From an uncultured Eubacterium sp. (GTDB lineage Bacteria > Bacillota > Clostridia > Lachnospirales > Lachnospiraceae): a stretch of DNA of 64,000 nt. The notes under the pieces are model-generated. The model searched no databases and was not told where the DNA came from. It saw only the letters and a list, made by a program, of their open reading frames with translations. The position numbers were made by a program, and so were the translations under genes. The stretch is taken from positions 504 through 64,503 of the forward strand of contig CANDMI010000011.1 of assembly GCA_947385775.1 (NCBI GenBank), in the 5' to 3' direction. Shown one piece after another: positions 1 to 64,000 of this stretch. Numbering within the stretch: the stretch's first letter is position 1; every line of letters begins with the position of its first letter.

Positions 1-323
1 TAATCGCATTTTGCGTGAGGGCGAGTATCAGCACTCAGATGGGAGGTATTGGTTCCGTTATATTGACGAGGACGGAAAATAGAAAAATGTTTACAGTTGG
101 CGTTGGATAAGAATGACCCCATGCCAAAAGGCAAGAAACGGGAGCCTTCATTGAGAGAAAAAGGCCGATAGAAGCAGATTTATTTGACCACATCGTAACC
201 AATGGCGGCAATTACACGGCGCTGGATCTGGTAGAGAAATATATATCCCTGAAAATAGTAGTCCGCCACAACACAGCTGCCGAATATAAGACAGTCATAA
301 ACGTTTTGAAAAAGGAAGCATTT
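1..323 (+). pseudogene. Degenerate N-terminal fragment of a Tn916-like tyrosine integrase (runs off window start)
   Basis: Manual translation gives NRILREGEYQHSDGRYWFRYIDEDGK*KNVYSWR / DKNDPMPKGKKREPSLREK / IEADLFDHIVTNGGNYTALDLVEKYISLKIVVRHNT...VLKKEAF, collinear with the integrase at 3657-4397 but with an in-frame TAG and frameshifts. Confidence 0.85.
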
Positions 324-337
324 GAGAAGAAATACAA

Positions 338-398
338 AACATTTAAGGAGTTATGAAAAAATGATAAAAATCTTATTTATCTGCCACGGCAATATCTG
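338..398 (+). other. Truncated 5' end of the LMW phosphatase gene (MIKILFICHGNI*) forming the left att junction; core TCTGCCACGGCAA at 380-392
   Basis: AACATTTAAGGAG (338-350) and ATGATAAAAAT (361-371) match 4584-4596 and 4608-4618; the 13-bp core is identical to 4627-4639. Confidence 0.85.
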
Positions 399-584
399 AA
401 CTGCATATCTCCAGTGCCTTTAATATGGGCATATCTATTAAGAATATCACGGTTTATACAACCATTTTACAACTTTTGGAACAGAAAATAATATTTGAGG
501 TATTTAAATTAAGAAAGAAGTCCTGATACGGTAGTTACTGGAAATTAAAAATATATATGGCGGCTTTCGTATGTTGCCTAAATA

Positions 585-593
585 TGCTATAAT
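585..593 (+). promoter_or_regulatory. Extended -10 promoter (TGCTATAAT) for the 617-1477 gene
   Basis: TG-n-TATAAT 23 nt upstream of ATG 617, followed by an AAAGAGG RBS. Confidence 0.55.
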
Positions 594-616
594 CGGAAAT
601 AAGAAAGAGGTATTGG

Positions 617-1477
617 ATGAAAGATATAGACATACAATGGCATCCGGGATTTATAGGCGCAATGAATCTGGAGCTAAAGGAAAACCGGGATGATTTGCTG
701 TTTGAAAAAGAACATAACCTGAATACAAGGCCATTGGAAATTGACCTGCTGGTGATTAAGAAGCAGGCGGGTGTTCAAATTAATAATGAAATAGGCAAAA
801 TATTCAGAGGGCATAATATTTTAGAGTACAAATCTCCGCGGGACGATTTGGATATTGACACTTTCTATAAAGCATCTGCTTACGCCAGCCTTTATAAATC
901 TTATGGAAAAACGCTGGATTCGATTAAAGCAGAAGATGTAACCGTATCTTTGGTCAGGAAGGCAAAACCGTATGGATTATTCCGTTATTTTAAGGAACAT
1001 GATTATCTGATAACGAATCCTTACCGTGGGATATATTATATTGAAGGAAAGGTATTATTTCCGACACAGGTTGTTGTGACAAGGGAGCTGAACCCAATAG
1101 AACATATCTGGTTATCTTCATTATCTGACCAGTTGGAAAAACAAAGATTGCTGGAGCTGTTGGAAGAAATAGGAAAATTGCATGGTAAAGCGGATAAAGA
1201 GTTTGCACAGTCTGTTTTGGAAGTAGGATTTGGGGCAAACAAAAAGATTGTAGAAGAAGTGATAGGAGATGAGAGTATGAGTGAAGAATTACTGGAGATT
1301 TTAAAGCCGATCATAGAACCTAGGATGATTTTGGCAGAGCAGCAGGTACGAAAGGAAGATATAGAAGGGACGGTAAATATACTTCGGAACTTTAGGCACA
1401 GTGATAAAGAAATTAAATGTGCGATCATGGAACAGTATCAGCTGTCAGAAGAAGAAGCAGAATCATACATGAAGTGA
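617..1477 (+). CDS. PD-(D/E)XK nuclease-fold protein, Rpn/YadD-like
   Basis: 286 aa ORF with WHPGF...EIDLLVIKK...ILEYKSP...FYKASAYA nuclease-type motifs and a short helical C-terminus. Confidence 0.65.
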   Translation: MKDIDIQWHPGFIGAMNLELKENRDDLLFEKEHNLNTRPLEIDLLVIKKQAGVQINNEIGKIFRGHNILEYKSPRDDLDIDTFYKASAYASLYKSYGKTLDSIKAEDVTVSLVRKAKPYGLFRYFKEHDYLITNPYRGIYYIEGKVLFPTQVVVTRELNPIEHIWLSSLSDQLEKQRLLELLEEIGKLHGKADKEFAQSVLEVGFGANKKIVEEVIGDESMSEELLEILKPIIEPRMILAEQQVRKEDIEGTVNILRNFRHSDKEIKCAIMEQYQLSEEEAESYMK

Positions 1478-1502
1478 ATTTTTAATGGAGAATGTGGAAA
1501 TA

Positions 1503-1566
1503 CTTGAATACAAGTCACCGAGAGATGAACTGGATATTGACACTTTCTATAAGTCATCGGCTTATG
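1503..1566 (+). pseudogene. 21-codon fragment of a paralog of the 617-1477 gene (LEYKSPRDELDIDTFYKSSAY)
   Basis: Aligns without gaps to 821-883; 19 of 21 residues identical, differences mostly synonymous. Confidence 0.8.
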
Positions 1567-1637
1567 TGAGAAAAGAAATAGAGTGATGGAAATATAGTAA
1601 AAAATAACAGGATTAAAAATTAGGTTCGGTTAGATGG

Positions 1638-1676
1638 AAACAGGACGCATTTGTAATACAAAGCGCCCTGTTTTTT
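1638..1676 (+). terminator. Intrinsic terminator
   Basis: AAACAGGACGC...GCGCCCTGTTTTTT imperfect stem with T-tract. Confidence 0.55.
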
Positions 1677-1788
1677 ATAGCGGAAAAAGCAGCAGGAATT
1701 GTTTTCTATTGTTTGCAGGGGTAAAAAGATTTGGATGGCACAGCGTTGAGAGGCGCATGGCTAAAGCGAAAGACTGCCAAAATCTCCC

Positions 1789-2745
1789 CTATCCGATTTT
1801 CCGTATAGCCGCCTTCCTTATCTCTTGTAAAAGCGCACCTGCTTTTCCCTGCAAATTTGCTACAAGCTCTATCTTCGTACTGTAGTCTGCATTTTTTGCA
1901 TCCTGTTCTTTTAATGCACTGTCAATCTTGGCGCTGCGTTCACTGTATGCCTGTTCCAGCTGCCCTTTAAAGTAGCTTTCCACCTTAAATTGAAAAGCGC
2001 CCATCTGCATAAAAATCTGGTTGTGGAGTTCTTTGAGCGCCATTGCACGCTCCTGTGCATATTCCTCCTGCTGGCGGTTCAGTTCGGAGACATCCGGCAC
2101 ATTTTTACTGCCTTTGCCAAAGATAATATTTTTTAAGAGCTTAACAGCCCCCGCAATAACCGGCAATGGGATTGGGACTGGCAGGGGGGGAGGGGATTAA
2201 AACAGGTATTTTCCCAAGTGTATCAATCAGGCTGTCTATCGTGTCCCCTCTGCCTGGGCTGATGTCAGGGACACTTCTGTTTTGTTTTTCCGGTATATCT
2301 GTCAGGGACAAATCCAGCCTTGAACTTTCTGCAAACTGCTGTAACGCCAGGCTACTGCCTTTGGAAAAACCCTCCATGCATTTTAGCGCAAGTTTTTCAA
2401 TCTCCTGCTCTAATTCCTGTTCTGCTGCATCAATGCTTCTATTTACAGAAGCTTTCTGGTAAATGCGCTCCGAGAAACTGTCCACGGCACTGCCAAGCGC
2501 TACCGAAAATTCCCTGCTGGCGCTTTCTTTCTTTTCGTAAAGCTCCTGCTTTAATTTGCTTAACATTTTGGAGTTGCCATCGTCTATTGCAAGCTCCAGG
2601 CTTTTTTGTATCTGTCCACACAGCCACGCCATATTTTCCAGCGGTGTGCACAGCATTTGTATCGAATCTACCGAAGCGAGCTTGTTTGAGATACAATATT
2701 CCAATTCCCGGATGTTGCTGTCAGCGAGCGTATGTTCTGGTTCAT
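1789..2745 (-). pseudogene. C-terminal remnant of a long coiled-coil protein (possibly dynamin/LeoA-like GTPase family), frameshifted at a G7 tract (2184-2190) and 5'-truncated by an IS fragment
   Basis: ORFs 2141-3109 (3' part) and 1789-2166 join into one frame (...LIPSPLPVPIPLPVIAGAVKLL...) if one G is removed; helical heptad-rich sequence; family assignment is only a resemblance. Confidence 0.4.
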
Positions 2746-2749
2746 GCTT

Positions 2750-3243
2750 GCCAAGAGCGGGAATGGCAGCCGGAGGCTTTTTTTCTGCGCCAAAGACCCA
2801 GAAAGCATCCTTTTGGATTTTGGCAGGTGTGAAGATGAAACCATCCGCAGCTATGGGGAAGAAAACAAAAAGTTCCTCCCGATCGCCTGTTACTCGCCGC
2901 GCTGGAACATTGAAGTATCGTACTACGAAAGCAAGACATTTTGGCCGCTTGGGGAATACCGTGTACGGAGCCGGGAGGGCATTGAGCGTCTGGTAAACCT
3001 TGGCTGCATAGCTTACAGTGCCATGACACTGCTCCCATACAGTGATGAATCCTTTTCGTGCTATCAGTCTGCAAGCGCACAGGAAACCAGATCTGGTATC
3101 GGACAGCAAATACAGGCAAGTATAATATTCAGCAGTTTCGTAGAATCACTCGAAACAGTAAAAAAAGCGCAGTCATTTATTAAAATAATAGAAGGCTACG
3201 TTTTATCAGGGTTCAAAAAAATCCAAAAGTTGTAAACTGGTGT
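2750..3243 (+). mobile_element. 3' fragment of an IS transposase (IS701-like DDE family) with probable terminus
   Basis: RRLFF...YSPRWNIEVSYYESKTFW...RSREGIERLVNL matches the R-W-x-I-E signature region of IS4/IS701-type transposases; N-terminal part absent. Confidence 0.7.
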
Positions 3244-3311
3244 AAAAGAAATATATATTAGAATATTGAAACAGGTAACAATGGAGATTTCTTAGGAAGG
3301 AGTAAAGGATT

Positions 3312-3509
3312 ATGAAAAAAGTACCAATCTGGCAGCGGTATACACTGACAATAGAAGAAGCGGCAGCTTATTTCCGAATTGGGGAAAAGAAATTGCGCCA
3401 AATTGTGGCAGAGGATGAAACTGCGGCGTTTGTCCTTATGAATGGGAACCGGATTCAGATTAAACGCCGCTTATTTGAACAGTATATCGATACAGCTACG
3501 GTAGTTTGA
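3312..3509 (+). CDS. xis: Excisionase, Tn916 Xis-like
   Basis: [26 protein letters not shown]...[11 protein letters not shown] winged-helix pattern, directly upstream of the integrase, AGGAG RBS. Confidence 0.9.
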
Positions 3510-3656
3510 AAGAGATATTGTTGGTAACATCGGTAAAGGGCAAGGCTTTGGCCTGAAATCATACCGTGACAAGAAGCCCTGTATATGGTAAGATAGATGC
3601 AGCCGTATCAGGGCTCCTTATCCTTTTATAATTTAAAGATAGGAGCAAGTGACCTT

Positions 3657-4397
3657 ATGAGTGAAAAAAGACGCGACAACCGCGGTAGAATCCTGCATAA
3701 CGGAGAAAGCCAGCGTTCAGACGGCCGTTATATGTTTAAGTATGTTGACAGCTGTGGACAGGCAAAATATGTTTACAGCTGGCGTCTGGATAAGAATGAC
3801 CGGACTCCGGCAGGGCGGCAGAGGGATTTGTCTTTGCGCGAGAAAGAAAAACAGATAGAGGCAGACCTATTTGACCAGATTATTCCGCAGGGCGGTGATT
3901 TGACTGTGCTTGACTTGATGCGTAAATATATTTCCCTGAAAACAGGAATCCGGCATAATACAGAGGCGGGATACAACTTTGTTATCCATATTCTTGAGAA
4001 AGAGGATTTTGGAAAGAGAAGGATTGACAAGGTCAGGCTGTCAGACGCAAAAGAATTTCTGATTAAGCTTCAGAAGGATGGCAAAGGCTATAGTGCTGTG
4101 AAAACAGTGAGGGGCGTTTTGCGTCCTGCCTTTCAGATGGCTGCCAATGATGACCTGATCCGGAAAAATCCTTTTGGTTTCCAGCTGGCAACGGTCGTGG
4201 TAAATGACAGTGTGACAAGGAAAGCTATCACGATAAAGCAGGAGCGGGATTTTCTGGAATTTGTAAAACAGGATAAGCATTTTTGCAGATATTACGACGG
4301 AATTTATATCCTGTTTTATACAGGGCTTCGCATATCGGAGTTTGTAGGGCTGACGGTTGCGGATATTGACTTGAAAAAAAGGAAGATGCTTTTGTAA
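3657..4397 (+). pseudogene. int: Tn916-like tyrosine integrase, C-terminally truncated (246 aa)
   Basis: MSEKRRDNRGRIL... arm-binding domain, core-binding domain and box I (YTGLRISE) present; ends at DIDLKKRKMLL* without H-x-x-R or the catalytic Tyr. Confidence 0.85.
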
Positions 4398-4457
4398 GGG
4401 CAAAAGGAAAGAAAAAGACGCTAACCCTTTAAAATAGCGGGTTGTACGGCATCAGGG

Positions 4458-4482
4458 TTTACAACTTATTTTACAACTTTTG
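4458..4482 (+). repeat. Tandem arm-type repeats TTTACAACT x2 (right end); counterpart at 455-478 (left end)
   Basis: TTTACAACT at 4458-4466 and 4470-4478; TATACAACC and TTTACAACT at 455-463 and 466-474. Confidence 0.7.
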
Positions 4483-4607
4483 ATGGCTGGGATATGCAGA
4501 TTGCCGCGCATTTATGCAATCAAAGCAGCAGTCCGAAACTATCCGCCGGATGCCGCAAAACCTTGGAAATACAATAAAAAACCAACATTTAAGGAGATAT
4601 GCAGAGC

Positions 4608-5087
4608 ATGATAAAAATACTTTTCGTCTGCCACGGCAACATTTGCAGAAGCCCCATGGCAGAATTTGTAATGAAAAAGATCGTCCAGGATGCGGGTCTT
4701 GCAGACCAGTTTTATATCGCGTCCGCGGCAACCAGCACAGAAGAGATCTGGAATGGAGTCGGAAATCCCGTATACCCGCCCGCAAAAGAAGAGCTTGCCA
4801 GGCATGGGATTTCCTGTGAGGGGAAACGGGCTGTGCAGCTTCAAAAATCCGATTATGACGCTTACGACTATTTGATCGGCATGGACCACAGGAACATTCG
4901 AAATATGGAAAAAATCACCGGGCGCCACGGTGGAAAGATCAAGCTGCTGCTTTCCTATTGCGGAAGAAACGATCCTGTCCAAGATCCATGGTACACCGGA
5001 GATTTTAAAACCGCATACGAAGATGTGCGGGATGGCTGCGAAGGCTTATTCCAATACCTGCAAAGCAATAAAAAATCAAACGCTTAA
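4608..5087 (+). CDS. Low molecular weight protein-tyrosine phosphatase
   Basis: CHGNICRSPMAE P-loop (CX5R) and DPWY motif; start may be 4599 or 4608. Confidence 0.95.
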   Translation: MIKILFVCHGNICRSPMAEFVMKKIVQDAGLADQFYIASAATSTEEIWNGVGNPVYPPAKEELARHGISCEGKRAVQLQKSDYDAYDYLIGMDHRNIRNMEKITGRHGGKIKLLLSYCGRNDPVQDPWYTGDFKTAYEDVRDGCEGLFQYLQSNKKSNA

Positions 5088-5168
5088 AGACGCAGGGCGC
5101 AATACTGTATAAAACCTGCATCCAAACATATACTTATACATCATATTACCAAACCGGAGGGATACGCA

Positions 5169-5642
5169 ATGAAATACACTACCGAAAATGAATTTGAATC
5201 CTTTGATTTTCAGGAAAGCTATGTAAAGGATATCGAGCCTGGAAATGGATATTTCCATATTTGGCTGGATAATGTAAAAATCCTGCCAGAAAACAGCTGC
5301 AACCGGGATATCCGCACAATGCGCACAAATAACCTTCTGCTTGCCGTTTCGGACACAAAAATCGACTCTGTCGTACTGGAAGGCGTAAAAATATATCACG
5401 CAGACGGAAAGCTTGCAAAAGTCCGCCCGGATGAGGAGATCGCGCCTGAAAAATACGCAAAGCTATGGAAAGCGTTCCTTGGCGGATGCATTTATTCTGT
5501 TTCAAAAGATTCAAAAGAACGGCGCAGCGAAAATGCGTACACATTTATCTTAGACACAAACGAGGATGAAACCTATGAGATCAAACTGACCGGAAGCGTC
5601 GATCGGGAATCCTGGGACTTGTTTTTAAATCTTGGCGAATAA
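5169..5642 (+). CDS. Conserved hypothetical protein
   Basis: 157 aa ORF with GGAGG RBS, typical codon pattern; no recognised catalytic motif. Confidence 0.8.
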   Translation: MKYTTENEFESFDFQESYVKDIEPGNGYFHIWLDNVKILPENSCNRDIRTMRTNNLLLAVSDTKIDSVVLEGVKIYHADGKLAKVRPDEEIAPEKYAKLWKAFLGGCIYSVSKDSKERRSENAYTFILDTNEDETYEIKLTGSVDRESWDLFLNLGE

Positions 5643-5747
5643 TCATCCACAAAGCATCGATCTATAAAAGAAATACAGCCAGCCAAAATCCAATGCGCAA
5701 AAGCACCGGGAATTTTTGCTGGCTGACATATTTCCTTATGCCGTCGT

Positions 5748-6773
5748 TTAACTCAAACGCTCATAAAAAGAAGAAAATTCCTCTTCCCCCGCATTTTTCA
5801 TCGCCAGCTCTAAAAGCCCGCGCTGCTTCTCACAGCCCATGGCTTGCAGGTACTTATTTTCCCACAATTTCGGATAATGCTCCCGGATCATTTTCCCCAG
5901 GCGTTGGAAAATGGGATATGCGCCTGGAAAATTCCTGGATTTCATAAACATAAGTGTTTCATATAAAAAAGCATGTATAAAATAAAGCTCTATCTCGTCT
6001 TTATAATCCAAATAATAATGAGAGCCGGACATTTTTTCAAATAACCGGGTCTGCACCCCGATATGGTCGGTCAGCGTGTTCATTTGGTTCATTTCATGCA
6101 TCATCGTGCCGCTTGTATTGCACCGATAATAATAGAGCTTTTGCTTTAGCGTCGCAAACCGCTCCACCTCAAACATCAACGGATAGGTAAACATCGGCTC
6201 CTCGTAAAATACATGCTCGGCAAATTGGGCTTTTGACGCAATGATAAAATCCCGTTTATAAAATTTATTGGAAAAACCCGTCGTCATGACAAAGCTCGTT
6301 AAAAACCGGGCGCGTTCTTCCACCGTATGTATTTCCACCAACGTCTCTTCTTCGTTTTCCGTATAGGGCCGCAGGTCATGTTCTCCGAAATAACGGTACT
6401 GCTCAAATTGGACGATTTCAGCGTCTGTGCGCTTTGCATAAGCGTACAGCTTTTCATATGCAAATGGCTCTAACCAGTCATCCGCATCCAAAAACGACAG
6501 ATATTCCCCCGACGCATAAGGCATCGCTAAATTTCTCGCCCCGCCCTGCCTTTTGTTAACTGGAGATTTTATCACGATCACACTGTCTGGATACCGCTTT
6601 TCAAACGCAAGCAGCGTATTCCATGTTTCTCCACCGTCATCGGATGCGTCGTCTACAAATATCAGTTCCATTTCCTTCATTCCAATTGTCTGATCCGCCA
6701 ATGACGCGCAGCATTTCCCAAGCCATTTGGCGGCGCAGTAGCATGGTATGATCACGCTGATCTTCTTTCCCAT
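5748..6773 (-). CDS. Glycosyltransferase family 2
   Basis: KISVIIPCY...IFVDDASDD...GGARN...FLDADD GT-A motifs. Confidence 0.92.
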   Translation of the reverse strand: MGKKISVIIPCYCAAKWLGKCCASLADQTIGMKEMELIFVDDASDDGGETWNTLLAFEKRYPDSVIVIKSPVNKRQGGARNLAMPYASGEYLSFLDADDWLEPFAYEKLYAYAKRTDAEIVQFEQYRYFGEHDLRPYTENEEETLVEIHTVEERARFLTSFVMTTGFSNKFYKRDFIIASKAQFAEHVFYEEPMFTYPLMFEVERFATLKQKLYYYRCNTSGTMMHEMNQMNTLTDHIGVQTRLFEKMSGSHYYLDYKDEIELYFIHAFLYETLMFMKSRNFPGAYPIFQRLGKMIREHYPKLWENKYLQAMGCEKQRGLLELAMKNAGEEEFSSFYERLS

Positions 6774-6903
6774 ATCATAAGCCGCTCCTTGCACTGTTTT
6801 TTCGTTTCTTTTCATTTATTATACACAAAAGCGCCTCTGGGTTCAAGCCGCCTGCTCTAAAACTTCAAATCCCGCGAAATTTTTTCCGCCATTCACCGCC
6901 GAT

Positions 6904-7515
6904 TTATCCCTTAACTTCAGACACAGGCTTTATGTATTTTTTAATAAACCCTTTTTCTTGAAAGTCTTTCCCCAGCTTTACGTTCACGACGCACTTTCTC
7001 TTCGCGCCGGACGATAATGTAATCTTGATCCACTCCACCGTATCATACTTCCCGCTGTATTTTTCCGTATCCGCCGGAATAAATAACGGTATGATCTTCT
7101 TATTTTTCTGATTCCATGAAATATTTGGCGTTTCAAGAATGTTTGTTCTGTCCGAAAATACGACCTGCATCCGCACCGGTTCGGGAACTCCTGTAACCTG
7201 ATTATATTCCAGTTGGTTTAGATACAGCGTATCATAGCTTTTTTTATCGCCCTTAAACTTGATCTTAGCGCTTATTTCATTTACGAAGAACGCTCCACCC
7301 TGCGGCTCCTCAAGACAAAAATCGACCGCTATGATCAGCACAAAGCCAAATCTTTCTTTTCCATCCATAAACCTTTTAAAACGACGTAATTTAAAAGTGT
7401 CCTTAAGCCTTGCCGTCAATACATACTTCGGGCGTTTTAAAGTCTGGATCAAAGATGGAATCCACGCCAACGCCGCAAGCAGGCTTAAAACCAGAGATAC
7501 ATATTCACTTTTCAT
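6904..7515 (-). CDS. Hypothetical protein with N-terminal transmembrane anchor
   Basis: MKSEYVSLVLSLLAALAWIPSLI hydrophobic segment, GGGAAGTGAG/AAGGG upstream; no recognised motif. Confidence 0.7.
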   Translation of the reverse strand: MKSEYVSLVLSLLAALAWIPSLIQTLKRPKYVLTARLKDTFKLRRFKRFMDGKERFGFVLIIAVDFCLEEPQGGAFFVNEISAKIKFKGDKKSYDTLYLNQLEYNQVTGVPEPVRMQVVFSDRTNILETPNISWNQKNKKIIPLFIPADTEKYSGKYDTVEWIKITLSSGAKRKCVVNVKLGKDFQEKGFIKKYIKPVSEVKG

Positions 7516-7670
7516 GCCCTTTTTCTCACTCCCTTCCCTGTTCGAAAAAATAATATCTAAAACCATTTGTAAGTAAGTCTACCATACTTTTTGTATCCTT
7601 ACAATAGTAATATGAAAAATCTACATCATTTTTCGCATTGCGATTGAACAAAGGCGGCTTTCCTAACACA

Positions 7671-7748
7671 ATCGAGTAAGGCTTCCTCCACTCGCCGCGC
7701 GACCCTCATGCTGCGCAGCAACAAACTTTCATATGCACCTTTGCGCAT
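7671..7748 (-). mobile_element. 78-nt miniature group IIC intron-like remnant (copy A)
   Basis: Minus strand begins ATGCGCA one base after the terminator T-tract and ends CCTTACTCGAT followed by T. Confidence 0.6.
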
Positions 7749-7749
7749 C

Positions 7750-7777
7750 AAAAAAGGAGCCATAAGGCTCCTTTTTT
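7750..7777 (-). terminator. Bidirectional intrinsic terminator downstream of the recombinase
   Basis: AAAAAAGGAGCC-ATAA-GGCTCCTTTTTT perfect inverted repeat. Confidence 0.85.
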
Positions 7778-7831
7778 CACTTTATAAAAATTTATCCGCT
7801 TTCATAGTTGTATCACAAACCCAAACATTTT

Positions 7832-8971
7832 TCAATCGTTTCCAGCAGACATAAGCTCTGACAGCCTATCCATGTTCCTTTGTTTCGCTTCCATCGTCGG
7901 ATGGACATATCGGTCCATCGTAATCCGCACGCTGGCATGTCCTAAGATCTCGCTTAGGGATTTTGCGTCAAATCCAAGCTCCACACATCTTGTGGCAAAC
8001 GTATGGCGCAGCGCATGGAAATTTGCTTTGGAAATGCCGCACTTTTGGATGGCGGCAAGGAAATGGTTTTCCATCGTCCTTGGCTCGATGAATTTTTTTG
8101 GCGATCCGGTTAAAATAAATGCCTCCTGCTCCCCTTTGCGCTCCTTTGCCAAATGGAACACCTTATCTGGAAGCGGAATATATCTGACCGAGCAGATGCT
8201 TTTTGGCTGCGTAACGATTATTTTTGTTTTCTTTCTGCCTCCTTCCTCCGCCGGCACTCTTTCCATTGTCCGATGCACATAAAGCGTTTTTTCTGTAAAT
8301 GAAATATCCTCCCATTTTAACGCGCACAGCTCCCCCAGCCGGATGCCCGTATACAGACAGAGCATGATGCCAAATCCGCTGCCATCCATTTCCTCCGAAA
8401 GATAATCCTCCAGCGTGCGCTGTTCTTTCACGCTTAAGACGCGAAGCGGCCTGCGCGCCTGCTTTACCGGCATGTTCCGCAAATCCGTGACCGTGACGTT
8501 TCCATGTATTTTGGCAAAATCCAAAATCGTTTTTAAAACAGAAAATATCCCGGTGACTGTCTTTGGCGCAAGCCCGCTCTCCTTTTCGCCCTTAGGAGCC
8601 AAAAGCCTTTGTAAGCATTCAACAGCCTTTTCTCTCGTAATCTCTGTAATCAGCATATCCCCAAACTCCGGGATAAGGTAATGGGACAAAATCCCCTCGT
8701 ATTTTGCAATGCTTGTTTCTTTTAAAATCGGCTTTTGGGTTTCCATCCACTTTTCCGCAACTACCGCAAATAGCAGCTCTCCTCTTTTCCTACTTTTGTG
8801 CGTGCCAGTTTGCATCGCCTTTATAGCCTCATGCTTTTTCCTTAGCGTCTCTTCATAGCTTTTCCCGGAAACGTAGCCATAACGGATTTTGCCATCCACC
8901 CTGCATTTTACATATTTTCCTTCCCATCTTCCATTTTTCCTGCAATAAATATTTTCTCCTCTTCTTGCCAT
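7832..8971 (-). CDS. Tyrosine recombinase/site-specific integrase, intact
   Basis: MARRGENIYCRKNGRWEG arm domain; YTGIRLGE box I; HALRHTFAT...LGHASVRITMDRYVH box II with H-x-x-R, H and Y. Confidence 0.93.
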   Translation of the reverse strand: MARRGENIYCRKNGRWEGKYVKCRVDGKIRYGYVSGKSYEETLRKKHEAIKAMQTGTHKSRKRGELLFAVVAEKWMETQKPILKETSIAKYEGILSHYLIPEFGDMLITEITREKAVECLQRLLAPKGEKESGLAPKTVTGIFSVLKTILDFAKIHGNVTVTDLRNMPVKQARRPLRVLSVKEQRTLEDYLSEEMDGSGFGIMLCLYTGIRLGELCALKWEDISFTEKTLYVHRTMERVPAEEGGRKKTKIIVTQPKSICSVRYIPLPDKVFHLAKERKGEQEAFILTGSPKKFIEPRTMENHFLAAIQKCGISKANFHALRHTFATRCVELGFDAKSLSEILGHASVRITMDRYVHPTMEAKQRNMDRLSELMSAGND

Positions 8972-9104
8972 ATTTCTATGACCTCCTTTATCTTTTGTAA
9001 TTATTACAGGTACTATTTTGACAGAATCCATCTAAGACTACAGCGCTTAGAAACCGCTCCAAAATAAAAAACTTCCGCCCGTCTGGAAGATGAAAACAGC
9101 AAAA

Positions 9105-9137
9105 CGCCCCTGCATCCTATTGCCGGATGCAGGGGCG
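9105..9137 (-). terminator. Intrinsic terminator after the lipoprotein gene
   Basis: 13-bp stem CGCCCCTGCATCC / GGATGCAGGGGCG, T-rich on the minus strand. Confidence 0.8.
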
Positions 9138-9193
9138 CCTTCTAAGTCCCTATTTTATTTTCTGTTTTCTTTAAATGATCGTCTCCCAATCCC

Positions 9194-10123
9194 TTACGCT
9201 TTTTTTGCTTCTTTTGGAATAGAGAAATCCTCCACCGCGTCATAATCGCCGCAAGTCATCTGGATTTTCATCTTAGAAACGCTGATCGAGCCGCCTTGCG
9301 CCTGCTCTGCCATAGATTCCATCATCTTGCTCATCAACGCGTCCATTACCGCTGACATATCGATGTCATATTTCACAGCGTAGCTGCTTTCTTCATCCAC
9401 CCAAATGATGATCGGAATGTCGCCAATCCCGTCCATAAAGCTCTCCAGCTGGCTTGCGTCCATATTTAAAGAGCTTAAGGAATCCATCGCGCCAGAAGAA
9501 AGCATCACTTCTTTCATTTCGTCGCCGGTAATCTTTCCTACCAGCTTATAGGCGTTTTTGCCGTCCACCTGCTCGGTTCCCTGAACTTCAAAATTATAGT
9601 CCGCGTTCAAATATTCTTCGATATTTTTCGCCGCGTCGTACTGTTGCAGATCCTCAAGCTGAACGCTCTGGGACTGCCACTGTGTGCCATCGGTCATATA
9701 CATGGTATAGTTGCCCTTTTTGTCCATCTGCGCATAGATCTGCGCCGTCGTAGAGCCCATTTCTCCCATATCCATCGTCGTGTCGATCTTCATCTTCAAC
9801 GGATCGTAAAAGCAAACCATATCCATATCGGTAACGGTCTGCAAGGTCTGCTTTTCGCCGCCCGCTTCCACTTCCATATCCATTTCCATGGACATTTTCG
9901 CGGACATGCTTTTTACGTCTTTCATTTTTGCCTGCGCATCCGCTAAAATGTCTGCGGCGCTCTTCTCATCCCCTGCGTCCGCATCCGCGTCTGACGCGCT
10001 GTCCTTAGAAGTCTGCGACTCCTGCTTTGACTGGCCGCCTTTGTCCTGGCTTCCACACGCTGTGAAAGAAAACGGCATGGTTACTGCCAAAAGCAGCGCT
10101 AAGATCTTGTTTCTTGTTTTCAT
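9194..10123 (-). CDS. Lipoprotein (LolA-like/DUF6612-type beta-rich fold suspected)
   Basis: Signal peptide with lipobox FTAC, acidic linker, Met-rich beta pattern. Confidence 0.75.
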   Translation of the reverse strand: MKTRNKILALLLAVTMPFSFTACGSQDKGGQSKQESQTSKDSASDADADAGDEKSAADILADAQAKMKDVKSMSAKMSMEMDMEVEAGGEKQTLQTVTDMDMVCFYDPLKMKIDTTMDMGEMGSTTAQIYAQMDKKGNYTMYMTDGTQWQSQSVQLEDLQQYDAAKNIEEYLNADYNFEVQGTEQVDGKNAYKLVGKITGDEMKEVMLSSGAMDSLSSLNMDASQLESFMDGIGDIPIIIWVDEESSYAVKYDIDMSAVMDALMSKMMESMAEQAQGGSISVSKMKIQMTCGDYDAVEDFSIPKEAKKA

Positions 10124-10266
10124 AATCTGTCTCCTCCTACCCATTTTTATGGGATTATCCATTGTTTTTTGTTTCTTGTATTAAAAAATAACGGCTTTGA
10201 ATTTACAGGCGCAAGCTGCTTGTTTGGATCATCGCGCCCGCGGATATAAAAACCGTATTTTCATAC

Positions 10267-11844
10267 CTAATTTTCATACCTTTCAATTGTAATGTCGTCA
10301 TTCCCAGCTTCCACATACGCCTTTACGGCGTGATCGCAGCTAAGCTGCAAAGATGACTGGGTTTTTATAACTACACTTTCCAGCTTATTGTACTGGCATT
10401 CCACGCGGTAAAGGGCAGGCGACGCCACCTCCAAGCCGGTAAGCTCATTGTAGCTGCAATCCAGCAAATATAACTTCGGATAATCGTGGATTTTAAGAAC
10501 CGTAAGCCGGTTCTTAGCGCAATGCAATTCCCGCAGTTTCGGATTTTGACGAATGTCCAAATCCCCCAGCTGGTTCCCTTCACAATGCAGCTCCATCAGC
10601 TTCGGATTCCCGCGTGCTTTTAGGCTTGTAAGTTGATTTTGGCTGCAATGCAGATATTGCAGCTTCGGCTTTTGGCTGACATCCAGGCTGGTCAACGCAT
10701 TGCCATTGCACCGAAGCTCTTTCAATGCCTGGTTGTTGTCAATCTCTAAACTTGTCAGCCGGTTCCCGCCGCAATACAGCCTTTCTAACGCCGGATTGTT
10801 TCCCAGATCCAGCCCGGCAAGCTGGTTTCCGTCGCAATTTAAATATAACAGCTTTGGATTTTTAGTTGTGTCTAAGTTTGTCAGCAGGTTATTTTCACAC
10901 TCTAAACGCTCCAGCTTTAAAGCCTGGCTGACATCCAGACTGGTAAAGCGGTTTCCGCTGCAATTTAAAACCCGCAGCGCGGTATTTTTTCGGATATCTA
11001 ATTCGCAAAGACTGCCGTCAACACTATGTAAATACTTCAATGCCGGATTTTTTCTTAGATTTAAATCCGTAAGCGGATTTCCGCCACAATGAAGCTCCGT
11101 AAGCTTTGGGTTGTTCCTTAGCTCCAGGCCAGACAGCCCGTTATCAGAGCAGAGCAAGATCTTCAACGCCGGATTTTTTCTGATATCCAGCTTTTTCAGC
11201 CTGTTCGATTCACATTCCAGCCTCGATAACCTTTGATTCTTGCTGACATCCAGCTCCGTTAGCTGGTTGTTGGAACAGCTTAGCGTTTTTAACGCCGGAT
11301 TTTTCCCCACATCCAGGCTTTTTAGCTTATTATAATCACATTCCAGTTTCGTTAACGCCGGATTTTTGCTGACATCCAGCTCCTTTAATTTACAATAGCC
11401 GCATGTTAATGTCTCTAACGCCGTATTTTTACTTACGTCTAGGCCCGTGATCGGATTTCCGCCGCAAATTAACGTTTTTAATTCCGTAAACCCCGCAAAC
11501 GAGATGTTCCCGGACAGGCTGTATCCGCCCCAGCACAGGTAGGTCAGCCTTTTTTCTTTTCCGATCTTCGTCCATTTGTAACAGCTGCCATCCAGATCAT
11601 CCAGCATTTCCAGACTTTCCAGATCTTCTGGCTCCATATCTCCACGGCCCTTTTGCTCTTTTAAAATCTTTTGGATCAAAGCTACATCAGACGCATTTTT
11701 CTTTACGGCCGCGCTGGCTGGCAAGGGCAGTAGAAACGCCAAAAGCGCCGCAAAAACCGCCGCCTGACAAAGCGCCAAAGGCATCCGCCTGTTTTTTCTT
11801 CTTCTATTCAATTCCATCCATTTTTGCATAATCTCCCGCCCCAT
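10267..11844 (-). CDS. Secreted leucine-rich repeat protein
   Basis: Basic N-terminus and signal peptide (LLPLPASA) followed by about 20 tandem 21-aa repeats LxxLxCxxNxLxxLDVSxNxx. Confidence 0.92.
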   Translation of the reverse strand: MGREIMQKWMELNRRRKNRRMPLALCQAAVFAALLAFLLPLPASAAVKKNASDVALIQKILKEQKGRGDMEPEDLESLEMLDDLDGSCYKWTKIGKEKRLTYLCWGGYSLSGNISFAGFTELKTLICGGNPITGLDVSKNTALETLTCGYCKLKELDVSKNPALTKLECDYNKLKSLDVGKNPALKTLSCSNNQLTELDVSKNQRLSRLECESNRLKKLDIRKNPALKILLCSDNGLSGLELRNNPKLTELHCGGNPLTDLNLRKNPALKYLHSVDGSLCELDIRKNTALRVLNCSGNRFTSLDVSQALKLERLECENNLLTNLDTTKNPKLLYLNCDGNQLAGLDLGNNPALERLYCGGNRLTSLEIDNNQALKELRCNGNALTSLDVSQKPKLQYLHCSQNQLTSLKARGNPKLMELHCEGNQLGDLDIRQNPKLRELHCAKNRLTVLKIHDYPKLYLLDCSYNELTGLEVASPALYRVECQYNKLESVVIKTQSSLQLSCDHAVKAYVEAGNDDITIERYEN

Positions 11845-11907
11845 TTTTCACACCCCTTTTGTAAGGCAAAAATACCTGTATTTCGCATTCCCCATTTATA
11901 AAAACGG

Positions 11908-13047
11908 TCATTGGATCAACATCGCGTCCCCAAAGCTAAAAAACCGATACCGTTCCCGCACCGCAGCCTCATAAGCGCGCAATACACGCTCCCGCCCCGC
12001 CAAAGCGCTGACCAGCATCAAAAGCGTGGATTCCGGCAAATGAAAGTTGGTGATCAGCCCGTCGATGCACTTAAACCGATACCCCGGATATATAAAGATC
12101 TGCGTCCAGCCGCTTTGTGCATGGACATGGCCGGATTCGTCGGCCGCGGCTTCCAGCGTCCTTGCGCTCGTCGTGCCAACGGCGATAATGCGCCGCCCGC
12201 TGTCTTTGGCACAGTTTATTTTCCTTGCTTCGCTTTCTTCAATACGGTAATATTCCGCGTGCATATGGTGCTCCAGCACATTTTGCACCTTCACCGGGCG
12301 AAACGTCCCAAGCCCTACATGCAGCGTCACCTGGGCGATTTCTACGCCCTTTTCCTTTATTTCCGCTAAAAGCTGGGGCGTAAAATGAAGCCCGGCTGTG
12401 GGCGCCGCGGCGGAGCCGTCATGCTTGGCATAGACGGTCTGATAGCGCTGCCTGTCCTTTAGCTCATGAGTGATATAAGGCGGCAGCGGCATTTCCCCAA
12501 GCCGATCTAATATTTCTTCAAAAATCCCTTCGTAGGAAAACCGGATCAGGCGACAGCCCCCTTCTACGACCTCAAGCGCCTCCCCGGTCAAAAGCCCTTC
12601 CCCAAACTGGATACGCGCGCCCGGCCTTACTTTCTTCCCGGGCTTTACAAGCGTCTCCCAAATATTTCCTTCCACCCGCTTTAAAAGCAGGACTTCGATC
12701 TTAGCATTTGTCCCCTCCTTTACCCCATACAGCCTTGCGGGAATTACTTTCGTGTTGTTTAACACTAGGCAGTCCCCGGGAGAAAGGTATTCGACAATAT
12801 CCGAAAACCTGCGGTGGGTAATCTCCCCGGTTTCCCGGCCCATTACCATAAGCCGGGAGCTGGCGCGGTCTTTTAGCGGCTCCTGCGCGATCAATTCCTG
12901 GGGCAGGTCGTAATAAAAATCACTGACCGCCATTTCACATGATTGATCTGATTGATCTGCCCTGCCCACTCTGCCCGCCCCGCCGGATTCATTTCTCTGA
13001 CATGGCGTTTGATTCACTTGCTTTTCTGTTTGATTTCCCGTATCCAT
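11908..13047 (-). CDS. queA: tRNA preQ1(34) S-adenosylmethionine ribosyltransferase-isomerase
   Basis: [63 protein letters not shown]; start is 13047 (with 38-aa extension) or 12933. Confidence 0.97.
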
Positions 13048-13050
13048 CCG

Positions 13051-15471
13051 CTATTTCCTTAATTCAATGCCCTTTTCTTCCAGAGCTTTTACAATCCGGC
13101 TTACCGCGCTTCCCACCGTCTCGTCGTCCAGCGTCTTATCCGGCGCGCGGAAAGTGATCGTATAGGCCATGGACTTAAATCCAACCTTGATCTGGTTTCC
13201 TTCGTATATATCAAACAAACGGTAGCTTTCCAGATAGCTTCCGCCCTTCTTTTCAATCACCTCTTCCACGTCGCCTGCAAGTATCCCCTTCGGGCATACC
13301 ATGCTAAGGTCCCTTGTAACCGCCGGGAATCTGGCGATTCCGGTGTATTTACGGTCAAACGAAGATAATTCCACAATCTGCGGCATATCTAAGACCGCGA
13401 TATAAACCCGCTCCTTTATCCCGTAATTTGCCGCCACCGTCGGGTGCGCTTCCCCAAGACAGCCTACGACCGCCCCGTCGTAACGGATGTTTGCTTGGCG
13501 CCCCGGATGGAAATAAGGTTTTCCGGCGTCCGGGTCATACTGCGGTTTTTTATGCATCCCGGCCTGGCTGAAAAATTCCTCCACCACGCCCTTCATCGTA
13601 TAAAAATCCCCTTCCCCGTACATGCCTAACGTAAACTGCATCCGCTCGTCCGGAAGCTCTTCCAATGGGAGCTGCTTTGGCAGATAAATATTTCCAAGCT
13701 CATACAGGCGCACGTCCTTATTTCTTCTGTTGTAATTCGTAGAAAGTGAAGTCAGGATTCCATTTAACGGGGTTGTGCGCATAATGCTAAAATCCTCCCC
13801 CAGCGGGTTTGAGATCACAACCGCCTGCCGCAGCTTGGAATCAGCCGGAATCAGCAGCTTGTCAAACACCTTCGGGCTTTCAAAGGAATAGACCATGCCC
13901 TGGCTGAACCCGCAATACTGCGCCACATCCTTTGCGATTTCCTCAATCCGAAGCTTATAGGACAGCTTCCCGGTGGTCGCCTGACCGGACGGAAGGGTCT
14001 GCGCGATCTTATCGTATCCGTAAAAACGCGCCACTTCCTCCGCCAGGTCCGCGCTGCATTCTAAGTCCTGACGCCAGGACGGGATGACCACTTCGTTTGC
14101 GTCTTTATCATATCCTAATTCTATTTTTTCAAAATAGGCGAGCATCTGCTGGGATGAAATATCTGTCCCAAGCAGCTTATTGTATTTTTCCGGTTCAAAG
14201 GCGATGCGCTTTTCCCCTCTTTTTTGCGGATATACGTCTGCCACGCCACCTACGACTTCCCCTGCGCCAAGCTCTTCGATCAACTGGCAGGCGCGGTTCA
14301 TCGCAAGCAGCGCCAGGTTCGGGTCAAGCCCTTTTTCAAATTTTGCCGCGGCATCGGTGCGCATGCCGAGCTTTTTGCCGGACAGGCGGATATTTGTGCC
14401 GTCAAAGCATGCCGCTTCAAATAGCATCGTCTGCACCTGGTCTGTGATCATGGAATTTTCACCGCCCATAATCCCCGCAATGCCTACCGGTTTTTTCGCA
14501 TCGCAGATCATAAGCACAGAATCGTCCAGCACATGCTCCTGTCCGTCTAATGTAACAAATGTTTCATCCTTTTTTGCCCTGCGCACAATGATCTGGTTTC
14601 CCGCGATCGTATCCAGGTCATAGGCATGCATCGGGTTGCCGTACTCTTCCATCACATAGTTGGTAATGTCTACGATATTGTTGATTGGCCGGATTCCCTG
14701 CGCCGCCAGCCTGCGCTGCATCCATTCCGGCGACGGGGCGAGATGGATATTTTTTACTACGCGCGCCGTATACCGCGGGCAAAGGTCGGTATCTTCCACC
14801 TTTACCTGTATGTATCCGTTCACGTCCTCTTCATTTCCGGTTTCTTTTATAACAGGCGGGAGGAATGGCTTTCCAAACGAAGCCGCGGCTTCCCTTGCGA
14901 TCCCGATGATGCTAAAGCAGTCCACGCGGTTGGAAGTGACCTCGTATTCCACCGAAACGTCGTCTAACCCAAGGGCTTTCACCGCATCCTCTCCCACACT
15001 TGCGTCATCCGGGAAAATATAAATGCCTTCTTCCGGCGCTTCCGGATACATATCTCTGTCAGAGCCTAATTCTTCAATCGAGCACATCATGCCGTCTGAT
15101 TCCACGCCCCGCAGCTTTCCTTTTTTTATTTTAATGCCGCCCGCCGTTTTCGAACCGTCATGCCCGCCCGCGACGCGGCCTCCCGCCAACACCACCGGAA
15201 CTTTCTGTCCCTCTTTTACATTTGGCGCCCCGGTCACGATCTGGATATCCTTTTCTTTTCCAATATCCACCTGGCAGACCACAAGCTTGTCCGCATCTGG
15301 ATGCCGCTCTATTTTTTTTATCTGTCCAATAACGATCTGGTCTAAATCCCGGTCAAAAACCTCATAGCCTTCCACCTTCGTGCCTGTCAGCGTCATGGTG
15401 TCCATATATTCCTGCGGCCCCACGTCCAGCCCAGGAACCATTGCTTTTATCCACTTTAATGAAGTATTCAT
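13051..15471 (-). CDS. pheT: Phenylalanine-tRNA ligase beta subunit
   Basis: HPDADKL tRNA-binding OB domain, TSNRVDC, RPINNIVDITNY, FDX-ACB C-terminus. Confidence 0.98.
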   Translation of the reverse strand: MNTSLKWIKAMVPGLDVGPQEYMDTMTLTGTKVEGYEVFDRDLDQIVIGQIKKIERHPDADKLVVCQVDIGKEKDIQIVTGAPNVKEGQKVPVVLAGGRVAGGHDGSKTAGGIKIKKGKLRGVESDGMMCSIEELGSDRDMYPEAPEEGIYIFPDDASVGEDAVKALGLDDVSVEYEVTSNRVDCFSIIGIAREAAASFGKPFLPPVIKETGNEEDVNGYIQVKVEDTDLCPRYTARVVKNIHLAPSPEWMQRRLAAQGIRPINNIVDITNYVMEEYGNPMHAYDLDTIAGNQIIVRRAKKDETFVTLDGQEHVLDDSVLMICDAKKPVGIAGIMGGENSMITDQVQTMLFEAACFDGTNIRLSGKKLGMRTDAAAKFEKGLDPNLALLAMNRACQLIEELGAGEVVGGVADVYPQKRGEKRIAFEPEKYNKLLGTDISSQQMLAYFEKIELGYDKDANEVVIPSWRQDLECSADLAEEVARFYGYDKIAQTLPSGQATTGKLSYKLRIEEIAKDVAQYCGFSQGMVYSFESPKVFDKLLIPADSKLRQAVVISNPLGEDFSIMRTTPLNGILTSLSTNYNRRNKDVRLYELGNIYLPKQLPLEELPDERMQFTLGMYGEGDFYTMKGVVEEFFSQAGMHKKPQYDPDAGKPYFHPGRQANIRYDGAVVGCLGEAHPTVAANYGIKERVYIAVLDMPQIVELSSFDRKYTGIARFPAVTRDLSMVCPKGILAGDVEEVIEKKGGSYLESYRLFDIYEGNQIKVGFKSMAYTITFRAPDKTLDDETVGSAVSRIVKALEEKGIELRK

Positions 15472-15534
15472 GTTTGTCCTCCAAAAAACTTCTTTTTCCC
15501 TTTTACCCGTTTCGCAAGTTCGCGCCCTCAATCA

Positions 15535-16554
15535 TTAAAACTGCGCTAAAAACCGGGCGTCATTTTCATAAAGCAGCCGCATGTCGTCAATTTCATATTT
15601 TAACAGCGCGATACGCTCTAGCCCTACGCCAAAGGCAAACCCGGAATATTCCTGCGGGTCGATGCCGCTCATTTTTAAAACCCGAGGATGGATCATGCCG
15701 CATCCTAAAATCTCAATCCAGCCGCTGCCTTTACAGAACCGACATCCCTTGCCCTTGCATTTAAAGCAGGTCACGTCCACCTCCGCGCTCGGCTCCGTAA
15801 ACGGGAAATGGTGCGGGCGGAATTTTACTTTTGTATCTTCCCCAAACAGCTCTTTGGCAAACTCCGCCAGCGTCCCTTTTAAATCCGCAAATGTAATATT
15901 TTTATCGATCACCATGCCCTCGATCTGGTGAAACGAAGGGGAATGGGTCGCATCCACTTCATCGGAGCGAAACACCCGCCCCGGCGCGATCATACGGATC
16001 GGCAGCGGGCTTTTCTCCATCGTGCGCACCTGCACCGGAGAGGTCTGGGTGCGCAGCAATATTTTATCATTAATATAAAACGTATCCTGCTCATCCTTTG
16101 CCGGATGGTTCGCGGGGATATTCAATGCTTCAAAATTATAATAATCGTATTCGATCTCCGGCCCTTCCACGACCTCATAGCCCATGCCTATAAAAATACG
16201 CTCCACTTCTTCTAGCGCGATCGTATTTGGATGGCGGTGTCCGATGCGGCCTCGTTTTGCCGGAAGCGTTACGTCGAGAACCTCCTGTTTTAGCTTTAGC
16301 TCTAACTGCGCGTCCTCCAGCTTCTTTTTTGTTTCCTCAAGCATCGCTTCGATCGCAGCCCTTGTCTCATTTACCATCTGCCCAACCGCCGGACGGTCCT
16401 GCGGCAGCACGTCCTTCATCCCTTTTAATACGGCGGTCAGCTCCCCTTTTTTCCCAAGAAAGGCAACCCTGACTTCATTTAACTTCGCTAACTCCCCGGA
16501 AGACTGGATCTGGCTCATCGCGTCTTCCCTGATTTTCCTTAACTTTTCTTTCAT
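15535..16554 (-). CDS. pheS: Phenylalanine-tRNA ligase alpha subunit
   Basis: GHRHP, YNFEALN..HPA, LRTQTSPVQ, HSPSFHQIEG, FRPHHFPFTEPS, GFAFGVGLER. Confidence 0.98.
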   Translation of the reverse strand: MKEKLRKIREDAMSQIQSSGELAKLNEVRVAFLGKKGELTAVLKGMKDVLPQDRPAVGQMVNETRAAIEAMLEETKKKLEDAQLELKLKQEVLDVTLPAKRGRIGHRHPNTIALEEVERIFIGMGYEVVEGPEIEYDYYNFEALNIPANHPAKDEQDTFYINDKILLRTQTSPVQVRTMEKSPLPIRMIAPGRVFRSDEVDATHSPSFHQIEGMVIDKNITFADLKGTLAEFAKELFGEDTKVKFRPHHFPFTEPSAEVDVTCFKCKGKGCRFCKGSGWIEILGCGMIHPRVLKMSGIDPQEYSGFAFGVGLERIALLKYEIDDMRLLYENDARFLAQF

Positions 16555-16586
16555 AATTACAGGTTCTCCTTATAAAATAGTAATTT

Positions 16587-16615
16587 ATTATAACGCAATC
16601 TTGTAATAAACGCAA
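16587..16615 (-). promoter_or_regulatory. Sigma-A promoter for pheS, overlapped by a direct repeat
   Basis: TTGCGT-17 nt-TATAAT on the minus strand; AACGCAATCTT at 16592-16602 and 16609-16619. Confidence 0.7.
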
Positions 16616-16665
16616 TCTTTTTTGTTATTGTGGCTTTACAGACTCATTTGTCATAGAATAAGCTT

Positions 16666-16983
16666 TTATCTTTCTAATAATCTTCCACTAATATCTGAAG
16701 CGCTATACAACACTCTCGTAACTACTATCCTGTCATCTTCAATAATATAAAATGCAGAATAATTGTCTATTGGAAGCTGTCTTAATCCCATTGCGCACTC
16801 CGGTTCAGATTCCATAATCCGAACGCGTTCCGGGAATACATCCAGACTCTTTATTGCCGCTGCAATCCTGTTATATTGTTTCATGGCATTTTCCGGCGCA
16901 AGAAGTTTTTCAGCAATATAATTGTAGATTTCTTCCATGTCAGTTAGCGCCTTGTCTGTAATCTGTACGGTATATCGCTTCAT
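16666..16983 (-). CDS. RelE/ParE family toxin
   Basis: MKRYTVQITDKALTDMEEIYNYIA...FPER...VTRVLY pattern; 4-nt overlap with the antitoxin. Confidence 0.9.
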   Translation of the reverse strand: MKRYTVQITDKALTDMEEIYNYIAEKLLAPENAMKQYNRIAAAIKSLDVFPERVRIMESEPECAMGLRQLPIDNYSAFYIIEDDRIVVTRVLYSASDISGRLLER

Positions 16984-17288
16984 AGCAGGCGCTCCTCCTT
17001 GAACTTTGCAAATGCTGTTTCCGCATCCTGCACCTTTCCGTCTTTCATATCATCATAACCTTCCTGTAACTTTGCATGAATTTCTTCTATTGTCATCAAA
17101 TCTGCATTGACAGGATGCGGCGCTTTCGGCAGCGCCACAGCAAAAGGTATTCCGCCAGTCAGAAAAATCTGATTTAAATACATATCAATTGCTGTTGACA
17201 TTGGTATTCCCAAACGCGATAAAACATCTTCTGCGCGTTTTTTCACAGTTGGATCTACTCTTAAATTTAATATTGTTGATTTTTCCAT
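16980..17288 (-). CDS. RelB/DinJ family antitoxin
   Basis: LNLRVDPTVKKRAEDVLSRLGIPMSTAIDMYLNQI..GGIPF ribbon-helix-helix signature. Confidence 0.92.
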   Translation of the reverse strand: MEKSTILNLRVDPTVKKRAEDVLSRLGIPMSTAIDMYLNQIFLTGGIPFAVALPKAPHPVNADLMTIEEIHAKLQEGYDDMKDGKVQDAETAFAKFKEERLL

Positions 17289-17303
17289 ACCTTTCATCTC
17301 CTA

Positions 17304-18164
17304 TCATCCGTTTTTTTTACGAACCTTACGCCAATAAAACTCAATATCCTCATAATAAAGCTGATTCACCTCCGCGCAAAACAGCAAAATATAAATGCAA
17401 AAATAAATCCAAAACATCATAAGCACCACCGTCGTCAGCGACCCGTACATGGAAAAGCCGTGGAACACCCCTACATAAATCGACACTCCAATTGAAAATA
17501 AATACCAGGCCACCGTACAAAGCGCAGCCCCTGGAAGCTGGTTATGGAATTTTAGCGCGCGCTCCCCTTTCGAGCGTTTTGCCGGCAAAAACTGAAACGC
17601 CATCATCACCGTAAACAGCATGATCGGCGTAATTATAAGCAGCCTAAAATCCAAAACCGCGGACAATATCTCCCCCAAAAGCGGGATATACTGCGTAAGA
17701 GGCTCTTCTAAGGAATGCCCAAATACCAGTATTACCATAAATAAAATGATCGCAACCACAAACACAAATGTATAAAACACCGCCCGAAGACGCATCAAAA
17801 ACCAGTTTGGCTTTTCTGTGACCTCATGCACCTCGTCCAGCCCGCTTGACAGGTAATGGATGCCTTTGGACGCGGACCAGACCGCGACTACGGCGGTGGT
17901 TGATAAGATCCCGGTGGATTTGGAATACACTTCATCCAATATCGTAATGATCACAGGCTTTGCGTATGCCGGAAAATATTTATTGACCCACACAAGCAGC
18001 ATCGCCTTGGAAATCGGCGTGTACTGGATCAGCGTAATAAAGAACATAAAAAGGGGCACAAGGGACATCATAAGGAAAAACGCGGTCTGCGCCGCATATG
18101 CGCCGATATTGTCCTGTTTGCATTTATCCAAAAGCCGCATTCCATTCATAAACATCCGTTTCAT
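17304..18164 (-). CDS. YihY/virulence factor BrkB family membrane protein
   Basis: DNIGAYAAQTAFFLMMSLVP, WSASKG, YGSLTTVVLMMFWIY; multiple TM helices. Confidence 0.92.
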   Translation of the reverse strand: MKRMFMNGMRLLDKCKQDNIGAYAAQTAFFLMMSLVPLFMFFITLIQYTPISKAMLLVWVNKYFPAYAKPVIITILDEVYSKSTGILSTTAVVAVWSASKGIHYLSSGLDEVHEVTEKPNWFLMRLRAVFYTFVFVVAIILFMVILVFGHSLEEPLTQYIPLLGEILSAVLDFRLLIITPIMLFTVMMAFQFLPAKRSKGERALKFHNQLPGAALCTVAWYLFSIGVSIYVGVFHGFSMYGSLTTVVLMMFWIYFCIYILLFCAEVNQLYYEDIEFYWRKVRKKNG

Positions 18165-18304
18165 ACGATTTCCCCTTTTACTGTTTTCTTAATTATATTC
18201 TGATTTTATATCCCGATCCCGGTGAAAACAATTGCTCTTTCCGCAATGAATCCAAGCCAGACAGAAAACAAGATTACATTTCTGACTCCAAGTCTGCCAT
18301 AAAT

Positions 18305-20416
18305 TTAATCCGCTTTCCTGATTTTAACCCCATCGTAATAAAAATTCAATATCCGCTTATAATCCCAGCCATCCCGCGCCATAGAATCGGCGCCGTACTG
18401 GCTCATGCCGATGCCATGCCCGTTTCCGCCGCCGGAAAGCAGAAAACGCCGGCTCTTTTCCTGGAATGATATGGAAAAATACGCGCTCGGCAAAAAACGG
18501 GAAGCAGAATCCGAGCTTCCGTCTGCATATACGATCTTTTCCATTGCGCAGCCTACGATATATCTGATATTATATTCCGATTTTATTTTCACTTTTCCAA
18601 ACTCAAATTCTATTACAAGCTCTAAGACCGCGCCGCTTTTGCTGCGCCTGGCGCAATACATATCCTTGAAACCGCCAAAGCCCTTTAACGACCCCGCTTT
18701 TTTCTCCCTGCCGTTTCGGGTCGCATAATACAAGATATTTTCAGGATTGATCGATTCCCGCATCGTAATGCGCTCCTTTAATTCCTCCAAGCAGGCGCTC
18801 GGCTCCAATGTGGCTTTCCAGCGGAAAAATTTACTGTTTCTGTCATAAGCGTCTAATTGATCTGATTTTATGTAAGACTGAAAACTTTTTTCCGAAGAAA
18901 GATCAATCGCTTTCTTATTTTTATCCGGCGGCGCGATCGCCCTGGCTTTTAAATACGAGCGGTCTTTTTGGTTCCAGATTTCCATGCCGCTGCCGTATCC
19001 GCAGGAGGTGGAATAATAATACGCGTCCACGATCTGCTCCCCTTCGTACATCACAAGCCCCGCCGTGCCGTCCACAGCCTGTATGCATTCCTTTGTGGCC
19101 CCGGATTTATTATACACCTGATAATTCGTGCTGTCATCTATCTGCGCGTGATATTCCTTATAATCCTCCCCCGCCATCTGGCGGCACACATAGCTCCTTG
19201 CGCAGACCGCCTGGGCTTTTAGCGCTTCTGTGGCAAAGCTGGATGGCATTTCGCTCGCCACGACAGAATAAAGGTATTTTTCCACATTTACTTTATTTAC
19301 GATATAATAACCTTCCAAATCCCGGTAAACAAAAAAGCTTCCATAATAACCGTTTGATATCTTCTTTCCTTTTGCATCCGCAAGATATAACCTTCCGCTT
19401 TCCCCGGCCGGCGTAATCTGCGCGCATTCCCCTTTTTTTAATTTCAGCTTTTTACTGCTGATCATACCATTTGGCTTATATTTTTCCGACCTTTTTCCTT
19501 TTTTTACGGCGCAATCCGTGTCACTGAACAGATAAACCTGCCCATAATGGACAGCCCCCTGGTTTAACAGCAATACCTCTACCGTATCCGAAATCCTTCC
19601 CGCGGCTGTTTCTTCCGACATAACTTTTACATCTTTCACTTCCGTAATAAAGCCGCCTTTTATATACAAGGTACAATGCGTATTTTCCCGCGCCAGATCC
19701 TTTTTACAGCCCGCCTCATATTCCTTTTCTTTATAAATAAAATGAACCTTATCCCCGGATGTATCCGTAATCTCCACATTTTTTAACGCGACGGCTTTTT
19801 CCGCTTCCCTGCGAACTCCTAACGCTTCTTTTCCCATCACATACACTTCATACGTATGCATGGGCTTTAATTTCAAGGAATCGATCTTAAATTTCAGCTT
19901 GCCATCCTGCGTTTCACAGCTGTTTTTCGACTGCTTCAGGCACAGGATCGTTTTTTTCGACACCGCCTCCCCAACATCCAGATAATCTCTAATCTGGTCA
20001 TAATATTGCATCACCGCTTCGCGCTTTAGCCTGTCACTCCCGCCGCCTGCCGCCACAACGTCAGAAAGCCCGACGCTTTGCAAAAAATCTCGGATTTCCT
20101 GCCGCGTCATTTTTTTATCCTTGTCATCCCCCAACTGCTTACGCATAAAATCCGGATCTAAAAAAGACATTAAAGAAGCAAACTCCTCCTGCGTCACATA
20201 CGAAAGCGCGGGGATTTCTGATTTTTTATGTATCAAAAATGTGCCAAACAAACAAATGCACGCCGCCAATACGCCAAGCAGCAGCAAGCCCGTCCCGGGC
20301 ATGCCTAAGGACGCGCGCGGATTTCTCGGATTTTTCCTGTTTCGCGCTTTGCGCGTTCCCTTAGCATTTGAATTTCCCATTTTCCGGTATCGCTTTACCT
20401 TATCCGCTCGATTCAT
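18305..20416 (-). CDS. SpoIID/LytB domain-containing protein
   Basis: EKYLYSVVASEMP..EALKAQAVCARSY, STNYQVY, GGGNGHGIGMSQYGA; N-terminal basic stretch and TM anchor. Confidence 0.92.
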   Translation of the reverse strand: MNRADKVKRYRKMGNSNAKGTRKARNRKNPRNPRASLGMPGTGLLLLGVLAACICLFGTFLIHKKSEIPALSYVTQEEFASLMSFLDPDFMRKQLGDDKDKKMTRQEIRDFLQSVGLSDVVAAGGGSDRLKREAVMQYYDQIRDYLDVGEAVSKKTILCLKQSKNSCETQDGKLKFKIDSLKLKPMHTYEVYVMGKEALGVRREAEKAVALKNVEITDTSGDKVHFIYKEKEYEAGCKKDLARENTHCTLYIKGGFITEVKDVKVMSEETAAGRISDTVEVLLLNQGAVHYGQVYLFSDTDCAVKKGKRSEKYKPNGMISSKKLKLKKGECAQITPAGESGRLYLADAKGKKISNGYYGSFFVYRDLEGYYIVNKVNVEKYLYSVVASEMPSSFATEALKAQAVCARSYVCRQMAGEDYKEYHAQIDDSTNYQVYNKSGATKECIQAVDGTAGLVMYEGEQIVDAYYYSTSCGYGSGMEIWNQKDRSYLKARAIAPPDKNKKAIDLSSEKSFQSYIKSDQLDAYDRNSKFFRWKATLEPSACLEELKERITMRESINPENILYYATRNGREKKAGSLKGFGGFKDMYCARRSKSGAVLELVIEFEFGKVKIKSEYNIRYIVGCAMEKIVYADGSSDSASRFLPSAYFSISFQEKSRRFLLSGGGNGHGIGMSQYGADSMARDGWDYKRILNFYYDGVKIRKAD

Positions 20417-20472
20417 CTGATTCCCCCGCTTTAATCTAATCCCTTTACCAATCGACATCTGTCATTTTTCTC

Positions 20473-20494
20473 TCCCATATGCGTGCCTGCGCAT
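20473..20494 (-). repeat. Short ATGCGCA-N5-GCATATG element directly after a terminator (copy D)
   Basis: Minus strand ...CTTCTTTTCT|ATGCGCAGGCACGCATATGGG has the same start motif and spacing as copy A. Confidence 0.4.
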
Positions 20495-20530
20495 AGAAAA
20501 GAAGCTGCATTCCATGCAGCTTCTTTTTTC
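20495..20530. terminator. Bidirectional intrinsic terminator
   Basis: AAAAGAAGCTGCAT-TCC-ATGCAGCTTCTTTT perfect inverted repeat. Confidence 0.85.
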
Positions 20531-20585
20531 TCTTGTCGTATTTTCGCTATCGCTTTTTCTGTTGTGCCTGACCAAATGTCTTATT

Positions 20586-20838
20586 AAATATTTTTTCAAA
20601 TATTTTTTCATACATTTTCTCATATATTTTCTTTCGTGCGCTTCCGAGAGGGTTTGTCTTTTGTATACATCTTTTGTATTGCGTCACTTTATCGTTTGCA
20701 TCTTATTGGTCTTTTGTATCGTACTTTTGTATCATCCTCTTGTAAAGATTTTTCATAAAGATCTACTGTAAAATTTTTGTAAAAATCTTTTGTAAAATCC
20801 GGCCATTCTCTTTTGTGCTTTGAATATTTTCTTTTGTA
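20586..20838. repeat. Low-complexity region with 12-bp tandem repeats and recurrent CTTTTGTA octamers
   Basis: AAATATTTTTTC x2 plus two degenerate units (20586-20633); exact CTTTTGTA at 20658, 20671, 20711, 20724, 20787, 20831. Confidence 0.8.
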
Positions 20839-20871
20839 AACGTTTAAAATAAGCTTTCCTACTTCTTTCAA

Positions 20872-21060
20872 AAGCGCCCCAAAATGCCGTGCCCGAAATT
20901 TTGACGCCTAGCAAAGCTAGGTGGGTAACCTCAATGGAGCTTCTGCCTTCCACTGCGTAATGATGGCCTGACATCCGCGCCAAAATATTGGAATCCCGAA
21001 AACAAAAATGTAGGTTCAAAATATCGGGTTCTCGCACATTCCAGGGTAACGCTTTATCTA
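20872..21060 (-). ncRNA. ssrS: 6S RNA (probable)
   Basis: ~185 nt; 5' CCCUGGAAUG-UGC pairs with 3' GCA-CAUUUUGGG; UUGAACCUACAU and CCCACCU..GGCGUCAAAAUU segments resemble clostridial 6S RNAs as I recall them; strong promoter upstream. Confidence 0.75.
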
Positions 21061-21066
21061 AAAAAG

Positions 21067-21095
21067 ATTATACAATACTATGTGCAGTATTGCAA
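21067..21095 (-). promoter_or_regulatory. Sigma-A promoter of the putative 6S RNA
   Basis: TTGCAA-17 nt-TATAAT on the minus strand. Confidence 0.8.
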
Positions 21096-21233
21096 CAAAT
21101 ATTTATACACAAGATGATGTATTTTATGGTATATTTGCTAATAAAAATCTGGATATTTTTATGAAAACGATTTTTTGCAAGAAAACAAATTTTTATTCTC
21201 TTCCGCTAACGCAGCATACGGGCCTTTGCATAA

Positions 21234-21266
21234 AAATGTAACAGCCCAATCCGAGCTGTTACATTT
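21234..21266. terminator. Intrinsic terminator downstream of pckA
   Basis: 12-bp stem AAATGTAACAGC / GCTGTTACATTT. Confidence 0.8.
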
Positions 21267-21345
21267 ACATTTTATCTGTCTTTTATTTTTGTCGTTTCAT
21301 CATTGCTTTTTCAGTCAAAGTCTTTTCAATATAAAGTCTTTTTAA

Positions 21346-23052
21346 TTAAAGAGAATTTGCCTCGTTTACAACCTTTTGGATTGCCTGCGCCGCGTCCTCC
21401 GGAAGCTTGTTGTAGCCGCCTTCTTTTGTGTCTAATTCCTGTACGTTCTTTAAGCGGTCCGCCATACGCGCTTTCATCTGGTCTACATACGCTTTGTCGC
21501 TTAAATCTGGCACAAAGCCTTCCCATTCAAAGATCTCGATATCCTCAAACGGCCCCCACTGTTTGAAGTCCGCCCTCTTTTCCACGATCGCTTCTAAGAT
21601 GCCAAGGGTATCCTTTGGCTGCACCTTTTTGCCCATAAAGTCGCCGGTATTGATGATATAGCAGTCTACGTTCTTTTCCGCAACGAGCTTTTTGAACTTC
21701 TCGTAGTCGTTTACCAAAGGATACGTCCTGAACGGATTTGCATACGGTTCAATTACAAGCGCGTTTGGATCTACGCCAGGCGCAAGACGTTCCGCTGTAG
21801 AACGCTTTGTCGCAAGGGTTGCGCCCATAACGGATGCAAGGGAAGCGCCCTTTAATTTTACTACCGGCGGCAATGTCTGGTCTTTCATGATCCAAAAGAT
21901 CGCATTTACCGGGCTTTCGATCCGGTCTACGCGGTTTGGCGACCATAATTTAGACTTGATCGCGCGCCCGTTGCCGTTACGGATATCCTCGGTAACCAAT
22001 ACGACCTTGCCGTCCTCGTCCAAAGTTGCGGAGCAGTTTTGTGCTGTCAAAAGGAACTTGTTGTCCTCACAAGCGGTCGGATAGTCCGCGGTTTTGTCAA
22101 AATAAGTCGGCTCTAACGCGATGGATGCGCAGGTGTCCGTATTGATAATAAACGCGTCGTCGTGAAGCACCTTGATCGAAGGATATTTCCCGCCGTGTTT
22201 TGCGTGCGTCAGCGTGGATTTGCCGGAGCCTGACAGACCGAATACAGCCGCAACGTACTTCGAGCCGTCGTCGCGTGTGTACTCTTTCTGACCGCCATGG
22301 CAGGATGCGTAACCGTTGCGGTTTGCGATCGCCCATGCCAGGGTCAGCGTGCCTTTTTTGTGCTCGCCGAAATATCTCATGCCAAGGATCGCCGCACAGT
22401 TTGTCTCTGTATTAAAGTAGCATAAGCACTTGCCGTCGCATACGTCCGTCTGGTCGGTGCCTTTCCACTGTGGATCTGAGAAAATGTAAACGTCCGGCTC
22501 ATTGCCATCGCCTACCGGCTTTGAGGACGCGTACATTTTTGTATAGGTATCATTCATATACTGGAAGTTTAACATCCAGTTATAAAGGAGGTTTTCCTCT
22601 CCCTTCGGAATCAGAAGATGCGCTTTTACCATAAATTCTGGATCTAAGCCGATAAACACCTGTGCGTGGTACATAGTTTTCCAGCGCGTGTCATAAACCG
22701 CATCCATAAGGATCTTATCCAGCTTTGCGCAATCCGTGCCCTCTTTGCCAGTAATCCTTCTTGCAGCCGCATAACGCCCGGTGATCGAGCCATCGTTAAA
22801 CAACAGCACCTTTGCCTCTGGCTCCAAACCGATCTCTTCCGCCTTATACACCGGCATGTCCGTTACAACCGTGCCAGGTGAATTTTTCGCTAATGTATAA
22901 GCTTCGCGCAGCGTATTTACCTTGATCACGTTGTTGCCATAAAACGGCGCTTCGATAATGGCGCGCGTATTAGTGACCGGAGACCCTGCTTTCGGGAAGC
23001 CTACCTTATTTGGCCCAATTTCAGTTCTTGGATAAAGAGCTCTTGTTGACAT
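21346..23052 (-). CDS. pckA: Phosphoenolpyruvate carboxykinase (ATP)
   Basis: YFGEHKKG, CHGG, FGLSGSGKSTL P-loop, LHDD, INTG motifs. Confidence 0.92.
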   Translation of the reverse strand: MSTRALYPRTEIGPNKVGFPKAGSPVTNTRAIIEAPFYGNNVIKVNTLREAYTLAKNSPGTVVTDMPVYKAEEIGLEPEAKVLLFNDGSITGRYAAARRITGKEGTDCAKLDKILMDAVYDTRWKTMYHAQVFIGLDPEFMVKAHLLIPKGEENLLYNWMLNFQYMNDTYTKMYASSKPVGDGNEPDVYIFSDPQWKGTDQTDVCDGKCLCYFNTETNCAAILGMRYFGEHKKGTLTLAWAIANRNGYASCHGGQKEYTRDDGSKYVAAVFGLSGSGKSTLTHAKHGGKYPSIKVLHDDAFIINTDTCASIALEPTYFDKTADYPTACEDNKFLLTAQNCSATLDEDGKVVLVTEDIRNGNGRAIKSKLWSPNRVDRIESPVNAIFWIMKDQTLPPVVKLKGASLASVMGATLATKRSTAERLAPGVDPNALVIEPYANPFRTYPLVNDYEKFKKLVAEKNVDCYIINTGDFMGKKVQPKDTLGILEAIVEKRADFKQWGPFEDIEIFEWEGFVPDLSDKAYVDQMKARMADRLKNVQELDTKEGGYNKLPEDAAQAIQKVVNEANSL

Positions 23053-23317
23053 GCTTCATTTCCTCCTTTTTTAGAAAAAAATATTTTGTTATTTTTTTAT
23101 CAATCATTTTCCTACATTATAATACAATTGCTGGAAAAAAGCTATCCTGTTTTTTTCTTAATTTTATATAAAGAATGTAAAAAGTTTATGGAATCTGCGA
23201 TTTTTACTTGTTTTCCTGTTTTATACTGTGGTAAGATAGTGGACAGATCGTTCCCTTTTTGACTTTTATGCCACAAACAGGAACGGACAGACCGCTATCA
23301 GATAGGAGGTACAATAA

Positions 23318-24694
23318 ATGATAGAAAACGAATATTCCAAGATCACACCCGAAATGCAGCGCTTAGCCGACTTAAGCAGCCGCCATTTTACCATTGACCC
23401 TGCTTTATATGGAAAATATAATGTAAACCGCGGGCTGCGTGATGTAAACGGCAAGGGCGTGTTAGTCGGGCTGACCGAGATTTCCGAAGTATGCGCGACC
23501 AAACGGGTTGGCGACATGGTTGTCCCTGCCGACGGCGACTTGTTTTACCGTGGATACAATGTACAGGATATTATAAAAGGCATCGCAAAAGACAGCCACT
23601 TCGGATTTGAAGAAAGCGCCTTTTTGCTCATCTTTGGGAAGCTCCCGACACAAGCCGAATTATCTGAGTTTACCGGCCTGCTCTCTTATTACCGCACGCT
23701 GCCGACCAGTTTCGTACGTGACATTATCATGAAGGCGCCAAGCCATGATATGATGAACACCCTAGCCCGCAGCGTCCTGACCTTATATTCTTATGATAAC
23801 AAAGCAGATGACATATCGATACCAAACGTTCTGCGCCAGTGCATGCAGCTGATCAGCCTTTTCCCACTGCTTTCCGTATACGGCTACCAGGCTTACCGTC
23901 ATTACCACGATGGCGACAGCTTATTTATCCATAAACCGCTGCCGGAATTATCCACCGCGGAAACCATTTTGCATATTTTGCGCCCAGACAGCAAATATAC
24001 GCCATTAGAAGCCAGATTATTAGACATTGCGCTGATCTTACATATGGAGCACGGCGGCGGCAATAACTCTACCTTTACGACGCACCTTGTGTCCTCCTCC
24101 GGGACAGACACCTATTCCGCCATCGCAGCCTCGATCGGCTCTTTAAAAGGCCCAAGGCACGGCGGAGCGAATATTAAAGTCGTCAAAATGTTTGAAGATA
24201 TGAAAGCGCAGTTAAAAGACTGGACGGACGAGGAGGAGGTGCGCGCTTACTTAAAGGCCATCTTAAATAAAGAAGCCTTTGACCATGCGGGGCTTATCTA
24301 CGGCATGGGCCATGCGGTCTACTCCTTATCCGACCCGCGCGCAAGGATCTTCCGCTCTTATGTCGAACGGCTGTCTATTGAGAAAGGCTTCGACGAGGAA
24401 TTTGCCCTCTACGCGCTTGTGGAACGGCTCGCTCCGCAAGTCATTGCAAAAGAGCGCAAGATCTACAAGGGGGTCAGCCCGAATGTGGATTTTTACAGCG
24501 GCTTTGTATACCGTATGCTTGGCCTGCCTTTGGAATTGTACACGCCGATTTTTGCGATCGCAAGGATCGCCGGATGGAGCGCCCACAGGCTGGAGGAATT
24601 AGCGTACAACAGCCGGATCATGCGCCCGGCTTATATGAGCGTGTCAGACCGCAGGGATTACATTCCAATGTCCGAGCGAATAGCGGAAATTTAA
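23318..24694 (+). CDS. gltA: Citrate synthase
   Basis: HMEHGGGNNSTFT, GPRHGGAN, GMGHAVY...DPRA, PNVDFYSG, FAIARIAGWSAH. Confidence 0.96.
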   Translation: MIENEYSKITPEMQRLADLSSRHFTIDPALYGKYNVNRGLRDVNGKGVLVGLTEISEVCATKRVGDMVVPADGDLFYRGYNVQDIIKGIAKDSHFGFEESAFLLIFGKLPTQAELSEFTGLLSYYRTLPTSFVRDIIMKAPSHDMMNTLARSVLTLYSYDNKADDISIPNVLRQCMQLISLFPLLSVYGYQAYRHYHDGDSLFIHKPLPELSTAETILHILRPDSKYTPLEARLLDIALILHMEHGGGNNSTFTTHLVSSSGTDTYSAIAASIGSLKGPRHGGANIKVVKMFEDMKAQLKDWTDEEEVRAYLKAILNKEAFDHAGLIYGMGHAVYSLSDPRARIFRSYVERLSIEKGFDEEFALYALVERLAPQVIAKERKIYKGVSPNVDFYSGFVYRMLGLPLELYTPIFAIARIAGWSAHRLEELAYNSRIMRPAYMSVSDRRDYIPMSERIAEI

Positions 24695-24706
24695 GCAAAA
24701 TTACGT

Positions 24707-24737
24707 TACCTGCGGCCAAATTTGCCGCAGGTATTTT
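24707..24737 (+). terminator. Intrinsic terminator after citrate synthase
   Basis: TACCTGCGGC / GCCGCAGGTA stem plus TTTT. Confidence 0.8.
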
Positions 24738-24850
24738 CTCGCGCAACAAATTTAGAGTGTTTTTTATGAATTATCCCAATTTTTTCATTGCATATTTTGG
24801 ATTTATCTAGTAAAATTTATTCATAAGGTAGAAAAAAGGAGTGTATCATT

Positions 24851-25225
24851 ATGTTAATATCAGAAGCCAAAATTTTAATCGGGGATGACTCTATTCTAGC
24901 ACGGAAACAATTAAAGGATATCTTAACCGGACTTGGCGGCGTCCATTATACGGAAGCGGCAAATGGTCAGGAAGTGATTGATAAATATAAGCAGGAAAAA
25001 GCGGATATCATTTTCCTTGATATTGTAATGCCAGTCAAAGATGGCGTGACTGCCACAAAAGAGATCATCGAGTCCGACCCATCCGCTACGATTATCATTG
25101 TTTCTTCCATTGGCACGAAGGAACAGTTGAAAAACGCTATTGAAGCAGGTGCAAAGGATTTTATCCAAAAACCTTTCTCTGCGATCAACATCCAGCGAGT
25201 GCTTGAATCACGTTTTGAAAAATAA
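24851..25225 (+). CDS. Single-domain response regulator (CheY-like)
   Basis: ILIGDDS, FLDIVMP phospho-acceptor Asp, SS, AKDFIQKPF; no output domain. Confidence 0.95.
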   Translation: MLISEAKILIGDDSILARKQLKDILTGLGGVHYTEAANGQEVIDKYKQEKADIIFLDIVMPVKDGVTATKEIIESDPSATIIIVSSIGTKEQLKNAIEAGAKDFIQKPFSAINIQRVLESRFEK

Positions 25226-25237
25226 AGGAGATAGTCT

Positions 25238-26125
25238 ATGTATGCACAATTTTTTGGAAATTTTTTACTAAGCCGCAATGTTGTCACACCGCAACAGCTC
25301 ATCGCCGCCATCAATAAGGAATCCAGCAGCCGAATCAAGCTTGGCACGCTTGCTATGTATCATAATTTAATGACTGCAAATGAGATTGACGATATTGTGA
25401 TCGCGCAAACACATGAGGATAAGCATTTTGGCGAAATCGCGATCGAACGCCAGTATTTAACAGAAGAACAGGTAAACAGCCTTTTATCTGAGCAAAGCCC
25501 GGACTATTTGCTGCTGGGGCAGATCTTAATCGAAGAAAATATTTTGACCAATGCGCAGCTAGAAAGCCTGATCGTAGATTATGAATCGGAGCATGAGATT
25601 TATGACTTAGATCTCCAGGTTGACCAAAAAGAACAGGTTGGACAGCTTATCCGCCATTATTTCAAACTGGAAAATGTCGAAAACAGCGATCTATATCAGG
25701 CATATCTGACGCTTTTATTTAACAATCTGATACGCTTTATCGGCTCAGACTTTACGCCTATGACTCCGATTGCCTGTGAAGAATTTCCGACGCAGTTTTG
25801 TATTGTGCAGCATATTACCGGAAAGTACAACATCCTTTCCGCAATCGACATGGACCGCTCAATGGCAATCGAGTTTGCCTCCCGCTACGCGATGGACACG
25901 TTTGACGCATTTGACGAATATGTAGAAGCTTCTTTGGAGGACTTCTTAAACCTGCACAACGGGTTATTTACCGTAAATGTATCCAATAACCGCGCCGTAG
26001 AGCTGCAACTTACGCCGCCGGAAGCGCATGAAAAGGATCTGCTGGAATTTCCAAAAGGTTCCAACTCCTATATGTTCCCTATCCTTTATCCGTTTGGGAC
26101 GATTAATTTTATTTTATCATTTTAA
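25238..26125 (+). CDS. Protein with four MshEN-like repeats and a C-terminal CheX/CheC-like domain
   Basis: 24+5 residue periodicity over residues 5-115; SLEDFLNLHNG...TPP resembles E-x2-N-x22-P. Confidence 0.75.
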   Translation: MYAQFFGNFLLSRNVVTPQQLIAAINKESSSRIKLGTLAMYHNLMTANEIDDIVIAQTHEDKHFGEIAIERQYLTEEQVNSLLSEQSPDYLLLGQILIEENILTNAQLESLIVDYESEHEIYDLDLQVDQKEQVGQLIRHYFKLENVENSDLYQAYLTLLFNNLIRFIGSDFTPMTPIACEEFPTQFCIVQHITGKYNILSAIDMDRSMAIEFASRYAMDTFDAFDEYVEASLEDFLNLHNGLFTVNVSNNRAVELQLTPPEAHEKDLLEFPKGSNSYMFPILYPFGTINFILSF

Positions 26126-26158
26126 TGTAAGTTGGTTGTTGGTTTACATAATTTTTGA

Positions 26159-26213
26159 ATCGAGTAGGGGAACGCCCTTCTCCCCTACTCGCGCGCCGGG
26201 CGCCCGTGCGCAT
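26159..26213 (-). mobile_element. 55-nt miniature group IIC intron-like remnant (copy B)
   Basis: Minus strand ATGCGCACGGGCGCCCGGCGCGCGAGTAGGGGAGAAGGGCGTTCCCCTACTCGAT|T, directly after the thrC terminator. Confidence 0.65.
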
Positions 26214-26247
26214 AAAAAGCGGCGCAGTTTCCTGCGCCGCTTTTTAT
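26212..26247. terminator. Bidirectional terminator between thrC and the CheX-like gene
   Basis: ATAAAAAGCGGCGCAG-TTTC-CTGCGCCGCTTTTTAT perfect inverted repeat. Confidence 0.88.
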
Positions 26248-26254
26248 CATCTAT

Positions 26255-27742
26255 CTATCTGTCCAAAAATCTCATTACTTCCTCTGGCATTTTTTCCACC
26301 TCACAAACCGTATCGTGAAGCGTCGGCGCCGTACGGATCGACTCGATCGCCTGTGGGATTTTCACGCCCGAGATCCGGCTTAATTCATCCGCCAGCTCAA
26401 AATCCGGCTTGTCAGCGGACTTTGGCGCGATCGCATCCATAACGCTCCTTGTAAACTTAAATGGACTGGCCGTAGACACGATGACCGTTTTCGTATCGTC
26501 TTTCGTCCTCTTCTTATACTTTTGATAAACGCTCGCCGCCACAGCCGTATGCGTATCAAATACGTAATTATATTTCTCGTAATAATCCCGTATCGCCTGC
26601 GCCGTCTCCTGCTCGCTTGCATAACCGCCGCAAAAATCCGCCAGCTCTTTTTTCATATCCGACGTGATCTCATATGCCCCATCCTTAGAAAGCCGCTTCA
26701 TAAGCTCCGCGTTCTTTTTCGCGTCGTTTCCCGAAATATGGTAGATCAGCCGCTCTAAGTTGCTGGAGATCAAAATATCCATTGACGGGGATGAAGTCAA
26801 GATAAATTCGCGGTTTTTATCATATCTGCCCGTCTCAAAGAAATCATATAACACTTTATTTTCATTGGAAGCGCAGATCAGCTTATGAACCGGCACGCCC
26901 ATCCTTTTGGCATAATACGCCGCCAAAATATTTCCAAAATTCCCGGTAGGCACGACAAAGTTGATCTCCTCTCCTTCCAAAATCGCCCCCTGCGCCAGAA
27001 GCCTTGTATACGCGTACACATAATATACGATCTGCGGAACCAGACGGCCGATATTGATGGAATTTGCGGAAGAAAACTGATAGCCCTTCCCGTCCAGCTC
27101 TTTTTCCAGCTCCTTGTCCGCAAACATCCGCTTCACGCCGGTCTGCGCCTGGTCAAAATTCCCATGAATCCCTACGACATGCGTATTCGCTCCCTTTTGG
27201 GTCACCATCTGCTTTTCCTGGATCGGGCTTACGCCATTTTTCGGATAAAACACGACGATCTTTGTGCCCTTAACGTCCGCAAATCCAGACAACGCGGCCT
27301 TTCCCGTATCGCCGGAGGTCGCCGTTAAAATGACGATCTCGTTTTTCACCTGGTTTTTCTTTGCGGCTGTGATCAGTAAATGCGGCAGGATCGAAAGCGC
27401 CATATCCTTAAACGCGATCGTCGCGCCATGAAACAGCTCTAAAAACCACTCCTCTCCCGGCTTTGTCAAACGGGCGATCTCTTGACAGTCAAATTTTTCA
27501 TCGTAAGCCGCCTGGATGCAGCCCTCCAGCTCCTCTTTTGTAAAATCGGTAAAGAACAGCTTCATTACCTCATACGCCGTCCGCTGGTATGACATTTTTG
27601 CAATATCTGCAAGACTGACATCCAGCTTTGGAATGCGCTCCGGCACAAACAATCCGCCGTCGTCCGCCAACCCCTTTAAAACTGCCTGTGACGCGCTGAC
27701 CTTAACGCCCGCGTCCCGGGTGCTTAGATACATCAATTCCAT
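26255..27742 (-). CDS. thrC: Threonine synthase
   Basis: GLADDGGLFVP, ELFHGATIAFKDMAL (PLP Lys), ATSGDTG, SANSINIGR, VPTGNFGN, DTHTAVA. Confidence 0.97.
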   Translation of the reverse strand: MELMYLSTRDAGVKVSASQAVLKGLADDGGLFVPERIPKLDVSLADIAKMSYQRTAYEVMKLFFTDFTKEELEGCIQAAYDEKFDCQEIARLTKPGEEWFLELFHGATIAFKDMALSILPHLLITAAKKNQVKNEIVILTATSGDTGKAALSGFADVKGTKIVVFYPKNGVSPIQEKQMVTQKGANTHVVGIHGNFDQAQTGVKRMFADKELEKELDGKGYQFSSANSINIGRLVPQIVYYVYAYTRLLAQGAILEGEEINFVVPTGNFGNILAAYYAKRMGVPVHKLICASNENKVLYDFFETGRYDKNREFILTSSPSMDILISSNLERLIYHISGNDAKKNAELMKRLSKDGAYEITSDMKKELADFCGGYASEQETAQAIRDYYEKYNYVFDTHTAVAASVYQKYKKRTKDDTKTVIVSTASPFKFTRSVMDAIAPKSADKPDFELADELSRISGVKIPQAIESIRTAPTLHDTVCEVEKMPEEVMRFLDR

Positions 27743-27893
27743 AATTTTATCCTCTCTCATTTCCATTGCTTATCATTTTCAAAACCTGTTTATTCCGGGC
27801 GCGATTCTTTTCAAAATGACTTGCCCAACCAAAGCCGCGGCCTTCCATCAAAAAACATGCAAGCCATCTCACTCCCGGATATACACAATACTT

Positions 27894-27943
27894 ATTATAA
27901 ACAAGATTCAGATTTTGACAAGCCTTATCTTTCATATTATAAT
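27894..27943. promoter_or_regulatory. Back-to-back sigma-A promoters with overlapping -35 boxes
   Basis: Plus: TTGACA (27915-20)-17-TATAAT (27938-43), full consensus; minus: TTGTCA (27916-21)-16-TATAAT (27894-99). Confidence 0.8.
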
Positions 27944-27966
27944 AGGAAAAAAGAAAGGAGTCCGAT

Positions 27967-28812
27967 ATGTTGCCAGGAGTGTTCCGCGCCCAAAAAAAGA
28001 ACGGACAAGTATACTTCCGTTCCAATATCACCTGCCACAGCAAGCACATCAGCCTCGGCAGCTTTTCCTTAGAAACCGACGCGCACCGCGCCTATCTGGA
28101 AGCGGGCAGGCTGCTGCGGGATCGGGAAATCACGCTGGATAACGTATCTTTTTCCGACTACATCTTAAATTTCGAAAAAATCATCACGCTGCTAAACTAC
28201 CGTGACAACCATATTTACATCAAAAACCCGATTTATCTGTTCCGCACATATTTTCACTACTATTTAACGCCAAACGAAATTTACAAATTCGACATTGACG
28301 ATTTATTTTATTTTTCCGGGCATAAGCTGCTGCGGCGCGGCGGACATCTGTACGTGAACGATTACGGAATGCAGGTAACGGTGCTCTCCCGCTACGGCAT
28401 CCGAAGCTTCGCCGTAAAAGACAAGGACTACCGCTTTGCCAACCAGGACCCTTACGACCTGCGCTATGAAAACATTATCAACATCAACCCCTTCCATGGC
28501 GTAAGATGCTGCAACAAAAATGGCCACATCACCTACCAGGCATATATCCATATCAACGGGAATTATCAGATCGGAACCTACAAAACGCTAAACGAAGCCG
28601 CGATCGCCTACAATAAGGCCGCGGATTTTGCGCATGAGCATGGCGTGAAAAAAAATTTTCAGACAAATTACATTGTGGAGCTGTCCGCGCGGGAGTACGC
28701 GCAGGCTTATGTGGAGGTGGCGATCTCGCAAAGGTATAAAAAGTATGTTTTGCAGGAGGGATGGACTGTTACGATTCCGAAAAACAATAAACGAAAGGAA
28801 AAACCAAAATGA
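27967..28812 (+). CDS. Conserved hypothetical protein with two AP2-like DNA-binding segments and a degenerate HNH-like middle
   Basis: GVFR...RSNI...ISLGSF...AHRAY and FHGVR...QAYI...IGTYKTLNEAAIAYNKAA; AAAGGAG RBS. Confidence 0.7.
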   Translation: MLPGVFRAQKKNGQVYFRSNITCHSKHISLGSFSLETDAHRAYLEAGRLLRDREITLDNVSFSDYILNFEKIITLLNYRDNHIYIKNPIYLFRTYFHYYLTPNEIYKFDIDDLFYFSGHKLLRRGGHLYVNDYGMQVTVLSRYGIRSFAVKDKDYRFANQDPYDLRYENIININPFHGVRCCNKNGHITYQAYIHINGNYQIGTYKTLNEAAIAYNKAADFAHEHGVKKNFQTNYIVELSAREYAQAYVEVAISQRYKKYVLQEGWTVTIPKNNKRKEKPK

Positions 28813-29369
28813 ACGATATCCTAAAATTTAACAACAGGGAAGAATTTCGAAGCTGGCTTTCTGATCATTATCACTCGACCGAAAGCGTTTGGCTTTTGTT
28901 TGGCAAGGCAGGCGGCCCAAAAACGATAAAAGCGGGGGAAGCGCTTGAAGAAGCGCTCTGCTTTGGATGGATTGACGGGCAAATGCAGCGCATAGACGAA
29001 AAAACATATAAAAAATATTTTTCCATGCGCAGGGAAAACAGCAAGTGGTCAGAAAAAAACAAAGCGTTAGCTATGGATCTGGAAAAACAGGGAAGGATGA
29101 CGGATTTTGGCAAAAAGAAAATAGAAGACGCAAAAAGAAACGGACAATGGAACGCGAAAGGCCCTATGGCGATCACAAGCGAGCATATTGACAGCTTGTC
29201 CGCTCTTTTGGAAGGATACGAGCCAGCCTGCGCAAATTTTAAGGCTATGCCCTTATCGGTAAAAAAGACCTACACAAGGGCATATTTGGATGCCAAAACG
29301 CAAGCAGGACGGGAAAAACGGCTTGCATGGATGGTAGACCGGCTGAACCAGAATTTAAAGCCAATGTAA
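28809..29369 (+). CDS. YdeI/OmpD-associated family protein
   Basis: EFRSWL, EALEEALCFGWID, RRENSKWSEKNK, AKTQAGREKR. Confidence 0.9.
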   Translation: MNDILKFNNREEFRSWLSDHYHSTESVWLLFGKAGGPKTIKAGEALEEALCFGWIDGQMQRIDEKTYKKYFSMRRENSKWSEKNKALAMDLEKQGRMTDFGKKKIEDAKRNGQWNAKGPMAITSEHIDSLSALLEGYEPACANFKAMPLSVKKTYTRAYLDAKTQAGREKRLAWMVDRLNQNLKPM

Positions 29370-29386
29370 AAAACAAAGCCGCTATT

Positions 29387-30607
29387 TTATTTCAAAAACC
29401 GCAAAGAAAGCAATCCGATCAGGAATATAACCCCGCCTGTTGGAAGCAGCGCGAACGAAACATCCGACCGGAAACGGTCAAACAAAATGCCATAGGCCAT
29501 CTGTCCAGCCGGCTGCGCGCACATGGTGATCGCAGATGTATAAGCCATTACCTTTCCGATCATATGGTCAGGCGTATTTTGCTGAATGATGGAGACTGCA
29601 AAAATAGAAAATACGCTGATCGCCGCCTGCATCCCGCAAAAAGAAATCACCAACGCCGCATATCTTGCCATCGCACCGGCTGGAACCAGAAAAAACAGGC
29701 CCGCCTGGATGATGCAGGCTCCGATCAGACAAAGCGGGATATCCAGCCTGTCACTCTTAAGCTTGCCCGCAAGCGCTCCTGCGGCAGCGCTTCCAAATAT
29801 CGTTGCAACCGCAAGCGCGCTTTCCGCCCCGCCATAAAATTTCGCATCCAATCCAAGAACCTCCCTTACCAAAAACGGAAGCCCCACAAGCGTAACTCCC
29901 ATGACAAAAAACCGGGCCAGCGCCGCCAAAAGCAAAATTTTCATAATATCCGTCCGCTCCCTGAAAAGAAACCGGACGCTGCTAAAAAAATCATCCTTTA
30001 TGATCGTAAAAACATTCCCATGGCTCATCCTGTCGTTTTGATTTAATATGATCCGGCATTCCAACAACGCCGTAGCAAAAAAACAGGCGACGCTTGCATA
30101 CATCACAGGCTTTATGCCAACCGCCGCATAAAAAACGCCTCCAAGCATTGGCGCGATCAGATAAGAGATGGAAGCCACCTGGTTTACCGCCGCGTTTCCC
30201 CTTGTAATGTTATCCCCGGAAAGCATCTGCGGGATGCAGGCATGCACGGTAGGAGTCTCAAACGCGCCGAGGACTGACAGCGCCACAAGCAAAACGTAGG
30301 TTATGGCGATCGCATTTTCCCTATCCCAAAAAACCGCCGCGCATAAAACAAACATTCCAGAAAGCGCGTCCAACGCCACCATGACATTTCTCCTGTCCGC
30401 CCGGTCAGCCAAAATCCCCCCAAGCGGCGAAAGCAGGATCGAAGGAACAACCGCCATCGACAATATGCCCGCAAACACCGCCGCCGAGCCAGATATCTCC
30501 AGCACATACATAGACAGCGCAAGTCTTAAAATATAATTTCCAAACAAAGAGCTTGCCTGCCCCAGCACAAGGAACGTAAAATTTTTTGTAAATAACTTCT
30601 GACCCAT
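29387..30607 (-). CDS. MFS transporter (macrolide-efflux/DHA3-like)
   Basis: LGQASSLFG, GGILADRADRR motif A, ~12 TM helices, GKVMA. Confidence 0.9.
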   Translation of the reverse strand: MGQKLFTKNFTFLVLGQASSLFGNYILRLALSMYVLEISGSAAVFAGILSMAVVPSILLSPLGGILADRADRRNVMVALDALSGMFVLCAAVFWDRENAIAITYVLLVALSVLGAFETPTVHACIPQMLSGDNITRGNAAVNQVASISYLIAPMLGGVFYAAVGIKPVMYASVACFFATALLECRIILNQNDRMSHGNVFTIIKDDFFSSVRFLFRERTDIMKILLLAALARFFVMGVTLVGLPFLVREVLGLDAKFYGGAESALAVATIFGSAAAGALAGKLKSDRLDIPLCLIGACIIQAGLFFLVPAGAMARYAALVISFCGMQAAISVFSIFAVSIIQQNTPDHMIGKVMAYTSAITMCAQPAGQMAYGILFDRFRSDVSFALLPTGGVIFLIGLLSLRFLK

Positions 30608-30610
30608 ACA

Positions 30611-31270
30611 TTATCCCCCCTCTTTTTCCTTTTCTCCTCCCAAAATCCGTTCCGCCCTTTCATACATCCCCTCTTCTATGATCGGAAGCCCCATCATCGA
30701 TAAGACGTTGGCAATAAACTGGCATTTATGCTGTATTTCCTGGGCGCTTGCCGGAAATATGGATGGCATCAGCCAAAAATTCACTAACGCCAATAGCTCT
30801 GACAGTTCCTTTGCATATTCCGTCTGGATCGAACCGTCAAGGCGCCCTTCCTCGATCAATTCATACCACAAGGGCGTTAACACCCTGCGGTTTGCTTCCA
30901 CCGCAGCCATGCGGATACGCGCATCCTTTAAAATGGAAACTGCCGAAACGCTGATCTTTTCCCGTTCCCGATCCGCCTGGTCCATGGCAAGCGCCGCCCG
31001 GATCTTTTCCAGTCCATTTAAGTCGTCACGCCCTTTTACCGCTTCAAACGGATTGTTTTCCAAAAACATCCGGTCCCCAAGCGCATGCAAAACCTCTTCC
31101 TTGCTCTGAAAAAAACGGTAAAACATCCCCTTTGCCCCGCCTGCAAGCTTCATAATGTCTGAAATGGCGGTCTGCTCATAGCCTTTGGTTAAAAATAATT
31201 CCTTTGCCGCGTCCAATATCTCTTTTTCCCATTGCTCCGGCGTCTTTTTCACTGGCCTTGCCAACGTCAT
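30611..31270 (-). CDS. TetR/AcrR family regulator
   Basis: ILDAAKELFLTKGYEQTAISDIMKLAGGAKGMFYRFFQSKEE HTH. Confidence 0.93.
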   Translation of the reverse strand: MTLARPVKKTPEQWEKEILDAAKELFLTKGYEQTAISDIMKLAGGAKGMFYRFFQSKEEVLHALGDRMFLENNPFEAVKGRDDLNGLEKIRAALAMDQADREREKISVSAVSILKDARIRMAAVEANRRVLTPLWYELIEEGRLDGSIQTEYAKELSELLALVNFWLMPSIFPASAQEIQHKCQFIANVLSMMGLPIIEEGMYERAERILGGEKEKEGG

Positions 31271-31479
31271 TCCCTCCCTGGATAGTTTTTGACTCTCGGT
31301 CAATAATTATTATATAAAAACTGGCATCCTATGTCAACCGCTTTTTGCAGTAAGATGTGACAAAAAAGCTTTCCACCAAAAAACTTTCCGTCAAGAAACT
31401 AGACATTCCTCTTATAAAAATCCAGATGATATCCAAATCACTACGCTTGAGGATATTATTTATATGGGCATGAAAAATG

Positions 31480-31922
31480 GCTCTTAGAGTCATGCCGTCC
31501 CCTTGCCGAATATACATGGCTTGTGGAAAAGATACGCGTATACGGAGAAAAGATGGACATTGAAGACGCCGTAAGCCGCACCCTGGATGAAATGCCACAG
31601 GATTTTTTGACCTACCCTTATATGCTTGGAAATAAAGCGGAGGTGAAAAATATGTGTATTACAGAATATAACGAAGCAGAAACCATGGAGCTGATGAAAA
31701 AAGCCGCCATTGCAGAAGGATTAGCCCAGGGCAGGCATAGCAGAAGGCATGGCTAAGGGCGAAGACCAGCTTGGCAGTCTGATACAGCAGCTGCTTTCCA
31801 AAGGCTTAACGGCAGACATCCAAAAAGCCGTCTCGGACAAAAACGCCCGCGAAGAGCTGTATTTAAAATATGGCATCAAAAATAAAGATACAGGCGACGT
31901 CCCTTTAGACGCACCAATATAA
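31480..31922 (+). pseudogene. C-terminal remnant of an Rpn-like PD-(D/E)XK gene, frameshifted by a GGCA duplication (31730-31737)
   Basis: ESCRPLAEYTWLVEKIR...AEVKNMCITEYNE...AEGLAQG / IAEGMAKGEDQLGSLIQQLL...KYGIK; removing 4 nt restores one frame. Confidence 0.75.
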
Positions 31923-31929
31923 AATGATC

Positions 31930-31973
31930 TCAAGCCAACCGTTCAAATCGCATTGCAAGAACGGTTGGCTTGA
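31930..31973. terminator. Terminator hairpin between convergent units (after gltD)
   Basis: 15-bp stem TCAAGCCAACCGTTC / GAACGGTTGGCTTGA. Confidence 0.75.
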
Positions 31974-31977
31974 AATT

Positions 31978-33471
31978 TTACTGCACTGTCATATACGTAT
32001 ACCCCATCAGGCTGTAATCCACCTCCGTCGCCACCTCGCGGCCTTCCCGGATCGCCCATACCACCAGCGACTGTCCCCTTCGCATATCCCCGCAGGCAAA
32101 CACCCGCTCTGCGCTGGTCTGATACTTTCCTTCCCGTGTCTTTACATTCGTGCGCTGGTTTAACGCGACGCCAAAAGCGTCCGCCGTATATTTTTCACTT
32201 CCAAGGAAGCCTGCCGCGATCAACACCAGATCCGCCGGAAGCTTTTTCTCGCTGCCTGCCACCTCCGTGGGCGCCACTCTGCCCGTTTTTTCATCCTTCT
32301 TATTTTCCAGCTTCACCGTCACAATGCCGTTTAAATTGCCGTTTTTGTCTTTTAAAAATTCCTTGACCGTGGTCTGGTAAACGCGCGGGTCGTGGCCGAA
32401 TAAGGCGATGGCTTCTTCCTGGCCGTAGTCCGTCTTGCAGACCTTCGGCCATTCCGGCCATGGGTTATCGTATGCGCGCTCGTCCGGCGCTTTTGGCATC
32501 ATCTCAAGCTGCGTGACAGAAGCGGCGCCTAAGCGGATGCTTGTGCCGACGCAGTCGTTTCCGGTATCGCCGCCGCCGATGATCACCACATGCTTTCCTT
32601 TTGGAGAAGCGAATTTTTTATCTTTTAAATCCGAATCTAACAGGCTTTTCGTTACACTGCTTAGATAATCCACCGCAAAATAAATCCCCTTTGCGTCCCG
32701 CCCCGGCGCGTTAATGTCCCTTGGGTTTTTGGCGCCGCAGGCTAAAATGACGCGGTCGTATTCCTTTAACAGCTTTACCGCTTTTATATCCCTGCCCACA
32801 TTGGCATTGGTCACAAATTCCACGCCTTCTTCCTTCATCACCGCGATTTTACGGTCAATAACGGACTTTTCCAGCTTCATGTTCGGGATGCCGTACATTA
32901 AAAGGCCGCCAATGCGGTCGTCCCGCTCAAAAACCGTGACATAATGCCCCCTCTTATTTAGCTGGTCTGCCGCCGCAAGCCCGGCCGGGCCGGAGCCTAC
33001 GACTGCGACGCGCTTTCCGGTGCGCACCTTTGGCGGGCGGGCTTTGGCATAGCCCTTTTCATAGGCGCGCTCGATGATCCCATGCTCGTTTTCCTTTGTC
33101 GTAACCGCATCGCCGTAATGCCCGCAGGTACATGCCGCCTCGCATAACGCCGGGCAGACTCTGGACGTAAACTCCGGGAAATTGTTCGTCTTTTTCAGCC
33201 GGTGGTAAGCCTGCCCCCAGTTGCCGGAATATACTAAATCGTTCCATTCCGGGATTAAATTGTGCAGCGGGCACCCGCTTGCCATGCCTTCGATCATCAT
33301 ACCCGCCTGGCAGAACGGGACGCCGCAGTCCATGCACCTTGCGCCCTGCCTTTGCTGCTCTTCCACAGAAAGCGGTGTGTGAAACTCATGGAAATGCTTG
33401 ATCCGCTCCTTTGGGTCAGCCGCGGCGCTGGTCTGCCTTTCATAATCCATAAATCCTGTTGGTTTTCCCAT
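31978..33471 (-). CDS. gltD: Glutamate synthase small subunit
   Basis: RCMDCGVPFC, SRVCPALCE, VVGSGPAGL, IGGGDTGNDC, GDMRRGQSLVVWAI. Confidence 0.97.
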   Translation of the reverse strand: MGKPTGFMDYERQTSAAADPKERIKHFHEFHTPLSVEEQQRQGARCMDCGVPFCQAGMMIEGMASGCPLHNLIPEWNDLVYSGNWGQAYHRLKKTNNFPEFTSRVCPALCEAACTCGHYGDAVTTKENEHGIIERAYEKGYAKARPPKVRTGKRVAVVGSGPAGLAAADQLNKRGHYVTVFERDDRIGGLLMYGIPNMKLEKSVIDRKIAVMKEEGVEFVTNANVGRDIKAVKLLKEYDRVILACGAKNPRDINAPGRDAKGIYFAVDYLSSVTKSLLDSDLKDKKFASPKGKHVVIIGGGDTGNDCVGTSIRLGAASVTQLEMMPKAPDERAYDNPWPEWPKVCKTDYGQEEAIALFGHDPRVYQTTVKEFLKDKNGNLNGIVTVKLENKKDEKTGRVAPTEVAGSEKKLPADLVLIAAGFLGSEKYTADAFGVALNQRTNVKTREGKYQTSAERVFACGDMRRGQSLVVWAIREGREVATEVDYSLMGYTYMTVQ

Positions 33472-33483
33472 TTTGTCTCCCTC

Positions 33484-36400
33484 CTATCTTCCTGCGTTTG
33501 CGTAAAATGCTTCAATCTGGGCCTGCTCTGCGTTTAAGCCCTTTTCTTCCATCTGTACGATTGCCATCAGCATCCGTTTGTAGTCATGCGGCACGATCTT
33601 TTTAAACTTCGGCAGGTATTCGCTGAAATGATCCAGTATACGTTTGCCCTTTTCCGAATTGGTCAATTTTACATGCTCTTCGATCATTTCCTTTAATTCC
33701 AGCACGTCGTATTTTGAAGTAATCTCCTCTGAGGAAACCATGCCTTTATTTAACCTTGTATACAAATCGTTGTCCTCATCCAACACATATGCGATGCCGC
33801 CGCTCATGCCCGCCGCAAAGTTTTTGCCTGTGCGCCCCAGGATCACGACGCGCCCGCCTGTCATATATTCGCAGCCATGGTCGCCTACGCCTTCCACCAC
33901 CGCGTTTGCGCCGGAATTGCGCACGCAGAAGCGTTCCCCGGCAGTCCCGCTGATAAAGGCTTTGCCGCTTGTGGCCCCGTATAGCGCCACGTTTCCGATA
34001 ATAATGTTTTCATCCTTTTTATAACGCACCCCGGCAGGAGCGTACACTACCAGCTTTCCGCCGGAAAGCCCTTTTCCAAAATAATCGTTGGAATCCCCCA
34101 CCAGCTCTAAGGTCAGCCCTTTTGGGATAAACGCGCCAAAGCTCTGGCCGCCTGCCCCTGTGCATTTTACAATATACGTATCTTCTTCTAAGCCCTGCGG
34201 GTATTTCCTCGTAATTTCAGAGCCAAAAATCGTGCCGAACGCCCGGTCTATATTCGAAACCTCCACGTCCATGCTCCTTTTTGCGCCGGTTGCAAGCGCG
34301 CTCTGAAGCTGCTTTAACAGCGCCTGCTCGTCCTTTGTCCGTTCCAGATGGAAATCGTACACCTTTTTCGGGTCGAAGATCACCTTTTCCTTGCTGTCCG
34401 CAAACGGGTTTTGTAAAATTTTAGATAAATCTATCTCTTTTTGGCGTTCGGAAAGGTCGGCGCGGACACGCAGCAGGTCGCTTCGGCCTACCAGCTCGTC
34501 AATGGTGCGGGCTCCGAGCTTTGCCATAATCTCGCGCAAATCCTGGGCGATAAACTTCATAAAGTTTACAACATATTCCGGCTTGCCCTCAAAACGCTTG
34601 CGCAGCTTCGGGTTTTGGGTCGCGATCCCCGCCGGGCAGGTGTCCAGGTTGCACACGCGCATCATAACGCATCCCATCGTTACAAGCGGCGCGGTCGCAA
34701 ACCCAAACTCCTCCGCCCCAAGCAGCGCGGCGATCGCCACATCCCGCCCGGTCATCAGCTTTCCGTCCGTCTCTATGCGCACCTTGTTGCGCAGCCCGTT
34801 TAAAATCAAGGTCTGATGCGTCTCCGACAGCCCAAGCTCCCACGGCAGCCCCGCGTTATGGATGGAGCTTCTAGGGGCCGCGCCCGTGCCGCCGTCATAG
34901 CCGGAGATCAGGATAACCTGCGCGCCCGCCTTTGCCACGCCCGCCGCAACTGTGCCTACTCCGGCCTCCGATACCAGCTTTACGGAAATGCGCGCCGCGC
35001 GGTTGGCGTTTTTCAGATCATAAATCAACTGCTCCAGATCCTCGATGGAATAAATGTCATGGTGCGGCGGTGGGGAAATCAAAGACACCCCAGGTGTGGA
35101 AAGCCTCGTCTTTGCAATCCAAGGATATACCTTGCCCCCCGGCAGATGCCCGCCTTCCCCGGGCTTTGCGCCCTGCGCCATTTTGATCTGGATTTCCTGC
35201 GCGCTTACAAGGTAACGGCTGGTCACGCCAAACCGCCCGGAAGCCACCTGCTTAATGGCCGAGCATTTATTTAACCCGTCCGGGCCCACCGTCAGCCGCT
35301 CAATGCTCTCGCCGCCTTCCCCGGTATTGGACTTGCCATGCAGCATGTTCATGGCAACCGCCAGCGTCTCATGGGCTTCCTGCGAAATCGAGCCATAGGA
35401 CATGGCGCCTGTTTTAAACCGGGTCACGATGGAATCCACGCTTTCCACCTCTTCGATCGGAACGCCCTTTTTCGGATACTGGAAGTCAAACATTCCGCGG
35501 ATGTAAGCGTCTTTTTCTTCGGCGTTTACCATTTCCGTATACTTTTTAAACAGCCCGTAATCCCCCATGCGCGTGGATTTTTGCAGCATATGGATGGTCG
35601 CTGGGTTATACAGGTGCTGCTCCGCGCCGCTTCGCATTTTGTGCCTGCCTTTGGAATCCAAGGATTCGTCCACCTCAAGCCCCAGCGGGTCGTAGGCCAG
35701 GGAATGCAGATGATCCACGTCATTTTCAATATCCTTTAACGTAATGCCCCCGATCCGGCTTACGGTATTTGTAAAATATTTATCGATCACCGACCGGTCG
35801 ATGCCGATGGCTTCAAAAATCTTTGAGCCCTGGTAAGACTGGATCGTGGAAATCCCCATTTTGGAAGCGATTTTTACAATCCCGGAAATCACCGCCTGAT
35901 TGTAGTCATTCACCGCCGCGTAATAATCCTTGTTCAGCATCCGAAGCTCCACAAGCTCTTTGATCGTCTCATGGGCAAGGTACGGGTTAATGGCGCTGGC
36001 TCCAAATCCAAGCAGCGTCGCAAAATGGTGCACCTCCCGCGGCTCGCCGGATTCTAAGATTAAAGACAAAGACGTCCGCTTCCTTGTGACCACCAGATGC
36101 TCATGCAATGCCGCAACCGCAAGCAGGGAAGGGATCGCCACATGGTTTTCATCCACGCCCCGGTCGGATAAGATCAGGATATTCGCCCCGTCCCGGTAAG
36201 CGCGGTCCGCCTCTAAAAACAGGCGGTCAACCGCTTTTTCCAGGCTCGTGTTTTTATAATAGGTAATGGACAGCTCCGCCACGCGGAACCCCTCTACCTT
36301 CATGGCGCGGATCTTCATTAAATCCGTATTCGTAAGGATCGGGTTATTGACCTTTAACACCTGGCAGTTTTCCGGCCGTTCTTCTAACAGGTTTCCGTCA

Positions 36401-38040
36401 TCCCCGATATAAACGCAGGTGGAGGTCACAACCTTTTCCCGGATGGAATCAATCGGCGGGTTGGTCACCTGCGCAAACAGCTGCTTGAAATAATTAAACA
36501 ACGGCTGATGGTCGTCCGCAAGCGCCGCAAGAGGAATATCAATGCCCATAGCGCTCGTGGACTCGCCGCCGTTTAACGCCATCGGCAAAATGACCTCCTT
36601 CATGGATTCGTAGGTATAGCCAAACGCGCGTTGCAGCTTTTGCCGCTCTTCCCCGGTAAATTCCGGGACGCGCTCGTTTGGAATCTTTAAATCATGAAGC
36701 TGCACCATGTTGCGGTCGAGCCATTCCCCATACGGGCGTTTTAAGGCATAGTATTCTTTAATCTCGTCGTCTTCAATAATCCGGCCCTGTAACGTATCCA
36801 CAAGCAGCATTTTCCCTGGGCGCAGGCGGTCTTTTTTGATGATCTTCGTCGGCGGGATATCCAAAACCCCCACCTCCGAGGATAAAATCAACTGCCCGTC
36901 ATCGGTAATATAATACCTGGAAGGGCGCAGCCCGTTTCGGTCCAGCACCGCCCCCATCACATCGCCGTCGGAAAACAGTATGGAAGCCGGGCCGTCCCAT
37001 GGCTCCATCATCGTGGCGTAATACTGGTAAAAATCTTTTTTCTTCTGGGTCATCGTGTCATTGTGCGACCAAGGCTCCGGTATCATGATCATAACCGCAA
37101 GGGGCAACGGCATACCGCTCATAACCAAAAACTCCAGCGTATTGTCCACCTGGGCGGAATCCGAGCCTTCCGCGTTAATAACCGGCAGCACCTTGGAAAG
37201 CTGCTCCCCCAACGCCCCAGAAGCCATATTTTCTTCCCGGCCAAACATCTTATCCACATTCCCCCGGATAGTATTGATCTCCCCGTTATGTACGATAAAC
37301 CGGTTCGGATGCGCCCGTTCCCAGCTTGGGTTTGTATTCGTGGAAAACCTAGAATGCACCGTCGCGATCGCGCTTTCGTAGCTTGGATCTTGAAGATCCG
37401 CAAAAAACAGCCGCAGCTGGTTTACCAAAAACATGCCTTTATATACGATCGTGCGGCTGGACAGGGAGCAGACATAAGTAAAATCGTTGGACTGCTCAAA
37501 CACGCGTCGCACGATATACAGCTTGCGGTCAAAGTCCAGTCCTTTTGCCACATCCTTGGGACGCTTTACAAAGCCCTGCATAATGTAAGGCATACAGTCC
37601 ACCGCCTTTTTCCCAAGCTGCCCTGGGTCGGTCGGAACTTTACGCCAGCCTAAAAACTCCATGCCCTCTTTTTCCACGATGACTTCAAACATTTTCATGG
37701 CCCGCTGGCGTTTAAATTCATCCTGCGGGAAAAAGAACATGCCCACTCCAAACTCACGCTCGCCCCCAAGCTCTATCCCAAGGGACTTACATGCCTGGGA
37801 AAAAAATTTATAGGACACCTGAAGCATGATCCCAACTCCGTCCCCGGTCTTTCCTTCCGCATCCTTTCCTGCCCTGTGCTGTAAGTTTTCTACAATTTTA
37901 AGCGCGTTTTCCACCGTCGCATGGCTGCCCGCGCCTTTTACATTTACAACCGCGCCAATGCCGCAGCTGTCATGCTCAAAGCGGGGATCGTACATGCCAA
38001 GGGGCTTTGCGTTTGCTTCTGTTTGCATATTTATTTTCAT
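33484..38040 (-). CDS. gltB: Glutamate synthase large subunit
   Basis: EHDSCGIG N-terminal nucleophile Cys, HSRFSTNT, MEPWDGPA, AMSYGS, KQVASGRFGV, AQGAKPGEGG, EGVGDHGCEYMTGG. Confidence 0.98.
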   Translation of the reverse strand: MKINMQTEANAKPLGMYDPRFEHDSCGIGAVVNVKGAGSHATVENALKIVENLQHRAGKDAEGKTGDGVGIMLQVSYKFFSQACKSLGIELGGEREFGVGMFFFPQDEFKRQRAMKMFEVIVEKEGMEFLGWRKVPTDPGQLGKKAVDCMPYIMQGFVKRPKDVAKGLDFDRKLYIVRRVFEQSNDFTYVCSLSSRTIVYKGMFLVNQLRLFFADLQDPSYESAIATVHSRFSTNTNPSWERAHPNRFIVHNGEINTIRGNVDKMFGREENMASGALGEQLSKVLPVINAEGSDSAQVDNTLEFLVMSGMPLPLAVMIMIPEPWSHNDTMTQKKKDFYQYYATMMEPWDGPASILFSDGDVMGAVLDRNGLRPSRYYITDDGQLILSSEVGVLDIPPTKIIKKDRLRPGKMLLVDTLQGRIIEDDEIKEYYALKRPYGEWLDRNMVQLHDLKIPNERVPEFTGEERQKLQRAFGYTYESMKEVILPMALNGGESTSAMGIDIPLAALADDHQPLFNYFKQLFAQVTNPPIDSIREKVVTSTCVYIGDDGNLLEERPENCQVLKVNNPILTNTDLMKIRAMKVEGFRVAELSITYYKNTSLEKAVDRLFLEADRAYRDGANILILSDRGVDENHVAIPSLLAVAALHEHLVVTRKRTSLSLILESGEPREVHHFATLLGFGASAINPYLAHETIKELVELRMLNKDYYAAVNDYNQAVISGIVKIASKMGISTIQSYQGSKIFEAIGIDRSVIDKYFTNTVSRIGGITLKDIENDVDHLHSLAYDPLGLEVDESLDSKGRHKMRSGAEQHLYNPATIHMLQKSTRMGDYGLFKKYTEMVNAEEKDAYIRGMFDFQYPKKGVPIEEVESVDSIVTRFKTGAMSYGSISQEAHETLAVAMNMLHGKSNTGEGGESIERLTVGPDGLNKCSAIKQVASGRFGVTSRYLVSAQEIQIKMAQGAKPGEGGHLPGGKVYPWIAKTRLSTPGVSLISPPPHHDIYSIEDLEQLIYDLKNANRAARISVKLVSEAGVGTVAAGVAKAGAQVILISGYDGGTGAAPRSSIHNAGLPWELGLSETHQTLILNGLRNKVRIETDGKLMTGRDVAIAALLGAEEFGFATAPLVTMGCVMMRVCNLDTCPAGIATQNPKLRKRFEGKPEYVVNFMKFIAQDLREIMAKLGARTIDELVGRSDLLRVRADLSERQKEIDLSKILQNPFADSKEKVIFDPKKVYDFHLERTKDEQALLKQLQSALATGAKRSMDVEVSNIDRAFGTIFGSEITRKYPQGLEEDTYIVKCTGAGGQSFGAFIPKGLTLELVGDSNDYFGKGLSGGKLVVYAPAGVRYKKDENIIIGNVALYGATSGKAFISGTAGERFCVRNSGANAVVEGVGDHGCEYMTGGRVVILGRTGKNFAAGMSGGIAYVLDEDNDLYTRLNKGMVSSEEITSKYDVLELKEMIEEHVKLTNSEKGKRILDHFSEYLPKFKKIVPHDYKRMLMAIVQMEEKGLNAEQAQIEAFYANAGR

Positions 38041-38563
38041 AGCTTTTCCTTTCTGTTGTGTCGGTCTGGTTGTGCCTGGTTGTTTTTAACCGGTTGTTTT
38101 AGCCTGGTAATACTATACAACTTTTGTGTGATGAAGTAAATACGGTTTTTTGGCATTATTGTCAGATTGTTTGTGAATTTTATATTTTATAGCAAATTGT
38201 TTTAAAGTTGTTTTTATTTTTTGTTTTTTGTGTCTATTTTAGGATGGTATTTTATTTATTGTATTGAAAAAAATACAATTAAAAGCGTTGGATTTTAGGT
38301 TTGGAATTTGAATTGTGTTTGAATTGTGTCTGTATTATTTATTTCATTTTGTTGATCTGTTTTGGCGTGCAAGGAGATTTTTTTAACTGACCGGCCGCCA
38401 AAATTTTACCAAAAAGCAGATAGTAATGTAGGCGCGTTTATGGTATTATGATAAAAGCACAAACCGGAATCGGATGAGATTTATGGAGATTGGATTTACA
38501 TTTATTTGTTGCATTCAAATAAATGTTTTATAAAAACATATTTAAAGAAAGAGAGGATTTCTT

Positions 38564-40822
38564 ATGGGTATCGTATACCACGAAAAAACAAAAACTTTTC
38601 ATCTGTACAACCGCTCCATGAGCTATATTATGACCGTTATGAGAAACGGGCATCTGGGGCAGCTTTATTGCGGCAAACGTATCCGTGATAAGGAAGATTT
38701 TTCTTATCTTTTAGAAACCTGCGAACGGCCGATGGGCTCTTATGTCTATGATACAGACCGCCTTTTTTCGCTGGATTATTTAAAACAGGAGTTTCCGGTA
38801 TACGGGAGCGGCGATTACCACCATCCTGCCGTGGAAATTTTGCAGGAAAACGGGAGCCGCATTTGTGATTTCCAGTACCAGTCCTTTTCCATCTGCAAGG
38901 GGAAACCGCGCCTTAGCGGGCTTCCTGCGACCTATGTGGAAAATGACGATGAGGCTTTTACGCTTACGATCGAATTAAAAGATGAGCTGACCGGAATCCG
39001 GGCGGAGCTTTTTTATACGATATTTACCTGGTGCAGCGCGTTAGCAAAAAGCGTGCGCCTTACGAACGAAAGCAGCAAGGCCGTGCACATCAGCCGTCTT
39101 ATGAGCTTATGCCTGGACTTGCCGGATTCGGATTATGAATGGGTTCAGCTTTCCGGTTGCTGGGCAAGGGAACGCCATGTAAAGGTAAGAAAGCTTACAT
39201 ATGGGATTACGGCGGTGGAAAGCATGCGCGGGCATTCCTCCCATGAGCACAACCCGTTTATCGCGTTAAAAAGGCGCGGCACGGATGAACGAAAGGGGGA
39301 GGCGCTCGGTTTTTCCTTTATTTACAGCGGCAATTTCCTGATGCAGTCCGAAGTTGACGCGCACGACGTAACAAGGACGCTTGTAGGCATCCATCCAGAC
39401 TGCTTTGACTGGAAGCTGGACGCTGGCGAAAGCTTCCAGGCGCCTGAGGCTGTGTTAGTCTATTCCGACCAGGGGCTAAACGGCATGAGCCAGGTTTTTC
39501 ATTCCCTTTACCAAACAAGGCTTGCAAGAGGATACTGGCGGGATAAGGAGCGGCCGATTTTAATCAACAACTGGGAAGCGACGTATTTTAATTTTACGCA
39601 GGAACGCCTTGTTTCGATCGCAAAAAAAGCCAAAGAATGCGGCGTAGAGCTGTTTGTGCTGGACGACGGCTGGTTTGGCAAGCGAAACAGCGACCGCGCG
39701 GGGCTGGGCGACTGGGTCGCAAATCCGAAGCGGCTTTCAAAGGGCATCACAGGGCTTGCGGAAAGCATTGAAAATTTGGGCATGAAATTTGGGCTTTGGT
39801 TTGAACCAGAGATGGTAAACAAGGATTCGGATTTATACCGGGCGCATCCAGACTGGATTTTATCGACTCCTAGACGCAGGGAATCTCAGGGGCGTTACCA
39901 GTATGTGCTGGATTTTTCCAGAAAAGAGGTCGTAGACTGCATTTATGAAATGATGGCAAAAATACTTAGCGAGGCAAAGGTTTCCTATATTAAATGGGAC
40001 ATGAACCGCAGCATTACAGAATGCTATTCCATCGCGCTGCCAAAAGAAAGACAGGGCGAGGTTTTTCATCGTTATATCCTTGGGGTTTATGATCTGTACG
40101 AACGGCTGACTTTAAAATTCCCACATGTGCTGTTTGAATCCTGCGCAAGCGGGGGCGGACGTTTTGACCCTGGCATGCTTTATTACGCGCCGCAGGGATG
40201 GGCAAGCGACAATTCAGACGCAGCGTCCCGTATGGAAATACAGTACGGCACGTCGTTTTGCTATCCGATCAGCAGCATCGGCAGCCATGTTTCCGCCGTT
40301 CCAAACCACCAGGTATTTCGCACCACGCCGTTACATACCAGGGCGAACGTGGCATATTTTGGAACCTTCGGCTATGAGCTGGATTTAAACAAGCTTTCTA
40401 ATGAAGAGCTTTCTAAGGTAAAAGACCAGATCGCGTTTATGAAGCAATACCGAAGCGTGCTGCAATTCGGGACATTTTACCGCCTCTTAAGCCCGTTTGA
40501 AGGAAACGTCACCTGCTGGATGTCCGTCAGCAAGGATCAAAAGACCGCGATTGTTGGATACTATCGTATGTTAAACGTCGCGAACGCTTCCTATACAAGG
40601 GTTCGCTTAGAAGGGCTTGCGCCAGACCTTTGCTATTTCAATGAGCAAAGCAAAACCTGGCATTACGGAGATGAGCTGATGCATCTTGGGCTGATCACGA
40701 CTGACGCGACCGCGGGACAGGTTCCTGACGGCGTGATCGCCTGCACAGACTTTGAATCCAGGATTTATGTCTTAAAAGCCACAGACGCTATCGAAGGGGG
40801 AAATGAGCATGAAGGGGCATAA
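38564..40822 (+). CDS. Alpha-galactosidase, GH36
   Basis: INNWEATYF, LFVLDDGWFG, FGLWFEPEM, YIKWDMNR, ESCASGGGRFD, WASDNSD. Confidence 0.96.
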   Translation: MGIVYHEKTKTFHLYNRSMSYIMTVMRNGHLGQLYCGKRIRDKEDFSYLLETCERPMGSYVYDTDRLFSLDYLKQEFPVYGSGDYHHPAVEILQENGSRICDFQYQSFSICKGKPRLSGLPATYVENDDEAFTLTIELKDELTGIRAELFYTIFTWCSALAKSVRLTNESSKAVHISRLMSLCLDLPDSDYEWVQLSGCWARERHVKVRKLTYGITAVESMRGHSSHEHNPFIALKRRGTDERKGEALGFSFIYSGNFLMQSEVDAHDVTRTLVGIHPDCFDWKLDAGESFQAPEAVLVYSDQGLNGMSQVFHSLYQTRLARGYWRDKERPILINNWEATYFNFTQERLVSIAKKAKECGVELFVLDDGWFGKRNSDRAGLGDWVANPKRLSKGITGLAESIENLGMKFGLWFEPEMVNKDSDLYRAHPDWILSTPRRRESQGRYQYVLDFSRKEVVDCIYEMMAKILSEAKVSYIKWDMNRSITECYSIALPKERQGEVFHRYILGVYDLYERLTLKFPHVLFESCASGGGRFDPGMLYYAPQGWASDNSDAASRMEIQYGTSFCYPISSIGSHVSAVPNHQVFRTTPLHTRANVAYFGTFGYELDLNKLSNEELSKVKDQIAFMKQYRSVLQFGTFYRLLSPFEGNVTCWMSVSKDQKTAIVGYYRMLNVANASYTRVRLEGLAPDLCYFNEQSKTWHYGDELMHLGLITTDATAGQVPDGVIACTDFESRIYVLKATDAIEGGNEHEGA

Positions 40823-41450
40823 CACAAACGCTTCCACAATACTTATGATGTTTGTCGGCATCCTTTTTATCGGCCTTGGCGTAGCGTCCTACCGCATGAG
40901 CGGCTTTGGGACAGACCCGTTTACCTGCATGAATTTAGGCATAAGCGGCTTTTTATCCATGACCTTTGGCACATGGCAATTGATCATGAACGCGTTTATT
41001 TTCGTGATCGTGCTTTTTACGGTAAGGCATTGCATCGGGCTTGGGACGATCGTAAATATGGTCGGCGTTGGATATGTGGCGGATTTTCTGTGCTGGCTCT
41101 TAACCGAACAGCTGTCGCTTACGGTAACGATGCCGCTTCGCATTGTCTTTCTGGCGCTTGGAACTTTACTTTGCTCCTTTGGATGCGCGCTTTATATGGT
41201 AGCGGATCTTGGGATCGCGCCTTATGACAGCGTGGCGTTTATCATTACAAAATATACGCGTGAAAAGGTTTCGTTTCGCGTGGCGCGCGTAATGTCGGAC
41301 GTATGCGTGATGGTCGTTGGCGTGGCATTTTGCCTGATGGCGAAAAACAGCCTGTGGGAGATCATTGGCATCGGCACGGTCGTAAACGCCCTTTGCAACG
41401 GCCCGCTGATCCAGTTTTTCAGGGGAAAAATCGAAAACGCCGCAAAATGA
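40803..41450 (+). CDS. YczE/YitT-like membrane protein
   Basis: FGTDPF, LGTIVN, LGIAPYD, IGIGT duplicated TM pattern. Confidence 0.85.
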   Translation: MSMKGHNTNASTILMMFVGILFIGLGVASYRMSGFGTDPFTCMNLGISGFLSMTFGTWQLIMNAFIFVIVLFTVRHCIGLGTIVNMVGVGYVADFLCWLLTEQLSLTVTMPLRIVFLALGTLLCSFGCALYMVADLGIAPYDSVAFIITKYTREKVSFRVARVMSDVCVMVVGVAFCLMAKNSLWEIIGIGTVVNALCNGPLIQFFRGKIENAAK

Positions 41451-41574
41451 TCAGATTCTCTATTTTTACAATTTTATCATTTTATTTTAACCGGACGCTT
41501 GTGGAGGGGATTGGAGCCGGAATCTAGGCCCGTTCCCCGTCCCCCGCGTCCGGCTTTCGCTAAAACAGCCGACC

Positions 41575-43083
41575 TTATTCTAAAGCATCCGCTTCATCTA
41601 GCCGAAGCTCATATTTCACCACATCCATATTCACAACCCCATCCGCAAAAAACGAAACCCCGTCCGCCTCCTGCTGCGTGTAAATCGTCGCCGACAACAC
41701 CTGCTCCCCGTCATTGACAAACACCTCCACGCTAAAGCGGTCTAATATAATTCGAAGCTTCAGCTCATTTTCAACCATCCTTACTAAACTGCGCCGCTGA
41801 TGGATGCTCGCTCTTCTGGAGCCTGCGAATTTCCGGTCGATTTTTAAGATGGACTCCCTTGGGCGGAAGCTTAAAGCGGTATAATACCGTTCGTTTTGCG
41901 CAAACCGGACTGCGAATTTCTGGTACAGCTCCTTTGGATTGCCCGGGCGTATGGTCAGTTCCATATCCAGCTTCCTTCCCTTAATTCCATCCAGCCAGAT
42001 CGTATCCGCTACCGTCACTCCCGTATATTCCACTTTGTCGCGCCGCATTTTTTCAAGCTCCCGTATCGGTGCCTGGAACAGCCGCCCGCCCTTTATGGAC
42101 AGCTCCCTTGGCAGGCTCATCTGCCCGAACCATTTTTCCTTTGGCGAACGGATACCGCAGGAATCCCAGTTTTGCATCCAGCCGATCATCACCCGCCGCC
42201 CGTCCGGCGTTAACACCGTCTGCGGCGCGTAAAAGTCAATGCCGTAATCCACCGACTGGTTGTGCGTCTCCCGAAAAAAGCCTGTTTTTTCATCAAATTC
42301 CCCAAGCAGGCAAAGGGTGCCGTTTCCGTTGTGATACTCAAACCCTTCCGGCAGCATATCCTGCGGGCTGGTCAGCAATACCCATGTCCCGTCCAGCTCA
42401 AACAGGTCCGGGCACTCCCACATTTTTCCAAACCGGTTAAAATTCGAAGCCAGTATGCTCTTAAAATTCCAATGAAATCCGTCCTCGCTGGTATAATATA
42501 AAATCTGCCCGCTTCCGTCCGCCGCACGGTTTCCAATCACGCAGCCATACGTCCCATCCGCTCTTTTCCACATCTTAGGGTCCCGAAAATCCGCTACGCT
42601 GCCCCCTTTTGGCAGATCGTTTGCATCCAAGACCGGGTTTTGTGCGTATTTTTCGTAATCAATCCCGTCCCCTATTGCAAGGCATTGGGTCTGCACCTCC
42701 CGATGCTCCCCTTGCCGCAAACGTTCCCTGGAAACGCCTGTATACATCAAAAGCTGCCGCCCGTCCGAAAGCTCCACCGCGCTTCCGGAAAAGCATCCGT
42801 CCATATCGTAAAGCTCATCCGGAGCCAACGCCGCCGGCAAATAATCCCAGCGCAAAAGATCCTCGCTCACCGCGTGTCCCCAGTGCATCGGCCCCCATTT
42901 CGATTCGTACGGATAATATTGATAAAACATATGGTACCTTCCCTGGTACCAGGAAAACCCGTTCGGGTCATTCATCCAGCCCGTTCTTGTAGATAAATGA
43001 AACGCCGGACGCTCTTCCTTTTTGATCCTTTTCTCGCAAGCTTCCTCATATTTCCTCGCTTCGCGTAATGTCTGGCTTGTCAT
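41575..43083 (-). CDS. GH32 beta-fructofuranosidase/sucrose-6-phosphate hydrolase
   Basis: WMNDPNG, WGPMHWGHA, FSGSA, FRDP, WECPD. Confidence 0.96.
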   Translation of the reverse strand: MTSQTLREARKYEEACEKRIKKEERPAFHLSTRTGWMNDPNGFSWYQGRYHMFYQYYPYESKWGPMHWGHAVSEDLLRWDYLPAALAPDELYDMDGCFSGSAVELSDGRQLLMYTGVSRERLRQGEHREVQTQCLAIGDGIDYEKYAQNPVLDANDLPKGGSVADFRDPKMWKRADGTYGCVIGNRAADGSGQILYYTSEDGFHWNFKSILASNFNRFGKMWECPDLFELDGTWVLLTSPQDMLPEGFEYHNGNGTLCLLGEFDEKTGFFRETHNQSVDYGIDFYAPQTVLTPDGRRVMIGWMQNWDSCGIRSPKEKWFGQMSLPRELSIKGGRLFQAPIRELEKMRRDKVEYTGVTVADTIWLDGIKGRKLDMELTIRPGNPKELYQKFAVRFAQNERYYTALSFRPRESILKIDRKFAGSRRASIHQRRSLVRMVENELKLRIILDRFSVEVFVNDGEQVLSATIYTQQEADGVSFFADGVVNMDVVKYELRLDEADALE

Positions 43084-43112
43084 AAAATATCCTTTCCTTC
43101 CAAAATAAGACT

Positions 43113-44780
43113 TTACTCCGCCTTCGCCTTCAAGTACCGCTCATACGCGTCCTGATACACTTTGCGCAGCTCATCCATCCCGCAGGCATCCTTGAGCTTT
43201 TTCAAATACGCCTCCCATTTTTCATCCGAAGGCCCGCCTTCCTTTATCCAAAGGCCCTCCTGCTCGGACACCGCGTTTTCAAAATCCGTCTTATAGCGGT
43301 CGATCACATCTAACTCATCCTCCGTAAACACACAGTCCGTCGGATAAGCCGCCGTCTCCTCCACAAAAGGCATCCATGTTTCGTATAAATCCGTCAGCCG
43401 GATCACCGCCGCATCCTCCAGCGCAAACGTAGAGCCGTAATAATCACTTAAAATCAGCTTCGGCCCGTAAACTTCATTCACGCCCTTAAGCTCCGCCACG
43501 CTTTTTCCAAATTTTTCCTGGGCGTCCTCTTCCGTAATGCTCTGCCATACCCCGTCCTTGTCCTGTCCGGTAAAATAAGTCCCGATCGGCCCGTATTGCA
43601 GCTGCATGACATTTTCCGGGTCGTACCACTGGTCAAAAAACTTAAGCAAATTCGCCGGGCTTTTACATGCGCTTGTAATGCTTAAATTCCCGCAGCTAAG
43701 CGGCGGCGCGGAACGAAGCGTCACGTTATGGGTTCCATCCGGGCCGTCCAGAACCGGAAGGTACACATAATCATCCTTATGCTCTCCCCATAAATCAAAC
43801 CACCACCAGGTTCCCACGCCGACTTTCCCCTGCTGGCATTTTGCCATATACTGCTTGTCGTCCTGGCTGAACATCTCCACATCCATCAGCCCTTCGTCAT
43901 ACCAGTCGTGGAAATAGGTCAAAGCGTCCCGGTATTTTTCATCCGCGCATACAAAATCCACGCTTCCGTCCGGTTTGAGCTGTAAATCGTTGATCACGTC
44001 ATTCGGCCAGTTGGTAAAGCCAAATCCCGCGTAAAATATATTCTGCCCCCAGCACCACTGGTCAAAGCCGGTGCTCATTGGGATTGTGCTGCCCTTTTCA
44101 TTTCCATAGTAGGTAGCCATATCGTGTTCCTCAAACGCCTCCAGCGCCTTTCGCAGCTCGTCTAACGTCGTCGGAACTTCCATATCAAGCTCATCCAGCC
44201 ACGCTTTGTTGATCATCGCAAACTGCGGGAACTGGTAAATATTATAATCCTCCTTTGCCCCGATGCCTGCGGTGCCCATGCGTTCTCCGGAAGGAAGCCC
44301 GTAAATGCCGCCGTCGCTCATCGTGATCGCGCTTTTAATATCCGGGTTTTCCTCCAGTATTTTCGTAAGGTTTGGCATATACTTTTCCGTAAGGTACGGG
44401 CTTAAATCGATAAACGCCCCGTCGCTTCCATAGGTCGTAATATCATAATTGCTGAACCCCACCGCCATAAACGCATCCGGGAGCTGCCGCCCGGCGATAC
44501 GGATATTGACCTGCTCCGCCAAAGAATCGCTCATAACGTTCCAGTTCACCGAAATGCCCGCGTCCTTTTGCATCTGGTTTAGGACTTCGTTATCCTCATA
44601 CCCCGAACTCAACGCGCTGATCCCGCCCATAATCGTAAATTCCGTCTGGGAGGTGTCCGTATTGACAACTCCCGGCTCATAGTAGTTTTCCACTTTATTG
44701 CCGCAGGCGGAAGCGGATACCGCCACTCCCGCGGCCAACATCCCGCAGACCGCCTTTTTTAACCTCTTCAAATCCCTCAT
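43113..44780 (-). CDS. Carbohydrate ABC transporter substrate-binding lipoprotein
   Basis: Lipobox ASAC; INKAWLDEL..EVPTTLDEL LplA-type motif. Confidence 0.92.
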   Translation of the reverse strand: MRDLKRLKKAVCGMLAAGVAVSASACGNKVENYYEPGVVNTDTSQTEFTIMGGISALSSGYEDNEVLNQMQKDAGISVNWNVMSDSLAEQVNIRIAGRQLPDAFMAVGFSNYDITTYGSDGAFIDLSPYLTEKYMPNLTKILEENPDIKSAITMSDGGIYGLPSGERMGTAGIGAKEDYNIYQFPQFAMINKAWLDELDMEVPTTLDELRKALEAFEEHDMATYYGNEKGSTIPMSTGFDQWCWGQNIFYAGFGFTNWPNDVINDLQLKPDGSVDFVCADEKYRDALTYFHDWYDEGLMDVEMFSQDDKQYMAKCQQGKVGVGTWWWFDLWGEHKDDYVYLPVLDGPDGTHNVTLRSAPPLSCGNLSITSACKSPANLLKFFDQWYDPENVMQLQYGPIGTYFTGQDKDGVWQSITEEDAQEKFGKSVAELKGVNEVYGPKLILSDYYGSTFALEDAAVIRLTDLYETWMPFVEETAAYPTDCVFTEDELDVIDRYKTDFENAVSEQEGLWIKEGGPSDEKWEAYLKKLKDACGMDELRKVYQDAYERYLKAKAE

Positions 44781-44796
44781 CTCCTTTTCCGGCTCC

Positions 44797-45702
44797 TTAA
44801 CCTTTGACTGCGCCAGCCATCATGCCTTTTTCAAAATACTTCTGGACAAACGGATAAATGATCAGCATCGGCAGCGCCGCCACGATGACAGACGAAAATT
44901 TGATCATCTCCGTCAGCTTGCTAAGCTCCGCATAACCGCCCGAGATCATTCCGGCCTGGCTTGCGCTTGCCGAGCTTTTGATCAAAATATTGCGAAGCAC
45001 TAAAGGAAGCGGCGCGTTTTCCTTCCCCGGCAGATAGATCAACGCCGTAAACCAGTCATTCCAGTACGCAACCATGCTAAACACCACCATAACCGCCATA
45101 ATCGATTTGCTAAGCGGCACAACGATCTTAATAAACGTCGTCCACTTCGAGCAGCCGTCGATTTCCGCGGCTTCGATCATTTCTTTTGGGATGCTGTGCT
45201 CAAAAAAGTTGCGCACGATGATCATATTGCTGACCCCAACGCCGCCTGGAATGAACATCGCCCAGATCGTGTCAATTAAGCCCGTATCCCGGACTACCAG
45301 ATAGGTAGGCATCAGCCCGCCGCCAAAATACATCGTGATGATGAAAAATATGCTTAAAAATTTCCGCCCCGGCAGGCTTTTTACGCTAAGCGGGTAGGCC
45401 GACAGATAGATCATCAATACGGAAAACACCGTCCCCACCACCGTATATTTTACACTGTTTAAAAATCCGGTAATAATGCTCTTATCTGCAAACACCGCCT
45501 TATAGCCGTCTAACGTAAAGCCGCTTGGAAGTAAAAACGTCTTCCCTGCATACACGTCATAAGGATTGGAAACGGAAGCCACCAGCACATAATAAAGCGG
45601 GTATGCCACCAAAAATACAATAAAAAGGCAGATTGCCACCAGTATGATATCACTGGTCCGCTCCGACAGGCCGTGCAGCTGCCCCTGCTTTTTCTTTCCC
45701 AT
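44797..45702 (-). CDS. Carbohydrate ABC transporter permease
   Basis: MYFGGGLMPTY, EAAEIDG EAA motif, YPFVQKYF. Confidence 0.95.
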   Translation of the reverse strand: MGKKKQGQLHGLSERTSDIILVAICLFIVFLVAYPLYYVLVASVSNPYDVYAGKTFLLPSGFTLDGYKAVFADKSIITGFLNSVKYTVVGTVFSVLMIYLSAYPLSVKSLPGRKFLSIFFIITMYFGGGLMPTYLVVRDTGLIDTIWAMFIPGGVGVSNMIIVRNFFEHSIPKEMIEAAEIDGCSKWTTFIKIVVPLSKSIMAVMVVFSMVAYWNDWFTALIYLPGKENAPLPLVLRNILIKSSASASQAGMISGGYAELSKLTEMIKFSSVIVAALPMLIIYPFVQKYFEKGMMAGAVKG

Positions 45703-45712
45703 ACCGCACCTC

Positions 45713-46648
45713 CTATACAAAACTTACGTTGTCTGAAATCTTTTTCGTGATCTGGTTTACGATAATCAAAAGCAGCACATTGACCACTGTATTAAACAGG
45801 CCCACCGCCGTAGAATAGCTGTATTTCGCATGTTCAATACCCTGCTGGTACACGTAAACCGCGATCACATCGCTGGTTGCTTTATTTAAATCCGTCTGGA
45901 GCAGGAAAACCTTTTCAAACCCCACATTCATCAGGTTTCCGGCGCTCATAATAAGCATCAGCACAATCTGCGGCACCAGCTCCGGTAGGTCGATATGGCG
46001 GATACGCTGAAACATGGATGCGCCGTCAATTTTTGCCGCCTCGTACTGGGATACGTCGATATTGGCAAGGGAAGCCATATAAACGATGATCCCCCACCCG
46101 GCATCCTGCCAGATACCGGAAGCGATGTAAATCGTCCGAAACGCCGAAGCTTCCGACAAAAAGTCCACTCCCGTGCCCGCGATTAGATTAATCAGTCCGC
46201 CGGACGGGCTTAGGAAAATACGAAGCATACCGCATACAACCATAATGGAAATAAAATGCGGCGCGTATAAAATGGTCTGCACCGTCCTTTTAAATTTTTG
46301 AAACCGAAGCTGATTAATGGCAAGCGCCAGTATAATCGGAATCGGGAAGCTCCATAACAGGCTGTACAGGCTTAACAATACGGTATTTTTGATCATCCGC
46401 ATACAGTTTGGCGAGCTGAAAAACCGCACAAACCATTTAAGCCCTACCCATTCACTGTCCCACATTCCGCGTATGGATTTGTAATCGCGGAACGCGATCT
46501 GGATGCCGTACATCGGTATGTACTTATATATAATGGTCAGCACAACCGGAATCAACAGCATCAGGTACAACTGCCAGCAGTCACCCATACGCGCAAAAAC
46601 GGATCTCTGTTTGTATGGCGCCGGTGGTTTTTTTGGATTTGACATCAT
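45713..46648 (-). CDS. Carbohydrate ABC transporter permease (LplB-like)
   Basis: YIPMYGIQIAF, PHFIS, YEAAKIDGAS, GFEKVFLLQ. Confidence 0.95.
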   Translation of the reverse strand: MMSNPKKPPAPYKQRSVFARMGDCWQLYLMLLIPVVLTIIYKYIPMYGIQIAFRDYKSIRGMWDSEWVGLKWFVRFFSSPNCMRMIKNTVLLSLYSLLWSFPIPIILALAINQLRFQKFKRTVQTILYAPHFISIMVVCGMLRIFLSPSGGLINLIAGTGVDFLSEASAFRTIYIASGIWQDAGWGIIVYMASLANIDVSQYEAAKIDGASMFQRIRHIDLPELVPQIVLMLIMSAGNLMNVGFEKVFLLQTDLNKATSDVIAVYVYQQGIEHAKYSYSTAVGLFNTVVNVLLLIIVNQITKKISDNVSFV

Positions 46649-46663
46649 AACCTCTCCTTCCTT

Positions 46664-46802
46664 TTTTATACCGGAAGCTTATCGCTTTGCTTTTCCGGTA
46701 TACTCCTGCTTTCACGTTTCGCCTTGGCTTATTTTATACGGAAAGCTTCGCGCTTTGCTTTTCCGGTATATCCCTGCTTTCATGGTTTTCCGCCTTGGCT
46801 TA
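46664..46802 (-). repeat. Two tandem imperfect ~70-bp repeats, each with a TATACCGGAA...TTCCGGTATA hairpin, in the permease leader
   Basis: Unit 1 46664-46731, unit 2 46732-46802; shared GCTTTGCTTTTCCGGTATA, CCTGCTTTCA and CGCCTTGGCTTA blocks. Confidence 0.85.
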
Positions 46803-47073
46803 TATTATAGTTATCTCCGGCTGCGTCTGTATTGCATCTGTTTTTGCGGTTTTACATGTGGCGAGCCTGCTTGCCCTTACGCTTGCACCACATCCGCTTA
46901 TACTCACGAGCATACTTATTTGCCAAATGATTTGCTTCTTCTGTTGAAATGCCGATACTCCGCTGGCAAATCATTTCGCTCACGGGTATATATTGTGTGT
47001 ACGTTTCACACAAATCACGTTTGATATACATACAAATACACATGAACACACACCTATAAATAACTATAATATC

Positions 47074-47084
47074 GTGAAACGTTA
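47074..47084. promoter_or_regulatory. Putative LacI operator GTGAAACGTTA; exact inverted copy at 47219-47229
   Basis: Near-palindrome with central CG typical of LacI/GalR sites; lies ~10-20 nt downstream of the predicted ABC operon start site. Confidence 0.65.
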
Positions 47085-47100
47085 TTTTTATTTCTATTAA

Positions 47101-47129
47101 ACTATAACACCATCCCGACATCTCATCAA
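47101..47129 (-). promoter_or_regulatory. Promoter of the sugar ABC/GH32 operon
   Basis: TTGATG-17 nt-TATAGT with TG extension on the minus strand. Confidence 0.6.
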
Positions 47130-47249
47130 GTATTTTTCCATTAATTTTTGTATAAAAACGCATTTTTGTAAAATATATACAAATAGTTCATGTGTATTTT
47201 GTATAGTTTTTCTTCATATAACGTTTCACGTTTTTCGTGAAATTTTCTC

Positions 47250-47278
47250 TTTACAAACGCTCCAAAAAAGATTATAAT
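47250..47278 (+). promoter_or_regulatory. Promoter of the LacI regulator
   Basis: TTTACA-17 nt-TATAAT. Confidence 0.7.
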
Positions 47279-47365
47279 ATCCAGTAAATAGAAAACGATG
47301 AAAATATATTCTATTATTTCATGAAATCAAATCCTGACATACACAGATAAGGAAAGGAGGCTATT

Positions 47366-48403
47366 ATGAATACGAAAAAGAAAAACGCCGCCCCTACTAT
47401 GAAGGACGTGGCGCTGGAAGCGGGCGTGGCGCTGGGCACGGTGTCTAAGGTCATCAACGGTTTGCCCGTAGGAGCGTCCTACCGGCTGCGTGTGGAAGAA
47501 GCCATTCAAAAGCTGGACTATCATGTAAACAGCTATGCCCAGGGGTTAAAAAGCAATAAGACCTACACGGTGGCCCTTTTGATCCCAAACACCTACAACC
47601 CGTTTTTTGCCCGGCTTGTCTACGAAATCAACATCGCCCTTTTAAAAAGAAAGTACCGGATGCTGCTTTGCACGACGGATTTCGACTCCAAGCTGGAACA
47701 GGACTATATTACGATCGCAAAGCAAAACAAGGTGGATGGGATCATCGGGCTGACCTACAACCCGAACCTGCAAGTAGACGAAAGCATTTCCTTTGTATCC
47801 ATCGACCGCCCTATGGGGCTGCATATCCCCTGCGTGGCCAGCGATAATTTCGCAGGCGGACAGATGGCGGTGGAAAAATTAGCCGACTTAGGCTGTAAAA
47901 ACGTGGCCTTTTTGCGCGTCGGCTCCGCATTAGACAGCGAGCCAAATAAACGGAAGGCGGGTTTTGAAAACGGCTGCCTTGCCAGGGGCCTTTCCTATGA
48001 GGAAAAAATTATAACGGACGGCCAGCCGATAAGCGAATTCGAAGCTTTTTTCCAAAGCCATATAGCAAACGGAAAGCTGGAATTTGACGGCTTATTCTGC
48101 GTCACGGACTTTCTCGCCCATGAGGTTATCAAAATGTTAAAAAACCTGGGGCTTACGGTTCCATCCGACGTACAGGTCATCGGGTTTGACGGGGTGCGCG
48201 CGTTCGGAACCGGGGACTATTTTTGCTCCACCATCGTACAGCCCGTAGCGGATATCGCGGAAATGTGCGTATCACTGCTGCTTTCTGAAACTATGCAGAC
48301 CAAGCCGCCTTTAATATGCCTTCCGGTTTCTTACGCATACGGCGGCACGACAAAAGACTCCGAAGCATTTGCCAAATTTGCAAAGAAAGGAGAGGCTCTA
48401 TGA
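47366..48403 (+). CDS. LacI family transcriptional regulator
   Basis: TMKDVALEAGVALGTVSKVING HTH, VASDNFAGG, VQVIGFDG. Confidence 0.96.
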   Translation: MNTKKKNAAPTMKDVALEAGVALGTVSKVINGLPVGASYRLRVEEAIQKLDYHVNSYAQGLKSNKTYTVALLIPNTYNPFFARLVYEINIALLKRKYRMLLCTTDFDSKLEQDYITIAKQNKVDGIIGLTYNPNLQVDESISFVSIDRPMGLHIPCVASDNFAGGQMAVEKLADLGCKNVAFLRVGSALDSEPNKRKAGFENGCLARGLSYEEKIITDGQPISEFEAFFQSHIANGKLEFDGLFCVTDFLAHEVIKMLKNLGLTVPSDVQVIGFDGVRAFGTGDYFCSTIVQPVADIAEMCVSLLLSETMQTKPPLICLPVSYAYGGTTKDSEAFAKFAKKGEAL

Positions 48404-48975
48404 AAAACTGGTGGTATTACCATAAATGGTATGTGATCTGCGGGGCTTTGCTTATCTGCATCAACCTGCATTTAATCGGAAATAAACTGGGCTGGTTTCG
48501 GGATGAGCCGGATATCCAGATTGCATACATCGCAGACGAACCGCTTTCGGAAGATGCGGCCGCTTCCATTGAAAACGCGTTTTCTTCCCTGGCGGACGAC
48601 TATAATAAAGACGGCAAAGTGACCGTCAAGATCAACCAGTACCTAAACGCGCCAGATACCGTGGACGTAGACAGCCTTTCCTACAAACAGGCGGCGGAGC
48701 TATCCATAATCGGGGACATCGAAAGCTGCTCCAGCTATTTTTTCCTGATGGAACGCCCGCAAAACGTCCAAAGGGAATTTCAGGTCCTTGCCCTGCCGGA
48801 CGGAAGCTGCCCTCTGGAATTTGACCTGTCCGCAGAGGGCAAAACCATACGCTGGGACGATAAGCTATATCTTGGAAGACGCTGCTTTTATCACAATAAA
48901 CGCACTGCATATGAAAAAGAATGCAGCCAGCTATGGGATACAATATACACAAAGTATGCAAAACGACAAATTTAG
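48400..48975 (+). CDS. Hypothetical membrane-anchored protein
   Basis: MKNWWYYHKWYVICGALLIC N-terminal anchor; 4-nt overlap with lacI, GGAGAGG RBS. Confidence 0.75.
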   Translation: MKNWWYYHKWYVICGALLICINLHLIGNKLGWFRDEPDIQIAYIADEPLSEDAAASIENAFSSLADDYNKDGKVTVKINQYLNAPDTVDVDSLSYKQAAELSIIGDIESCSSYFFLMERPQNVQREFQVLALPDGSCPLEFDLSAEGKTIRWDDKLYLGRRCFYHNKRTAYEKECSQLWDTIYTKYAKRQI

Positions 48976-49089
48976 GTATGTTTCAAAGGGATTGCTATAA
49001 ATTTAATAACAAATGTTTTTCATCTTGATTTAAAACACGCCCAAATTTATCCGCCACCCATTTTAAAACGACGCAGGAGGAAACCTTAT

Positions 49090-49758
49090 ATGTCAGACCA
49101 CGGCAAAACTATACAAAAAAACAAATTCTGGCGCTATTTGAAACCCCACAAATGCCAGAACAAGGCGGCGGCGCTTCTTATCAGCCTGCTTTTTGCCCTC
49201 GCCATAATGCCCCTTTTTTTATCCGGCTGTTCCCTATTGCCGAAAAAATCCCCGGACTCACTAAAGCATCCTAATGGCCCAATCCGGGTCGGGGATTTTT
49301 TGGAAATTAAAGCTCCAAAGGGGCTTACGCTGTTAGACAACAAAGACACGCTTTCCGCCGAAGGGCTGTACTACGCATCCTGGACAGACGGAAGCCGCGA
49401 CTCTTTCGAAAAAAGCGACGGAGACGCCATTGACTTTTACGACGCGCAGCTATACCTTCTTGCAGGGGAAGGGACAGACCATGCTTCCGCGGAAAAAAAC
49501 TATCAGACCTGGCTTGCCGCGGCAGAAGGAAATTACGACGTGCAGACCAAAGAAATGATCGCCTGCAACGGACAGGACTATACGTTTTTAAGCTATGACT
49601 GCGCAAACAAAGACAACCCATACAGCCGCGGCGTATCCGCGTTTTGCGTATCTGATCACCTTGCGGTCTGCGCGGAGCTGACATGCAAAAAAGATTATGA
49701 AAAAGACTTAAAAGAACTGTTAACCGATTTTTTAAACGGATGCCATTATCTGGAATAG
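49090..49758 (+). CDS. Hypothetical lipoprotein
   Basis: AGGAGG RBS; hydrophobic stretch ending in lipobox LSGC. Confidence 0.75.
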   Translation: MSDHGKTIQKNKFWRYLKPHKCQNKAAALLISLLFALAIMPLFLSGCSLLPKKSPDSLKHPNGPIRVGDFLEIKAPKGLTLLDNKDTLSAEGLYYASWTDGSRDSFEKSDGDAIDFYDAQLYLLAGEGTDHASAEKNYQTWLAAAEGNYDVQTKEMIACNGQDYTFLSYDCANKDNPYSRGVSAFCVSDHLAVCAELTCKKDYEKDLKELLTDFLNGCHYLE

Positions 49759-49766
49759 GAGGATTT

Positions 49767-50603
49767 ATGGGACTTTTCTTTCATCCAAACCAAGCCGCGC
49801 CAAGTGGACTGCGGCTGACTGGTTTTGCAAGATATACGGAAGTTTTAGAACGAAATTTTAAGAAGCTGTTTTTGACCGGCCTTATGACCCTGCTGTTTTT
49901 CCTACCCTTTGGAATCGGCGCGGCCTATGCCGTCCTTTCCTCCAGCCTGCTTGTCATGCTCCTTGCAGGAGTTTTCGGCGGCATTCTCGCAGGCCCCGCG
50001 CTTTCTTGTATGTATGACGCTGTCTTTCGCGGCCTAAGGGACGCTGCGCCAAAATTTTGGCGCGATTACGTCCATGCCTGGAAACAGAATTTCAGATCAT
50101 CCATAATTCCAGGCATTTTAACCTGCGTCCTGCTTGGATTTGATATTTTTATGGCTATGCTGTTTTACTATTCAGCCGCATTTCCGGGCTTTGGGACGAT
50201 CGCCCTTTACCTGTTCAGCGTCCTTGCGCTTACGATGGTCTGTTCCATTGTATGGCCGCAGATCGTATTATTCGATCAGCCCCTTGTTCAGACCTTAAAA
50301 AACAGCCTGCTTTTTATACTCCGGTATTTTCCGAAAGCGCTTGGCGCCGCGCTGCTGCAAATTTTATACTGGGGCGCGCTTTTGCTGCTTCTTCCATGGA
50401 CGGCGCTGCTTTTGCCGCTGAGCGGATTTTGGTTTATTTTGTATACGGCAAACTTTTTGCTGTACAATACGTTAAACGGATGCTTTGAAATAGAAGATAA
50501 GATCGCCGCCGCGTTCCCAAAGCAGGCCGTATTTTATGAAACGGATGAGGCATGGATAATAAGAAAGCAAAAAGAAGCGCAAAATAATCAAGGAAAAAAA
50601 TAA
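49767..50603 (+). CDS. DUF624/YesL-like membrane protein
   Basis: AGGAGG RBS; GILAGPAL, WKQNF, LKNSLLF TM pattern. Confidence 0.75.
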   Translation: MGLFFHPNQAAPSGLRLTGFARYTEVLERNFKKLFLTGLMTLLFFLPFGIGAAYAVLSSSLLVMLLAGVFGGILAGPALSCMYDAVFRGLRDAAPKFWRDYVHAWKQNFRSSIIPGILTCVLLGFDIFMAMLFYYSAAFPGFGTIALYLFSVLALTMVCSIVWPQIVLFDQPLVQTLKNSLLFILRYFPKALGAALLQILYWGALLLLLPWTALLLPLSGFWFILYTANFLLYNTLNGCFEIEDKIAAAFPKQAVFYETDEAWIIRKQKEAQNNQGKK

Positions 50604-50651
50604 AATTCGATATCCAAGCAAGACATTGAAAAAACTAAATTCAAAATCGAA

Positions 50652-50715
50652 ATGTGAATTTCATCAAATATAAATTTTATCACATGTAAATTTTATCAAA
50701 TGTAAATTTTATCAA
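50652..50715. repeat. Four tandem 16-bp repeats (consensus ATGTAAATTTTATCAA)
   Basis: Units at 50652, 50668, 50684, 50700; the last two are identical. Confidence 0.9.
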
Positions 50716-50759
50716 TCGAGCAGAAGGTAGGTGATCCGTTCACCTACCTGCCTCTCACA
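50715..50759 (-). mobile_element. Group II intron domain VI/3' end remnant (copy C)
   Basis: TGTGAGAGGCAGGTAGGTGAACGGATCACCTACCTTCTGCTCGAT: GAGAGG...CTCGAT stem-loop of domain VI; domain V and RT ORF absent. Confidence 0.8.
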
Positions 50760-50901
50760 ACAATCCAATTATAATTGTTTTCCTTATTATTTTTCGATAT
50801 TCCGGAGTGAATAAGAGGGGCTCTCCAGGCGCCGGCCAGCCGCCTGAAAAGAAGATCGTTTGCTGGATTTCCGCTTTTTCAACTAATAACCTACAAACAA
50901 C

Positions 50902-51336
50902 CTATAAATAACCGCGCATGCCAACCGCAAGTTTTTCCTCAAGCCCGATCAGCCGCTTTGTAATGTCCTTAGATTCCTCGTCGGCGGCTTTGTATTGATT
51001 CAGATATCGGTTTAGGGATTTAACTCCCATATTGCAGCCGTCCGTCATTAAATCCTCGATCGTTTCATCCGATTCGTTCATAACAAGCTTCACATTCGTT
51101 TTCATCCAGGACATTCCCTTTGCCATCAGGTCAGGCTCTTTTCCATCGTCGTGGTATTTATCCAAAAGAAACTGGATATCGTCCTTTAGCTTATCGTGCT
51201 CCCTTTTGCAGTCCGCAAGGCGGTTTCTTAGCGTGTCATCGCTTACATAATCCAACACGTCATTAATCGATGTAACGCCCATCTTTATCCCGGCGTCGCA
51301 TTCCCGCAGTAATTTTATAGTATCTGGTTCGATCAT
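50902..51336 (-). CDS. Conserved hypothetical protein, ferritin-like four-helix bundle suspected
   Basis: LLRECDAGIKMGV, DLMTDGCNMGVKSL duplicated helix pattern; AGGAG RBS. Confidence 0.8.
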   Translation of the reverse strand: MIEPDTIKLLRECDAGIKMGVTSINDVLDYVSDDTLRNRLADCKREHDKLKDDIQFLLDKYHDDGKEPDLMAKGMSWMKTNVKLVMNESDETIEDLMTDGCNMGVKSLNRYLNQYKAADEESKDITKRLIGLEEKLAVGMRGYL

Positions 51337-51434
51337 TGGCTTTGCCGTCTCCTTTTCTCATAAAAAATTTTCTATAAAAATTTTTCCTAAAAAGGATTAT
51401 CCCCACTTTCCGAAGGATTATTCCTGCCAATGCT

Positions 51435-52289
51435 CTAGCCTACCTGTGCTTTCATCCTTTTCGCCAGCCGGTTTCCATAGCCAAAAAAAACAAACGCCAA
51501 AAGCGCGCTAAGCCCGATGGCCTCCATGCGCCCCGCGCCGCCTTGATCTATAAAATCCAGCCAGTCTGTCTCCGTCCAGATCACGGAAACCAGGTTGATC
51601 GCCATATGCGCCGCCATAGCCAGATACAAGCCGCCCATTTTCCATACGAAAATCCCGAGCAGAAATCCCAGAAGAAAGGCGTAAATCCCCTGCACCAGAT
51701 TAAAATGAGCTACGCCAAACAAAAGGGCGGCTAGGGCAGCCGCGGCCACTCCATTTGCGCTGCCATCCACGCCGCCATTCCTGTTTGCATCCAATTTTTT
51801 CTGTAGCCTTCCATACACAAACCCCCGGTATACGATCTCCTCCACAACGGGGCTTAAAACGCAAAGGGTGATAACTTCAAGCAGCATGTCATTTCCATAA
51901 AACAGCCCGGACACATGCCGATATCCCGGGGAACGTTCCATTAAGTTGGATAAAAGAAACGCCTCGTTACAGCATACGCTGCACATAATGGCGGAAACAA
52001 CGTAGCAAAAACAGGCCGGATAGCGAAACGCCGCGCCCCTTCCAACCTTTAAAGGCCGCCCCTGATTTTGCAACCGCCCGCTCCAGTTCCATTCAAACAG
52101 CCCTTCTTGCACCGCCCATTTTCCAAAAAGCGCAAGGCAGATCAGCAAAACCGCCGCCTGTATCGCAAGCTTTGGAACGGCAAGCCCAGACGCTGTAGCA
52201 AACATGGAAAGGACGCTGTATAAAATATTCGAAAGCAATATATAGAAAAAAGCCGGCGTGGCGGCGTGGAAGAAATCTTTCAAGGTCAT
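51435..52289 (-). CDS. CPBP/Abi (CAAX-protease-like) intramembrane protein
   Basis: EEIVYRG, FGVAH, HMAIN motifs. Confidence 0.92.
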   Translation of the reverse strand: MTLKDFFHAATPAFFYILLSNILYSVLSMFATASGLAVPKLAIQAAVLLICLALFGKWAVQEGLFEWNWSGRLQNQGRPLKVGRGAAFRYPACFCYVVSAIMCSVCCNEAFLLSNLMERSPGYRHVSGLFYGNDMLLEVITLCVLSPVVEEIVYRGFVYGRLQKKLDANRNGGVDGSANGVAAAALAALLFGVAHFNLVQGIYAFLLGFLLGIFVWKMGGLYLAMAAHMAINLVSVIWTETDWLDFIDQGGAGRMEAIGLSALLAFVFFGYGNRLAKRMKAQVG

Positions 52290-53140
52290 ACCAGCTCCTC
52301 ATACATCTGGCTCATCGTCTGATGAAACAGCGGATGGCGCAGCCATGGCGCGATCTGGCTCATTGGCTTTAATACAAATTCCCGGTTTTGCATATCCACA
52401 TGCGGGATCGTAAGCTCCCTGGAATGCAGCACTAAATTGTCGTATAATAAAATATCTAAATCCAGCGTCCTTGGCCCCCAGCGGACATCCCGAATCCGCC
52501 CCTCGGCGTTTTCAATCTCATGCAGCTTTTCCAGTAAACGGTATGGGTTTAACACGGTTTCCAGCTTTAGGGCGCCGTTTAAAAATTTCCCCTGCTCCAC
52601 TCCGCCATAAGGCTCTGTTTCTATAATGTCCGATATCTCACAGACCTTGCACGAAGGAAGCGCTTTTAACGCGTCAATGGCGTTTTGGATGTGCTCCATG
52701 CGCTCTCCCACATTCGAGCCAAAGGAAAGGTAGGCGATATGCCGCCTTCGCTCGATCGCCACAGAGACATGCTCCAACGGAACGCCGATTGGCGCCCATG
52801 GCTTTTTTATCTGTATCCAGATGCATTGAATCGCATCGTAATCAAACAAAAATTTCTCCGCCAGACTCTCTGCCGCCGCTTCGATCAAATGAAACGTATG
52901 CTGTTTCATAAAATCCGATACAACATGGCAGATCTTCCCATAATCAATGGAATCCTCGATGCAGTCCGTCTGCCCCGGCTTAGAAAGGTCGACATCGATT
53001 CGGATCGACACCAAAAATTTCTGCCCTAACGCATTTTCCTCTTTGTATACGCCATGCCTGGCGTATACTTCTAAATCCTGAATCCGAATCTGATCCATAA
53101 CCTGAACCTGACCCGCAGCCTGATACATCATCTGATCCAT
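52286..53140 (-). CDS. folK: Bifunctional dihydroneopterin aldolase / HPPK (FolB-FolK fusion)
   Basis: YARHGVYKEE..GQKF, IDYG, LIEAAAE, KKPWAP then YLSFGSN, WGPRTLDLDILL, TIPH, REFVLKP. Confidence 0.95.
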   Translation of the reverse strand: MDQMMYQAAGQVQVMDQIRIQDLEVYARHGVYKEENALGQKFLVSIRIDVDLSKPGQTDCIEDSIDYGKICHVVSDFMKQHTFHLIEAAAESLAEKFLFDYDAIQCIWIQIKKPWAPIGVPLEHVSVAIERRRHIAYLSFGSNVGERMEHIQNAIDALKALPSCKVCEISDIIETEPYGGVEQGKFLNGALKLETVLNPYRLLEKLHEIENAEGRIRDVRWGPRTLDLDILLYDNLVLHSRELTIPHVDMQNREFVLKPMSQIAPWLRHPLFHQTMSQMYEELV

Positions 53141-53164
53141 AATCCCGCCTCCAGACTATTTTTC

Positions 53165-53974
53165 CTATGCTTTGTAAAGTATCGCTTCCGCCATTTTAAT
53201 GGCGCGCACATTTTCCTTTACATCATGCACCCGCACAAACGCGCACTGGCTCATGACCGCAAACACCGTCGTAACAAGCGTCCCCTCCAGCCGTTTGCTC
53301 ACTGGCAGATTAAGCGTAAGCCCAACCACCGATTTTCGGGACGCGCCAAGCAACAGCGGATAACCGATTTTTTTAAGCTGCCCCAAATTTCGAAGCGCCT
53401 CTAAGTTCTGCTCATAGGTCTTTCCAAAGCCAATGCCCGGGTCTAAAAGGATCGCGTCATCCGATACGCCCGCGTTTTTTGCTATTTGCACCGACTCCCG
53501 CAAATCCGCCGCAAGCTCCTGGAAAAAATCCTGATACTCAGCCTTTTTACGGTTATGCGTCAGGCAGCACACAGCCCCGGCATTTGCAGCCGCCTTTGCC
53601 ATTTCCGCATCATATCGAAAGCCCCAGATATCATTGACCATATCCGCGCCCGCGCAAAGCGCGGCTTTTGCGACCTTGCTTTTATAAGTGTCCACGGAAA
53701 TCGGCAATGAAATATTCGCCTTTACTTTTTCAATCACAGGCATAAGCCGCTCGATTTCTTCTTCTGCGGAAATCGGCGTATAGCCCGGCCTTGTGGACTC
53801 CGCGCCAATATCCAAAACCGCCGCGCCCTCTTCTTCCATTTGCTGCGCGCGAAAAAGAGCCTGATCCAAGCGGTTCCATTTTCCACCGTCCGAAAAAGAG
53901 TCCGGCGTTATGTTTAAAATACCCATGACATAGGTTTTTTTTGTAAAATCAAATTCCCGCTGCCCAATCTTCAT
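53165..53974 (-). CDS. folP: Dihydropteroate synthase
   Basis: MGILNITPDSFSDGG, GAESTRPG, LDPGIGFGK, GASRKS, RVHDV. Confidence 0.97.
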   Translation of the reverse strand: MKIGQREFDFTKKTYVMGILNITPDSFSDGGKWNRLDQALFRAQQMEEEGAAVLDIGAESTRPGYTPISAEEEIERLMPVIEKVKANISLPISVDTYKSKVAKAALCAGADMVNDIWGFRYDAEMAKAAANAGAVCCLTHNRKKAEYQDFFQELAADLRESVQIAKNAGVSDDAILLDPGIGFGKTYEQNLEALRNLGQLKKIGYPLLLGASRKSVVGLTLNLPVSKRLEGTLVTTVFAVMSQCAFVRVHDVKENVRAIKMAEAILYKA

Positions 53975-54022
53975 CCTTACACCTCGAGTGCCCATCACGC
54001 CTTCTGATGCCATGTGATGCGT

Positions 54023-54577
54023 TTAGCTCCGTATCATTTGAAAAAAACGGTCCAAAAGCTTTCCATCGTCGTAAAAAAGCCCCCTTGCGGCATAGGTGAC
54101 CGTCTTTGCGCCCGGCTTTTTCACCCCGCGCATCGTCATGCACATATGCTCCGCTTCCAGCATCACCACCGCCCCTTTGGGCTTTAAATGCTCCATGACC
54201 GCGTCCGCGATCTGCGTCGTCATCCGCTCCTGTAGCTGGGGCCTTTTCGCATAGATTTCCACAACGCGCGCAAGCTTGCTTAAACCCGCCACCTTCCCAT
54301 CCGGGATGTACGCCACATGCGCTTTTCCATAAAATGGAAGCAGGTGGTGCTCGCAGGTGGAGTAAAACGCGATATCCTTTTCCAACACCATATCCGCATT
54401 TTCCACAGCAAACGTTTTTGCAAGAGGCTTTGCCGCGTCCTTATACATGCCGCCAAAGATTTCTTCATACATCCTGGCGATCCGTTTTGGCGTATCCAAT
54501 AAACCTTCCCTGGCAGGGTCTTCCCCTATGCCCTCCAAAAGCAGGCGCACCCCCTGCTTGATTTTATTTTCATCCAT
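54023..54577 (-). CDS. folE: GTP cyclohydrolase I
   Basis: [40 protein letters not shown]. Confidence 0.97.
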
Positions 54578-54582
54578 CGTCC

Positions 54583-55929
54583 CTACCTACCTCTGTCGCC
54601 TAAGCGTTTTTCCGCTACCGCCTCCCGCAGCTGCTTTAAAAAAGTAAAGGAGCCAAACGCCAGCACAACGCCCTGGCTTCCCGCCGCGCAAATTGCCTGC
54701 GCCGCCGCCGCATTCATATCCGGCTCATAAAAAACCTCTGCCCGCCCATAATCCGATTCCATACGGGCGTAAAAACGCTTCGCCTCCGCCTCCAACACCT
54801 GACCATCCAGCGCCCTTTCGTTTCGCGGCGTTACGGCGATCGTAAGGCTTGCATACGGCAGCATAAGCGGCAATACCTTTTGATATTCTTTATCCGCCAG
54901 CATCCCGATCATATAAATAAGCTTCTTTTCCCGAAAGGCTTTCCTTTTGCGATCCCCCGGCGCATCGTCTGAAAAAAAACAATGCCGCACCGTTCGCGCA
55001 AGCTGCCTTGCCGCTCCTTCGTTATGCCCGCCGTCGATGTAAAAAGGCGGGTCGTCCAATATCTTTTCAAACCGCCCGGGAAGCCGCGCCATAAGCCCTG
55101 TCTTTACCGCGTCTTTCGAAAGAAAAACCCCCCGCTTTTTTAACAGGCGAAGCGTTTCTAAGGCGCAGGCAAAATTATCCCGCTGAAAGGAGCCTGTCAT
55201 GGAAGCATGAATCTCAAGCGGCGCATCCCCATCCTCCCAGTCTAAGAAAAACCGGCTGCCTGTTTCGTCATACTCATAATCCCGTATGGAATCCTGATCC
55301 GCCAGATAAAACGCGCTTCCCGCCCGCGCCGCCGTTTCTTTCAAAACGAAAAGCGCAGGCGCATCCTGTACGGCGCTAACGCATGGGCAGCCTGGTTTTA
55401 TGATCCCGGCCTTTGCCGTGGCGATCTCTTTTAACGTATCCCCTAAAAAATCCTTATGGTCAATGCTGATGGACGTAAACACGCTGCAAATCGGACGCTT
55501 TATCACATTCGTCGCGTCGTCCTTTCCGCCAAGCCCCGCTTCTATTACGGCGTAATCGCATTTTTTTTGAAAAAAATAACAAAACGCCGCCGCCGTTTCC
55601 ATTTCAAATTCGGATACGGATATTCCCTCTTCCCGCCGCATGTTTTCACATTCTTTTTGTACGTCTAAGAGGATTTTTGTAAAATCCGCTTCTAAGATCA
55701 TCTGCCCGTTTAACCGGATGATCTCTCGTTTTTCAAAAACCGCGGGAGACGCATAAGTCCCCACCCGGTAGCCCTGGGCGGATAAAACGGCGGAAATATA
55801 AGCTCCAACGGAGCCTTTTCCATTTGTCCCGGCGATGTGGATGACCTTTAGAGCGTCCTGGACATTGCCAAGGCGCGCCATCAGCCTTAAAATCCCATTT
55901 AAGGAATACGCCTTTTTTACCGTTCCCAT
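54583..55929 (-). CDS. folC: Folylpolyglutamate/dihydrofolate synthase
   Basis: [37 protein letters not shown]. Confidence 0.94.
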
Positions 55930-56930
55930 TCCAGCTCGTCACTTTCCGCCCTTTTATCTCTGGTCATAAGCTCGTATACCGCGTCCTTTACCGGCTTATT
56001 TTCAAACAAAGCCTGGTTGACCTGTTCGATGATCGGCAGATCCACCCCGTATTTTTTAGCAAGGCCCATCGCGGCTTTGGCTGAATAAACGCCTTCCACG
56101 ACCATTTTTACCTCGTCCATCGCCTGTCGCATCGTATAACCCTGTCCCATCAGCATACCCGCCCTGCGGTTTCTGCTATGGACGCTCGCGCAGGTTACGA
56201 TCAGATCCCCGATCCCGGTAAGGCCGCTTAAAGTCTCGTATTTTGCGCCCATCGAAAGCGCAAGCTGTCCAATCTCATGAATGCCCCTTGTGATCAGGGC
56301 CGCTTTCGTGTTATCTCCGTATCCAAGCCCGTCCGCCATGCCAGCCGCCAGAGCGATCACATTTTTCAAAGAAGCTCCGATCTCCATGCCAAGCACATCC
56401 GGGCTGGTATACACGCGAAACGCTTCGTTCATAAAATAACGCTGGACCCGCTCTGCCGTGCTTTTTTGCGCCGCTCCCGCCACAAGCGCGGAAGGCATGC
56501 CCCTGCCGACCTCCTCCGCATGGGACGGCCCGCATAAGACCGCGGTCTTTGCCTTTGGGATTTCATCGCGTATGATCTGAGAAAGCGTCATCAGCGTTTC
56601 TTCCTCTATGCCCTTTGCCACGCTGATCAAAAGCTGGCCTTCTTGCACAAACGGCTCCATCTGCCTTGCCGTCTGGCGCGTATACATCGAAGGCACGGCT
56701 ACCACGACCGCTTCCATAAAAGCTATGGCGTCCTTTATATTCGTCGTAAATAAAATCCGCTCCGACAGCTTTACCCCCGGCAGCTTTTCTCTTTGCTCAT
56801 GATGCTCTTTTAACATTTGTATTTCCGATGGGATGGCAGACCAAACCGTCACCTCATGCCCGTTTTTTTCCAATACCGCAGCTAACGCCGTTCCCCAGCT
56901 GCCAGCCCCGACAATCCCTATTTTTGCCAT
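55917..56930 (-). CDS. gpsA: NAD(P)H-dependent glycerol-3-phosphate dehydrogenase
   Basis: GAGSWGTALA, AKGIE, GPSHAEEV, LKNVIALAAG, GDLIVTC..SRNRR. Confidence 0.97.
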   Translation of the reverse strand: MAKIGIVGAGSWGTALAAVLEKNGHEVTVWSAIPSEIQMLKEHHEQREKLPGVKLSERILFTTNIKDAIAFMEAVVVAVPSMYTRQTARQMEPFVQEGQLLISVAKGIEEETLMTLSQIIRDEIPKAKTAVLCGPSHAEEVGRGMPSALVAGAAQKSTAERVQRYFMNEAFRVYTSPDVLGMEIGASLKNVIALAAGMADGLGYGDNTKAALITRGIHEIGQLALSMGAKYETLSGLTGIGDLIVTCASVHSRNRRAGMLMGQGYTMRQAMDEVKMVVEGVYSAKAAMGLAKKYGVDLPIIEQVNQALFENKPVKDAVYELMTRDKRAESDELEWER

Positions 56931-56961
56931 GCATATCCCTGCTTTCTAGTTTCCTGTTTTT

Positions 56962-57591
56962 CTATACTTTATTTTCCGTCCCATTCAGCAATCGCTTAAT
57001 ATTCGAAGAATGTCTTATCACGCCAAGCACGCAGACGACCCCGACTACGATATAAATCTCTGGCAGCGCGTTTTTTGGCGCGCCGAGTATCCCGGTCTGT
57101 CCAAATATGACCGTCTGTATGAAAAATCCCGCGCAGACCAAAAGCGAGCCAACCGACACATACCGTTTTACAAATACGCTTAAGGAAAACAGCGCAAGGC
57201 TTACCGGAACCGCCCATGGGCAAAACGCAAGGATCATTCCCGAAGTCGTCGCGATCCCCTTGCCGCCTTTAAACTTCAAATGCACCGGGAAATTATGCCC
57301 AAGCACCGCTCCAAGCCCGGCGTAGGCTTCTAAGATCTTGATTCCCTGCGGATACTGGCCCTTAAATATCAGCCATACGGCAAGCACCGCAAACACACCC
57401 TTAAACCCATCGCCCAAAAATACGATAATGCCCGCCTTTTTTCCCAACGTGCGAAACGTATTGGTCGTTCCGATATTTCCGCTTCCCATCTGCCGGATAT
57501 CCACATGGGCGTGCCTGGAATAAAAATACCCGGTCGTAAAAAGCCCGAACAAATATCCGATGATAACCGAAATCACTCGTGCGATCGTCAT
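56962..57591 (-). CDS. plsY: Glycerol-3-phosphate acyltransferase
   Basis: [42 protein letters not shown]. Confidence 0.96.
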
Positions 57592-58916
57592 TTTTTCTCT
57601 CCTTTTCTTTCACGGATGATAAACCGCATTGCCGTCCCCCGAAATCCAAACGCTTCCCGTATCTGGTTTTCTAAATAGCGCAGATAAGAAAAATGCATCA
57701 ATGCCTTGTCGTTTACAAATATCACAAACGTCGGCGGCTTGATCGAAACCTGGGTAATGTAAAACAGCTTTAGCCGTTTCCCTTTATCCGAAGGCGGCTG
57801 CTGCATCGCCGCGGCCTGCGCCATGATCTCATTCAATACGCCCGTAGCCACGCGCATAGACTGGTTTTGTATCACAACGTCGATCGTATCGAACATATTG
57901 TTTAACCGCTGTCCGGTCTTTGCGGAAATAAAAATGATCTCGGCGTAAGGCATAAAGCTAAGCACCTGGCGTATCCGCTCCTTTTGGCGGTAGATCGTCT
58001 TATCGTCCTTTTCGACCGCGTCCCACTTATTGACCGCAATGATGATTCCTTTTCCGCGGTCATGGGCAATCCCCGCAATCTTTGCGTCCTGTTCGGTAAC
58101 GCCCTGGGTGCCGTCGATCAAAATGACGACCACGTCCGCGCGCTCCACCGCGGCCACGGCGCGGATAATGCTGTAGCGCTCGATCTCGCCTTTGATCTTA
58201 TTTTTCCTCCGTATCCCAGCTGTATCGATAAACACATATTCCTGCCCGTTGTGCTTTACATCCGTATCCACCGCGTCCCTAGTCGTTCCCGCGATATCCG
58301 ATACGATCGCGCGATCTTTGCCGCAAAGCTTATTTACTAAGGAAGATTTTCCCACATTCGGTTTTCCAACGATCGCGATTTTTGGACGTTCGTCCTCCTC
58401 CTGCATGACATCCCTGGATGGAAAATGCTTTACGACCTCGTCTAAAAGCTCTCCAAGCCCCAGCTTCGACGCGGAAGAAATCGGCAGCGGATCTCCAAGC
58501 CCCAGGTTGTAAAACTCATACACGTCCGCCATAAATTTCTGAAAATCATCCACTTTATTAACCGCCAAGATCACCGGCTTATGGGAGCGGCGCAATAAAT
58601 CCGCCACCTTCGAATCCGCGTCCACAAGCCCCTGGCGCACATCCGTAAGCATCACGATCACATCCGCCGTATCGATCGCAATCTGCGCCTGCTCCCGCAT
58701 CTGTGATAAGATCACATCCTGGCTGTCCGGCTCGATGCCGCCTGTATCGATCATCGTAAAATCCCATTTCGTCCACGAAACATCCGCGTAAATCCGGTCC
58801 CTGGTAACGCCCGGCGTATCCTGCACAATGGAAATGCGCGAGCCTGCAAGCGCATTAAATAATGTAGATTTGCCAACGTTCGGCCGCCCTACAATCGCTA
58901 AAATCGGCTTACTCAT
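57588..58916 (-). CDS. der: Ribosome biogenesis GTPase Der (EngA)
   Basis: Two GTPase domains: [16 protein letters not shown]; [16 protein letters not shown]; KH-like C-terminus. Confidence 0.98.
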
Positions 58917-58917
58917 A

Positions 58918-60324
58918 TTATTTTCTCCTGTTCTGGCTTCCACAAAAAGCATCGTATAAATCCTGTCCGTTAGAGTTTACAATAACTGTTTCTACTTGTA
59001 AAGAGTTTTTCAGCTCCGAAAGCGTCATATCGTCCAAAAACACTTCCTCCCCGCTGCGCAAAAGACTGCACGGCAATAACAGCCTTTCCCCAAGCCGCCG
59101 TCCCTTTAGCTGGGCTAAAATATCCCGCCCTGTCAAAAGCCCCGCTACCGTAATAAACTCCCCGAAAAAATCGTTGCGTATCGCAATGACCTCGATCCGC
59201 TTCTTTGGAAAGCGCCGCATAAACTCCTTTGCCAAAGCGCGGATATAAGGCGCCGCAAGCTCTCCTGTGGCAACGCTGATACATTCCGGCTTTTGTGCAA
59301 GAAAAGCGCAAGTCTCTTCCTTATTATTTAACGCTTCGTGAAATTCATCCAGTAAAAGCCGCAGCATCCCAACGCCATTTTCCAACTGCAAATACCCGTC
59401 GTATGACTTCGCATTTGGCAGCTCTTCTTCCGCTAAAAGATACCACTCGTCCGACGCATGGATAAAATGCATCTGGAACCGCTCCATGCAATCTGCCTGA
59501 TGCCTGCGGACGGTTTCCAACACCTCTTTTGCGTCTTTTTTTGAAAACATATCCAGCTGAAACAGTCCGTCCCGGTATTTCGTAAGCCCCGCTGGAACGA
59601 CCGACACGCTTTCCATATGCGGGCAGTATGCCTTTAACTGCTCTAGCGTATATTCCAACTCCTCTTTATCATTCACTCCCTTACAGAGCACGACCTGCCC
59701 GTTCATCGCGATCCCCACTTCATACAGCCGCTTCATTTTCAAAAGCGCCTCCCCCGCGAAACGGTTTTGCAGCATCTTACAGCGCAGTTTTGGATTCATC
59801 GTCTGCACGGAAATATTGATCGGCGCAAGCTTATAGCGGATGATCCTCTCAATGTCCTTATCCCCCATATTCGTAAGCGTCACATAATTTCCCTGCAAAA
59901 ACGAAAGCCTGGAATCGTCATCTTTAAAATACAGCGTCTCCCGCATCCCGGGCGGCATCTGGTCGATAAAGCAAAAAATGCATTTATTGCGGCACGTCCG
60001 ATACTCGTCCATCAGGCCGTTTTCAAATTCTATCCCGAAATCCTCCTCGTATTCTTTCTCAATCTCCATCTCCCACTCTTCGCCGTCCGGCTTTCGAATC
60101 AGTACGGTAAGGCGCTCGTCGTTCATCTGGTACTGGTAGTCAAATACGTCCTCGATCTCCTGCCCGTTTACAGATACAAGGATATCCCCCGGCTCCACCT
60201 CCAGCTGGTCTGCGATGCTGCCCGGGATGACGCGGTATATTTTATGCTCTTTTTTTGGAGCTGATTTTTGCTCTGATTTTTGCTCTATTTTTTTTTCCAT
60301 TTCTGCTTTCATTTCCTGTCCCAT
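58918..60324 (-). CDS. DUF512 family protein (PDZ plus radical SAM-like)
   Basis: [12 protein letters not shown]; CRNKCIFC; [21 protein letters not shown]; QLENGVG. Confidence 0.92.
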
Positions 60325-60470
60325 TTTCCACCCGCCTGACTGTTTTACTCTAAAGCGCATTTAAAAAATCATTCCCACCGTCTGCCTCTTTCACTTTGCG
60401 CGATATTTGCGCCAAGTTCAGTCTACAATTTAAGAAGCGTTTTTCAAACACGCTCTGGCGCTTTGCCAAC

Positions 60471-60479
60471 ATTATAACA
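60471..60479 (-). promoter_or_regulatory. Extended -10 promoter for the DUF512-der operon
   Basis: TGTTATAAT on the minus strand; no good -35 at 17-nt spacing. Confidence 0.5.
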
Positions 60480-60697
60480 TACCCTGTCAAATATCGGTGA
60501 TGGAAGGAGCTAGGATCTGGCGCTTTTCTAAAGTGAAATTTTCCATTTTTTCACCCACCTTAATTATTTCATCAAAAAATCCACCGTCACTCCGATATTT
60601 TCGACAGATTTCATCTGCCATCGCTCCCAAAAAATTGAATGCATCGATTATAACATATGGTATAATGAAATACAATAAAAGAACGGGAGGTATATTT

Positions 60698-61405
60698 ATG
60701 GCAACATGGAACCCGTGGAGGGGCTGTCACAGACACAGCGCAGGCTGCAAATATTGCTATATACATAAGGGCGATTCGAAAAAAGGGATCGATACAAACA
60801 AGGTTATAAAAACAGAAAAATTTTACGCCCCGATAGAAAAAACAAAAAAGGGCATTTATAAAATGAAACCAGGCCAACTTGTATATGTGTGCTTTTCATC
60901 AGACTTTCTGATAAAAGACGCAGACAATTGGCGCAAGGAATGCTGGCAAATGATACGGGAACGCTGCGACTTGCATTTTCTATTTCTCACAAAGCGGATC
61001 GAAAGGTTTTCCGATTGCGTTCCGAATGATTGGAATGATGGATATGAAAATGTCACTGTTGGCTGCACGGTTGAAAATCAGGAAACCGCAGACTGCCGAT
61101 TAAGCGTCTTTTCCAAGCTTCCGATCAAGCATAAAAATATCATTTGCCAGCCATTGCTCGAAAATATCGACCTCTCTTCTTATCTACATGGTATAGAATT
61201 AGTGGTTGTCGGCGGGGAATCGGATAAAAACGCAAGGCCCCTTGACTACGACTGGGTATTGCAGATACGCCAGCAATGTATTTCCCAGAACGTACATTTT
61301 GAATTTCGGCAATGCGGCACGCATTTTATTAAGGACAATAAGCTATACAAATTAAAAACCCGGGACTTATGCAGCCAGGCTAAAAAAGCAAATATAAACT
61401 TCTAA
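60698..61405 (+). CDS. DUF5131 family protein (Gp37Gp68-like)
   Basis: WNPWRGCHRHSAGCKYCY, SSDF, FLFLTKR, PLL, VVVGGES, FRQCG; GGAGG RBS. Confidence 0.9.
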   Translation: MATWNPWRGCHRHSAGCKYCYIHKGDSKKGIDTNKVIKTEKFYAPIEKTKKGIYKMKPGQLVYVCFSSDFLIKDADNWRKECWQMIRERCDLHFLFLTKRIERFSDCVPNDWNDGYENVTVGCTVENQETADCRLSVFSKLPIKHKNIICQPLLENIDLSSYLHGIELVVVGGESDKNARPLDYDWVLQIRQQCISQNVHFEFRQCGTHFIKDNKLYKLKTRDLCSQAKKANINF

Positions 61406-61468
61406 TGCCCTCGTTGAAAAAAATATGGCATGCTTTGCCCGCTGTTCCCTTATTCGGCCTAAAAAACC

Positions 61469-61600
61469 ATGGTAAACGCAAGACACAAATTTCTTGATAT
61501 TATCATTATAGCTGTCACAGCAGTCCTTGCAGGGATGGATACATGGAATGAGATTGCCAGGAAGATCATTGAGAAAAAGGCGGATTATATATTGGAATAA
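61469..61600 (+). mobile_element. Internally deleted ISAs1-family transposase remnant
   Basis: RHKFLDIIIIAVTAVLAGMDTWNEI (N-terminal H-repeat-type motif) fused in frame to IARKIIEKKADYIL (central motif). Confidence 0.75.
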
Positions 61601-61783
61601 TACTGAAAACAGATATCCCCAAATCTACAAAAAGTTTATAAATTTTCAGGAATATGATTATTTCCACTGCCAAGTGAAACCGGGCTTTCTCCGGTACGTT
61701 ATGCTTTAACCGCCCCCTTTCCTGTAGGGAAACAAAAAACACCAACCTCTAATAGCTGATGTCATGTTTTATAATCCATTATT

Positions 61784-61974
61784 TTATTTGCGCCGAATCA
61801 CCAGTTTCTGTTTGCCTTTTGCATTTTTCTCCAACGCAAAGACCATGCCGAATCCCTCTCAAAAAAGCCGGAACCTTTTCTCTGGCTTATCCCGCATTTA
61901 CAGTGCAGCAGACCAATAAACCGCTGTTTCATCTTTTTTCCGTAGTTTGGACACACCTTGTTACTTTTTCCCAT
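61784..61974 (-). pseudogene. Frameshifted small Cys-rich protein gene
   Basis: MGKSNKVCPNYGKKMKQRFIGLLHCKCGIS...FERD / MVFALEKNAKGKQKLVIRRK*; 191 nt; resembles small zinc-ribbon proteins of clostridial mobile elements. Confidence 0.6.
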
Positions 61975-62031
61975 AGGCAGACTACTCCCCTCTTAAGGAA
62001 TTATTATACAAGATTCTGAAACTGAAAAATA

Positions 62032-62616
62032 TCATTCTGAATAAATATTTTTTCCAAATTCATACGCCTCCTGCAAGTGGGCTGTCTTATCAATCTGCGG
62101 TTTCCCATTCGTGTCCCCACATCCCCCGGCAAGCAGCATTCCCTTATCTGTAAACCCGATATAATTTACCATTGCAAACTGATAATAAGAAACCGCCTGC
62201 TCAAATGTCCAAAAGAAATCGTCTGCCGAAGTCATCAGCAGGGCACAGTCCCTAACCGGGTATTTTTCATACCTGCCAAGCGGCGGGTTAGAATCTTCCT
62301 CCGCAATACAATAAAACCTTTCAATAAACGCCTTTATCCGGGATGATACCGTCCAGAAATACAGCGGCGAGGCAAATACAATGCAGTCCGCCTCCTTTAT
62401 TTTCGGAACCATGCCGTTAAATGCGTCTTTCTGCACGCACGGTTTCCCATAGCGGCAGGCATTGCAGCCAAGACACCCCTTGACTTCATTCTTTACCAGT
62501 GAAATCACTTCCACGGAATGTCCGCTTTCCTCCGCCCCTTTTACAAAATGGCTGACAAGCTGTGCCGTATTTCCGTTAGCCCTGCCGCCGCCCTGTACCA
62601 CAAGAATTTTTCTCAT
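62032..62616 (-). CDS. Flavodoxin family / NADPH-dependent FMN reductase with Cys cluster
   Basis: GGGRANGNT, CLGCNAC..GKPCVQKD, FASPLYFWTVS. Confidence 0.92.
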   Translation of the reverse strand: MRKILVVQGGGRANGNTAQLVSHFVKGAEESGHSVEVISLVKNEVKGCLGCNACRYGKPCVQKDAFNGMVPKIKEADCIVFASPLYFWTVSSRIKAFIERFYCIAEEDSNPPLGRYEKYPVRDCALLMTSADDFFWTFEQAVSYYQFAMVNYIGFTDKGMLLAGGCGDTNGKPQIDKTAHLQEAYEFGKNIYSE

Positions 62617-62649
62617 TGCATTTACCTCCAGATTCAGATGATACAATCC

Positions 62650-62879
62650 TCATTCCCTTATAAATGTCCTGTACGCCGCAGGAATCCCAGTTTCATCAAA
62701 TACCTACCGTTCACCCTCATTGCAGACCATATTTCTCCCAAAGTTCCATATTCTTTGCCATCATGTGGGAGACATGGTGGACGTCTAAAGAATGCTGGTC
62801 TTTCCAACCGTCGATTAAAAGCGCTGTCTCCTTAATTTCCATTCATGCCGCTGTAATAAATATTTACTGTAACCGCCAC
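62650..62879 (-). pseudogene. Antibiotic biosynthesis monooxygenase-like gene with internal deletion and frameshifts
   Basis: VAVTVNIYYSGMNGN / ETALLIDGWKDQHSLDVHH...EKYGL / DETGIPAAYRTFIRE*; GGAGG RBS. Confidence 0.65.
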
Positions 62880-62925
62880 TCCATTTACCTCCTCTGACCT
62901 AAATTACAAAACTCCATTCCTCCGT

Positions 62926-63129
62926 TTATTCATATATCTTTCCCATATGCAATATTTTTGCAAATGTTTTGTAATCCACCTTTTCCCAATCTACCGTATC
63001 ATCAAAAACAGAACAGTCATCCACCCAGCTTGCTATCTGCCCCAGATAATCAGTAATCTTGGTATTTGCCCATTCTTCAGGATGTTCTTTTGAATCTAAT
63101 CCCCTTTTCCATTTCCTGACAGATTCCAT
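62926..63129 (-). CDS. Small hypothetical protein, possibly an N-terminally truncated member of the W-x-N...IASW...GKIYE family
   Basis: PEEWANTKITDYLGQIASWVDD...VDYKTFAKILHMGKIYE; ATG abuts the upstream stop. Confidence 0.55.
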   Translation of the reverse strand: MESVRKWKRGLDSKEHPEEWANTKITDYLGQIASWVDDCSVFDDTVDWEKVDYKTFAKILHMGKIYE

Positions 63130-63345
63130 TTACAAAATCCCATATTTCCGAAAAATGCAGTCCAAGTCTGCCCGGCTGATTTTTCCCGCCAGATAATATC
63201 CCTTGACAGTTGCCTCAACCCCCTCAAAGAAAATATCAAAATTGAACCAGTCGCCTGCATCATAATATTTCCGCAGTTGCGCAAAGTCACGCTGTAACCT
63301 CTCCGGCAAATCTTCCCGCAAATCTACCGCCTCGTCAATAAACAT
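63130..63345 (-). CDS. Small hypothetical protein coupled to the kinase gene
   Basis: 71 aa helical ORF; ATG immediately follows the kinase TAG. Confidence 0.7.
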   Translation of the reverse strand: MFIDEAVDLREDLPERLQRDFAQLRKYYDAGDWFNFDIFFEGVEATVKGYYLAGKISRADLDCIFRKYGIL

Positions 63346-64000
63346 CTACCTGCACCTTCTTTCCTGTCCAACTTCCATCTGTCTTTCCTCTGCCATCTGC
63401 TGCCCCATGATCTTCCGGCACGCCGGCTCAAAGACTTTCTCATACCGTTCTTCCATAACCGCCAGATAAAATTTCTTTTGTATGTCAGTCAACACAGGAA
63501 TCCCTAAAATCATTTTTTCTATCTCCGGCAATGCATGTGCCATTTTCGGTGTAATATTTCTCACTGCCTCATTACAGCCCTCATATTCCATCCTCTCTAT
63601 CAGATGGTACGGATTCAGCCTGTCTCCGCCCAATTCAAAGATACATCTTCTCGCTGAGAAAGACTCTGCCGCCAGACGTTTTTCATCCGATAAAACCGCC
63701 TGCATTTTTTCATCATCCCATTTCGAGTTCAAACAGTTCCCATTATCATAAACGGGCGCCAGTTCCTTTGTACCATCCTCCCTGACGATAACACCCCAGT
63801 TACTGTTATTACGGTCCGTATTCCCAATCAACGCATCCACCACAAACATATTCCAGAAATGTTCCTGTACGCCGTCCACATCTTTTAAGAATGGATGTTC
63901 CTGTATTGTCATCAGTATTTCATACAAATCCAGTCCGGTACCATTTGTTTCATTCCCTTTGGAATCTAAAAACGGCGGATCGAACGTTACCTTTATCTTG
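63346..64000 (-). CDS. HipA/CtkA-like kinase, 5'-partial (runs off window end)
   Basis: Frame open to 64000; FWNMFVVDALIGNTDRNNSNWG catalytic loop and LAPVYDNG Mg-binding motif. Confidence 0.85.
   Translation of the reverse strand, partial: KIKVTFDPPFLDSKGNETNGTGLDLYEILMTIQEHPFLKDVDGVQEHFWNMFVVDALIGNTDRNNSNWGVIVREDGTKELAPVYDNGNCLNSKWDDEKMQAVLSDEKRLAAESFSARRCIFELGGDRLNPYHLIERMEYEGCNEAVRNITPKMAHALPEIEKMILGIPVLTDIQKKFYLAVMEERYEKVFEPACRKIMGQQMAEERQMEVGQERRCR

Follow-up and report, generated by a model that had tools for sequence, protein, structure and literature searches.

The start of a low-molecular-weight phosphatase gene as a probable attachment site of Tn916/Tn1549-type integrases in gut Clostridia

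Two phosphatase gene heads and two stacked elements

We analysed a stretch of 64,000 nucleotides from an uncultured Eubacterium sp. (the window), in which an intact gene for a low-molecular-weight protein-tyrosine phosphatase (LMW-PTP) lies at 4608-5087 on the + strand. Its 159-aa product has a CHGNICRS P-loop and a DPWY acid loop and matches Pfam LMWPc (E 6.2e-33); the NCBIfam matches are to Wzb/ArsC models only, weak and all under cutoff. A second head of the gene is present at 338-399 (+), with an RBS (AAGGAG, 345-350), an ATG at 361, MIKILFICHGNI and a stop codon at 397-399. As the initial annotation had noticed, TCTGCCACGGCAA occurs exactly at 380-392 and 4627-4639 (+), each copy behind AACATTTAAGGAG (338-350 and 4584-4596) and ATGATAAAAAT (361-371 and 4608-4618), with the 361-399 stub on the left and the intact gene on the right. 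These are the sole two copies in the 3.98-Mb assembly. Allowing at most one mismatch, the window holds three matches against 0.12 expected per shuffled window, and none of 100 shuffled windows reached three. The likeness of the two heads exceeds 13 bp, with 82% identity between 361-398 and 4608-4645, 79% between 327-355 and 4573-4601 on the RBS side, and a blastn match of the head to the genome of 62 nt (80.6% identity, E 4.5e-8). A six-frame scan of the genome revealed no third phosphatase-head stub.

Based on three-frame translation, positions 1-330 (+) are a Tn916-type integrase pseudogene with stops and frameshifts, covering about aa 10-115, which is what remains of an older element, E1. 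The 83-289 segment is 68% identical at the DNA level to the integrase gene of a second element, E2, at 3765-3976, and an E1 xis remnant lies just before the window start (contig C11, about 340-420). The pseudogene is cut at about 327-333 and joined to the RBS region of the left head by a deletion in E1. Since the frameshifted remnant runs directly into the RBS of the left stub, the native gene head is absent from the window. The stub, initially taken for the original gene head, is instead a head supplied by E1, and it constitutes the attL of E2. A similar integrase remnant in another genome (G013) shares DNA homology with E1 in the head only; thus, the two remnants are independent.

E2 extends from about 387 to 4625 and has retained both ends. 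Its left end (387-480, +) starts with CGGCAATATCTGAACTGCATATCTCC and contains an arm-type direct repeat pair, GGTTTATACAACC-ATTTTACAACTTTTGGA, at 451-480; this end, repeat pair included, has a counterpart in a same-genus genome (G004, L027), where the left end of an element that follows a stub matches it at 79% identity over 1040 bp. The right arm-type pair, GTTTACAACT-TA-TTTTACAACT-TTTG at 4457-4482 (+), has the same repeat unit as 451-480. Relatives carry a TTTAC-type repeat pair of the same layout in the same place behind the int stop, with a unit that differs per relative (TTTACTAA, TTTACAGA, TTTACCAAT, ACTACACC), and both pairs of E2 probably act as arm sites. Further right lies the replacement head from E2 (4584-4625, +), with an RBS (AAGGAG, 4591-4596), the ATG at 4608 and codons 1-6 (MIKILF); from about 4634 on, the phosphatase gene is host-derived. 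The int gene is next to the junction that abuts the phosphatase gene, and direct repeats of the head stand at both junctions.

The cargo of E2 begins with an ORF of 286 aa (617-1477, +), with a partial second copy at 1500-1585 and paralogues on two other contigs (C43 and C81). Neither this ORF nor that at 5169-5642 has a family match in Pfam, NCBIfam or PADLOC; a D...EYK motif in the former suggests a PD-(D/E)XK nuclease. The 3' part of a LeoBC-like gene (dynamin-like, Eleos defence; weak PADLOC LeoBC match, E 1.5e-6) follows at 1789-2741 (-). A poly-G tract at about 2178-2184, which has one G fewer in mouse-gut metagenome contigs, breaks its frame in this assembly, and its 5' end is cut off by an IS701-family fragment (2742-3241, +). 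This fragment comprises a transposase C-terminus (NCBIfam IS701 E 2.8e-24, profile positions 273-409 of 412) and a terminal inverted repeat at 3222-3241, and it is 83.6% identical to an intact IS (G000:C131:1086-2548). We also considered whether 461-480 and 3222-3241 could be the termini of a single 2.8-kb IS and rejected this in part: 3222-3241 is a genuine end of an IS701 element, and 451-480 is disfavoured as one, its pair being conserved with an element left end elsewhere and having the arm-repeat layout of relatives. The second unit of the left repeat matches an IS701-family terminal repeat at 19/20 positions; thus, part of 451-480 could be an IS end.

The recombination genes lie at the right of E2. 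An intact 65-aa excisionase gene of the Tn916 type, xis (3312-3509, +; Pfam Tn916-Xis PF09035 E 2.5e-25), precedes a truncated int (3657-4397, +), which encodes the arm-binding domain (Pfam Integrase_DNA PF02920 E 3.9e-32, window 3597-4397), the core-binding domain and the first catalytic Arg. The product lacks a complete catalytic domain (R-K-H-R-H/W-Y) and ends after the first Arg box; Phage_integrase is matched only at positions 3-57 of 172, and alignment to full-length relatives indicates that about 150 aa with the other catalytic residues are deleted. No other Tn916-type int was found in the 96%-complete assembly. With an integrase devoid of its catalytic domain and no cognate integrase in the genome, E2 is no longer active, and no integrase of this genome would be able to move it; E1 is a pseudogene and could not serve as a mobilising neighbour. 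Relaxase, coupling-protein and VirB4 families were not found in 393-4626, and E2 has no conjugation module of its own that would qualify it as an ICE. Because xis and both ends are kept, 393-4626 is CIME-like, and E2 formally fits that class, with attL and attR retained, int truncated and transfer families absent. In the history of E2, the IS701 fragment was gained, the catalytic domain was lost and the cargo was reduced to fragments. The interval described at first as an arriving element is now a fossil with an IS701 fragment aboard, and both stacked elements, E1 and E2, are dead.

Related integrases and their probable target across Clostridia

The E2 integrase shares 67% identity with its closest intact relative; thus, a live E2-type element has not been sampled. 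In 80 public loci with related integrases (52-100% identity), spanning Lachnospiraceae, Oscillospiraceae, Enterocloster, Blautia and others, a phosphatase head stands behind int in 79. These loci have a common arrangement, in which int is followed after 150-400 bp by an RBS and an ATG opening MIK(I/V)LF(V/I)CHG. About 57 of the 79 heads lead intact LMW-PTP genes, and 22 lead stubs of 12-50 codons. The earlier proposal that such elements target the 5' end of a protein-coding gene and carry their own RBS, start and first codons is supported by the 79/80 int-adjacent heads; in these loci, as in the window, Tn916-type xis-int lies directly upstream of the phosphatase head. Stubs mark tandem arrivals; their length ranges from 12 to 50 codons, and the stub in the window is element-derived.

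Using a strict 29-nt head pattern on one genome per genus of Lachnospiraceae, we obtained matches in 96 of 201 and none with the reversed control. Arrays of two to four heads occur in 24 of the 96 pattern-positive genera; in 17 of these 24, the copies are on one contig and one strand, 0.9-23 kb apart. In Eubacterium plexicaudatum ASF492, a culturable mouse commensal of the same genus, two stubs and the gene lie on one contig at 357.5, 396.6 and 415.5 kb, and the second stub and the gene are each immediately preceded by full-length xis-int (425 and 418 aa). ASF492 has a 39-kb prophage and, at 396.6-415.5 kb, a 19-kb element; the latter encodes a histidine kinase, an ABC transporter and a DnaC-like ATPase and contains IS elements, with no conjugation module among the ten largest ORFs scanned. 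Heliusvirales prophage records have the same int type and the same junction. Besides prophages, the elements at this site comprise non-conjugative islands and cassettes that lack an integrase.

In every same-genus genome that could be evaluated, the phosphatase gene is preceded by int, by a remnant of it or by the right end of an element. At one locus (L110), the phosphatase gene lies 63 bp behind a ribose-operon neighbourhood and has no int; this is the one likely never-occupied site seen. We did not find an isogenic pair that differs in the presence of 393-4626. In mouse-gut metagenomes, the contigs of this organism share the structure of the window and show no joint of 392 to 4627, and the assembled contigs of public runs yielded array variants only, with no circular attP or empty site for any element.

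Probable position of the crossover and alternative explanations

We compared 21 pairs of near-identical element copies (97.5% identity or more over 780 bp) that lie in different contexts. Between -20 and +17, these pairs do not differ at any position; some of them differ at +18/+20, and from +26 or +29-32 onward divergence is general. At third codon positions, the mismatch is 0.16-0.28 as far as +29, compared with 0.20 inside int and 0.68 past +39. Stub sequences depart from the gene after TGCCA, CACG, CACGG or CACGGCA. Since near-identical copies agree to +17, differ at +18/+20 and become host-specific from about +29, the crossover can be placed with some confidence in RTCTGCCA, about 8 bp at the catalytic Cys codon (379-386 / 4626-4633), which runs from codon 7 through the Cys codon to the second base of the His codon. 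In the window, the putative left copy is ATCTGCCA (379-386, +), based on near-identical elements in different contexts and on stub divergence points, and the putative right copy is GTCTGCCA (4626-4633, +), based on near-identical element comparison; the cleavage positions are likewise predicted from sequence.

The crossover that the initial annotation had placed in the catalytic P-loop codons is thus narrowed to some 8 bp inside its 13-mer. The segment between int and +17, with int, RBS and ATG included, moves along with the element, and the remainder of the gene is host-specific, in agreement with the proposed swap of the N-terminus; the proposed swap of expression signals holds for the DNA sequence of this element-borne segment. 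E2 presumably arrived after E1, and phosphatase expression may have been affected. A promoter scan gave no consensus promoter between int and the gene, the site count not being above chance, and a search for the phosphatase transcript start in one metatranscriptome gave only 31-nt pieces of the conserved head.

Taken together, we consider it highly probable (about 0.88) that a large clade of Tn916/Tn1549-type tyrosine integrases has its attachment site in the chromosome at the start of the LMW-PTP gene, with two dead elements stacked in the window. Elements of this clade would have xis-int at one end, followed by the arm-type repeat pair, an RBS, an ATG and six phosphatase codons. Recombination would occur within the approximately 8 bp of RTCTGCCA, in codon 7 and the catalytic Cys codon, after which the gene would continue from the element-borne head and the displaced head would be left at the far junction as a stub of 12-50 codons. 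Later arrivals would take the rebuilt site, which would account for the tandem arrays.

Recombination at or near the start codon, with an element left end bearing a 25-30-bp mimic of the head, is an improbable alternative. It draws on elements with at least 95% identical right ends, which mismatch at 25-44% of synonymous sites from +5 to +20, and on stubs before the same left-end type, which often share +5 to +28. Nevertheless, this mismatch equals the neutral divergence of the same pairs (0.20 at int third positions), and codon 4 (ATA versus GTN) follows the upstream element type in stubs and genes alike. A crossover at the start codon was rejected after the stricter pairing, in which pairs at least 97.5% identical are fully identical to +17.

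It is very unlikely that the phosphatase is cargo at the end of the element and that no chromosomal gene is targeted. The gene always adjoins int, and every site found in this genus had element DNA upstream, which speaks for this reading; however, elements at least 97.5% identical precede phosphatases that are only 53-61% identical from +45, the L110 gene has no int, and the stubs indicate that the element ends inside the gene. The present data also point to a phosphatase phylogeny that tracks the host rather than the integrase.

Local duplication or IS-mediated rearrangement of the phosphatase gene without site-specific integration, which could invoke the IS701 fragment within the interval and the likeness of its terminal repeat to 461-480, is scarcely credible, because the junction recurs at the same base behind int in 79/80 loci of many genera, the duplicated part is the head alone (about 60 nt), and this head has another int remnant to its left and, to its right, an element left end that is conserved in another genome.

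Significance and comparison with known systems

Under the attachment-site reading, the phosphatase head provides a precisely defined site that is in very wide use in gut Clostridia, including mouse and human Lachnospiraceae, Oscillospiraceae and others; the copy in the window is a fossil and mechanistically nothing new. Knowledge of the site makes it easier to find the boundaries of prophages, islands and defence cassettes when assemblies are fragmented, and it accounts for recurring 'phosphatase-like' mini-ORFs of 12-50 codons and for contig breaks at the gene. The Tn1549 integrase has a solved structure and low specificity, and its site-specific relatives constitute a natural series in which the origin of target specificity can be studied. 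The question is also raised whether a conserved signalling phosphatase is expressed from mobile-element signals throughout a genus.

More tentatively, and with rather less than even odds in our judgement, the phosphatase head could be a family-wide reusable docking platform with one core specificity (RTCTGCCA-CGGCA, at the catalytic Cys codon), retained by an entire radiation of Tn916/Tn1549-type integrases, and a diversifying arm-type address. Its role would then be comparable to that of a tRNA hot spot or an integron attI, with the arm addresses TTTACAACT, TTTACTAA, TTTACAGA, TTTACCAAT, ACTACACC and ACTACG as the diversifying part. Prophages, islands and integrase-less defence cassettes could stack and excise independently; the phosphatase promoter, RBS and first codons would be of mobile-element origin in whole genera, and each arrival would rewire phosphatase expression. 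The lepA case, with its shared CCACGGCAA, would illustrate the jump of the clade to a new target.

Tn916 and Tn1549 insert with low specificity in AT-rich bent DNA and tolerate heteroduplex coupling sequences, whereas the present clade lies at one site in 79/80 cases. The TTTAC-type repeats at both ends resemble those of Tn916/Tn1549, and the DR2 arm site of Tn916 contains TTTACTA. The layout of an Integrase_DNA arm-binding domain and a catalytic domain and the Tn916-type Xis are also shared (PDB 1B69/1TN9, 6EMY-6EN2). Identity of the integrase to Tn1549 Int is about 48%; a 399-aa query from the 418-aa int ORF of genome G014 aligns with residues 69-383 of Tn1549 Int (6EMY, E 3.7e-88), and residues 3-44 of a relative's Int match the arm-binding domain of Tn916 Int (PDB 1B69/1BB8). 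The clade is a site-specific branch of the Tn916/Tn1549 family.

As described for the fda site of Streptococcus thermophilus in the account given in PMC5704250, ICESt1/ICESt3 undergo tandem accretion and form CIMEs (Pavlovic 2004, Bellanger 2011), and residents decay to units with attL and attR and without integrase, a description that E2 fits. The fda site, as it is presented there, is a 3' gene end, whereas the present one is a 5' end, and this genome has no helper element. Because the site is a 5' gene end, signals for the start of translation come with each unit. SpyCI, in the 5' end of mutL in Streptococcus pyogenes, can govern the expression of that gene, as cited in PMC4701971; in that outline it blocks expression until excision, whereas in the present system the ORF is restored intact, with an RBS of its own.

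Close parallels are streptococcal ICEs with site-specific tyrosine integrases in the 5' ends of ftsK, rbgA and ebfC, which accrete in tandem (Ambroset et al. 2016, PMC4701971). In both systems, a conserved 5' gene end is targeted without loss of the protein N-terminus, direct repeats extend over the gene start and the upstream region, and this region, promoter included, is sometimes replaced by element DNA. The present system differs in its phosphatase target, its gut Clostridia hosts and its crossover at a catalytic-site codon; prophages, non-conjugative islands and integrase-less cassettes are among its carriers, and occupancy is near-universal within a genus, with arrays of up to 3-4 units. 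We found no literature on a phosphatase gene as an attachment site, an absence that is not proof. What is new is the target; the mechanism, 5'-end integration with tandem accretion, is already known.

Two gene heads and two element remnants in the window

The 13-mer TCTGCCACGGCAA is located at positions 380-392 and 4627-4639 of the window, and these are its only exact copies in the whole 3.98-Mb assembly. Allowing up to one mismatch, three matches were found, compared with a mean of 0.12 per shuffled window; none of 100 shuffles reached three. As the initial annotation had described, each copy is preceded by AACATTTAAGGAG (338-350 and 4584-4596) and ATGATAAAAAT (361 and 4608). The similarity spans approximately 60 nt (blastn E-value 4.5e-8), with 82% identity between 361-398 and 4608-4645 and 79% between 327-355 and 4573-4601. 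The left head, i.e., the RBS, ATG and first codons of the low-molecular-weight protein-tyrosine phosphatase (LMW-PTP) gene, forms a 12-codon ORF (MIKILFICHGNI-stop), an orphan head that we call a stub; the right head opens an intact 159-aa LMW-PTP (LMWPc E-value 6e-33).

Two element remnants are stacked at this gene start. E1, presumably the older, occupies the contig start and window positions 1-330 (the window begins 503 bp into the contig) and comprises a degenerate xis and a Tn916-type int interrupted by stops and frameshifts. The int sequence breaks off at about residue 115, with the left stub's RBS immediately following; this stub is thus not the native gene head. E2, presumably the younger, starts behind the left stub with its left end, followed by a direct repeat pair (451-480), a 286-aa ORF without family assignment (617-1477), an incomplete repeat of this ORF, the 3′ portion of a minus-strand gene weakly similar to dynamin-like LeoBC (PADLOC E-value 1.5e-6), a 500-bp IS701-family end fragment (2742-3241), an intact Tn916-type xis (3312-3509; E-value 2.5e-25) and int (3657-4397; Integrase_DNA E-value 3.9e-32). 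Behind the int remnant lie a second repeat pair (4457-4482), a spacer of approximately 100 bp, the RBS and the gene. Most of the int catalytic domain is missing (only its first 55 positions are present), and E2 is thus a fossil that retains xis and both ends. No other Tn916-type int was found in the assembly of the window, and the closest intact relatives of the E2 int among 40 related genomes are 67% identical. The repeated heads are confirmed, and the proposed integration at the phosphatase 5′ end is supported with two corrections: E2 is now a fossil, and the left stub is not the native head. The window copy is a decayed two-unit array.

In every relative, two direct TTTAC-type repeats follow the int stop, with last bases that differ by relative (TTTACTAA, TTTACAGA, TTTACCAAT, ACTACACC and ACTACG; TTTACAACT in the window), and the pair behind the E2 int recurs at the E2 left end. 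Over 1040 bp, the E2 left repeat pair and ORF 617-1477 share 79% identity with the left end that follows a stub in a related genome (G004). We consider these repeats putative arm-type sites for the Int N-terminal domain, a reading supported by the match of this domain to Tn916 Int-DNA structures.

Several additional features were observed in this region. Paralogues of ORF 617-1477 occur on contigs C43 and C81 of the same assembly, with 65-76% identity at the DNA level, and the related G004 element has a homologue at its left end; these sequences may represent a small multi-copy nuclease-like gene family. The IS701-family terminal inverted repeat ACCAGTTTACAACTTTTGGA, present at 3222-3241 and belonging to an IS on contig C131 (1086-2548) of the same assembly, is identical at 19 of 20 positions to the second unit of the E2 left repeat (461-480), and similar IS ends occur at several contig ends of this genome; the likeness could be coincidental, or could stem from IS elements targeting arm sites or from a common origin. 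In contigs of three mouse-gut metagenomes, the poly-G run at 2178-2184 lacks one G, which would merge the minus-strand ORFs 1789-2166 and 2141-3109 into a single frame; the difference reflects either tract variability or an assembly error. Finally, another integrated element may be indicated by an unrelated 399-aa tyrosine integrase with Phage_integrase, SAM_3 and Phage_int_M domains (7832-9031, minus strand), which is encoded 2.7 kb downstream of the phosphatase gene.

Use and occupancy of the site in other genomes

Searching 40 relatives at the DNA level revealed extra 30-45-nt gene-head matches in several same-genus genomes. In Eubacterium plexicaudatum ASF492, a single contig carries stubs at 357.5 kb and 396.6 kb and the gene at 415.5 kb. 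Each of the resulting 39-kb and 19-kb intervals has xis and a complete int (encoding 425 and 418 aa) at its end, 160-390 bp before the next head. Pairwise identity among the integrases of the window and of these two elements is just 48-50%, and their site is identical. At every evaluable phosphatase locus within the window's genus, the upstream sequence contains int, a remnant of it or the right end of an element.

Using an alignment of the window and ASF492 integrases, we scanned one genome per species and obtained 80 loci (52-100% identity) in Lachnospiraceae, Oscillospiraceae, Enterocloster, Blautia, Ruminococcus and others. The suggestion that Tn916-like int genes would accompany phosphatase-head ORFs elsewhere was borne out, since M(I/V/T)K(I/V)LF(V/I)C... 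follows int in 79 loci, approximately 57 of them with an intact 148-161-aa phosphatase and 22 with stubs of 13-51 codons. The sole exception, in a Clostridiales MAG (JALFUW010000003.1; L097:5935-9246), has an integrase of 56% identity approximately 280 bp upstream of lepA. There, the lepA G1-motif codons read GACCACGGCAAG, with CCACGGCAA common to the phosphatase core, and no second lepA stub was found in the 6 kb upstream; this locus may represent a jump of the integrase target from the phosphatase to lepA. At another locus (L074:5359), the phosphatase behind int reads MIKILFICLGNICRS, with the P-loop His replaced by Leu (TGCTTAGGC), so the core varies in at least one host.

A strict 29-nt head pattern was present in 96 of 201 genomes, each representing a different genus of the family (0 for the reversed control). 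Of the 96, 24 had two to four copies; in 17 of these 24, the copies were on a single contig in the same orientation, separated by 0.9-23 kb. At 20 single-copy loci from other genera, an int or remnant lay upstream of the gene in 10 cases, and four loci (L111, L113, L122 and L128, from genomes G133, G216, G237 and G232) had integrase-less cargo cassettes directly upstream of the head. By eye, the cassettes encode an AlbA_2-like ATPase, an AbiEi/AbiEii-like pair and, in two cases, unknown ORFs; arm-type repeat pairs are clear in L113 and L122, weaker in L128 and were not noted in L111. At L110, a ribose operon, a membrane-protein gene and a 63-bp spacer precede the phosphatase gene, and this site looks never to have been occupied. 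No isogenic empty site was found, including among mouse-gut metagenome contigs, and no circular element form was seen in assembled contigs of public mouse-gut runs. A search for transcript data likewise yielded none.

The boundary between element and host DNA

Elements of very different hosts have almost the same 60 nt ahead of the ATG, and the gene body differs, in agreement with the earlier proposal that the element carries its own RBS, start and first codons. In 179 pairs from different hosts with right ends at least 95% identical, the third-codon mismatch, counted from the ORF start, was 0.28 at +3 to +20, 0.16 at +21 to +29, 0.50 at +30 to +38 and 0.68 beyond, compared with 0.20 at int third positions of the same pairs. 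In a stricter set of 21 pairs, with at least 97.5% identity across 780 bp, the sequences were the same throughout -20 to +17; some pairs differed at +18 and +20, one at +26, and all from +29-32 onward. Additionally, stubs part from the gene sequence after TGCCA, CACG, CACGG or CACGGCA(A). From these differences and departure points, we infer that strand exchange is bounded to approximately RTCTGCCA (+18 to +25), which corresponds to window positions 379-386 and 4626-4633; the cleavage positions are likewise predicted from sequence comparison. With such a boundary, the element would supply the promoter-proximal DNA, the RBS and the coding sequence from the ATG through codon 6; the overlap would span codons 7-9, with the catalytic Cys among them, and the remainder of the gene would be host DNA. 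Tn916 and Tn1549 integrases tolerate overlap-region mismatches, and the occasional swap at +18 or +20 is consistent with the trace expected of a mismatch-tolerant overlap.

Carriers of the site and comparison with known systems

The 19-kb ASF492 element encodes a histidine kinase, an ABC transporter and a DnaC-like ATPase and contains three IS elements; no conjugation families were found among its ten largest ORFs. The 39-kb element contains a terminase-like ORF. GenBank records of 'Ca. Heliusvirales' phages encode integrases 70-78% identical. One of them, PV036456.1 (Monoglobales phage CHVD 5762; L132:1-380), ends with the right-end sequence and the first 380 nt of a host LMW-PTP gene, for which the sole annotation is 'similar to hypothetical protein'. 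This record, labelled 'complete genome', is therefore a prophage cut out in silico along with attR. Given these contents, phages, non-conjugative islands and integrase-less cassettes use one common site.

Our full-text literature searches found no report of a phosphatase gene as an integration target. Tandem accretion and cis-mobilizable elements have already been described (PMC5704250). Streptococcal integrative conjugative elements integrate in the conserved 5′ ends of ftsK, rbgA and ebfC, preserving the N-terminus and sometimes replacing the promoter (PMC4701971). Both these elements and those described here use gene 5′ ends and differ in the gene targeted; the style of integration is thus known, and what is new is the LMW-PTP head as its target.

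Follow-up and report, generated by a model that had tools for sequence, protein, structure and literature searches.

A small non-autonomous mobile repeat behind intrinsic terminators of Lachnospiraceae, with a 3' hairpin resembling the end of a class C group II intron

Copies A and B, two short segments within the window (the whole stretch of 64,000 nucleotides that was analysed), are decaying members of a multicopy, non-coding and strongly folded mobile element. The family integrates at the T-tracts of intrinsic terminators, in a single orientation, in Lachnospiraceae. The element is a chimera of an intron-unlike body, module B, and an exchangeable 3' hairpin; in this lineage the hairpin, module C, appears by its sequence to be a copy of domain VI and the 3' terminus of a class C group II intron. 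Our best explanation of the whole, to which we give a probability of roughly 40%, is a two-module, terminator-seeking element that is retro-mobilised by the intron machinery. The element is a small non-autonomous mobile repeat, and its unusual and testable trait is the group II intron tail.

The two copies and their family in this genome

Copy A measures 78 nt, begins with ATGCGCA and finishes with CCTTACTCGAT, after which a T follows (Table 1). Its letters on the minus strand, from 7748 to 7671, are ATGCGCAAAGGTGCATATGAAAGTTTGTTGCTGCGCAGCATGAGGGTCGCGCGGCGAGTGGAGGAAGCCTTACTCGAT, also given as ATGCGCAAAGGTGCAT…GCCTTACTCGAT, and one nucleotide, G at 7749, separates it from the terminator. That a 78-nt segment lies right after a terminator had been read from the letters by a model (hereafter the sequence-only reading), and this was borne out by the sequence and by RNAfold, which predicted at this site the terminator hairpin and a 3' hairpin, CGAGTGG paired to CTTACTCG, with z = -3.9. 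The CGAGT/ACTCG hairpin of that reading is also present, but it is actually a degenerate form, of 7 bp with two G.U pairs, of a 9-10-bp stem, CGAGTAGGG/CCCTACTCG. The alignment of copy A to the covariance model R1 spans the full model (1-87), and the nhmmer match lies at C11:8251-8174. Its long hairpin has a decayed outer stem (AAGGTGCAT/ATGAGGGTC), a purine-rich bulge (ATGAAAGTTT) and an inner stem-loop, GTTGC-TGC-GCAGC. Both stems of copy A contain mismatches, and it is a decayed member of V1.

Table 1. Features of copies A and B and of their insertion sites in the window
Feature	Position	Strand	Basis
Upstream tyrosine-integrase gene, owner of the terminator of copy A	7832-9031	-	Phage_integrase PF00589, E = 1e-25
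Intrinsic terminator AAAAAAGGAGCC-TTAT-GGCTCCTTTTTT, insertion target of copy A	7750-7777	-	sequence; 12-bp hairpin in RNAfold
Parts of this terminator	A-run 7777-7772; GGAGCC 7771-7766; TTAT loop; GGCTCC 7761-7756; T6 7755-7750	-	
Copy A, degenerate member of subfamily V1	7671-7748	-	R1 covariance model, 49.3 bits, E = 4.8e-9
5' motif ATGCGCA (family ATGCRCA)	7742-7748	-	near-invariant columns of alignment A1
Long hairpin P2 of module B	7701-7741	-	consensus structure with compensatory changes
Linker GCGCGG, 3' strand of P1, junction of module B and the domain-VI-like module	7695-7700	-	G51 and G53 invariant in A1
Module C, hairpin CGAGTGG-AGGAAGC-CTTACTCG plus AT	7671-7694	-	likeness to domain VI and 3' end of the resident intron
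T at +1, last T of the split T-tract or final base of the element	7670	-	+1 counts in copies and introns
Copy B, 55 nt, subfamily V2, interior of P2 deleted	26159-26213	-	R1 52.8 bits, E = 8e-10
Terminator downstream of a thrC-like gene, target of copy B	26214-26245	-	A5, GCGGCGCAG, GAAA, CTGCGCCGC, T5; folding

In copy B, 32 positions of the R1 model are skipped, the domain-VI-like hairpin is intact with 12 bp, and the site folded in RNAfold with z = -8.2. The lost interior of P2 lay between its two CGGGCGCC arms, and similar deletions between hairpin arms were found at C9, C40, C115, C12 and C62. The sequence-only reading had assigned to copy B the same architecture with a different interior. 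The architecture is indeed shared; the interior is that of subfamily V2 minus the inside of P2, and not a variety among deletion products. Copies A and B gave the only significant matches to the R1 covariance model in the 64-kb window. Chance alone would yield 0.02 occurrences of the pattern ATGCGC..TACTCGAT per window, and this rate, together with 77 copies in the genome, places the feature far above chance.

A scan of the genome for further copies, as the sequence-only reading had proposed, was carried out on the 3.98-Mb draft by a regex search and then an nhmmer profile, and the 86 nhmmer matches reduced to 77 non-overlapping copies. The usual length was 85-90 nt, and the family consensus is ATGCGCAGGCCCGCATATGGAAGTTTGCTGCTGACGCAGCATGCGGGCCGCGCGGCGAGTAGGGAAGATGCTCTCCCCTACTCGAT. 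Three main subfamilies (V1-V3) and a rarer fourth variant differ in the letters of the long-hairpin stem and keep its shape. With a terminator defined by a T-rich tail and a hairpin at dG <= -8, such a site preceded 48 of the 51 first or solo copies, compared with 4.9% of random positions, and the idea of a genome-wide, non-autonomous family that marks terminators is supported by these counts. Another 13 copies stood head-to-tail behind an element. In such arrays the upstream unit was usually the best preserved, as measured by bit scores of the nhmmer search, which agrees with one T-tract being hit several times. Read depth over the element in related strains was 70-180x that of its flanks.

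The 5' junction was mostly exact (T-run, AT, GCRCA), and the base after …CGAT was T in 57 of 65 copies of this genome, so that the junctions read T-run/ATGCRCA and CGAT/T. We found no terminal inverted repeats, the ends ATGCRCA and CTCGAT not being inverted repeats of each other, and no target-site duplication flanking the copies; the element has no ORF. This anatomy, with subterminal hairpins at both ends, no TIR or TSD and insertion 3' of a short motif, is of the PATE/REP type. Some copies consist of module B only: they stop exactly at GCGCG, are followed by ordinary host sequence and are still located after terminators. An autonomous version of the element was not found, and no contig end bears module B. 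The G-rich, leading-strand sequence was the sense strand for 90% of the copies (60 of 67) and for 80% of genes; this replication-strand bias is weak and does not separate the models of movement.

Orthologous empty terminators, a comparison also raised by the sequence-only reading, were found in eight congeners. In these the spacer downstream of thrC, the site of copy B, contains a terminator and lacks the element, which marks copy B as an insertion and not ancestral sequence. Weak matches to the family occurred in just 2 of 18 congeneric species. Copy A and ~7 other loci were also compared with four related strains or metagenomes, of mouse and rat gut origin; apart from copy-number noise in arrays, no site was empty. 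Since all the loci checked were occupied, these insertions are fixed in the species.

Fold of the element and its likeness to class C introns

With RNAalifold, 42 copies shared three helices. In P1, the GC.C of ATGCRCA pairs with the G.GC of the GCGCG linker (pairs 3-56, 4-55 and 6-53); P2 consists of a 9-bp stem, a purine-rich bulge of 10-11 nt (around GGAARUUU), a stem of 5-6 bp and a tetraloop; and P3 is formed by CGAGUAGGG paired to CCCUACUCG. Changes on both sides that preserve pairing were found within the genome in 19 of the 27 pairs. In 81 copies from ~70 other Lachnospiraceae contigs, a set in which P3 is partly fixed by the search pattern and P1 and P2 are free of it, 95.8% of the cells were paired and 24 of the 27 pairs had changed on both sides. 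None of 500 shuffles matched this cross-species pairing, and slid controls also fell far below it.

Mismatches of the two types were nearly equal in number: within the genome the ratio of G.U to A.C was ~42 to 36, and in comparisons between genomes it was 18 to 10. Because single copies gain G.U and A.C about equally, selection acts on the active source copies and not on the inserted ones. As to which strand folds functionally, the asymmetry between G.U and A.C wobbles was indecisive. The position of the branch-point A is paired in the element (U-A) and not bulged, and it is C-G in 16 of 80 copies from other species. Compared with intron domain VI, the element hairpin differs consistently at a single point: it has gained a U (or C), with which the branch-point A (or G) is paired. 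Readings of module B as a domain V, a domain IVa or an HDV-like ribozyme were dropped on inspection, on account of its topology and the absence of conserved catalytic nucleotides.

Class C introns recognise their targets through a stem-loop plus IBS1 (PMC7161350, PMC1702495). The assembly of this genome breaks at an intron repeat, whose 3' end was found at five contig ends (GGTGGTGTGAGAGGTCGGGAATTTCTCATTCAGAGAAATTTCCTCCTACTCGAT, then T) and takes in the last part of domain V and then domain VI, whose bulged A lies seven nt before the terminus. The terminus reads GTGAGAGG..CCTCCTACTCGAT, and a T follows it in all five cases. The 5' end, at four contig ends, always stands directly after a terminator (TTTTT, then GTTTGCCCAGCATGGGCG); its letters, GTTTGCCCAGC, are of the GTTTG type, and the element begins with ATGCRCA. 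The resident intron and the element are alike in their insertion after terminators and in the T at +1, and two of the five intron copies are followed directly by an element, with one T in between as in stacked elements. No GIIM domain was detected in this assembly; the intron ORF is missing probably because the ~1.9-kb repeat contig was dropped. An exact scan of metagenomes with the resident intron 3' end gave no match. The intron of genome G197 was used as a stand-in for the unrecovered full-length resident intron. This complete relative is 1848 nt long, encodes an RT of 427 aa, is located after a terminator and matches the Rfam families group-II-D1D4-3 and RF00029; its 5' end is GTATGACGGG (GTATG) and its 3' end is GAGAGGGGGATTAAATCCCCCTACTCGAT, followed by T.

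In local alignments, module C scored above 300 of 300 shuffles against the class C intron and covered the last 12-27 nt of the intron, namely the last 12 nt for the element of this genome and the last 27 nt for the G197 element against the G197 intron. Between the G197 element tail and domain VI of the G197 intron, 23 of 26 shared positions were equal, with one gap. Module B (nt 1-57), aligned with the whole 1848-nt intron, scored at the shuffled mean, which is the null level. The consensus of module C in the family, CGAGTAGGG..CCCTACTCGAT, corresponds to GAGAGG..CCTCCTACTCGAT of the intron, and the 5' strand of domain VI is also alike (GYGAG(U)AGG in the element, GUGAG-AGG in the intron). As the likeness includes this 5' strand, the boundary of the modules would be the junction of domains V and VI.

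These comparisons settle what the sequence-only reading had made of copy A. Its intron-like 3' end is confirmed, as the full-length class C intron of the same genome ends in the same manner and the alignment of module C lies above the shuffles. The further claim that both ends of a class C intron are present fails at the 5' end: introns start with GTTTGCCCAGCATGGGCG or GTATGACGGG, and the alignment to a full-length intron that it had proposed gave no similarity for module B. A recurring deletion product of an intron is largely refuted by the single architecture, by subfamilies with compensatory stem changes and by the paired, covarying branch A. Searches of Rfam (gathering threshold; E <= 10) returned no family for copy A, canonical copies or relatives, and the 78-90 nt of the element lack a ribozyme core and a domain V and match none of its group II families.

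Exchangeable tails and host range

Module B was detected in 20 of 301 genomes of an order-wide sample, belonging to at least four families, and it is the sole part of the element kept across families of the order. Its tail is exchanged among lineages: GAGAATGTCGC-AA-GCGACATTCTTTTTT, itself terminator-like, in G315, G181, G157 and G141; GAGAGTTTCGC… in G072 and G138; and AGTAAACGAC… in G239, G260 and G159. The lineages with non-intron tails are likewise placed after terminators, and no match was found between the non-intron 3' hairpins and the resident introns in G315, G181 and G072. In the lineage of G239 and G260, the 5' and 3' hairpins have the same sequence, TAGTAAACGAC; P2 and P3 are unrelated in this genome. 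Some lineages carry an extra 5' hairpin and, after it, an A-run that is the complement of the target T-tract.

The intron-like hairpin, ATCGAGTAGG…CCTACTCGAT followed by T, terminates a body of ~125 nt in G600 and one of ~40 nt in G674, both of them unrecognised by the module-B model and both located after terminators. The intron-like tail caps at least two, and by one count three, unrelated bodies.

The hosts are Lachnospiraceae, including Acetatifactor, Roseburia, Butyrivibrio, Hungatella, Agathobacter and many MAGs from mouse, rabbit and deer. On ~100 other contigs of the family, a terminator-like site was found before 91 of 110 copies and a T at +1 after 91 of 110. Copies of the family also lie between an FMN riboswitch and ribD. 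Intron-like hairpins occurred in 72 of 401 genera (18%) and the intron 3' end in 134 of 401; by a hand tally over the 401 genera, the two overlapped in 24 genera, with 24.1 expected, and are thus independent. An RVT_1 domain was undetected in 6 of 14 element-rich genomes, a count to be read with the tendency of drafts to drop multicopy introns. The closed genome G600 contains a single RT, which is not of an intron, and no group II intron RNA. Bursts of near-identical copies were seen where RT, group II RNA and Y1 were all undetected, for example in G141.

Possible routes of movement

As to how the element moves, we tentatively favour retro-mobilisation through the machinery of class C introns, in a SINE-like manner, over a single-strand DNA transposase, because the tail seems to copy the intron terminus, the target and register are the same, and one tail is found on several bodies. 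The wide occurrence of this intron type in the family (134 of 401 genera) was counted in the same direction. Read-through of the preceding terminator would transcribe the element, and the intron-like 3' tail would let the RT/RNP machinery of the resident class C intron take up its RNA. A DNA copy would then be made at the intron's kind of site and in the intron's register (…TTTT^T), and repeated hits on one terminator would produce the head-to-tail arrays. That the element is chimeric, and that several unrelated bodies share one tail, would follow from template switching by the RT at the boundary of domains V and VI.

Several observations speak against retro-mobilisation. The co-occurrence of hairpin and intron across the 401 genera was at chance, some element-rich genomes showed no RT domain (6 of 14) and G600 had a non-intron RT only. 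Targeting also occurs without the tail, since both the module-B-only copies and the lineages with non-intron tails follow terminators. To our knowledge, there is no mechanism by which a group II RNP integrates foreign RNA, and the element RNA would be 85 nt without a ribozyme core. The mostly exact 5' junctions are easier to reconcile with reverse splicing or a transposase than with imprecise target-primed copying. Nor was any insertion polymorphism seen at ~8 loci in four related strains. Drafts lose multicopy genes, as happened here to the intron ORF, and the negatives for RT and for Y1 are therefore both soft. A more specific version, in which the class C RNP docks the element RNA via the domain-VI-like hairpin and reverse-splices it in trans into T-tracts, perhaps with excision from read-through transcripts, we hold to be very improbable.

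Another possibility, which we consider somewhat unlikely, is that the element derives from a single-strand DNA transposon (PATE/REP-like) and depends for its movement on a trans-acting Y1 HUH transposase of the IS200/IS605/RAYT group. P2 would then be the left-end hairpin and the 3' hairpin the right-end one, the target would be a T-tract beside a hairpin on the lagging-strand template, and the likeness to domain VI would be a capture or a coincidence. Much of the anatomy agrees with a Y1 transposase: there is no TIR and no TSD, insertion has a single orientation 3' of a short T-rich motif, hairpins lie near both ends, both junctions are precise, and the element stem contains GTAG/CTAC, as in REP elements. 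The mild strand bias (60 of 67 copies; genes, 80%), the identical 5' and 3' hairpins of one lineage (TAGTAAACGAC), an IS200-like element of G072 that also inserts right after terminator T-runs, and the independence of the element from introns point the same way. However, in most lineages the left hairpin is unrelated to the right one, and this assembly has just a Y1 pseudogene fragment. Around 30 Y1 genes in 13 genomes, R1 found no module B at distances <=1.5 kb and the flanks lacked the element hairpins, whereas G141, G062 and G159 contain many copies and no Y1 gene. No excised empty sites were seen at copy A and the ~7 other loci. The transposase would also leave unexplained the intron match over 12-27 nt including the +1 T, for which coincidence has a probability of ~4^-11. 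A further route would be an undescribed mechanism, such as a host enzyme acting on hairpin and T-tract DNA or an activity of module B itself, for which the 3' hairpins, intron domain VI among them, would be interchangeable accessories. Such a mechanism accords with the conservation of module B alone across families of the order, with the module-B-only copies after terminators, with the near-identical bursts in G141 where no RT, group II RNA or Y1 was detected and with the lack of a matching Rfam family; but it is built on negatives from draft assemblies, names no candidate enzyme and leaves the exact intron-terminus tail unexplained, and we think it unlikely on the whole.

Two further explanations have much less in their favour. 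The element might be an internally deleted class C intron, reduced to its native 5' end and the final ~10 nt, either as a recurrent deletion or as a mini-intron that is still excised. Its 3' end and target site are of the class C type, and ATGCG is superficially like GUGYG. However, the real intron 5' ends are GTTTG and GTATG, module B lacks intron similarity and is joined elsewhere to non-intron tails, a domain V and a match to any Rfam group II family are both missing, the branch A takes part in a pair and can be replaced, and the copies form subfamilies and are not independent deletions; we regard this origin as extremely unlikely. It is highly unlikely, too, that the element serves the host as RNA or DNA, for instance by boosting terminators, stabilising 3' ends or binding a protein, and owes its spread to this benefit and not to selfish mobility. 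A constant position behind genes, a stable fold and, in some lineages, a terminator-like 3' hairpin of its own would suit such a function, but the copies decay neutrally (G.U about equal to A.C among mismatches) and suffer internal deletions as in copy B, they are spread patchily over species and genera, they form arrays and lie between the FMN riboswitch and ribD, and the orthologous site is element-free in eight congeners.

Returning to the two-module, putatively retro-mobilised element, its nearest parallels include the class C introns themselves. Like them, it inserts in sense orientation just after intrinsic terminators, in the same register and with T at +1, and the hairpin and terminus at its 3' side (GAG.AGG…CCUACUCGAU) correspond to domain VI and the 3' splice site of the introns found here and in G197. 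Unlike them, it is 85 nt long and not ~1850 nt, has no domains I-V, ORF or Rfam match, has an unrelated 5' end, a paired branch A and a foreign module B, and its presence does not track that of introns. In eukaryotes, non-autonomous SINEs have the 3' tail in common with the LINE on which they rely. The element resembles this pair in being a short non-coding chimera whose body is unrelated to the autonomous element, whose tail comes from a resident retroelement and in which several bodies share one tail; it differs in being bacterial, in having as putative partner a ribozyme-based intron that normally uses reverse splicing, in having neither poly-A nor target duplication, and in the negative result of the test for co-occurrence with the partner.

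A search of the literature, including the literal sequence, returned no description of the element. If the intron-like tail does mobilise it, the element would be the first bacterial counterpart of a SINE, and group II machinery could propagate RNAs that are not ribozymes. Degenerate introns with a trans-acting group II catalyst have long been proposed as a step toward spliceosomal introns and snRNAs, and the element would be a bacterial example of this arrangement if the class C RNP reverse-splices it in trans. The position of the element at gene 3' ends, and even in a riboswitch leader, bears on annotation, on the prediction of terminators and sRNAs and on assembly breaks, as well as on why terminators serve several unrelated mobile elements of gut Clostridia as a landing zone.

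Among small elements carrying no genes, MITEs (Correia, RUP, MITEAba12) are likewise short, multicopy, non-coding and intergenic, but the element differs from them in the absence of TIR and TSD, in its strict orientation and in a target defined by structure. PATE, REP and BIME elements, which belong with IS200/IS605-RAYT (Y1 HUH) elements, differ in that the element has no cognate Y1 with matching ends, its end hairpins are mostly unrelated and its terminus is that of an intron. It shares with them the small hairpin form, the lack of TIR and TSD, the single orientation by a short motif, the strand bias and the GTAG/CTAC stem, and an IS200-like element in the same order also inserts after terminators.

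Group II introns of the source genome

The class C group II intron was found to be multicopy in the source draft assembly (GCA_947385775.1), with at least five copies, every one of them situated after a terminator. The assembly was broken by this intron; only about 50 nt was retained per intron end, and its 5' and 3' junctions were recovered at the contig ends listed in the table (_L and _R, left and right ends). The RT ORF of the intron was missing from the contig set of this genome, in which a search for GIIM, the maturase domain of group II intron proteins, gave no match. An additional group II intron in this genome, belonging to a different class, likewise yielded no GIIM domain; it lies at a contig end, terminates in CCTACTCGAC and has its ORF represented by a zinc-finger C-terminus.

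Locations of introns, intron fragments, repeats and RNA features
Feature	Location	Strand	Match
Class C intron, 5' junctions	source genome, C105_R, C30_L, C80_R, C81_L
Class C intron, 3' junctions	source genome, C76, C79, C81, C107, C148
Group II intron of another class (L001)	source genome, C12:59633-61264		RF00029, 70 bits
6S/SsrS RNA gene	window, 20872-21050	minus	RF00013, 66.8 bits
IIC intron fragment (L062)	G181:C3, about 2735-2775
Inverted-unit repeat (L041)	G315:C41, 70-200
Two stacked mini-elements (L017)	G059:C36, 1204-1680

Mobile elements and repeats in other genomes

The IIC fragment in genome G181 consisted of domain VI only, TGAGAGGACGGCGGTTAGTCACCGCCTCCTACTCGAT with T at +1, and was located directly 3' of a group II intron belonging to a different class; it looks like a 5'-truncated retro-copy. 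In G315, a repeat of inverted units of about 45 nt (GAGTCACTGGGGACGTATCAAATTGACTCATTGTGCACAATGAGTCAA…) occurred downstream of a IIC intron and also adjoined a mini-element on contig C61.

Two other mini-element families, in G600:C1 (L134-L138) and G674 (L139-L143), were located after terminators and had different bodies, one of about 125 nt with three hairpins and the other an element of about 40 nt. Both were terminated by the palindromic hairpin ATCGAGTAGG-AGTCAG-CCTACTCGAT, again with T at +1, the AGTCAG loop of which was kept in several genera. An IS200-like element encoding a 158-aa Y1 transposase was present in five identical copies in G072:C1 (L084, L095, L103, L107 and L110), each directly following a terminator T-run with the junction …TTTTTATT/GTGTTTAAG. 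The terminator niche is thus occupied by a DNA transposon as well as by IIC introns and mini-elements.

The stacked mini-elements in G059 follow the terminator of an FMN riboswitch and precede the start of the rib gene downstream of it; on riboswitch read-through, both are included in the leader.

Other sequences at contig ends

A further, larger repeat family (…CCGGACGCTGGAAGCAAGCCGGGGGCCTGTCCGGATGTTCCGGCTCCGGGATGTAAGAAGCCCTAAGCATTCTG…CCATCCATGGCGGCAATCCC…) broke many contigs of the source genome, at more than 30 ends (e.g. C43_L, C45_L, C21_R, C106_R and C30_R). Illumina adapter sequence (AGATCGGAAGAGCACACGTCTGAACTCCAGTCAC… and AGATCGGAAGAGCGTCGTGTAGGGAAAG…), which is untrimmed contamination in the assembly, was present at about 19 ends (e.g. 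C100_L, C136_R, C13_L, C2_L and C107_R). The microsatellite (GACA)n/(CTGT)n was found at C59_R and C7_R, and these two ends probably join each other.

Follow-up and report, generated by a model that had tools for sequence, protein, structure and literature searches.

The combination of MshEN_N domains with CheX has been catalogued before. Wang et al. (2016, Nat Commun 7:12481, PMC5013675) list '(MshEN_N)2 - CheX' in Suppl. Table 4 and Fig. 3c, from Deltaproteobacteria and Firmicutes, with Geobacter lovleyi Glov_2742 (ACD96455) as the exemplar. The entry for Glov_2742 is without a reference, and the protein is missing from the ITC table of that paper. Like the fusion protein analyzed here, Glov_2742 has four 24-residue motifs and then CheX, and the starts of its motifs (KFFGQFLV... 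LKLGEMAV... MKLGDLLV... YIGEALV) are recognisably the four units of our protein. Since it is already in Supplementary Table 4, the fusion architecture itself is not new.

The MshEN domain of V. cholerae MshE (5HTL) and the GSPII domains of Thermus PilF (8PDK, 6F8L) share with the fusion protein the 24+5+24 motif, the helix-turn-helix units and a four-helix bundle, which in our protein is predicted. The fusion protein differs from both in having four units instead of two, in the replacement of the position-1 Arg and the position-10 Gly, and in lacking an MshEN_C subdomain and a T2SS/T4P ATPase. With the CheX phosphatases of Thermotoga (1XKO/1SQU) and Borrelia (3HZH, with CheY3) it shares the fold, a single active-site helix with acid-x2-Asn, and a Pro 21-22 residues further on; what sets it apart is an Asp in place of Glu in its clade, the fusion to a sensor array, and a private CheY outside che operons. 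The concept of tying c-di-GMP to CheY-P or motor bias is found in Aeromonas CheA, whose internal MshEN_N domain binds c-di-GMP with a Kd of 2.6 uM, in V. cholerae PlzC-CheX, where PlzC acts in trans to inhibit CheX and needs no c-di-GMP for it, and in the Caulobacter Cle proteins and Pseudomonas MapZ-CheR1. In the present protein, the putative sensor and the predicted phosphatase are in one polypeptide.

The window, a stretch of 64,000 nucleotides from an uncultured Eubacterium sp. of the Lachnospiraceae, contains the fusion gene directly behind a gene for a CheY-like receiver (Table 1). The two genes of the sequence-only reading both hold, as plus-strand open reading frames of 124 and 295 aa with the bounds given in the table. 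With terminators on both sides, an AAGGAG ahead of each gene and a 12-nt gap between them in the window, the receiver and fusion genes are a predicted two-gene operon. The upstream terminator sets the citrate synthase gene apart from it, and the overlap of the fusion-gene Shine-Dalgarno sequence with the receiver stop codon indicates translational coupling. A promoter called by a scanner at 24820-24849 was rejected as too close, ending 2 nt 5' of the ATG. The neighbouring genes (PEP carboxykinase, citrate synthase, thrC and orf281) were likewise rejected as functional partners, since this synteny is limited to close Lachnospiraceae relatives and distant carriers have unrelated neighbours. A link to anti-phage defence was dropped as well; the fusion protein had no PADLOC match, and the receiver gene gave weak generic receiver matches only. 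As first read, kinase and chemotaxis genes are absent from the vicinity: none of 62 HATPase_c matches lies on contig C11, and neither CheW nor CheA was found on that contig.

Table 1. Coordinates in the window of the features of the receiver-fusion locus.
Feature	Position	Strand	Basis or remark
Intrinsic terminator of upstream citrate synthase gene	24707..24733	+	10-pair stem (7 G-C), then T-run
Candidate sigma-A-type promoter TTGCAT, 17 nt, TAAAAT	24788..24816	+	sequence reading; inference only
Shine-Dalgarno AAGGAG, receiver gene	24836..24841	+	9 nt 5' of ATG 24851
Stand-alone CheY-like receiver, 124 aa	24851..25225	+	Pfam Response_reg 2.9e-24
Shine-Dalgarno AAGGAG, fusion gene	25225..25230	+	7 nt 5' of ATG 25238
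(MshEN_N-type x4)-CheX fusion protein, 295 aa	25238..26125	+	NCBIfam NF053729 59.1 bits, Pfam CheX 27.7 bits, AF2 model
Unit 1, residues 5-28, FFGNFLLSRNVVTPQQLIAAINKE	25250..25321	+	degenerate: position 1 aromatic, position 24 Glu
Unit 2, residues 34-57, KLGTLAMYHNLMTANEIDDIVIAQ	25337..25408	+	near-canonical: starts K-L-G, ends Q
Unit 3, residues 63-86, HFGEIAIERQYLTEEQVNSLLSEQ	25424..25495	+	near-canonical; R/K at position 1 in family
Unit 4, residues 92-115, LLGQILIEENILTNAQLESLIVDY	25511..25582	+	degenerate: position 1 Leu, position 24 Tyr
CheX-fold phosphatase domain (predicted), ~residues 145-295	25670..26122	+	Foldseek matches to CheX structures
Putative catalytic helix motif D235-F-L-N238, equivalent of CheX E-x2-N	25940..25951	+	phmmer alignment to TEVGN, Borrelia CheX 3hzh_B
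Further hairpin	26164-26188		sequence reading
Bidirectional terminator hairpin, common to fusion gene and convergent thrC	26214..26245	.	sequence reading

The translation bears out the four 24-residue units first noticed in it, joined by linkers of exactly five residues (SSSRI, THEDK and SPDYL). When the protein was scored against itself with BLOSUM62, the offsets 29, 58 and 87 gave 61, 62 and 20, the top three among offsets 10-99. The 29-residue period is beyond chance: none of 2000 shuffles reached 61, and the shuffle maximum was 31. Conservation was measured across 124 representatives of the wider family, with identities down to 26%, and separately in 121 sequences of the clade to which our protein belongs. 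Among the 124 representatives, unit 2 has K/R at position 1 in 111, G36 in 116 and Q57 in 116, and unit 3 has R/K at position 1 in 96, G65 in 113 and Q86 in 115. Position 24 of unit 4 is Y/F in every one of them. The position-3 Gly of unit 4 is present in 58/124 of the wider family versus 121/121 in the clade.

The assignment of these units to the MshEN_N type, proposed from the letters alone, is now backed by a curated HMM, profile matches to MshE and PilF, and a predicted fold, all of which agree. NF053729, the NCBIfam model of the MshE-related c-di-GMP motif, scored 59.1 bits (cut-off 38), a total spread over three stretches; single 53-residue stretches scored 28.5-29 bits each, under the cut-off. 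The family profile matched the solved structures of PilF (6f8l, 5.4e-15) and MshE (5htl, 1.6e-6), with residues 30-87, that is units 2 and 3, aligned to residues 5-62 of MshE. A Foldseek search with the full-length AF2 model (pLDDT 95.1, pTM 0.88) returned CheX, CheC and FliM matches only, and the N-terminal 120 residues were modelled (pLDDT 93) and searched apart. The top PDB match of this N-terminal model was c-di-GMP-bound MshE (5htl_B), with an rmsd of 0.8 A over 53 columns, a probability of 0.99 and an E value of 1.1, which is non-significant alone because the match is short. The superposition on the PilF domains gave 1.4 A over 54-55 columns. Structure prediction had been suggested as a check of the earlier proposal, and the AF2 model and its superposition on 5htl_B gave the four-helix-bundle MshEN-like fold.

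Based on the study of Wang et al. (2016, PMC5013675), the Gly at position 3 and the hydrophobic residues at positions 2, 17 and 21 are critical for binding in MshEN domains. Direct reading finds them kept in all four units (positions 2/3/17/21: F6/G7/L21/I25; L35/G36/I50/V54; F64/G65/V79/L83; L93/G94/L108/I112), and none of the four units has a disabling change of the XpsE type. Units 1 to 4 read F/K/H/L at position 1 (canonically Arg), N/N/Q/N at position 10 (canonically Gly) and E/Q/Q/Y at position 24 (canonically Gln). The sequence-only reading had pointed to the substituted Arg and Gly and to the Asp in place of the catalytic Glu, and had taken them to mean that the ligand or activity may differ. 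Whereas the substitutions are real, the implied difference is weakened: the family keeps the Glu (92/124) and the turn Gly, changes of the Arg or Gln in MshEN have effects of less than fivefold, and the position-10 Gly is structural (Wang et al. 2016, PMC5013675). The consensus of units 2 and 3 in the family is K/R at position 1, G at position 10 and Q at position 24. Judged from the alignments, the Asp-for-Glu and Asn/Gln-for-Gly changes are clade-specific and conservative, the wider family having E-x2-N and Gly.

How the four units pair was addressed by DCA, run after removing gapped rows and repeated with 120 more sequences. Unit 1 couples with unit 4, and the ligand-contact positions G36, Q57, G65 and Q86 of units 2 and 3, kept in 113-116 of the 124 representatives, co-vary. 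These residue couplings suggest a nested pairing of 2+3 and 1+4, not 1+2 and 3+4, whereas in the survey of Wang et al. the array counts as two MshEN_N domains in sequence (1-60, 61-119). Positions 1-3 and 24 would lie at the ligand end of each bundle and all linkers have five residues, so that in a nested array the two ligand-facing ends would oppose each other. A bolder model, which we put forward tentatively and consider rather unlikely, would have the canonical 2+3 module nested in a degenerate 1+4 bundle as a composite clamp for c-di-GMP, perhaps for an intercalated dimer, with closure of the clamp switching CheX; the pair of proteins would then be a c-di-GMP-tunable sink for CheA phosphate in flagellated gut Lachnospiraceae.

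The C-terminal part matched CheX structures in Foldseek (3hm4, 1squ, 1xko, 6vpw and 3hzh; TM(target) 0.73-0.79, E 6e-10 to 1e-7, 146-155 columns), with lower TM values for the relatives CheC/FliY (0.45-0.49) and FliM or CheC (0.31-0.55). Similarity to CheX is weak at the sequence level, with a Pfam CheX (PF13690) score of 27.7 bits that is barely over the cut-off of 27 and a phmmer E value of 0.23. The D-x2-N-x22-P motif noted earlier is present, with D235 (GAC, 25940-25942), N238 (AAC, 25949-25951) and P260/P261 at x21/x22 after N238. N238 is found in 120/124 family representatives. The residue at 235 is acidic in 122 of them (92 E, 30 D), and in the clade it is D in 121/121. At position -4 to the acid, where the full CheX motif (D/S-x3-)E-x2-N-x21/22-P has D or S, our protein has Ala, and 45/124 of the wider family have Asp. 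The fold matches, the Asn and the acid three residues ahead of it uphold the earlier call of a CheX-type domain.

The receiver protein is a receiver fold alone, without an output domain, and its key residues are intact (acidic pair D12/D13, phospho-acceptor D57, S85, F104 and K107-P108). Its nearest paralogue in the same genome, at 44.7% identity, is the CheY adjoining FliY in the fla operon on contig C49. The receiver scores under all NCBIfam CheY equivalog cut-offs, which makes it a CheY paralogue and not a canonical CheY. It had been read as the partner of the fusion protein at this one locus, and the comparison of loci extends this: it is the near-obligate partner. Related loci were searched with a seed alignment of closer relatives, and the divergent clade was analyzed with Pfam, by inspecting its ORFs and by testing downstream of the fusion gene. 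The receiver is upstream in 80/80 close loci and adjoins the fusion gene in 35 of 38 divergent ones. In a sister clade it is downstream, or is fused to give (MshEN)x4-CheX-REC proteins of 432-450 aa. Amid unrelated neighbours, the pair is still together at 28% identity. Such a conserved or fused receiver speaks for a CheY-type substrate of the CheX domain. Neither the near-obligate CheY partner nor the REC-fused variant is mentioned in the survey of Wang et al. (2016).

Carriers were compared with non-carriers across 151 Lachnospiraceae genera, with kinship ignored in both tests. CheW was present in 51/52 carriers versus 31/99 non-carriers (Fisher p = 2.7e-17), and GGDEF in 52/52 versus 69/99 (p = 6.6e-7). 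At four loci (L102, L110, L111 and L135) a GGDEF gene lies 0.5-3.3 kb from the pair. Besides 11 GGDEF matches, the source genome, that of a motile gut bacterium, has flagellar switch genes and two CheA clusters.

Taken together, and in line with the sequence-only reading of a nucleotide-gated phosphatase, we favour a self-contained module in which the fusion protein is a phosphatase that acts on its own CheY paralogue and is modulated by c-di-GMP, with a probability of about 0.65. The operon probably couples the "swim or settle" messenger to chemotaxis signalling. The in silico evidence covers the operon, the two folds, the conserved catalytic and ligand-contact residues and the receiver partnership; that c-di-GMP binds, which way it regulates, which kinase acts and what lies downstream are inferred. 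The receiver would take up phosphate on D57, with one of the genome's two CheA kinases as the most likely donor, and lose it again through the CheX domain of the 295-aa protein; there Asn238 would orient the attacking water, and Asp235 would touch the active site of the receiver. The array of four helix-turn-helix units would bind c-di-GMP, most clearly through units 2 and 3, and binding would alter the phosphatase activity. If c-di-GMP modulates the phosphatase, its level would set the lifetime of CheY~P and hence chemotactic or motility behaviour.

The array could instead be a degenerate MshEN_N relic that binds no nucleotide, as in Xanthomonas XpsE, and that serves dimerisation or docking for a constitutive phosphatase dedicated to the CheY paralogue. 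Many MshEN domains have lost binding (Wang et al. 2016, PMC5013675). No unit of our protein has the position-1 Arg or the position-10 Gly, and units 1 and 4 are degenerate family-wide, to the point that unit 4 keeps its position-3 Gly in 58/124. We nevertheless consider a relic unlikely, because our protein retains the binding-critical residues in all four units and has no XpsE-type change, the family conserves four co-varying contact positions in units 2 and 3, and every carrier genome encodes GGDEF. That the array binds but senses another nucleotide, for example 3'3'-cGAMP, c-di-AMP or pGpG, is very improbable. The guanine specificity of MshEN comes from the backbone amides of positions 3 and 4, a geometry conserved in the fusion protein, c-di-AMP is sterically excluded in MshEN (Wang et al. 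2016, PMC5013675), and the occurrence of the family follows GGDEF; these outweigh the weak binding of cGAMP by VcMshEN (Wang et al. 2016, PMC5013675) and the non-canonical positions 1 and 24 of units 1 and 4.

A different role for the CheX-like domain also has to be weighed. It may mainly dock the phosphorylated receiver, so that the fusion protein would be an output effector that combines receiver phosphorylation with the c-di-GMP signal and has another target, for example the flagellar switch. In its favour, the pair has no other output domain, FliM and FliY use the CheC/CheX fold for binding without catalysis, and the clade has Asp in place of the catalytic Glu. On the other side, N238, N241, G242 and the acid are near-invariant down to 26% identity, as catalysis predicts, and the best structural matches are to the enzymatic CheX class and not to FliM or CheC. 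On balance a docking role appears improbable, and a c-di-GMP-modulated phosphatase remains our preferred reading.

Direct gating of a CheY-P phosphatase by c-di-GMP, if real, would tie the "sessile or motile" messenger to chemotaxis phosphotransfer more directly than any other known system, with sensor and enzyme in a single chain that has a private substrate. The two small soluble proteins would also be a simple biochemical system for signal transmission from MshEN_N to an attached enzyme.

The family hosts are flagellated butyrate producers of the gut that carry the labels Roseburia, Eubacterium and Agathobacter. The motility and flagellins of such gut bacteria matter for colonisation and host immunity. 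It is a very large family: one search gave 1794 cluster representatives at 50% identity, relatives turned up in at least 551 species genomes in a pattern scan, and the sister clade by itself accounts for 2595 clusters at 90% identity.

The best-supported reading of the operon, to which we give a probability of about 0.65 on sequence comparison and modelling, is that the fusion protein would be a phosphatase of the CheX type that c-di-GMP modulates and that serves only its own CheY paralogue. Its N-terminal repeats had been described as four 24-residue units with 5-residue spacing, and they fall exactly so, at residues 5-28, 34-57, 63-86 and 92-115. In a BLOSUM62 self-comparison of residues 1-120, the top three offsets were 29, 58 and 87, with scores of 61, 62 and 20, respectively, and 0 of 2000 shuffles reached 61. 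The 29-residue periodicity is not due to chance. The NCBIfam 53-position model "c-di-GMP_motif, MshE-related" matched at 59.1 bits (cut-off 38) in three overlapping registers, and the fusion gene was its only match in a whole-genome scan. Among solved structures, a profile of 34 family N-termini found Thermus PilF (6f8l, E 5.4e-15) and V. cholerae MshE (5htl, E 1.6e-6), with residues 30-87 (units 2 and 3) aligned to MshE 5-62, a complete ligand-binding module. The AlphaFold2 models are confident (pLDDT 95.1 and pTM 0.88 for the full length, pLDDT 93 for residues 1-120) and contain eight helices, paired into four helix-turn-helix units. The top PDB match of the N-terminal model was c-di-GMP-bound MshE (rmsd 0.8 Å, 53 columns, probability 0.99), followed by c-di-GMP-bound PilF GSPII-B domains (1.4 Å), all with poor E-values because the match is short; the structure match therefore backs the sequence result and does not stand alone. 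The MshEN-like helical fold is thus what structure prediction, the check named in the sequence-only reading, returned. Together with the curated model and the profile match, these independent lines agree in identifying the array as MshEN_N-type.

Wang et al. 2016 (PMC5013675) found that MshEN binding depends on Gly at position 3 and hydrophobic residues at positions 2, 17 and 21, that altering Arg at position 1 or Gln at position 24 costs less than fivefold, and that the sole role of the position-10 Gly is the inter-helix turn. In the same study XpsE, which does not bind, has Val or Leu in place of the position-3 Gly, and its positions 17 and 21 are polar. In the fusion protein, each of the four units retains Gly at position 3 and a hydrophobic residue at 2, 17 and 21. 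It had been suggested that changes at the motif Arg and Gly may alter the ligand. The position-10 changes are real (Asn, Asn, Gln and Asn), but they are turn-compatible replacements and the binding-critical positions are kept, which weakens the case for a different ligand. Conservation was counted over 124 family representatives clustered at 50% identity. In units 2 and 3, respectively, position 1 is Lys or Arg in 111 and 96, position 3 is Gly in 116 and 113, position 10 is Gly in 100 and 107, and position 24 is Gln in 116 and 115. Unit 1 has Phe, Tyr or Leu at position 1 and a variable position 24; unit 4 has Leu, Val or Ser at position 1 and Tyr or Phe at position 24. By these counts units 2 and 3 are near-canonical and units 1 and 4 systematically degenerate. 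In the alignment of the representatives (A1), residue 54 (unit 2 position 21) is His in 74/124 and Val in the window's protein. Asp61, in the linker between units 2 and 3, is conserved in 110/124, with the strongest couplings to G36, G65 and Q86. Both positions may provide extra family-specific ligand contacts.

How the units pack was approached by mean-field direct-coupling analysis of 454 non-redundant N-termini (a modest effective number of 256), counting inter-unit couplings with z > 3. There were 11 such couplings between units 2 and 3, 9 between 1 and 4, 3 between 2 and 4, 2 between 3 and 4, 2 between 1 and 3 and 1 between 1 and 2, a ranking unchanged in a smaller run of 336 sequences. 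The 1-4 couplings join residues 70-105 apart and are consistent with MshEN-type packing: position 17 of unit 1 with position 2 of unit 4 (residues 21-93, z 4.4), 21 with 6 (25-97, z 4.2), 12 with 11 (16-102, z 4.0) and 2 with 20 (6-111, z 3.8). The counts and the packing match therefore favour, suggestively and not conclusively, a nested array in which units 2 and 3 would form a canonical bundle and units 1 and 4 a second, degenerate one. In contrast, Wang et al. 2016 (PMC5013675) treat 1-60 and 61-119 of Geobacter lovleyi Glov_2742 as two MshEN_N domains in sequence.

For the C-terminal domain (about residues 145-295), Foldseek gave matches to five crystal structures of CheX (E 6e-10 to 1e-7, TM 0.73-0.79, 146-155 columns), clearly above CheC, FliY and FliM. 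The phmmer alignment placed EDFLN on the active-site helix TEVGN of Borrelia CheX, as known from the CheX-CheY3 complex. The D-x2-N-x22-P motif that had been read here was confirmed as D235-x2-N238, with P260 and P261 at 21 and 22 residues after. In the family, position 235 is Glu in 92/124 and Asp in 30/124, and N238, N241 and G242 are conserved in 120, 122 and 120 of 124, respectively. With the roles of the dyad residues taken as summarised in PMC12887009, the family therefore seems to have the standard CheX catalytic dyad, and Asp235 would be a conservative variant of the receiver-contacting residue. The idea that Glu-to-Asp may alter activity is weakened: the family is mostly Glu, the change is conservative, and only in the clade of the window's protein is Asp invariant (121/121).

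The receiver has all phosphorylation residues (D12, D13, D57, S85, K107). Its closest paralogue in the genome is the CheY encoded beside FliY on another contig (C49; 44.7% identity), and it scores under every curated CheY equivalog cut-off, and is therefore a CheY paralogue. Its gene lies directly upstream of the fusion gene on the same strand in 80/80 related loci (species genomes, 49-86% identity), and the pair is also intact in two distant relatives (28% identity), where the neighbours are entirely different. In a Lachnospiraceae sister clade (24-32% identity, 2595 clusters) the order is opposite, the receiver being directly downstream in 29/38 loci. In several genomes of that clade it is joined in frame to the C-terminus, and the resulting (MshEN x4)-CheX-REC proteins are 432-450 aa long (L118:7554-8861 (-), with Pfam Response_reg at residues 319-429; also L126, L127, L128, L130, L132 and L133). 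Two gene orders and a fusion, always outside che operons, are strong evidence that the receiver is the functional partner of the fusion protein.

The operon is compact and is flanked by genes for PEP carboxykinase, citrate synthase and threonine synthase. As had been stated, kinase and chemotaxis genes are not nearby: the contig holding the window carries no histidine kinase gene, with none of the genome's 62 HATPase_c matches on it, and neither CheA nor CheW. In distant carriers the module does not include the 281-aa ORF that lies beyond thrC.

Features of the receiver-fusion operon and its surroundings (window positions)
Feature	Position	Strand	Remark
Strong terminator	24707-24733		closes citrate synthase gene 5' of operon
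Candidate promoter TTGCAT-17-TAAAAT	24788-24816	+	AT-rich stretch; plausible, read by eye only
AAGGAG	24836-24841	+	5' of ATG at 24851
Receiver, 124-aa ORF	24851-25225	+	ATG 24851
AAGGAG	25225-25230	+	overlaps receiver stop codon; 5' of ATG at 25238
Fusion protein, 295-aa ORF	25238-26125	+	ATG 25238
Fusion gene-thrC spacer	26159-26247		contains both hairpins
Hairpin	26164-26188		3' of fusion gene, before thrC
Hairpin	26214-26245		3' of fusion gene; common to convergent thrC gene
281-aa ORF	27967-28812	+	past thrC; no significant Pfam match; neighbour kept in 66/80 related loci

The architecture has been catalogued before. Wang et al. 2016 (PMC5013675) name CheX among MshEN_N fusion partners in the main text, and their Supplementary Table 4 lists "(MshEN_N)2 - CheX", with Glov_2742 as exemplar, in Deltaproteobacteria and Firmicutes, without a reference and outside the ITC table; the window's gene therefore belongs to this catalogued kind. 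Full-text literature searches returned no later experimental work on this architecture, and public annotation already calls family proteins "chemotaxis protein CheX".

The host genome has 11 GGDEF matches, two PilZ proteins, two CheA-CheW clusters, a CheV-like gene and CheC/FliY homologues. CheA would be the obvious candidate kinase for charging the receiver, and the possible roles of the phosphorylated receiver include that of a phosphate sink and contact with the motor. Among 151 Lachnospiraceae genera, sampled at one genome each, 52 carry a family member. CheW is present in 51/52 carriers and 31/99 non-carriers (Fisher p = 2.7e-17, kinship ignored), and GGDEF in 52/52 and 69/99, respectively (p = 6.6e-7, kinship ignored). 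No diguanylate cyclase gene lies near the window's copy; among divergent carriers, four loci have a GGDEF gene 0.5-3.3 kb from the pair, at about 1.4 kb on the divergent strand in L110 and L111 and at about 0.5 kb in L135; L102 has two such genes at 3.2-4.5 kb, one with HD-GYP. The only carrier without a CheW match at E <= 1e-10 is G093, although that genome is 99% complete; its copy, at contig C6:7512-8384, has a GGDEF gene 0.5 kb off, no receiver over the adjacency threshold and a 119-aa ORF just downstream. Elsewhere in the window's own genome, a second small operon (C39:20209-23038 (-)) encodes a 583-aa GGDEF protein, a 122-aa CheY-like receiver that shares 40% identity with the one in the window, and a 231-aa CheC-like protein, which again appears to tie c-di-GMP to a CheY-P phosphatase.

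Follow-up and report, generated by a model that had tools for sequence, protein, structure and literature searches.

In bacteria, miniature repeats are usually associated with a DNA transposase, and to our knowledge the known non-autonomous derivatives of group II introns keep the ribozyme. Mobile ORF-less introns retain the whole ribozyme, some of the ORF-less or fragmented introns need a protein in trans, and intron remnants are single, unique truncations. Group IIC introns recognise a stem-loop together with short IBS1 and IBS3 sequences, and their splice sites lie 3–11 nt after the stem-loop (PMC1702495).

The element described here lies behind the threonine synthase gene thrC in a 64-kb stretch of DNA from an uncultured Eubacterium sp. 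(the window) and belongs to a repeat family that resembles several described systems in part. Like group IIC introns (B.h.I1 and O.i.I1, and those of the genomes G010, G090, G210 and G021), it is inserted in the same orientation at the same target behind a terminator, with T downstream; both stack head-to-tail and abut, and the last ~32 nt of the introns, i.e. the domain-VI hairpin and the terminus ...CUACUCGAU, are common to the two. Unlike these introns, the element lacks domain V, the domain I–IV ribozyme and an ORF, its first base is A and not G, its branch-site A is paired, it is 55–92 nt long as opposed to 0.45–1.9 kb, and its 5′ domain is not found in the introns examined. Like ORF-less and fragmented group II introns, the element is non-coding and keeps intron termini, but unlike intron remnants its family is amplified and structurally conserved and has a 5′ module that is not of the intron type.

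A second parallel is that of SINEs and LINEs, in which a short non-coding element has the 3′ end and the target preference of an autonomous retroelement, as the element described here has those of IIC introns; subfamilies, bursts and many truncated copies are also seen in both. The parallel is incomplete in that the source genome has no partner, any RNA intermediate or internal promoter of the element is a presumed one, and its attachment would need ribozyme chemistry (reverse splicing) and not an endonuclease nick. The REP/REPIN–RAYT systems and the miniature IS200/IS605 elements are alike in being short, GC-rich extragenic palindromes at gene ends with a GTAG/CTAC core, in their hairpin-dependent biology and in having no terminal inverted repeats. 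The element differs from them in that it has no associated Y1 gene and forms no inverted doublets, and in its asymmetric, two-module organisation with a 3′ end identical to IIC intron ends.

The element at the thrC locus

Copy B, the element at thrC, is 55 nt long (ATGCGCACGGGCGCCCGGCGCGCGAGTAGGGGAGAAGGGCGTTCCCCTACTCGAT) and occupies positions 26159–26213 of the window on the minus strand; the next base is T at 26158. The span to which attention was initially drawn (26159–26247) comprises copy B and the thrC terminator. The sequence is as the original prediction described it: the element begins right behind the terminator T-tract of thrC, has the 3′ end ...CCTACTCGAT before a T, and contains a perfect hairpin of 11–12 bp, in which CGAGTAGGGGA (26191–26181) pairs with TCCCCTACTCG (26171–26161). 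This hairpin pattern occurs once in the 64-kb window and in none of 100 shuffled sequences, and terminator and copy B fold together into three consecutive hairpins (−61 kcal/mol, z = −7.9).

Copy B has four recognisable parts, all on the minus strand. The 5′ heptamer AUGCGCA (26207–26213) pairs through its GCGC with the GCGC at 26194–26191 in the closing helix of the 5′ domain. It is followed by a single GGGCGCCC (26198–26205), which comparison with full-length copies marks as a deletion junction. The P2 hairpin, CGAGUAGGGGA / UCCCCUACUCG (26161–26191), is domain VI-like with a paired branch-site UA. A 3′ tail of AU (26159–26160) completes ...CUCGAU, the same 3′ terminus as that of IIC introns in related genomes.

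The insertion target of copy B is a bidirectional intrinsic terminator (26214–26245) made up of A5, a 9-bp GC stem, GCGGCGCAG-GAAA-CUGCGCCGC, and U5. It is common to thrC (26255–27766, minus strand; TIGR00260, 231.6 bits against a cut-off of 167.1) and a convergent gene for an MshE-related c-di-GMP-binding domain protein (25238–26125, plus strand), whose transcript can reach the terminator only by running through the element in antisense. The terminator at 26214–26245 is not listed by a consensus terminator scan, which we would ascribe to pairing between its U-tract and the A-tract before it, the arrangement of a bidirectional terminator. Since copy B is downstream of the thrC terminator, most thrC transcripts should stop before it. 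It would lie in the 3′ untranslated region of the convergent mRNA and would add two stable hairpins to the sequence behind the thrC terminator; as the convergent gene is transcribed through copy B in antisense, any effect is likelier to fall on the 3′ end of the convergent mRNA.

The exact 27 nt of the thrC terminator (GCGGCGCAGGAAACTGCGCCGCTTTTT) are also found behind unrelated genes of unrelated organisms (loci L061–L065, JGI metagenome contigs). Evidently, simple GC hairpin terminators converge.

The window contains one other member of the family, copy A, a worn T2-like copy behind another terminator (7671–7748, minus strand; 44.7 bits, E = 5e-8 with the covariance model R1 described below). 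The original prediction also counted a copy C and gave all three the same downstream base. T does follow both copy A and copy B, while no copy C was located in the 64-kb window by a search with R1 run with filters off, which returned A and B only. A weak match at 55306–55364 is not a family copy.

Three further features were observed in the window. A 6S RNA gene lies at 20872–21050 on the minus strand (RF00013, 66.8 bits). An array of at least seven units with a 126-nt period (10673–11472) probably encodes leucine-rich-repeat-type units, and three overlapping direct repeats with 16-nt spacing, ATGTAAATTTTATCA (50652–50714), look like iterons or operators.

A family of structured, gene-less elements

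The family was detected by short-word blastn and the covariance model R1. The original prediction had suggested looking for near-identical dispersed copies, and the source genome has them in number: blastn finds 89 loci, of which 52 are full copies, 23 retain only the 5′ part, 13 retain only the 3′ part and one is an internal fragment, and R1 gives 76 matches. The 5′-only and 3′-only partial copies do not pair up around any gene in the source genome. The copies fall into three subfamilies, T1 (28 copies), T2 (48) and T3 (13), with a mean pairwise identity of 0.84–0.88 within each. Full copies are 86–92 nt long, typically ~89 nt, and have no gene or ORF. Copy B matches R1, built from other copies, with 52.3 bits (E = 1.1e-9); its alignment spans model positions 1–88 and is missing 32 inner positions of the first stem.

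The 5′ domain of a full copy is made up of the sequence AUGCRCA, a P1 stem of 8–9 bp, a purine-rich asymmetric internal loop, an apical hairpin of 5–6 bp, the return strand of P1 and a GCGCG that pairs with the GCRC of the 5′ end. It is followed by the P2 hairpin (GAGUAGGG...CCCUACUC) and GAU. The internal loop reads AAGUGAAAUUU, AUAUGGAAGUUU or AGAUGAAAUAU in the source genome and mostly ARAGGAARUAUG in other genera. The sequence of the P1 stem varies among subfamilies with its pairing retained. The 5′ terminus is AUGCG or AUGCA, with A as the first base in at least 90% of copies.

This structure was evaluated on 47 aligned copies, in which 94.8% of cells are paired, as opposed to 29–46% when the partners are slid. 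Compensatory changes are found at 16 of the 25 pairs, and the covariation score is 0.395 versus at most 0.088. The 5′ heptamer AUGCGCA is nearly invariant in this set, and pairs 3:56, 4:55 and 6:53 are retained in 45–46 of the 47 copies. No Rfam family matches the element, either in the window at the gathering threshold or on five full-length copies at E up to 10. With no Rfam family and no such element found in a full-text literature search, the family appears to be undescribed.

One locus in the source genome (G000:C33:30167–30220) is a chimera, in which positions 1–28 of a T1 copy are joined to a T2-like 5′ segment (CGCAGGCGCGCATATGGAAAT). It could have formed by template switching or by nested insertion.

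Deletion origin of copy B

Full T1 copies, among them the reference copies C38:31914–32002 and C29:36878–36966, carry GGGCGCCC twice with 26 nt in between, while copy B carries it once. T1 copies read ATGCACAC-GGGCGCCC-AAGTGAAATTTGTCAGCAGAAGCTGAC-GGGCGCCC-GGCGCGCGAGTAGGG..., and copy B reads ATGCGCAC-GGGCGCCC-GGCGCGCGAGTAGGGG.... Judged by this alignment, copy B is a T1 element minus 34 nt, lost between the P1 arms. The arms are palindromic in T1 (GGGCGCCC), so that they double as direct repeats, and slippage or recombination between them in a T1-type copy would remove the 34 nt and leave a short GC hairpin followed by the domain-VI-like hairpin. The original prediction saw in the 55-nt form a minimal fusion of intron ends through two CCTAC tracts. 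The junction lies elsewhere, between the two GGGCGCCC arms of an ~89-nt element.

The short form of copy B is also present, identical and at the same locus, in a second sample (ERZ12802897, located by an exact-protein look-up), and its deletion is therefore not an assembly artefact. The same junction is found at C26:26691–26743 and in C40 and C60, and different internal deletions at C12:4264 (between two ATGCG repeats) and in C9 and C18. A 36-nt form consisting of ATGCGCA and P2 lies directly behind a terminator in another Lachnospiraceae MAG (L112, CARTDA010000001.1, near 5900–5928). With such varied deletions, the "minimal" forms are recurrent decay products of a two-module element and not a primary fusion. 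Copy B itself is a decayed relic, presumably now immobile.

Relationship to group IIC introns

The 3′ half of copy B is intron-like, as was predicted. P2 and the tail match the last 32 nt of the IIC intron of G090, a genome from a related genus, at 27 of 33 positions (shuffle p ~0.002), and the alignment covers domain VI end to end and stops at the last base of the intron. At the 3′ end of the family the match to IIC introns is 13 of 13. The IIC introns of the source genus end ...TCCCCTACTCGAT before a T; those of G010, G090, G210 and G024 end ...GAGAGGGGAGA-loop-UCUCCCCUACUCGAU before a U, and those of G021 and G014 end ...CUCCCUCCUACUCGAU. The systematic difference of P2 from the introns is an extra U, which changes GAG-A-GGGG to GAG-UA-GGGG and closes the branch-site bulge. 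The A at −7 is paired with this extra U, in keeping with the original description of a paired would-be branch A, and the UA pair is replaced by a compensatory C-G in four copies.

The 5′ part, which the original prediction also took for intron sequence, is different. Local alignment of the 57-nt 5′ domain with four IIC introns scores no better than shuffled sequences (p 0.19–0.98). The four introns begin GUAUGAC, GUGCGCC, GUUUGCC or GUGUGCC, and not AUGCGCA. Their first domain-I hairpins (e.g. CUGCGG-UGAAAGU-CCGCAA) contain no GTAGG/CCTAC, contrary to the assumption that this hairpin shares CCTAC with the intron 3′ end, which removes the basis of a CCTAC junction. The likeness that remains at the 5′ end is weak and consists of UGCG at positions 2–5, which fits GUGYG, and a short closing GC helix. 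In copy B this helix collapses to a 19-nt hairpin that recalls the first hairpin of the IIC intron in G021, GUGCGCC-UGGC-GGCGCAC. The loop GUGAAAU/AGGAAAU gives the impression, by eye, of the UGAAAGU loop of the first domain-I hairpin, or of a Shine-Dalgarno sequence plus AUG (domain IVa).

The catalytic core of an intron is absent from the element. Domain V (RF00029) has no match in the window at the gathering threshold and none on five full copies at E up to 10; the same model detects true introns in the source genome and genus. The domain I–IV scaffold models (RF02001 / RF01998) match neither the window nor the five full copies, and RF02001 does match real IIC introns in L038, L025 and L206. 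Without domain V or domain I, the element is unable to reverse-splice by itself. No full-length parent or IIC intron was found in the source genome. Its one domain V match (G000:C12:60600–61209) is a 5′-truncated fragment at a contig end, of the En-domain type and not IIC, which is made up of an En-domain intron-protein tail, domain V and a domain VI ending CCTACTCGAC, and lies behind a HemN-like radical SAM gene.

In G090:C1 (L197, about 139500–141330) and G210:C90 (L198) we observed a full-length IIC intron lineage whose 5′ end is non-canonical, GUAUGACGGGCAUGCCGUC and not GUGYG. It sits after hairpin-plus-T-rich sites.

Insertion sites

The element has a strong target preference. A hairpin of −8 kcal/mol or lower followed by a T-run precedes 56 of the 61 non-tandem copies with an intact 5′ end, as opposed to 4.4% of random sites, and the upstream hairpins of those copies have a median of −17.6 kcal/mol. 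T follows directly in 52 of 58 copies genome-wide. Seven further copies are tandem, located directly behind the CTCGAT end of another copy. Full copies are inserted in one orientation relative to the upstream terminator. The insertion sites of the element are an IIC-like target, as is the site of copy B, directly behind a terminator T-tract with T downstream.

Junctions with real introns are found in both directions. In G199:C67 (L206), the element occupies 1935–2024 of the minus strand, and an IIC intron (5′ GUUUGCCCAGCAUGGGCG...) starts exactly at its CTCGAT end and runs from 1934 downward. In L132 (1–160), the element starts exactly at the ...CUACUUGAU end of an IIC intron. At these two loci, IIC intron and element each supply the hairpin target for the other.

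The search for a precise empty site at thrC gave ten congeners with a different terminator and no element, and a metagenome scan with the thrC terminator returned only unrelated organisms with the same hairpin. Relatives of the carrier strain NK4A179 have no terminator at the tested site and hence no precise empty site. A possible AT...AT flank around the element is a candidate 2-bp duplication. The element has no terminal inverted repeats, as seen by comparing its 5′ end ATGCGCAC with the reverse complement of its 3′ end, ATCGAGTA.

The terminator upstream of one NK4A179 copy (L212, G042:C25:1140–1560) begins TTTATCGCAGATCC, which has 11 nt in common with the element 5′ end TTTATCGCAGAGCC. 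This likeness may be due to chance or may have been left by an earlier copy.

Distribution and recent movement

The element is present in 44 of 251 sampled Lachnospiraceae genera, several of which reach the scoring cap. Copy numbers per genome vary from 0 to over 17, and among 41 near relatives 12 carry 1–6 copies. An exact-pattern scan of species representatives gives more than 117 loci, nearly all in Lachnospiraceae of the mouse gut, rumen and human gut, and a viral contig collection contains one match only. Carriers include the cultured Oribacterium sp. NK2B42 and the strains NK4A179, IMSAGC_011 and A13_5.CF.DSS.

The clearest evidence of movement comes from Lachnospiraceae bacterium NK4A179 (G042, contig ATWC01000015), a cultured rumen strain, in which identical 90-nt copies are located behind at least five different terminators (C8:227–323, C17:55438–55533, C25:1303–1396, C38:25598–25693 and C12:72535–72631). 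A 100% identical copy is found at a non-orthologous locus of another species of the same genus (G327:C38:9327–9422). Identical copies at different loci and in a second species indicate that the family moved recently.

Candidate helpers

No helper gene, either for a reverse transcriptase or for a Y1 transposase, tracks the family. Neither an intact reverse transcriptase (RVT_1) nor an intact Y1 transposase was found in the source genome, whose matches to both are unrelated pseudogene fragments, the Y1 fragment being 57 codons long with stops. Of ten high-copy genomes, RVT_1 is absent from three and Y1_Tnp from five, and no element lies within 1.5 kb of the six Y1 genes checked. A link to RAYT/REP systems, which the original prediction had named as the finding that would speak against it, appears neither in the source genome nor in the high-copy genomes nor at the six Y1 loci. 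The closest IIC intron protein is found in 14 genomes, two or three of which also have the element, i.e. at about the background rate, and an IIC domain V lies within 8 kb of one of 117 element loci. NK4A179 has a non-IIC group II intron, a reverse transcriptase beside an RT-5 RNA motif and two Y1-like genes; none of these loci has sequence in common with its element.

Discussion

Copy B is a decayed member of a gene-less, non-autonomous mobile family of Lachnospiraceae that probably spreads, or spread, as an RNA passenger of group IIC introns. Mobilisation in trans by the IIC machinery is favoured by the combination of a common target, an exact tail and reciprocal junctions with real introns. 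The RNP of a helper intron would accept the domain-VI/3′-tail mimic of the element and attach the element RNA at a hairpin-plus-T-run site, and the helper reverse transcriptase would then copy the attached RNA. We know of no demonstration that an IIC RNP acts in trans on such a ribozyme-less substrate. Copies with the 5′ part only outnumber those with the 3′ part only (23 vs 13), and simple target-primed reverse transcription predicts otherwise.

A narrower version of this scheme is possible but should be regarded as tentative, namely that the family is a bacterial counterpart of SINEs, a ~90-nt RNA that has no ribozyme core and is a parasite of group IIC introns. A helper IIC RNP would take up the closed domain-VI mimic and the exact ...CUCGAU-OH tail in its active site and, by reverse splicing, join the tail to DNA at the site that the helper itself targets, a terminator hairpin with a T-run; the product would be reverse-transcribed by the helper. 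As for the 5′ domain, its conserved purine-rich loop might be a binding site for the intron protein or might base-pair with the T-run. Such parasitism would explain why the elements share sites and stack with IIC introns.

Movement at the DNA level is the best of the alternatives, although an unlikely one. The element would then be a mini-transposon of the REP/REPIN or IS200/IS605 "PATE" kind, moved by an HUH Y1 enzyme (RAYT/TnpA) or another transposase, with P2 resembling domain VI by convergence or secondarily. Several traits are consistent with this mechanism, namely a subterminal hairpin at either end without terminal inverted repeats, orientation-specific insertion beside a fixed short motif (the T-run) and the GTAG...CTAC core in P2; the AT...AT flank could be a 2-bp duplication, and the strain with identical copies, NK4A179, has two Y1-like genes. 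The hairpins would form in DNA too, and counts of G-U versus A-C cells give no clear strand signal. However, the only Y1 sequence of the source genome is the 57-codon fragment with stops, half of the ten high-copy genomes have no Y1 match, and no element is near the Y1 genes examined. Copies are single or head-to-tail and never form REPIN-like inverted doublets, and the 13/13 match of the 3′ end and the junctions common with IIC introns are hard to blame on chance.

It is very improbable that the copies are host-selected RNA modules that, for example, stabilise 3′ ends, reinforce terminators or act on IIC introns as landing pads or decoys, and that spread mainly by recombination. Their structure is conserved by compensatory changes, their position behind terminators is constant and P2 serves as the insertion site of an IIC intron in G199:C67, all of which such a role could account for. 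Against it, the distribution is patchy, with 44 of 251 genera occupied and 0 to more than 17 copies per genome, orthologous sites are empty in ten congeners, identical copies occupy loci that are not orthologous and occur in a second species too, decay or truncation affects many copies, and the copies lie past a terminator, where little transcription is expected.

The weakest reading, and one that we strongly disfavour, is the direct fusion of the ends of a full-length IIC intron, in place or in a single retrohoming event, by a deletion or an RT template jump between a CCTAC tract of the first domain-I hairpin and that of domain VI. It presupposes an intron starting AUGCGCACGGGCGCCCGGCGCGCGAGUAGG (first ~25 nt). 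In its favour are the match of the 3′-terminal 32 nt to the end of IIC introns from domain VI onward, the folding of the first 19 nt into a GC hairpin like that of G021 and the fit of UGCG at positions 2–5 to the GUGYG consensus. Against it, full T1 copies contain the entire 55-mer and, between two occurrences of the GGGCGCCC arm, another 34 nt, about 80 copies behind unrelated terminators have one architecture, the four IIC introns begin GUAUG, GUGCG, GUUUG and GUGUG with first domain-I hairpins free of GTAGG/CCTAC, and the 5′ domain has no significant similarity to introns.

For copy B itself the result is a modest one, in that its "minimal" look results from a deletion between hairpin arms. 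The family is of wider interest. It keeps only the last ~30 nt of an intron, yet dozens of its copies are located at IIC-type targets across the Lachnospiraceae, and in abundant bacteria of the gut and rumen it both marks many gene 3′ ends and modifies them. NK4A179 is cultured and has identical, hence recent, copies, which makes the question of mobility testable. If mobilisation by IIC introns is true, domain VI and the 3′ tail would be enough for acceptance as a substrate in trans, and bacteria would have SINE-like parasites of retroelements, of which this family may be the first hitch-hiker found on bacterial introns.
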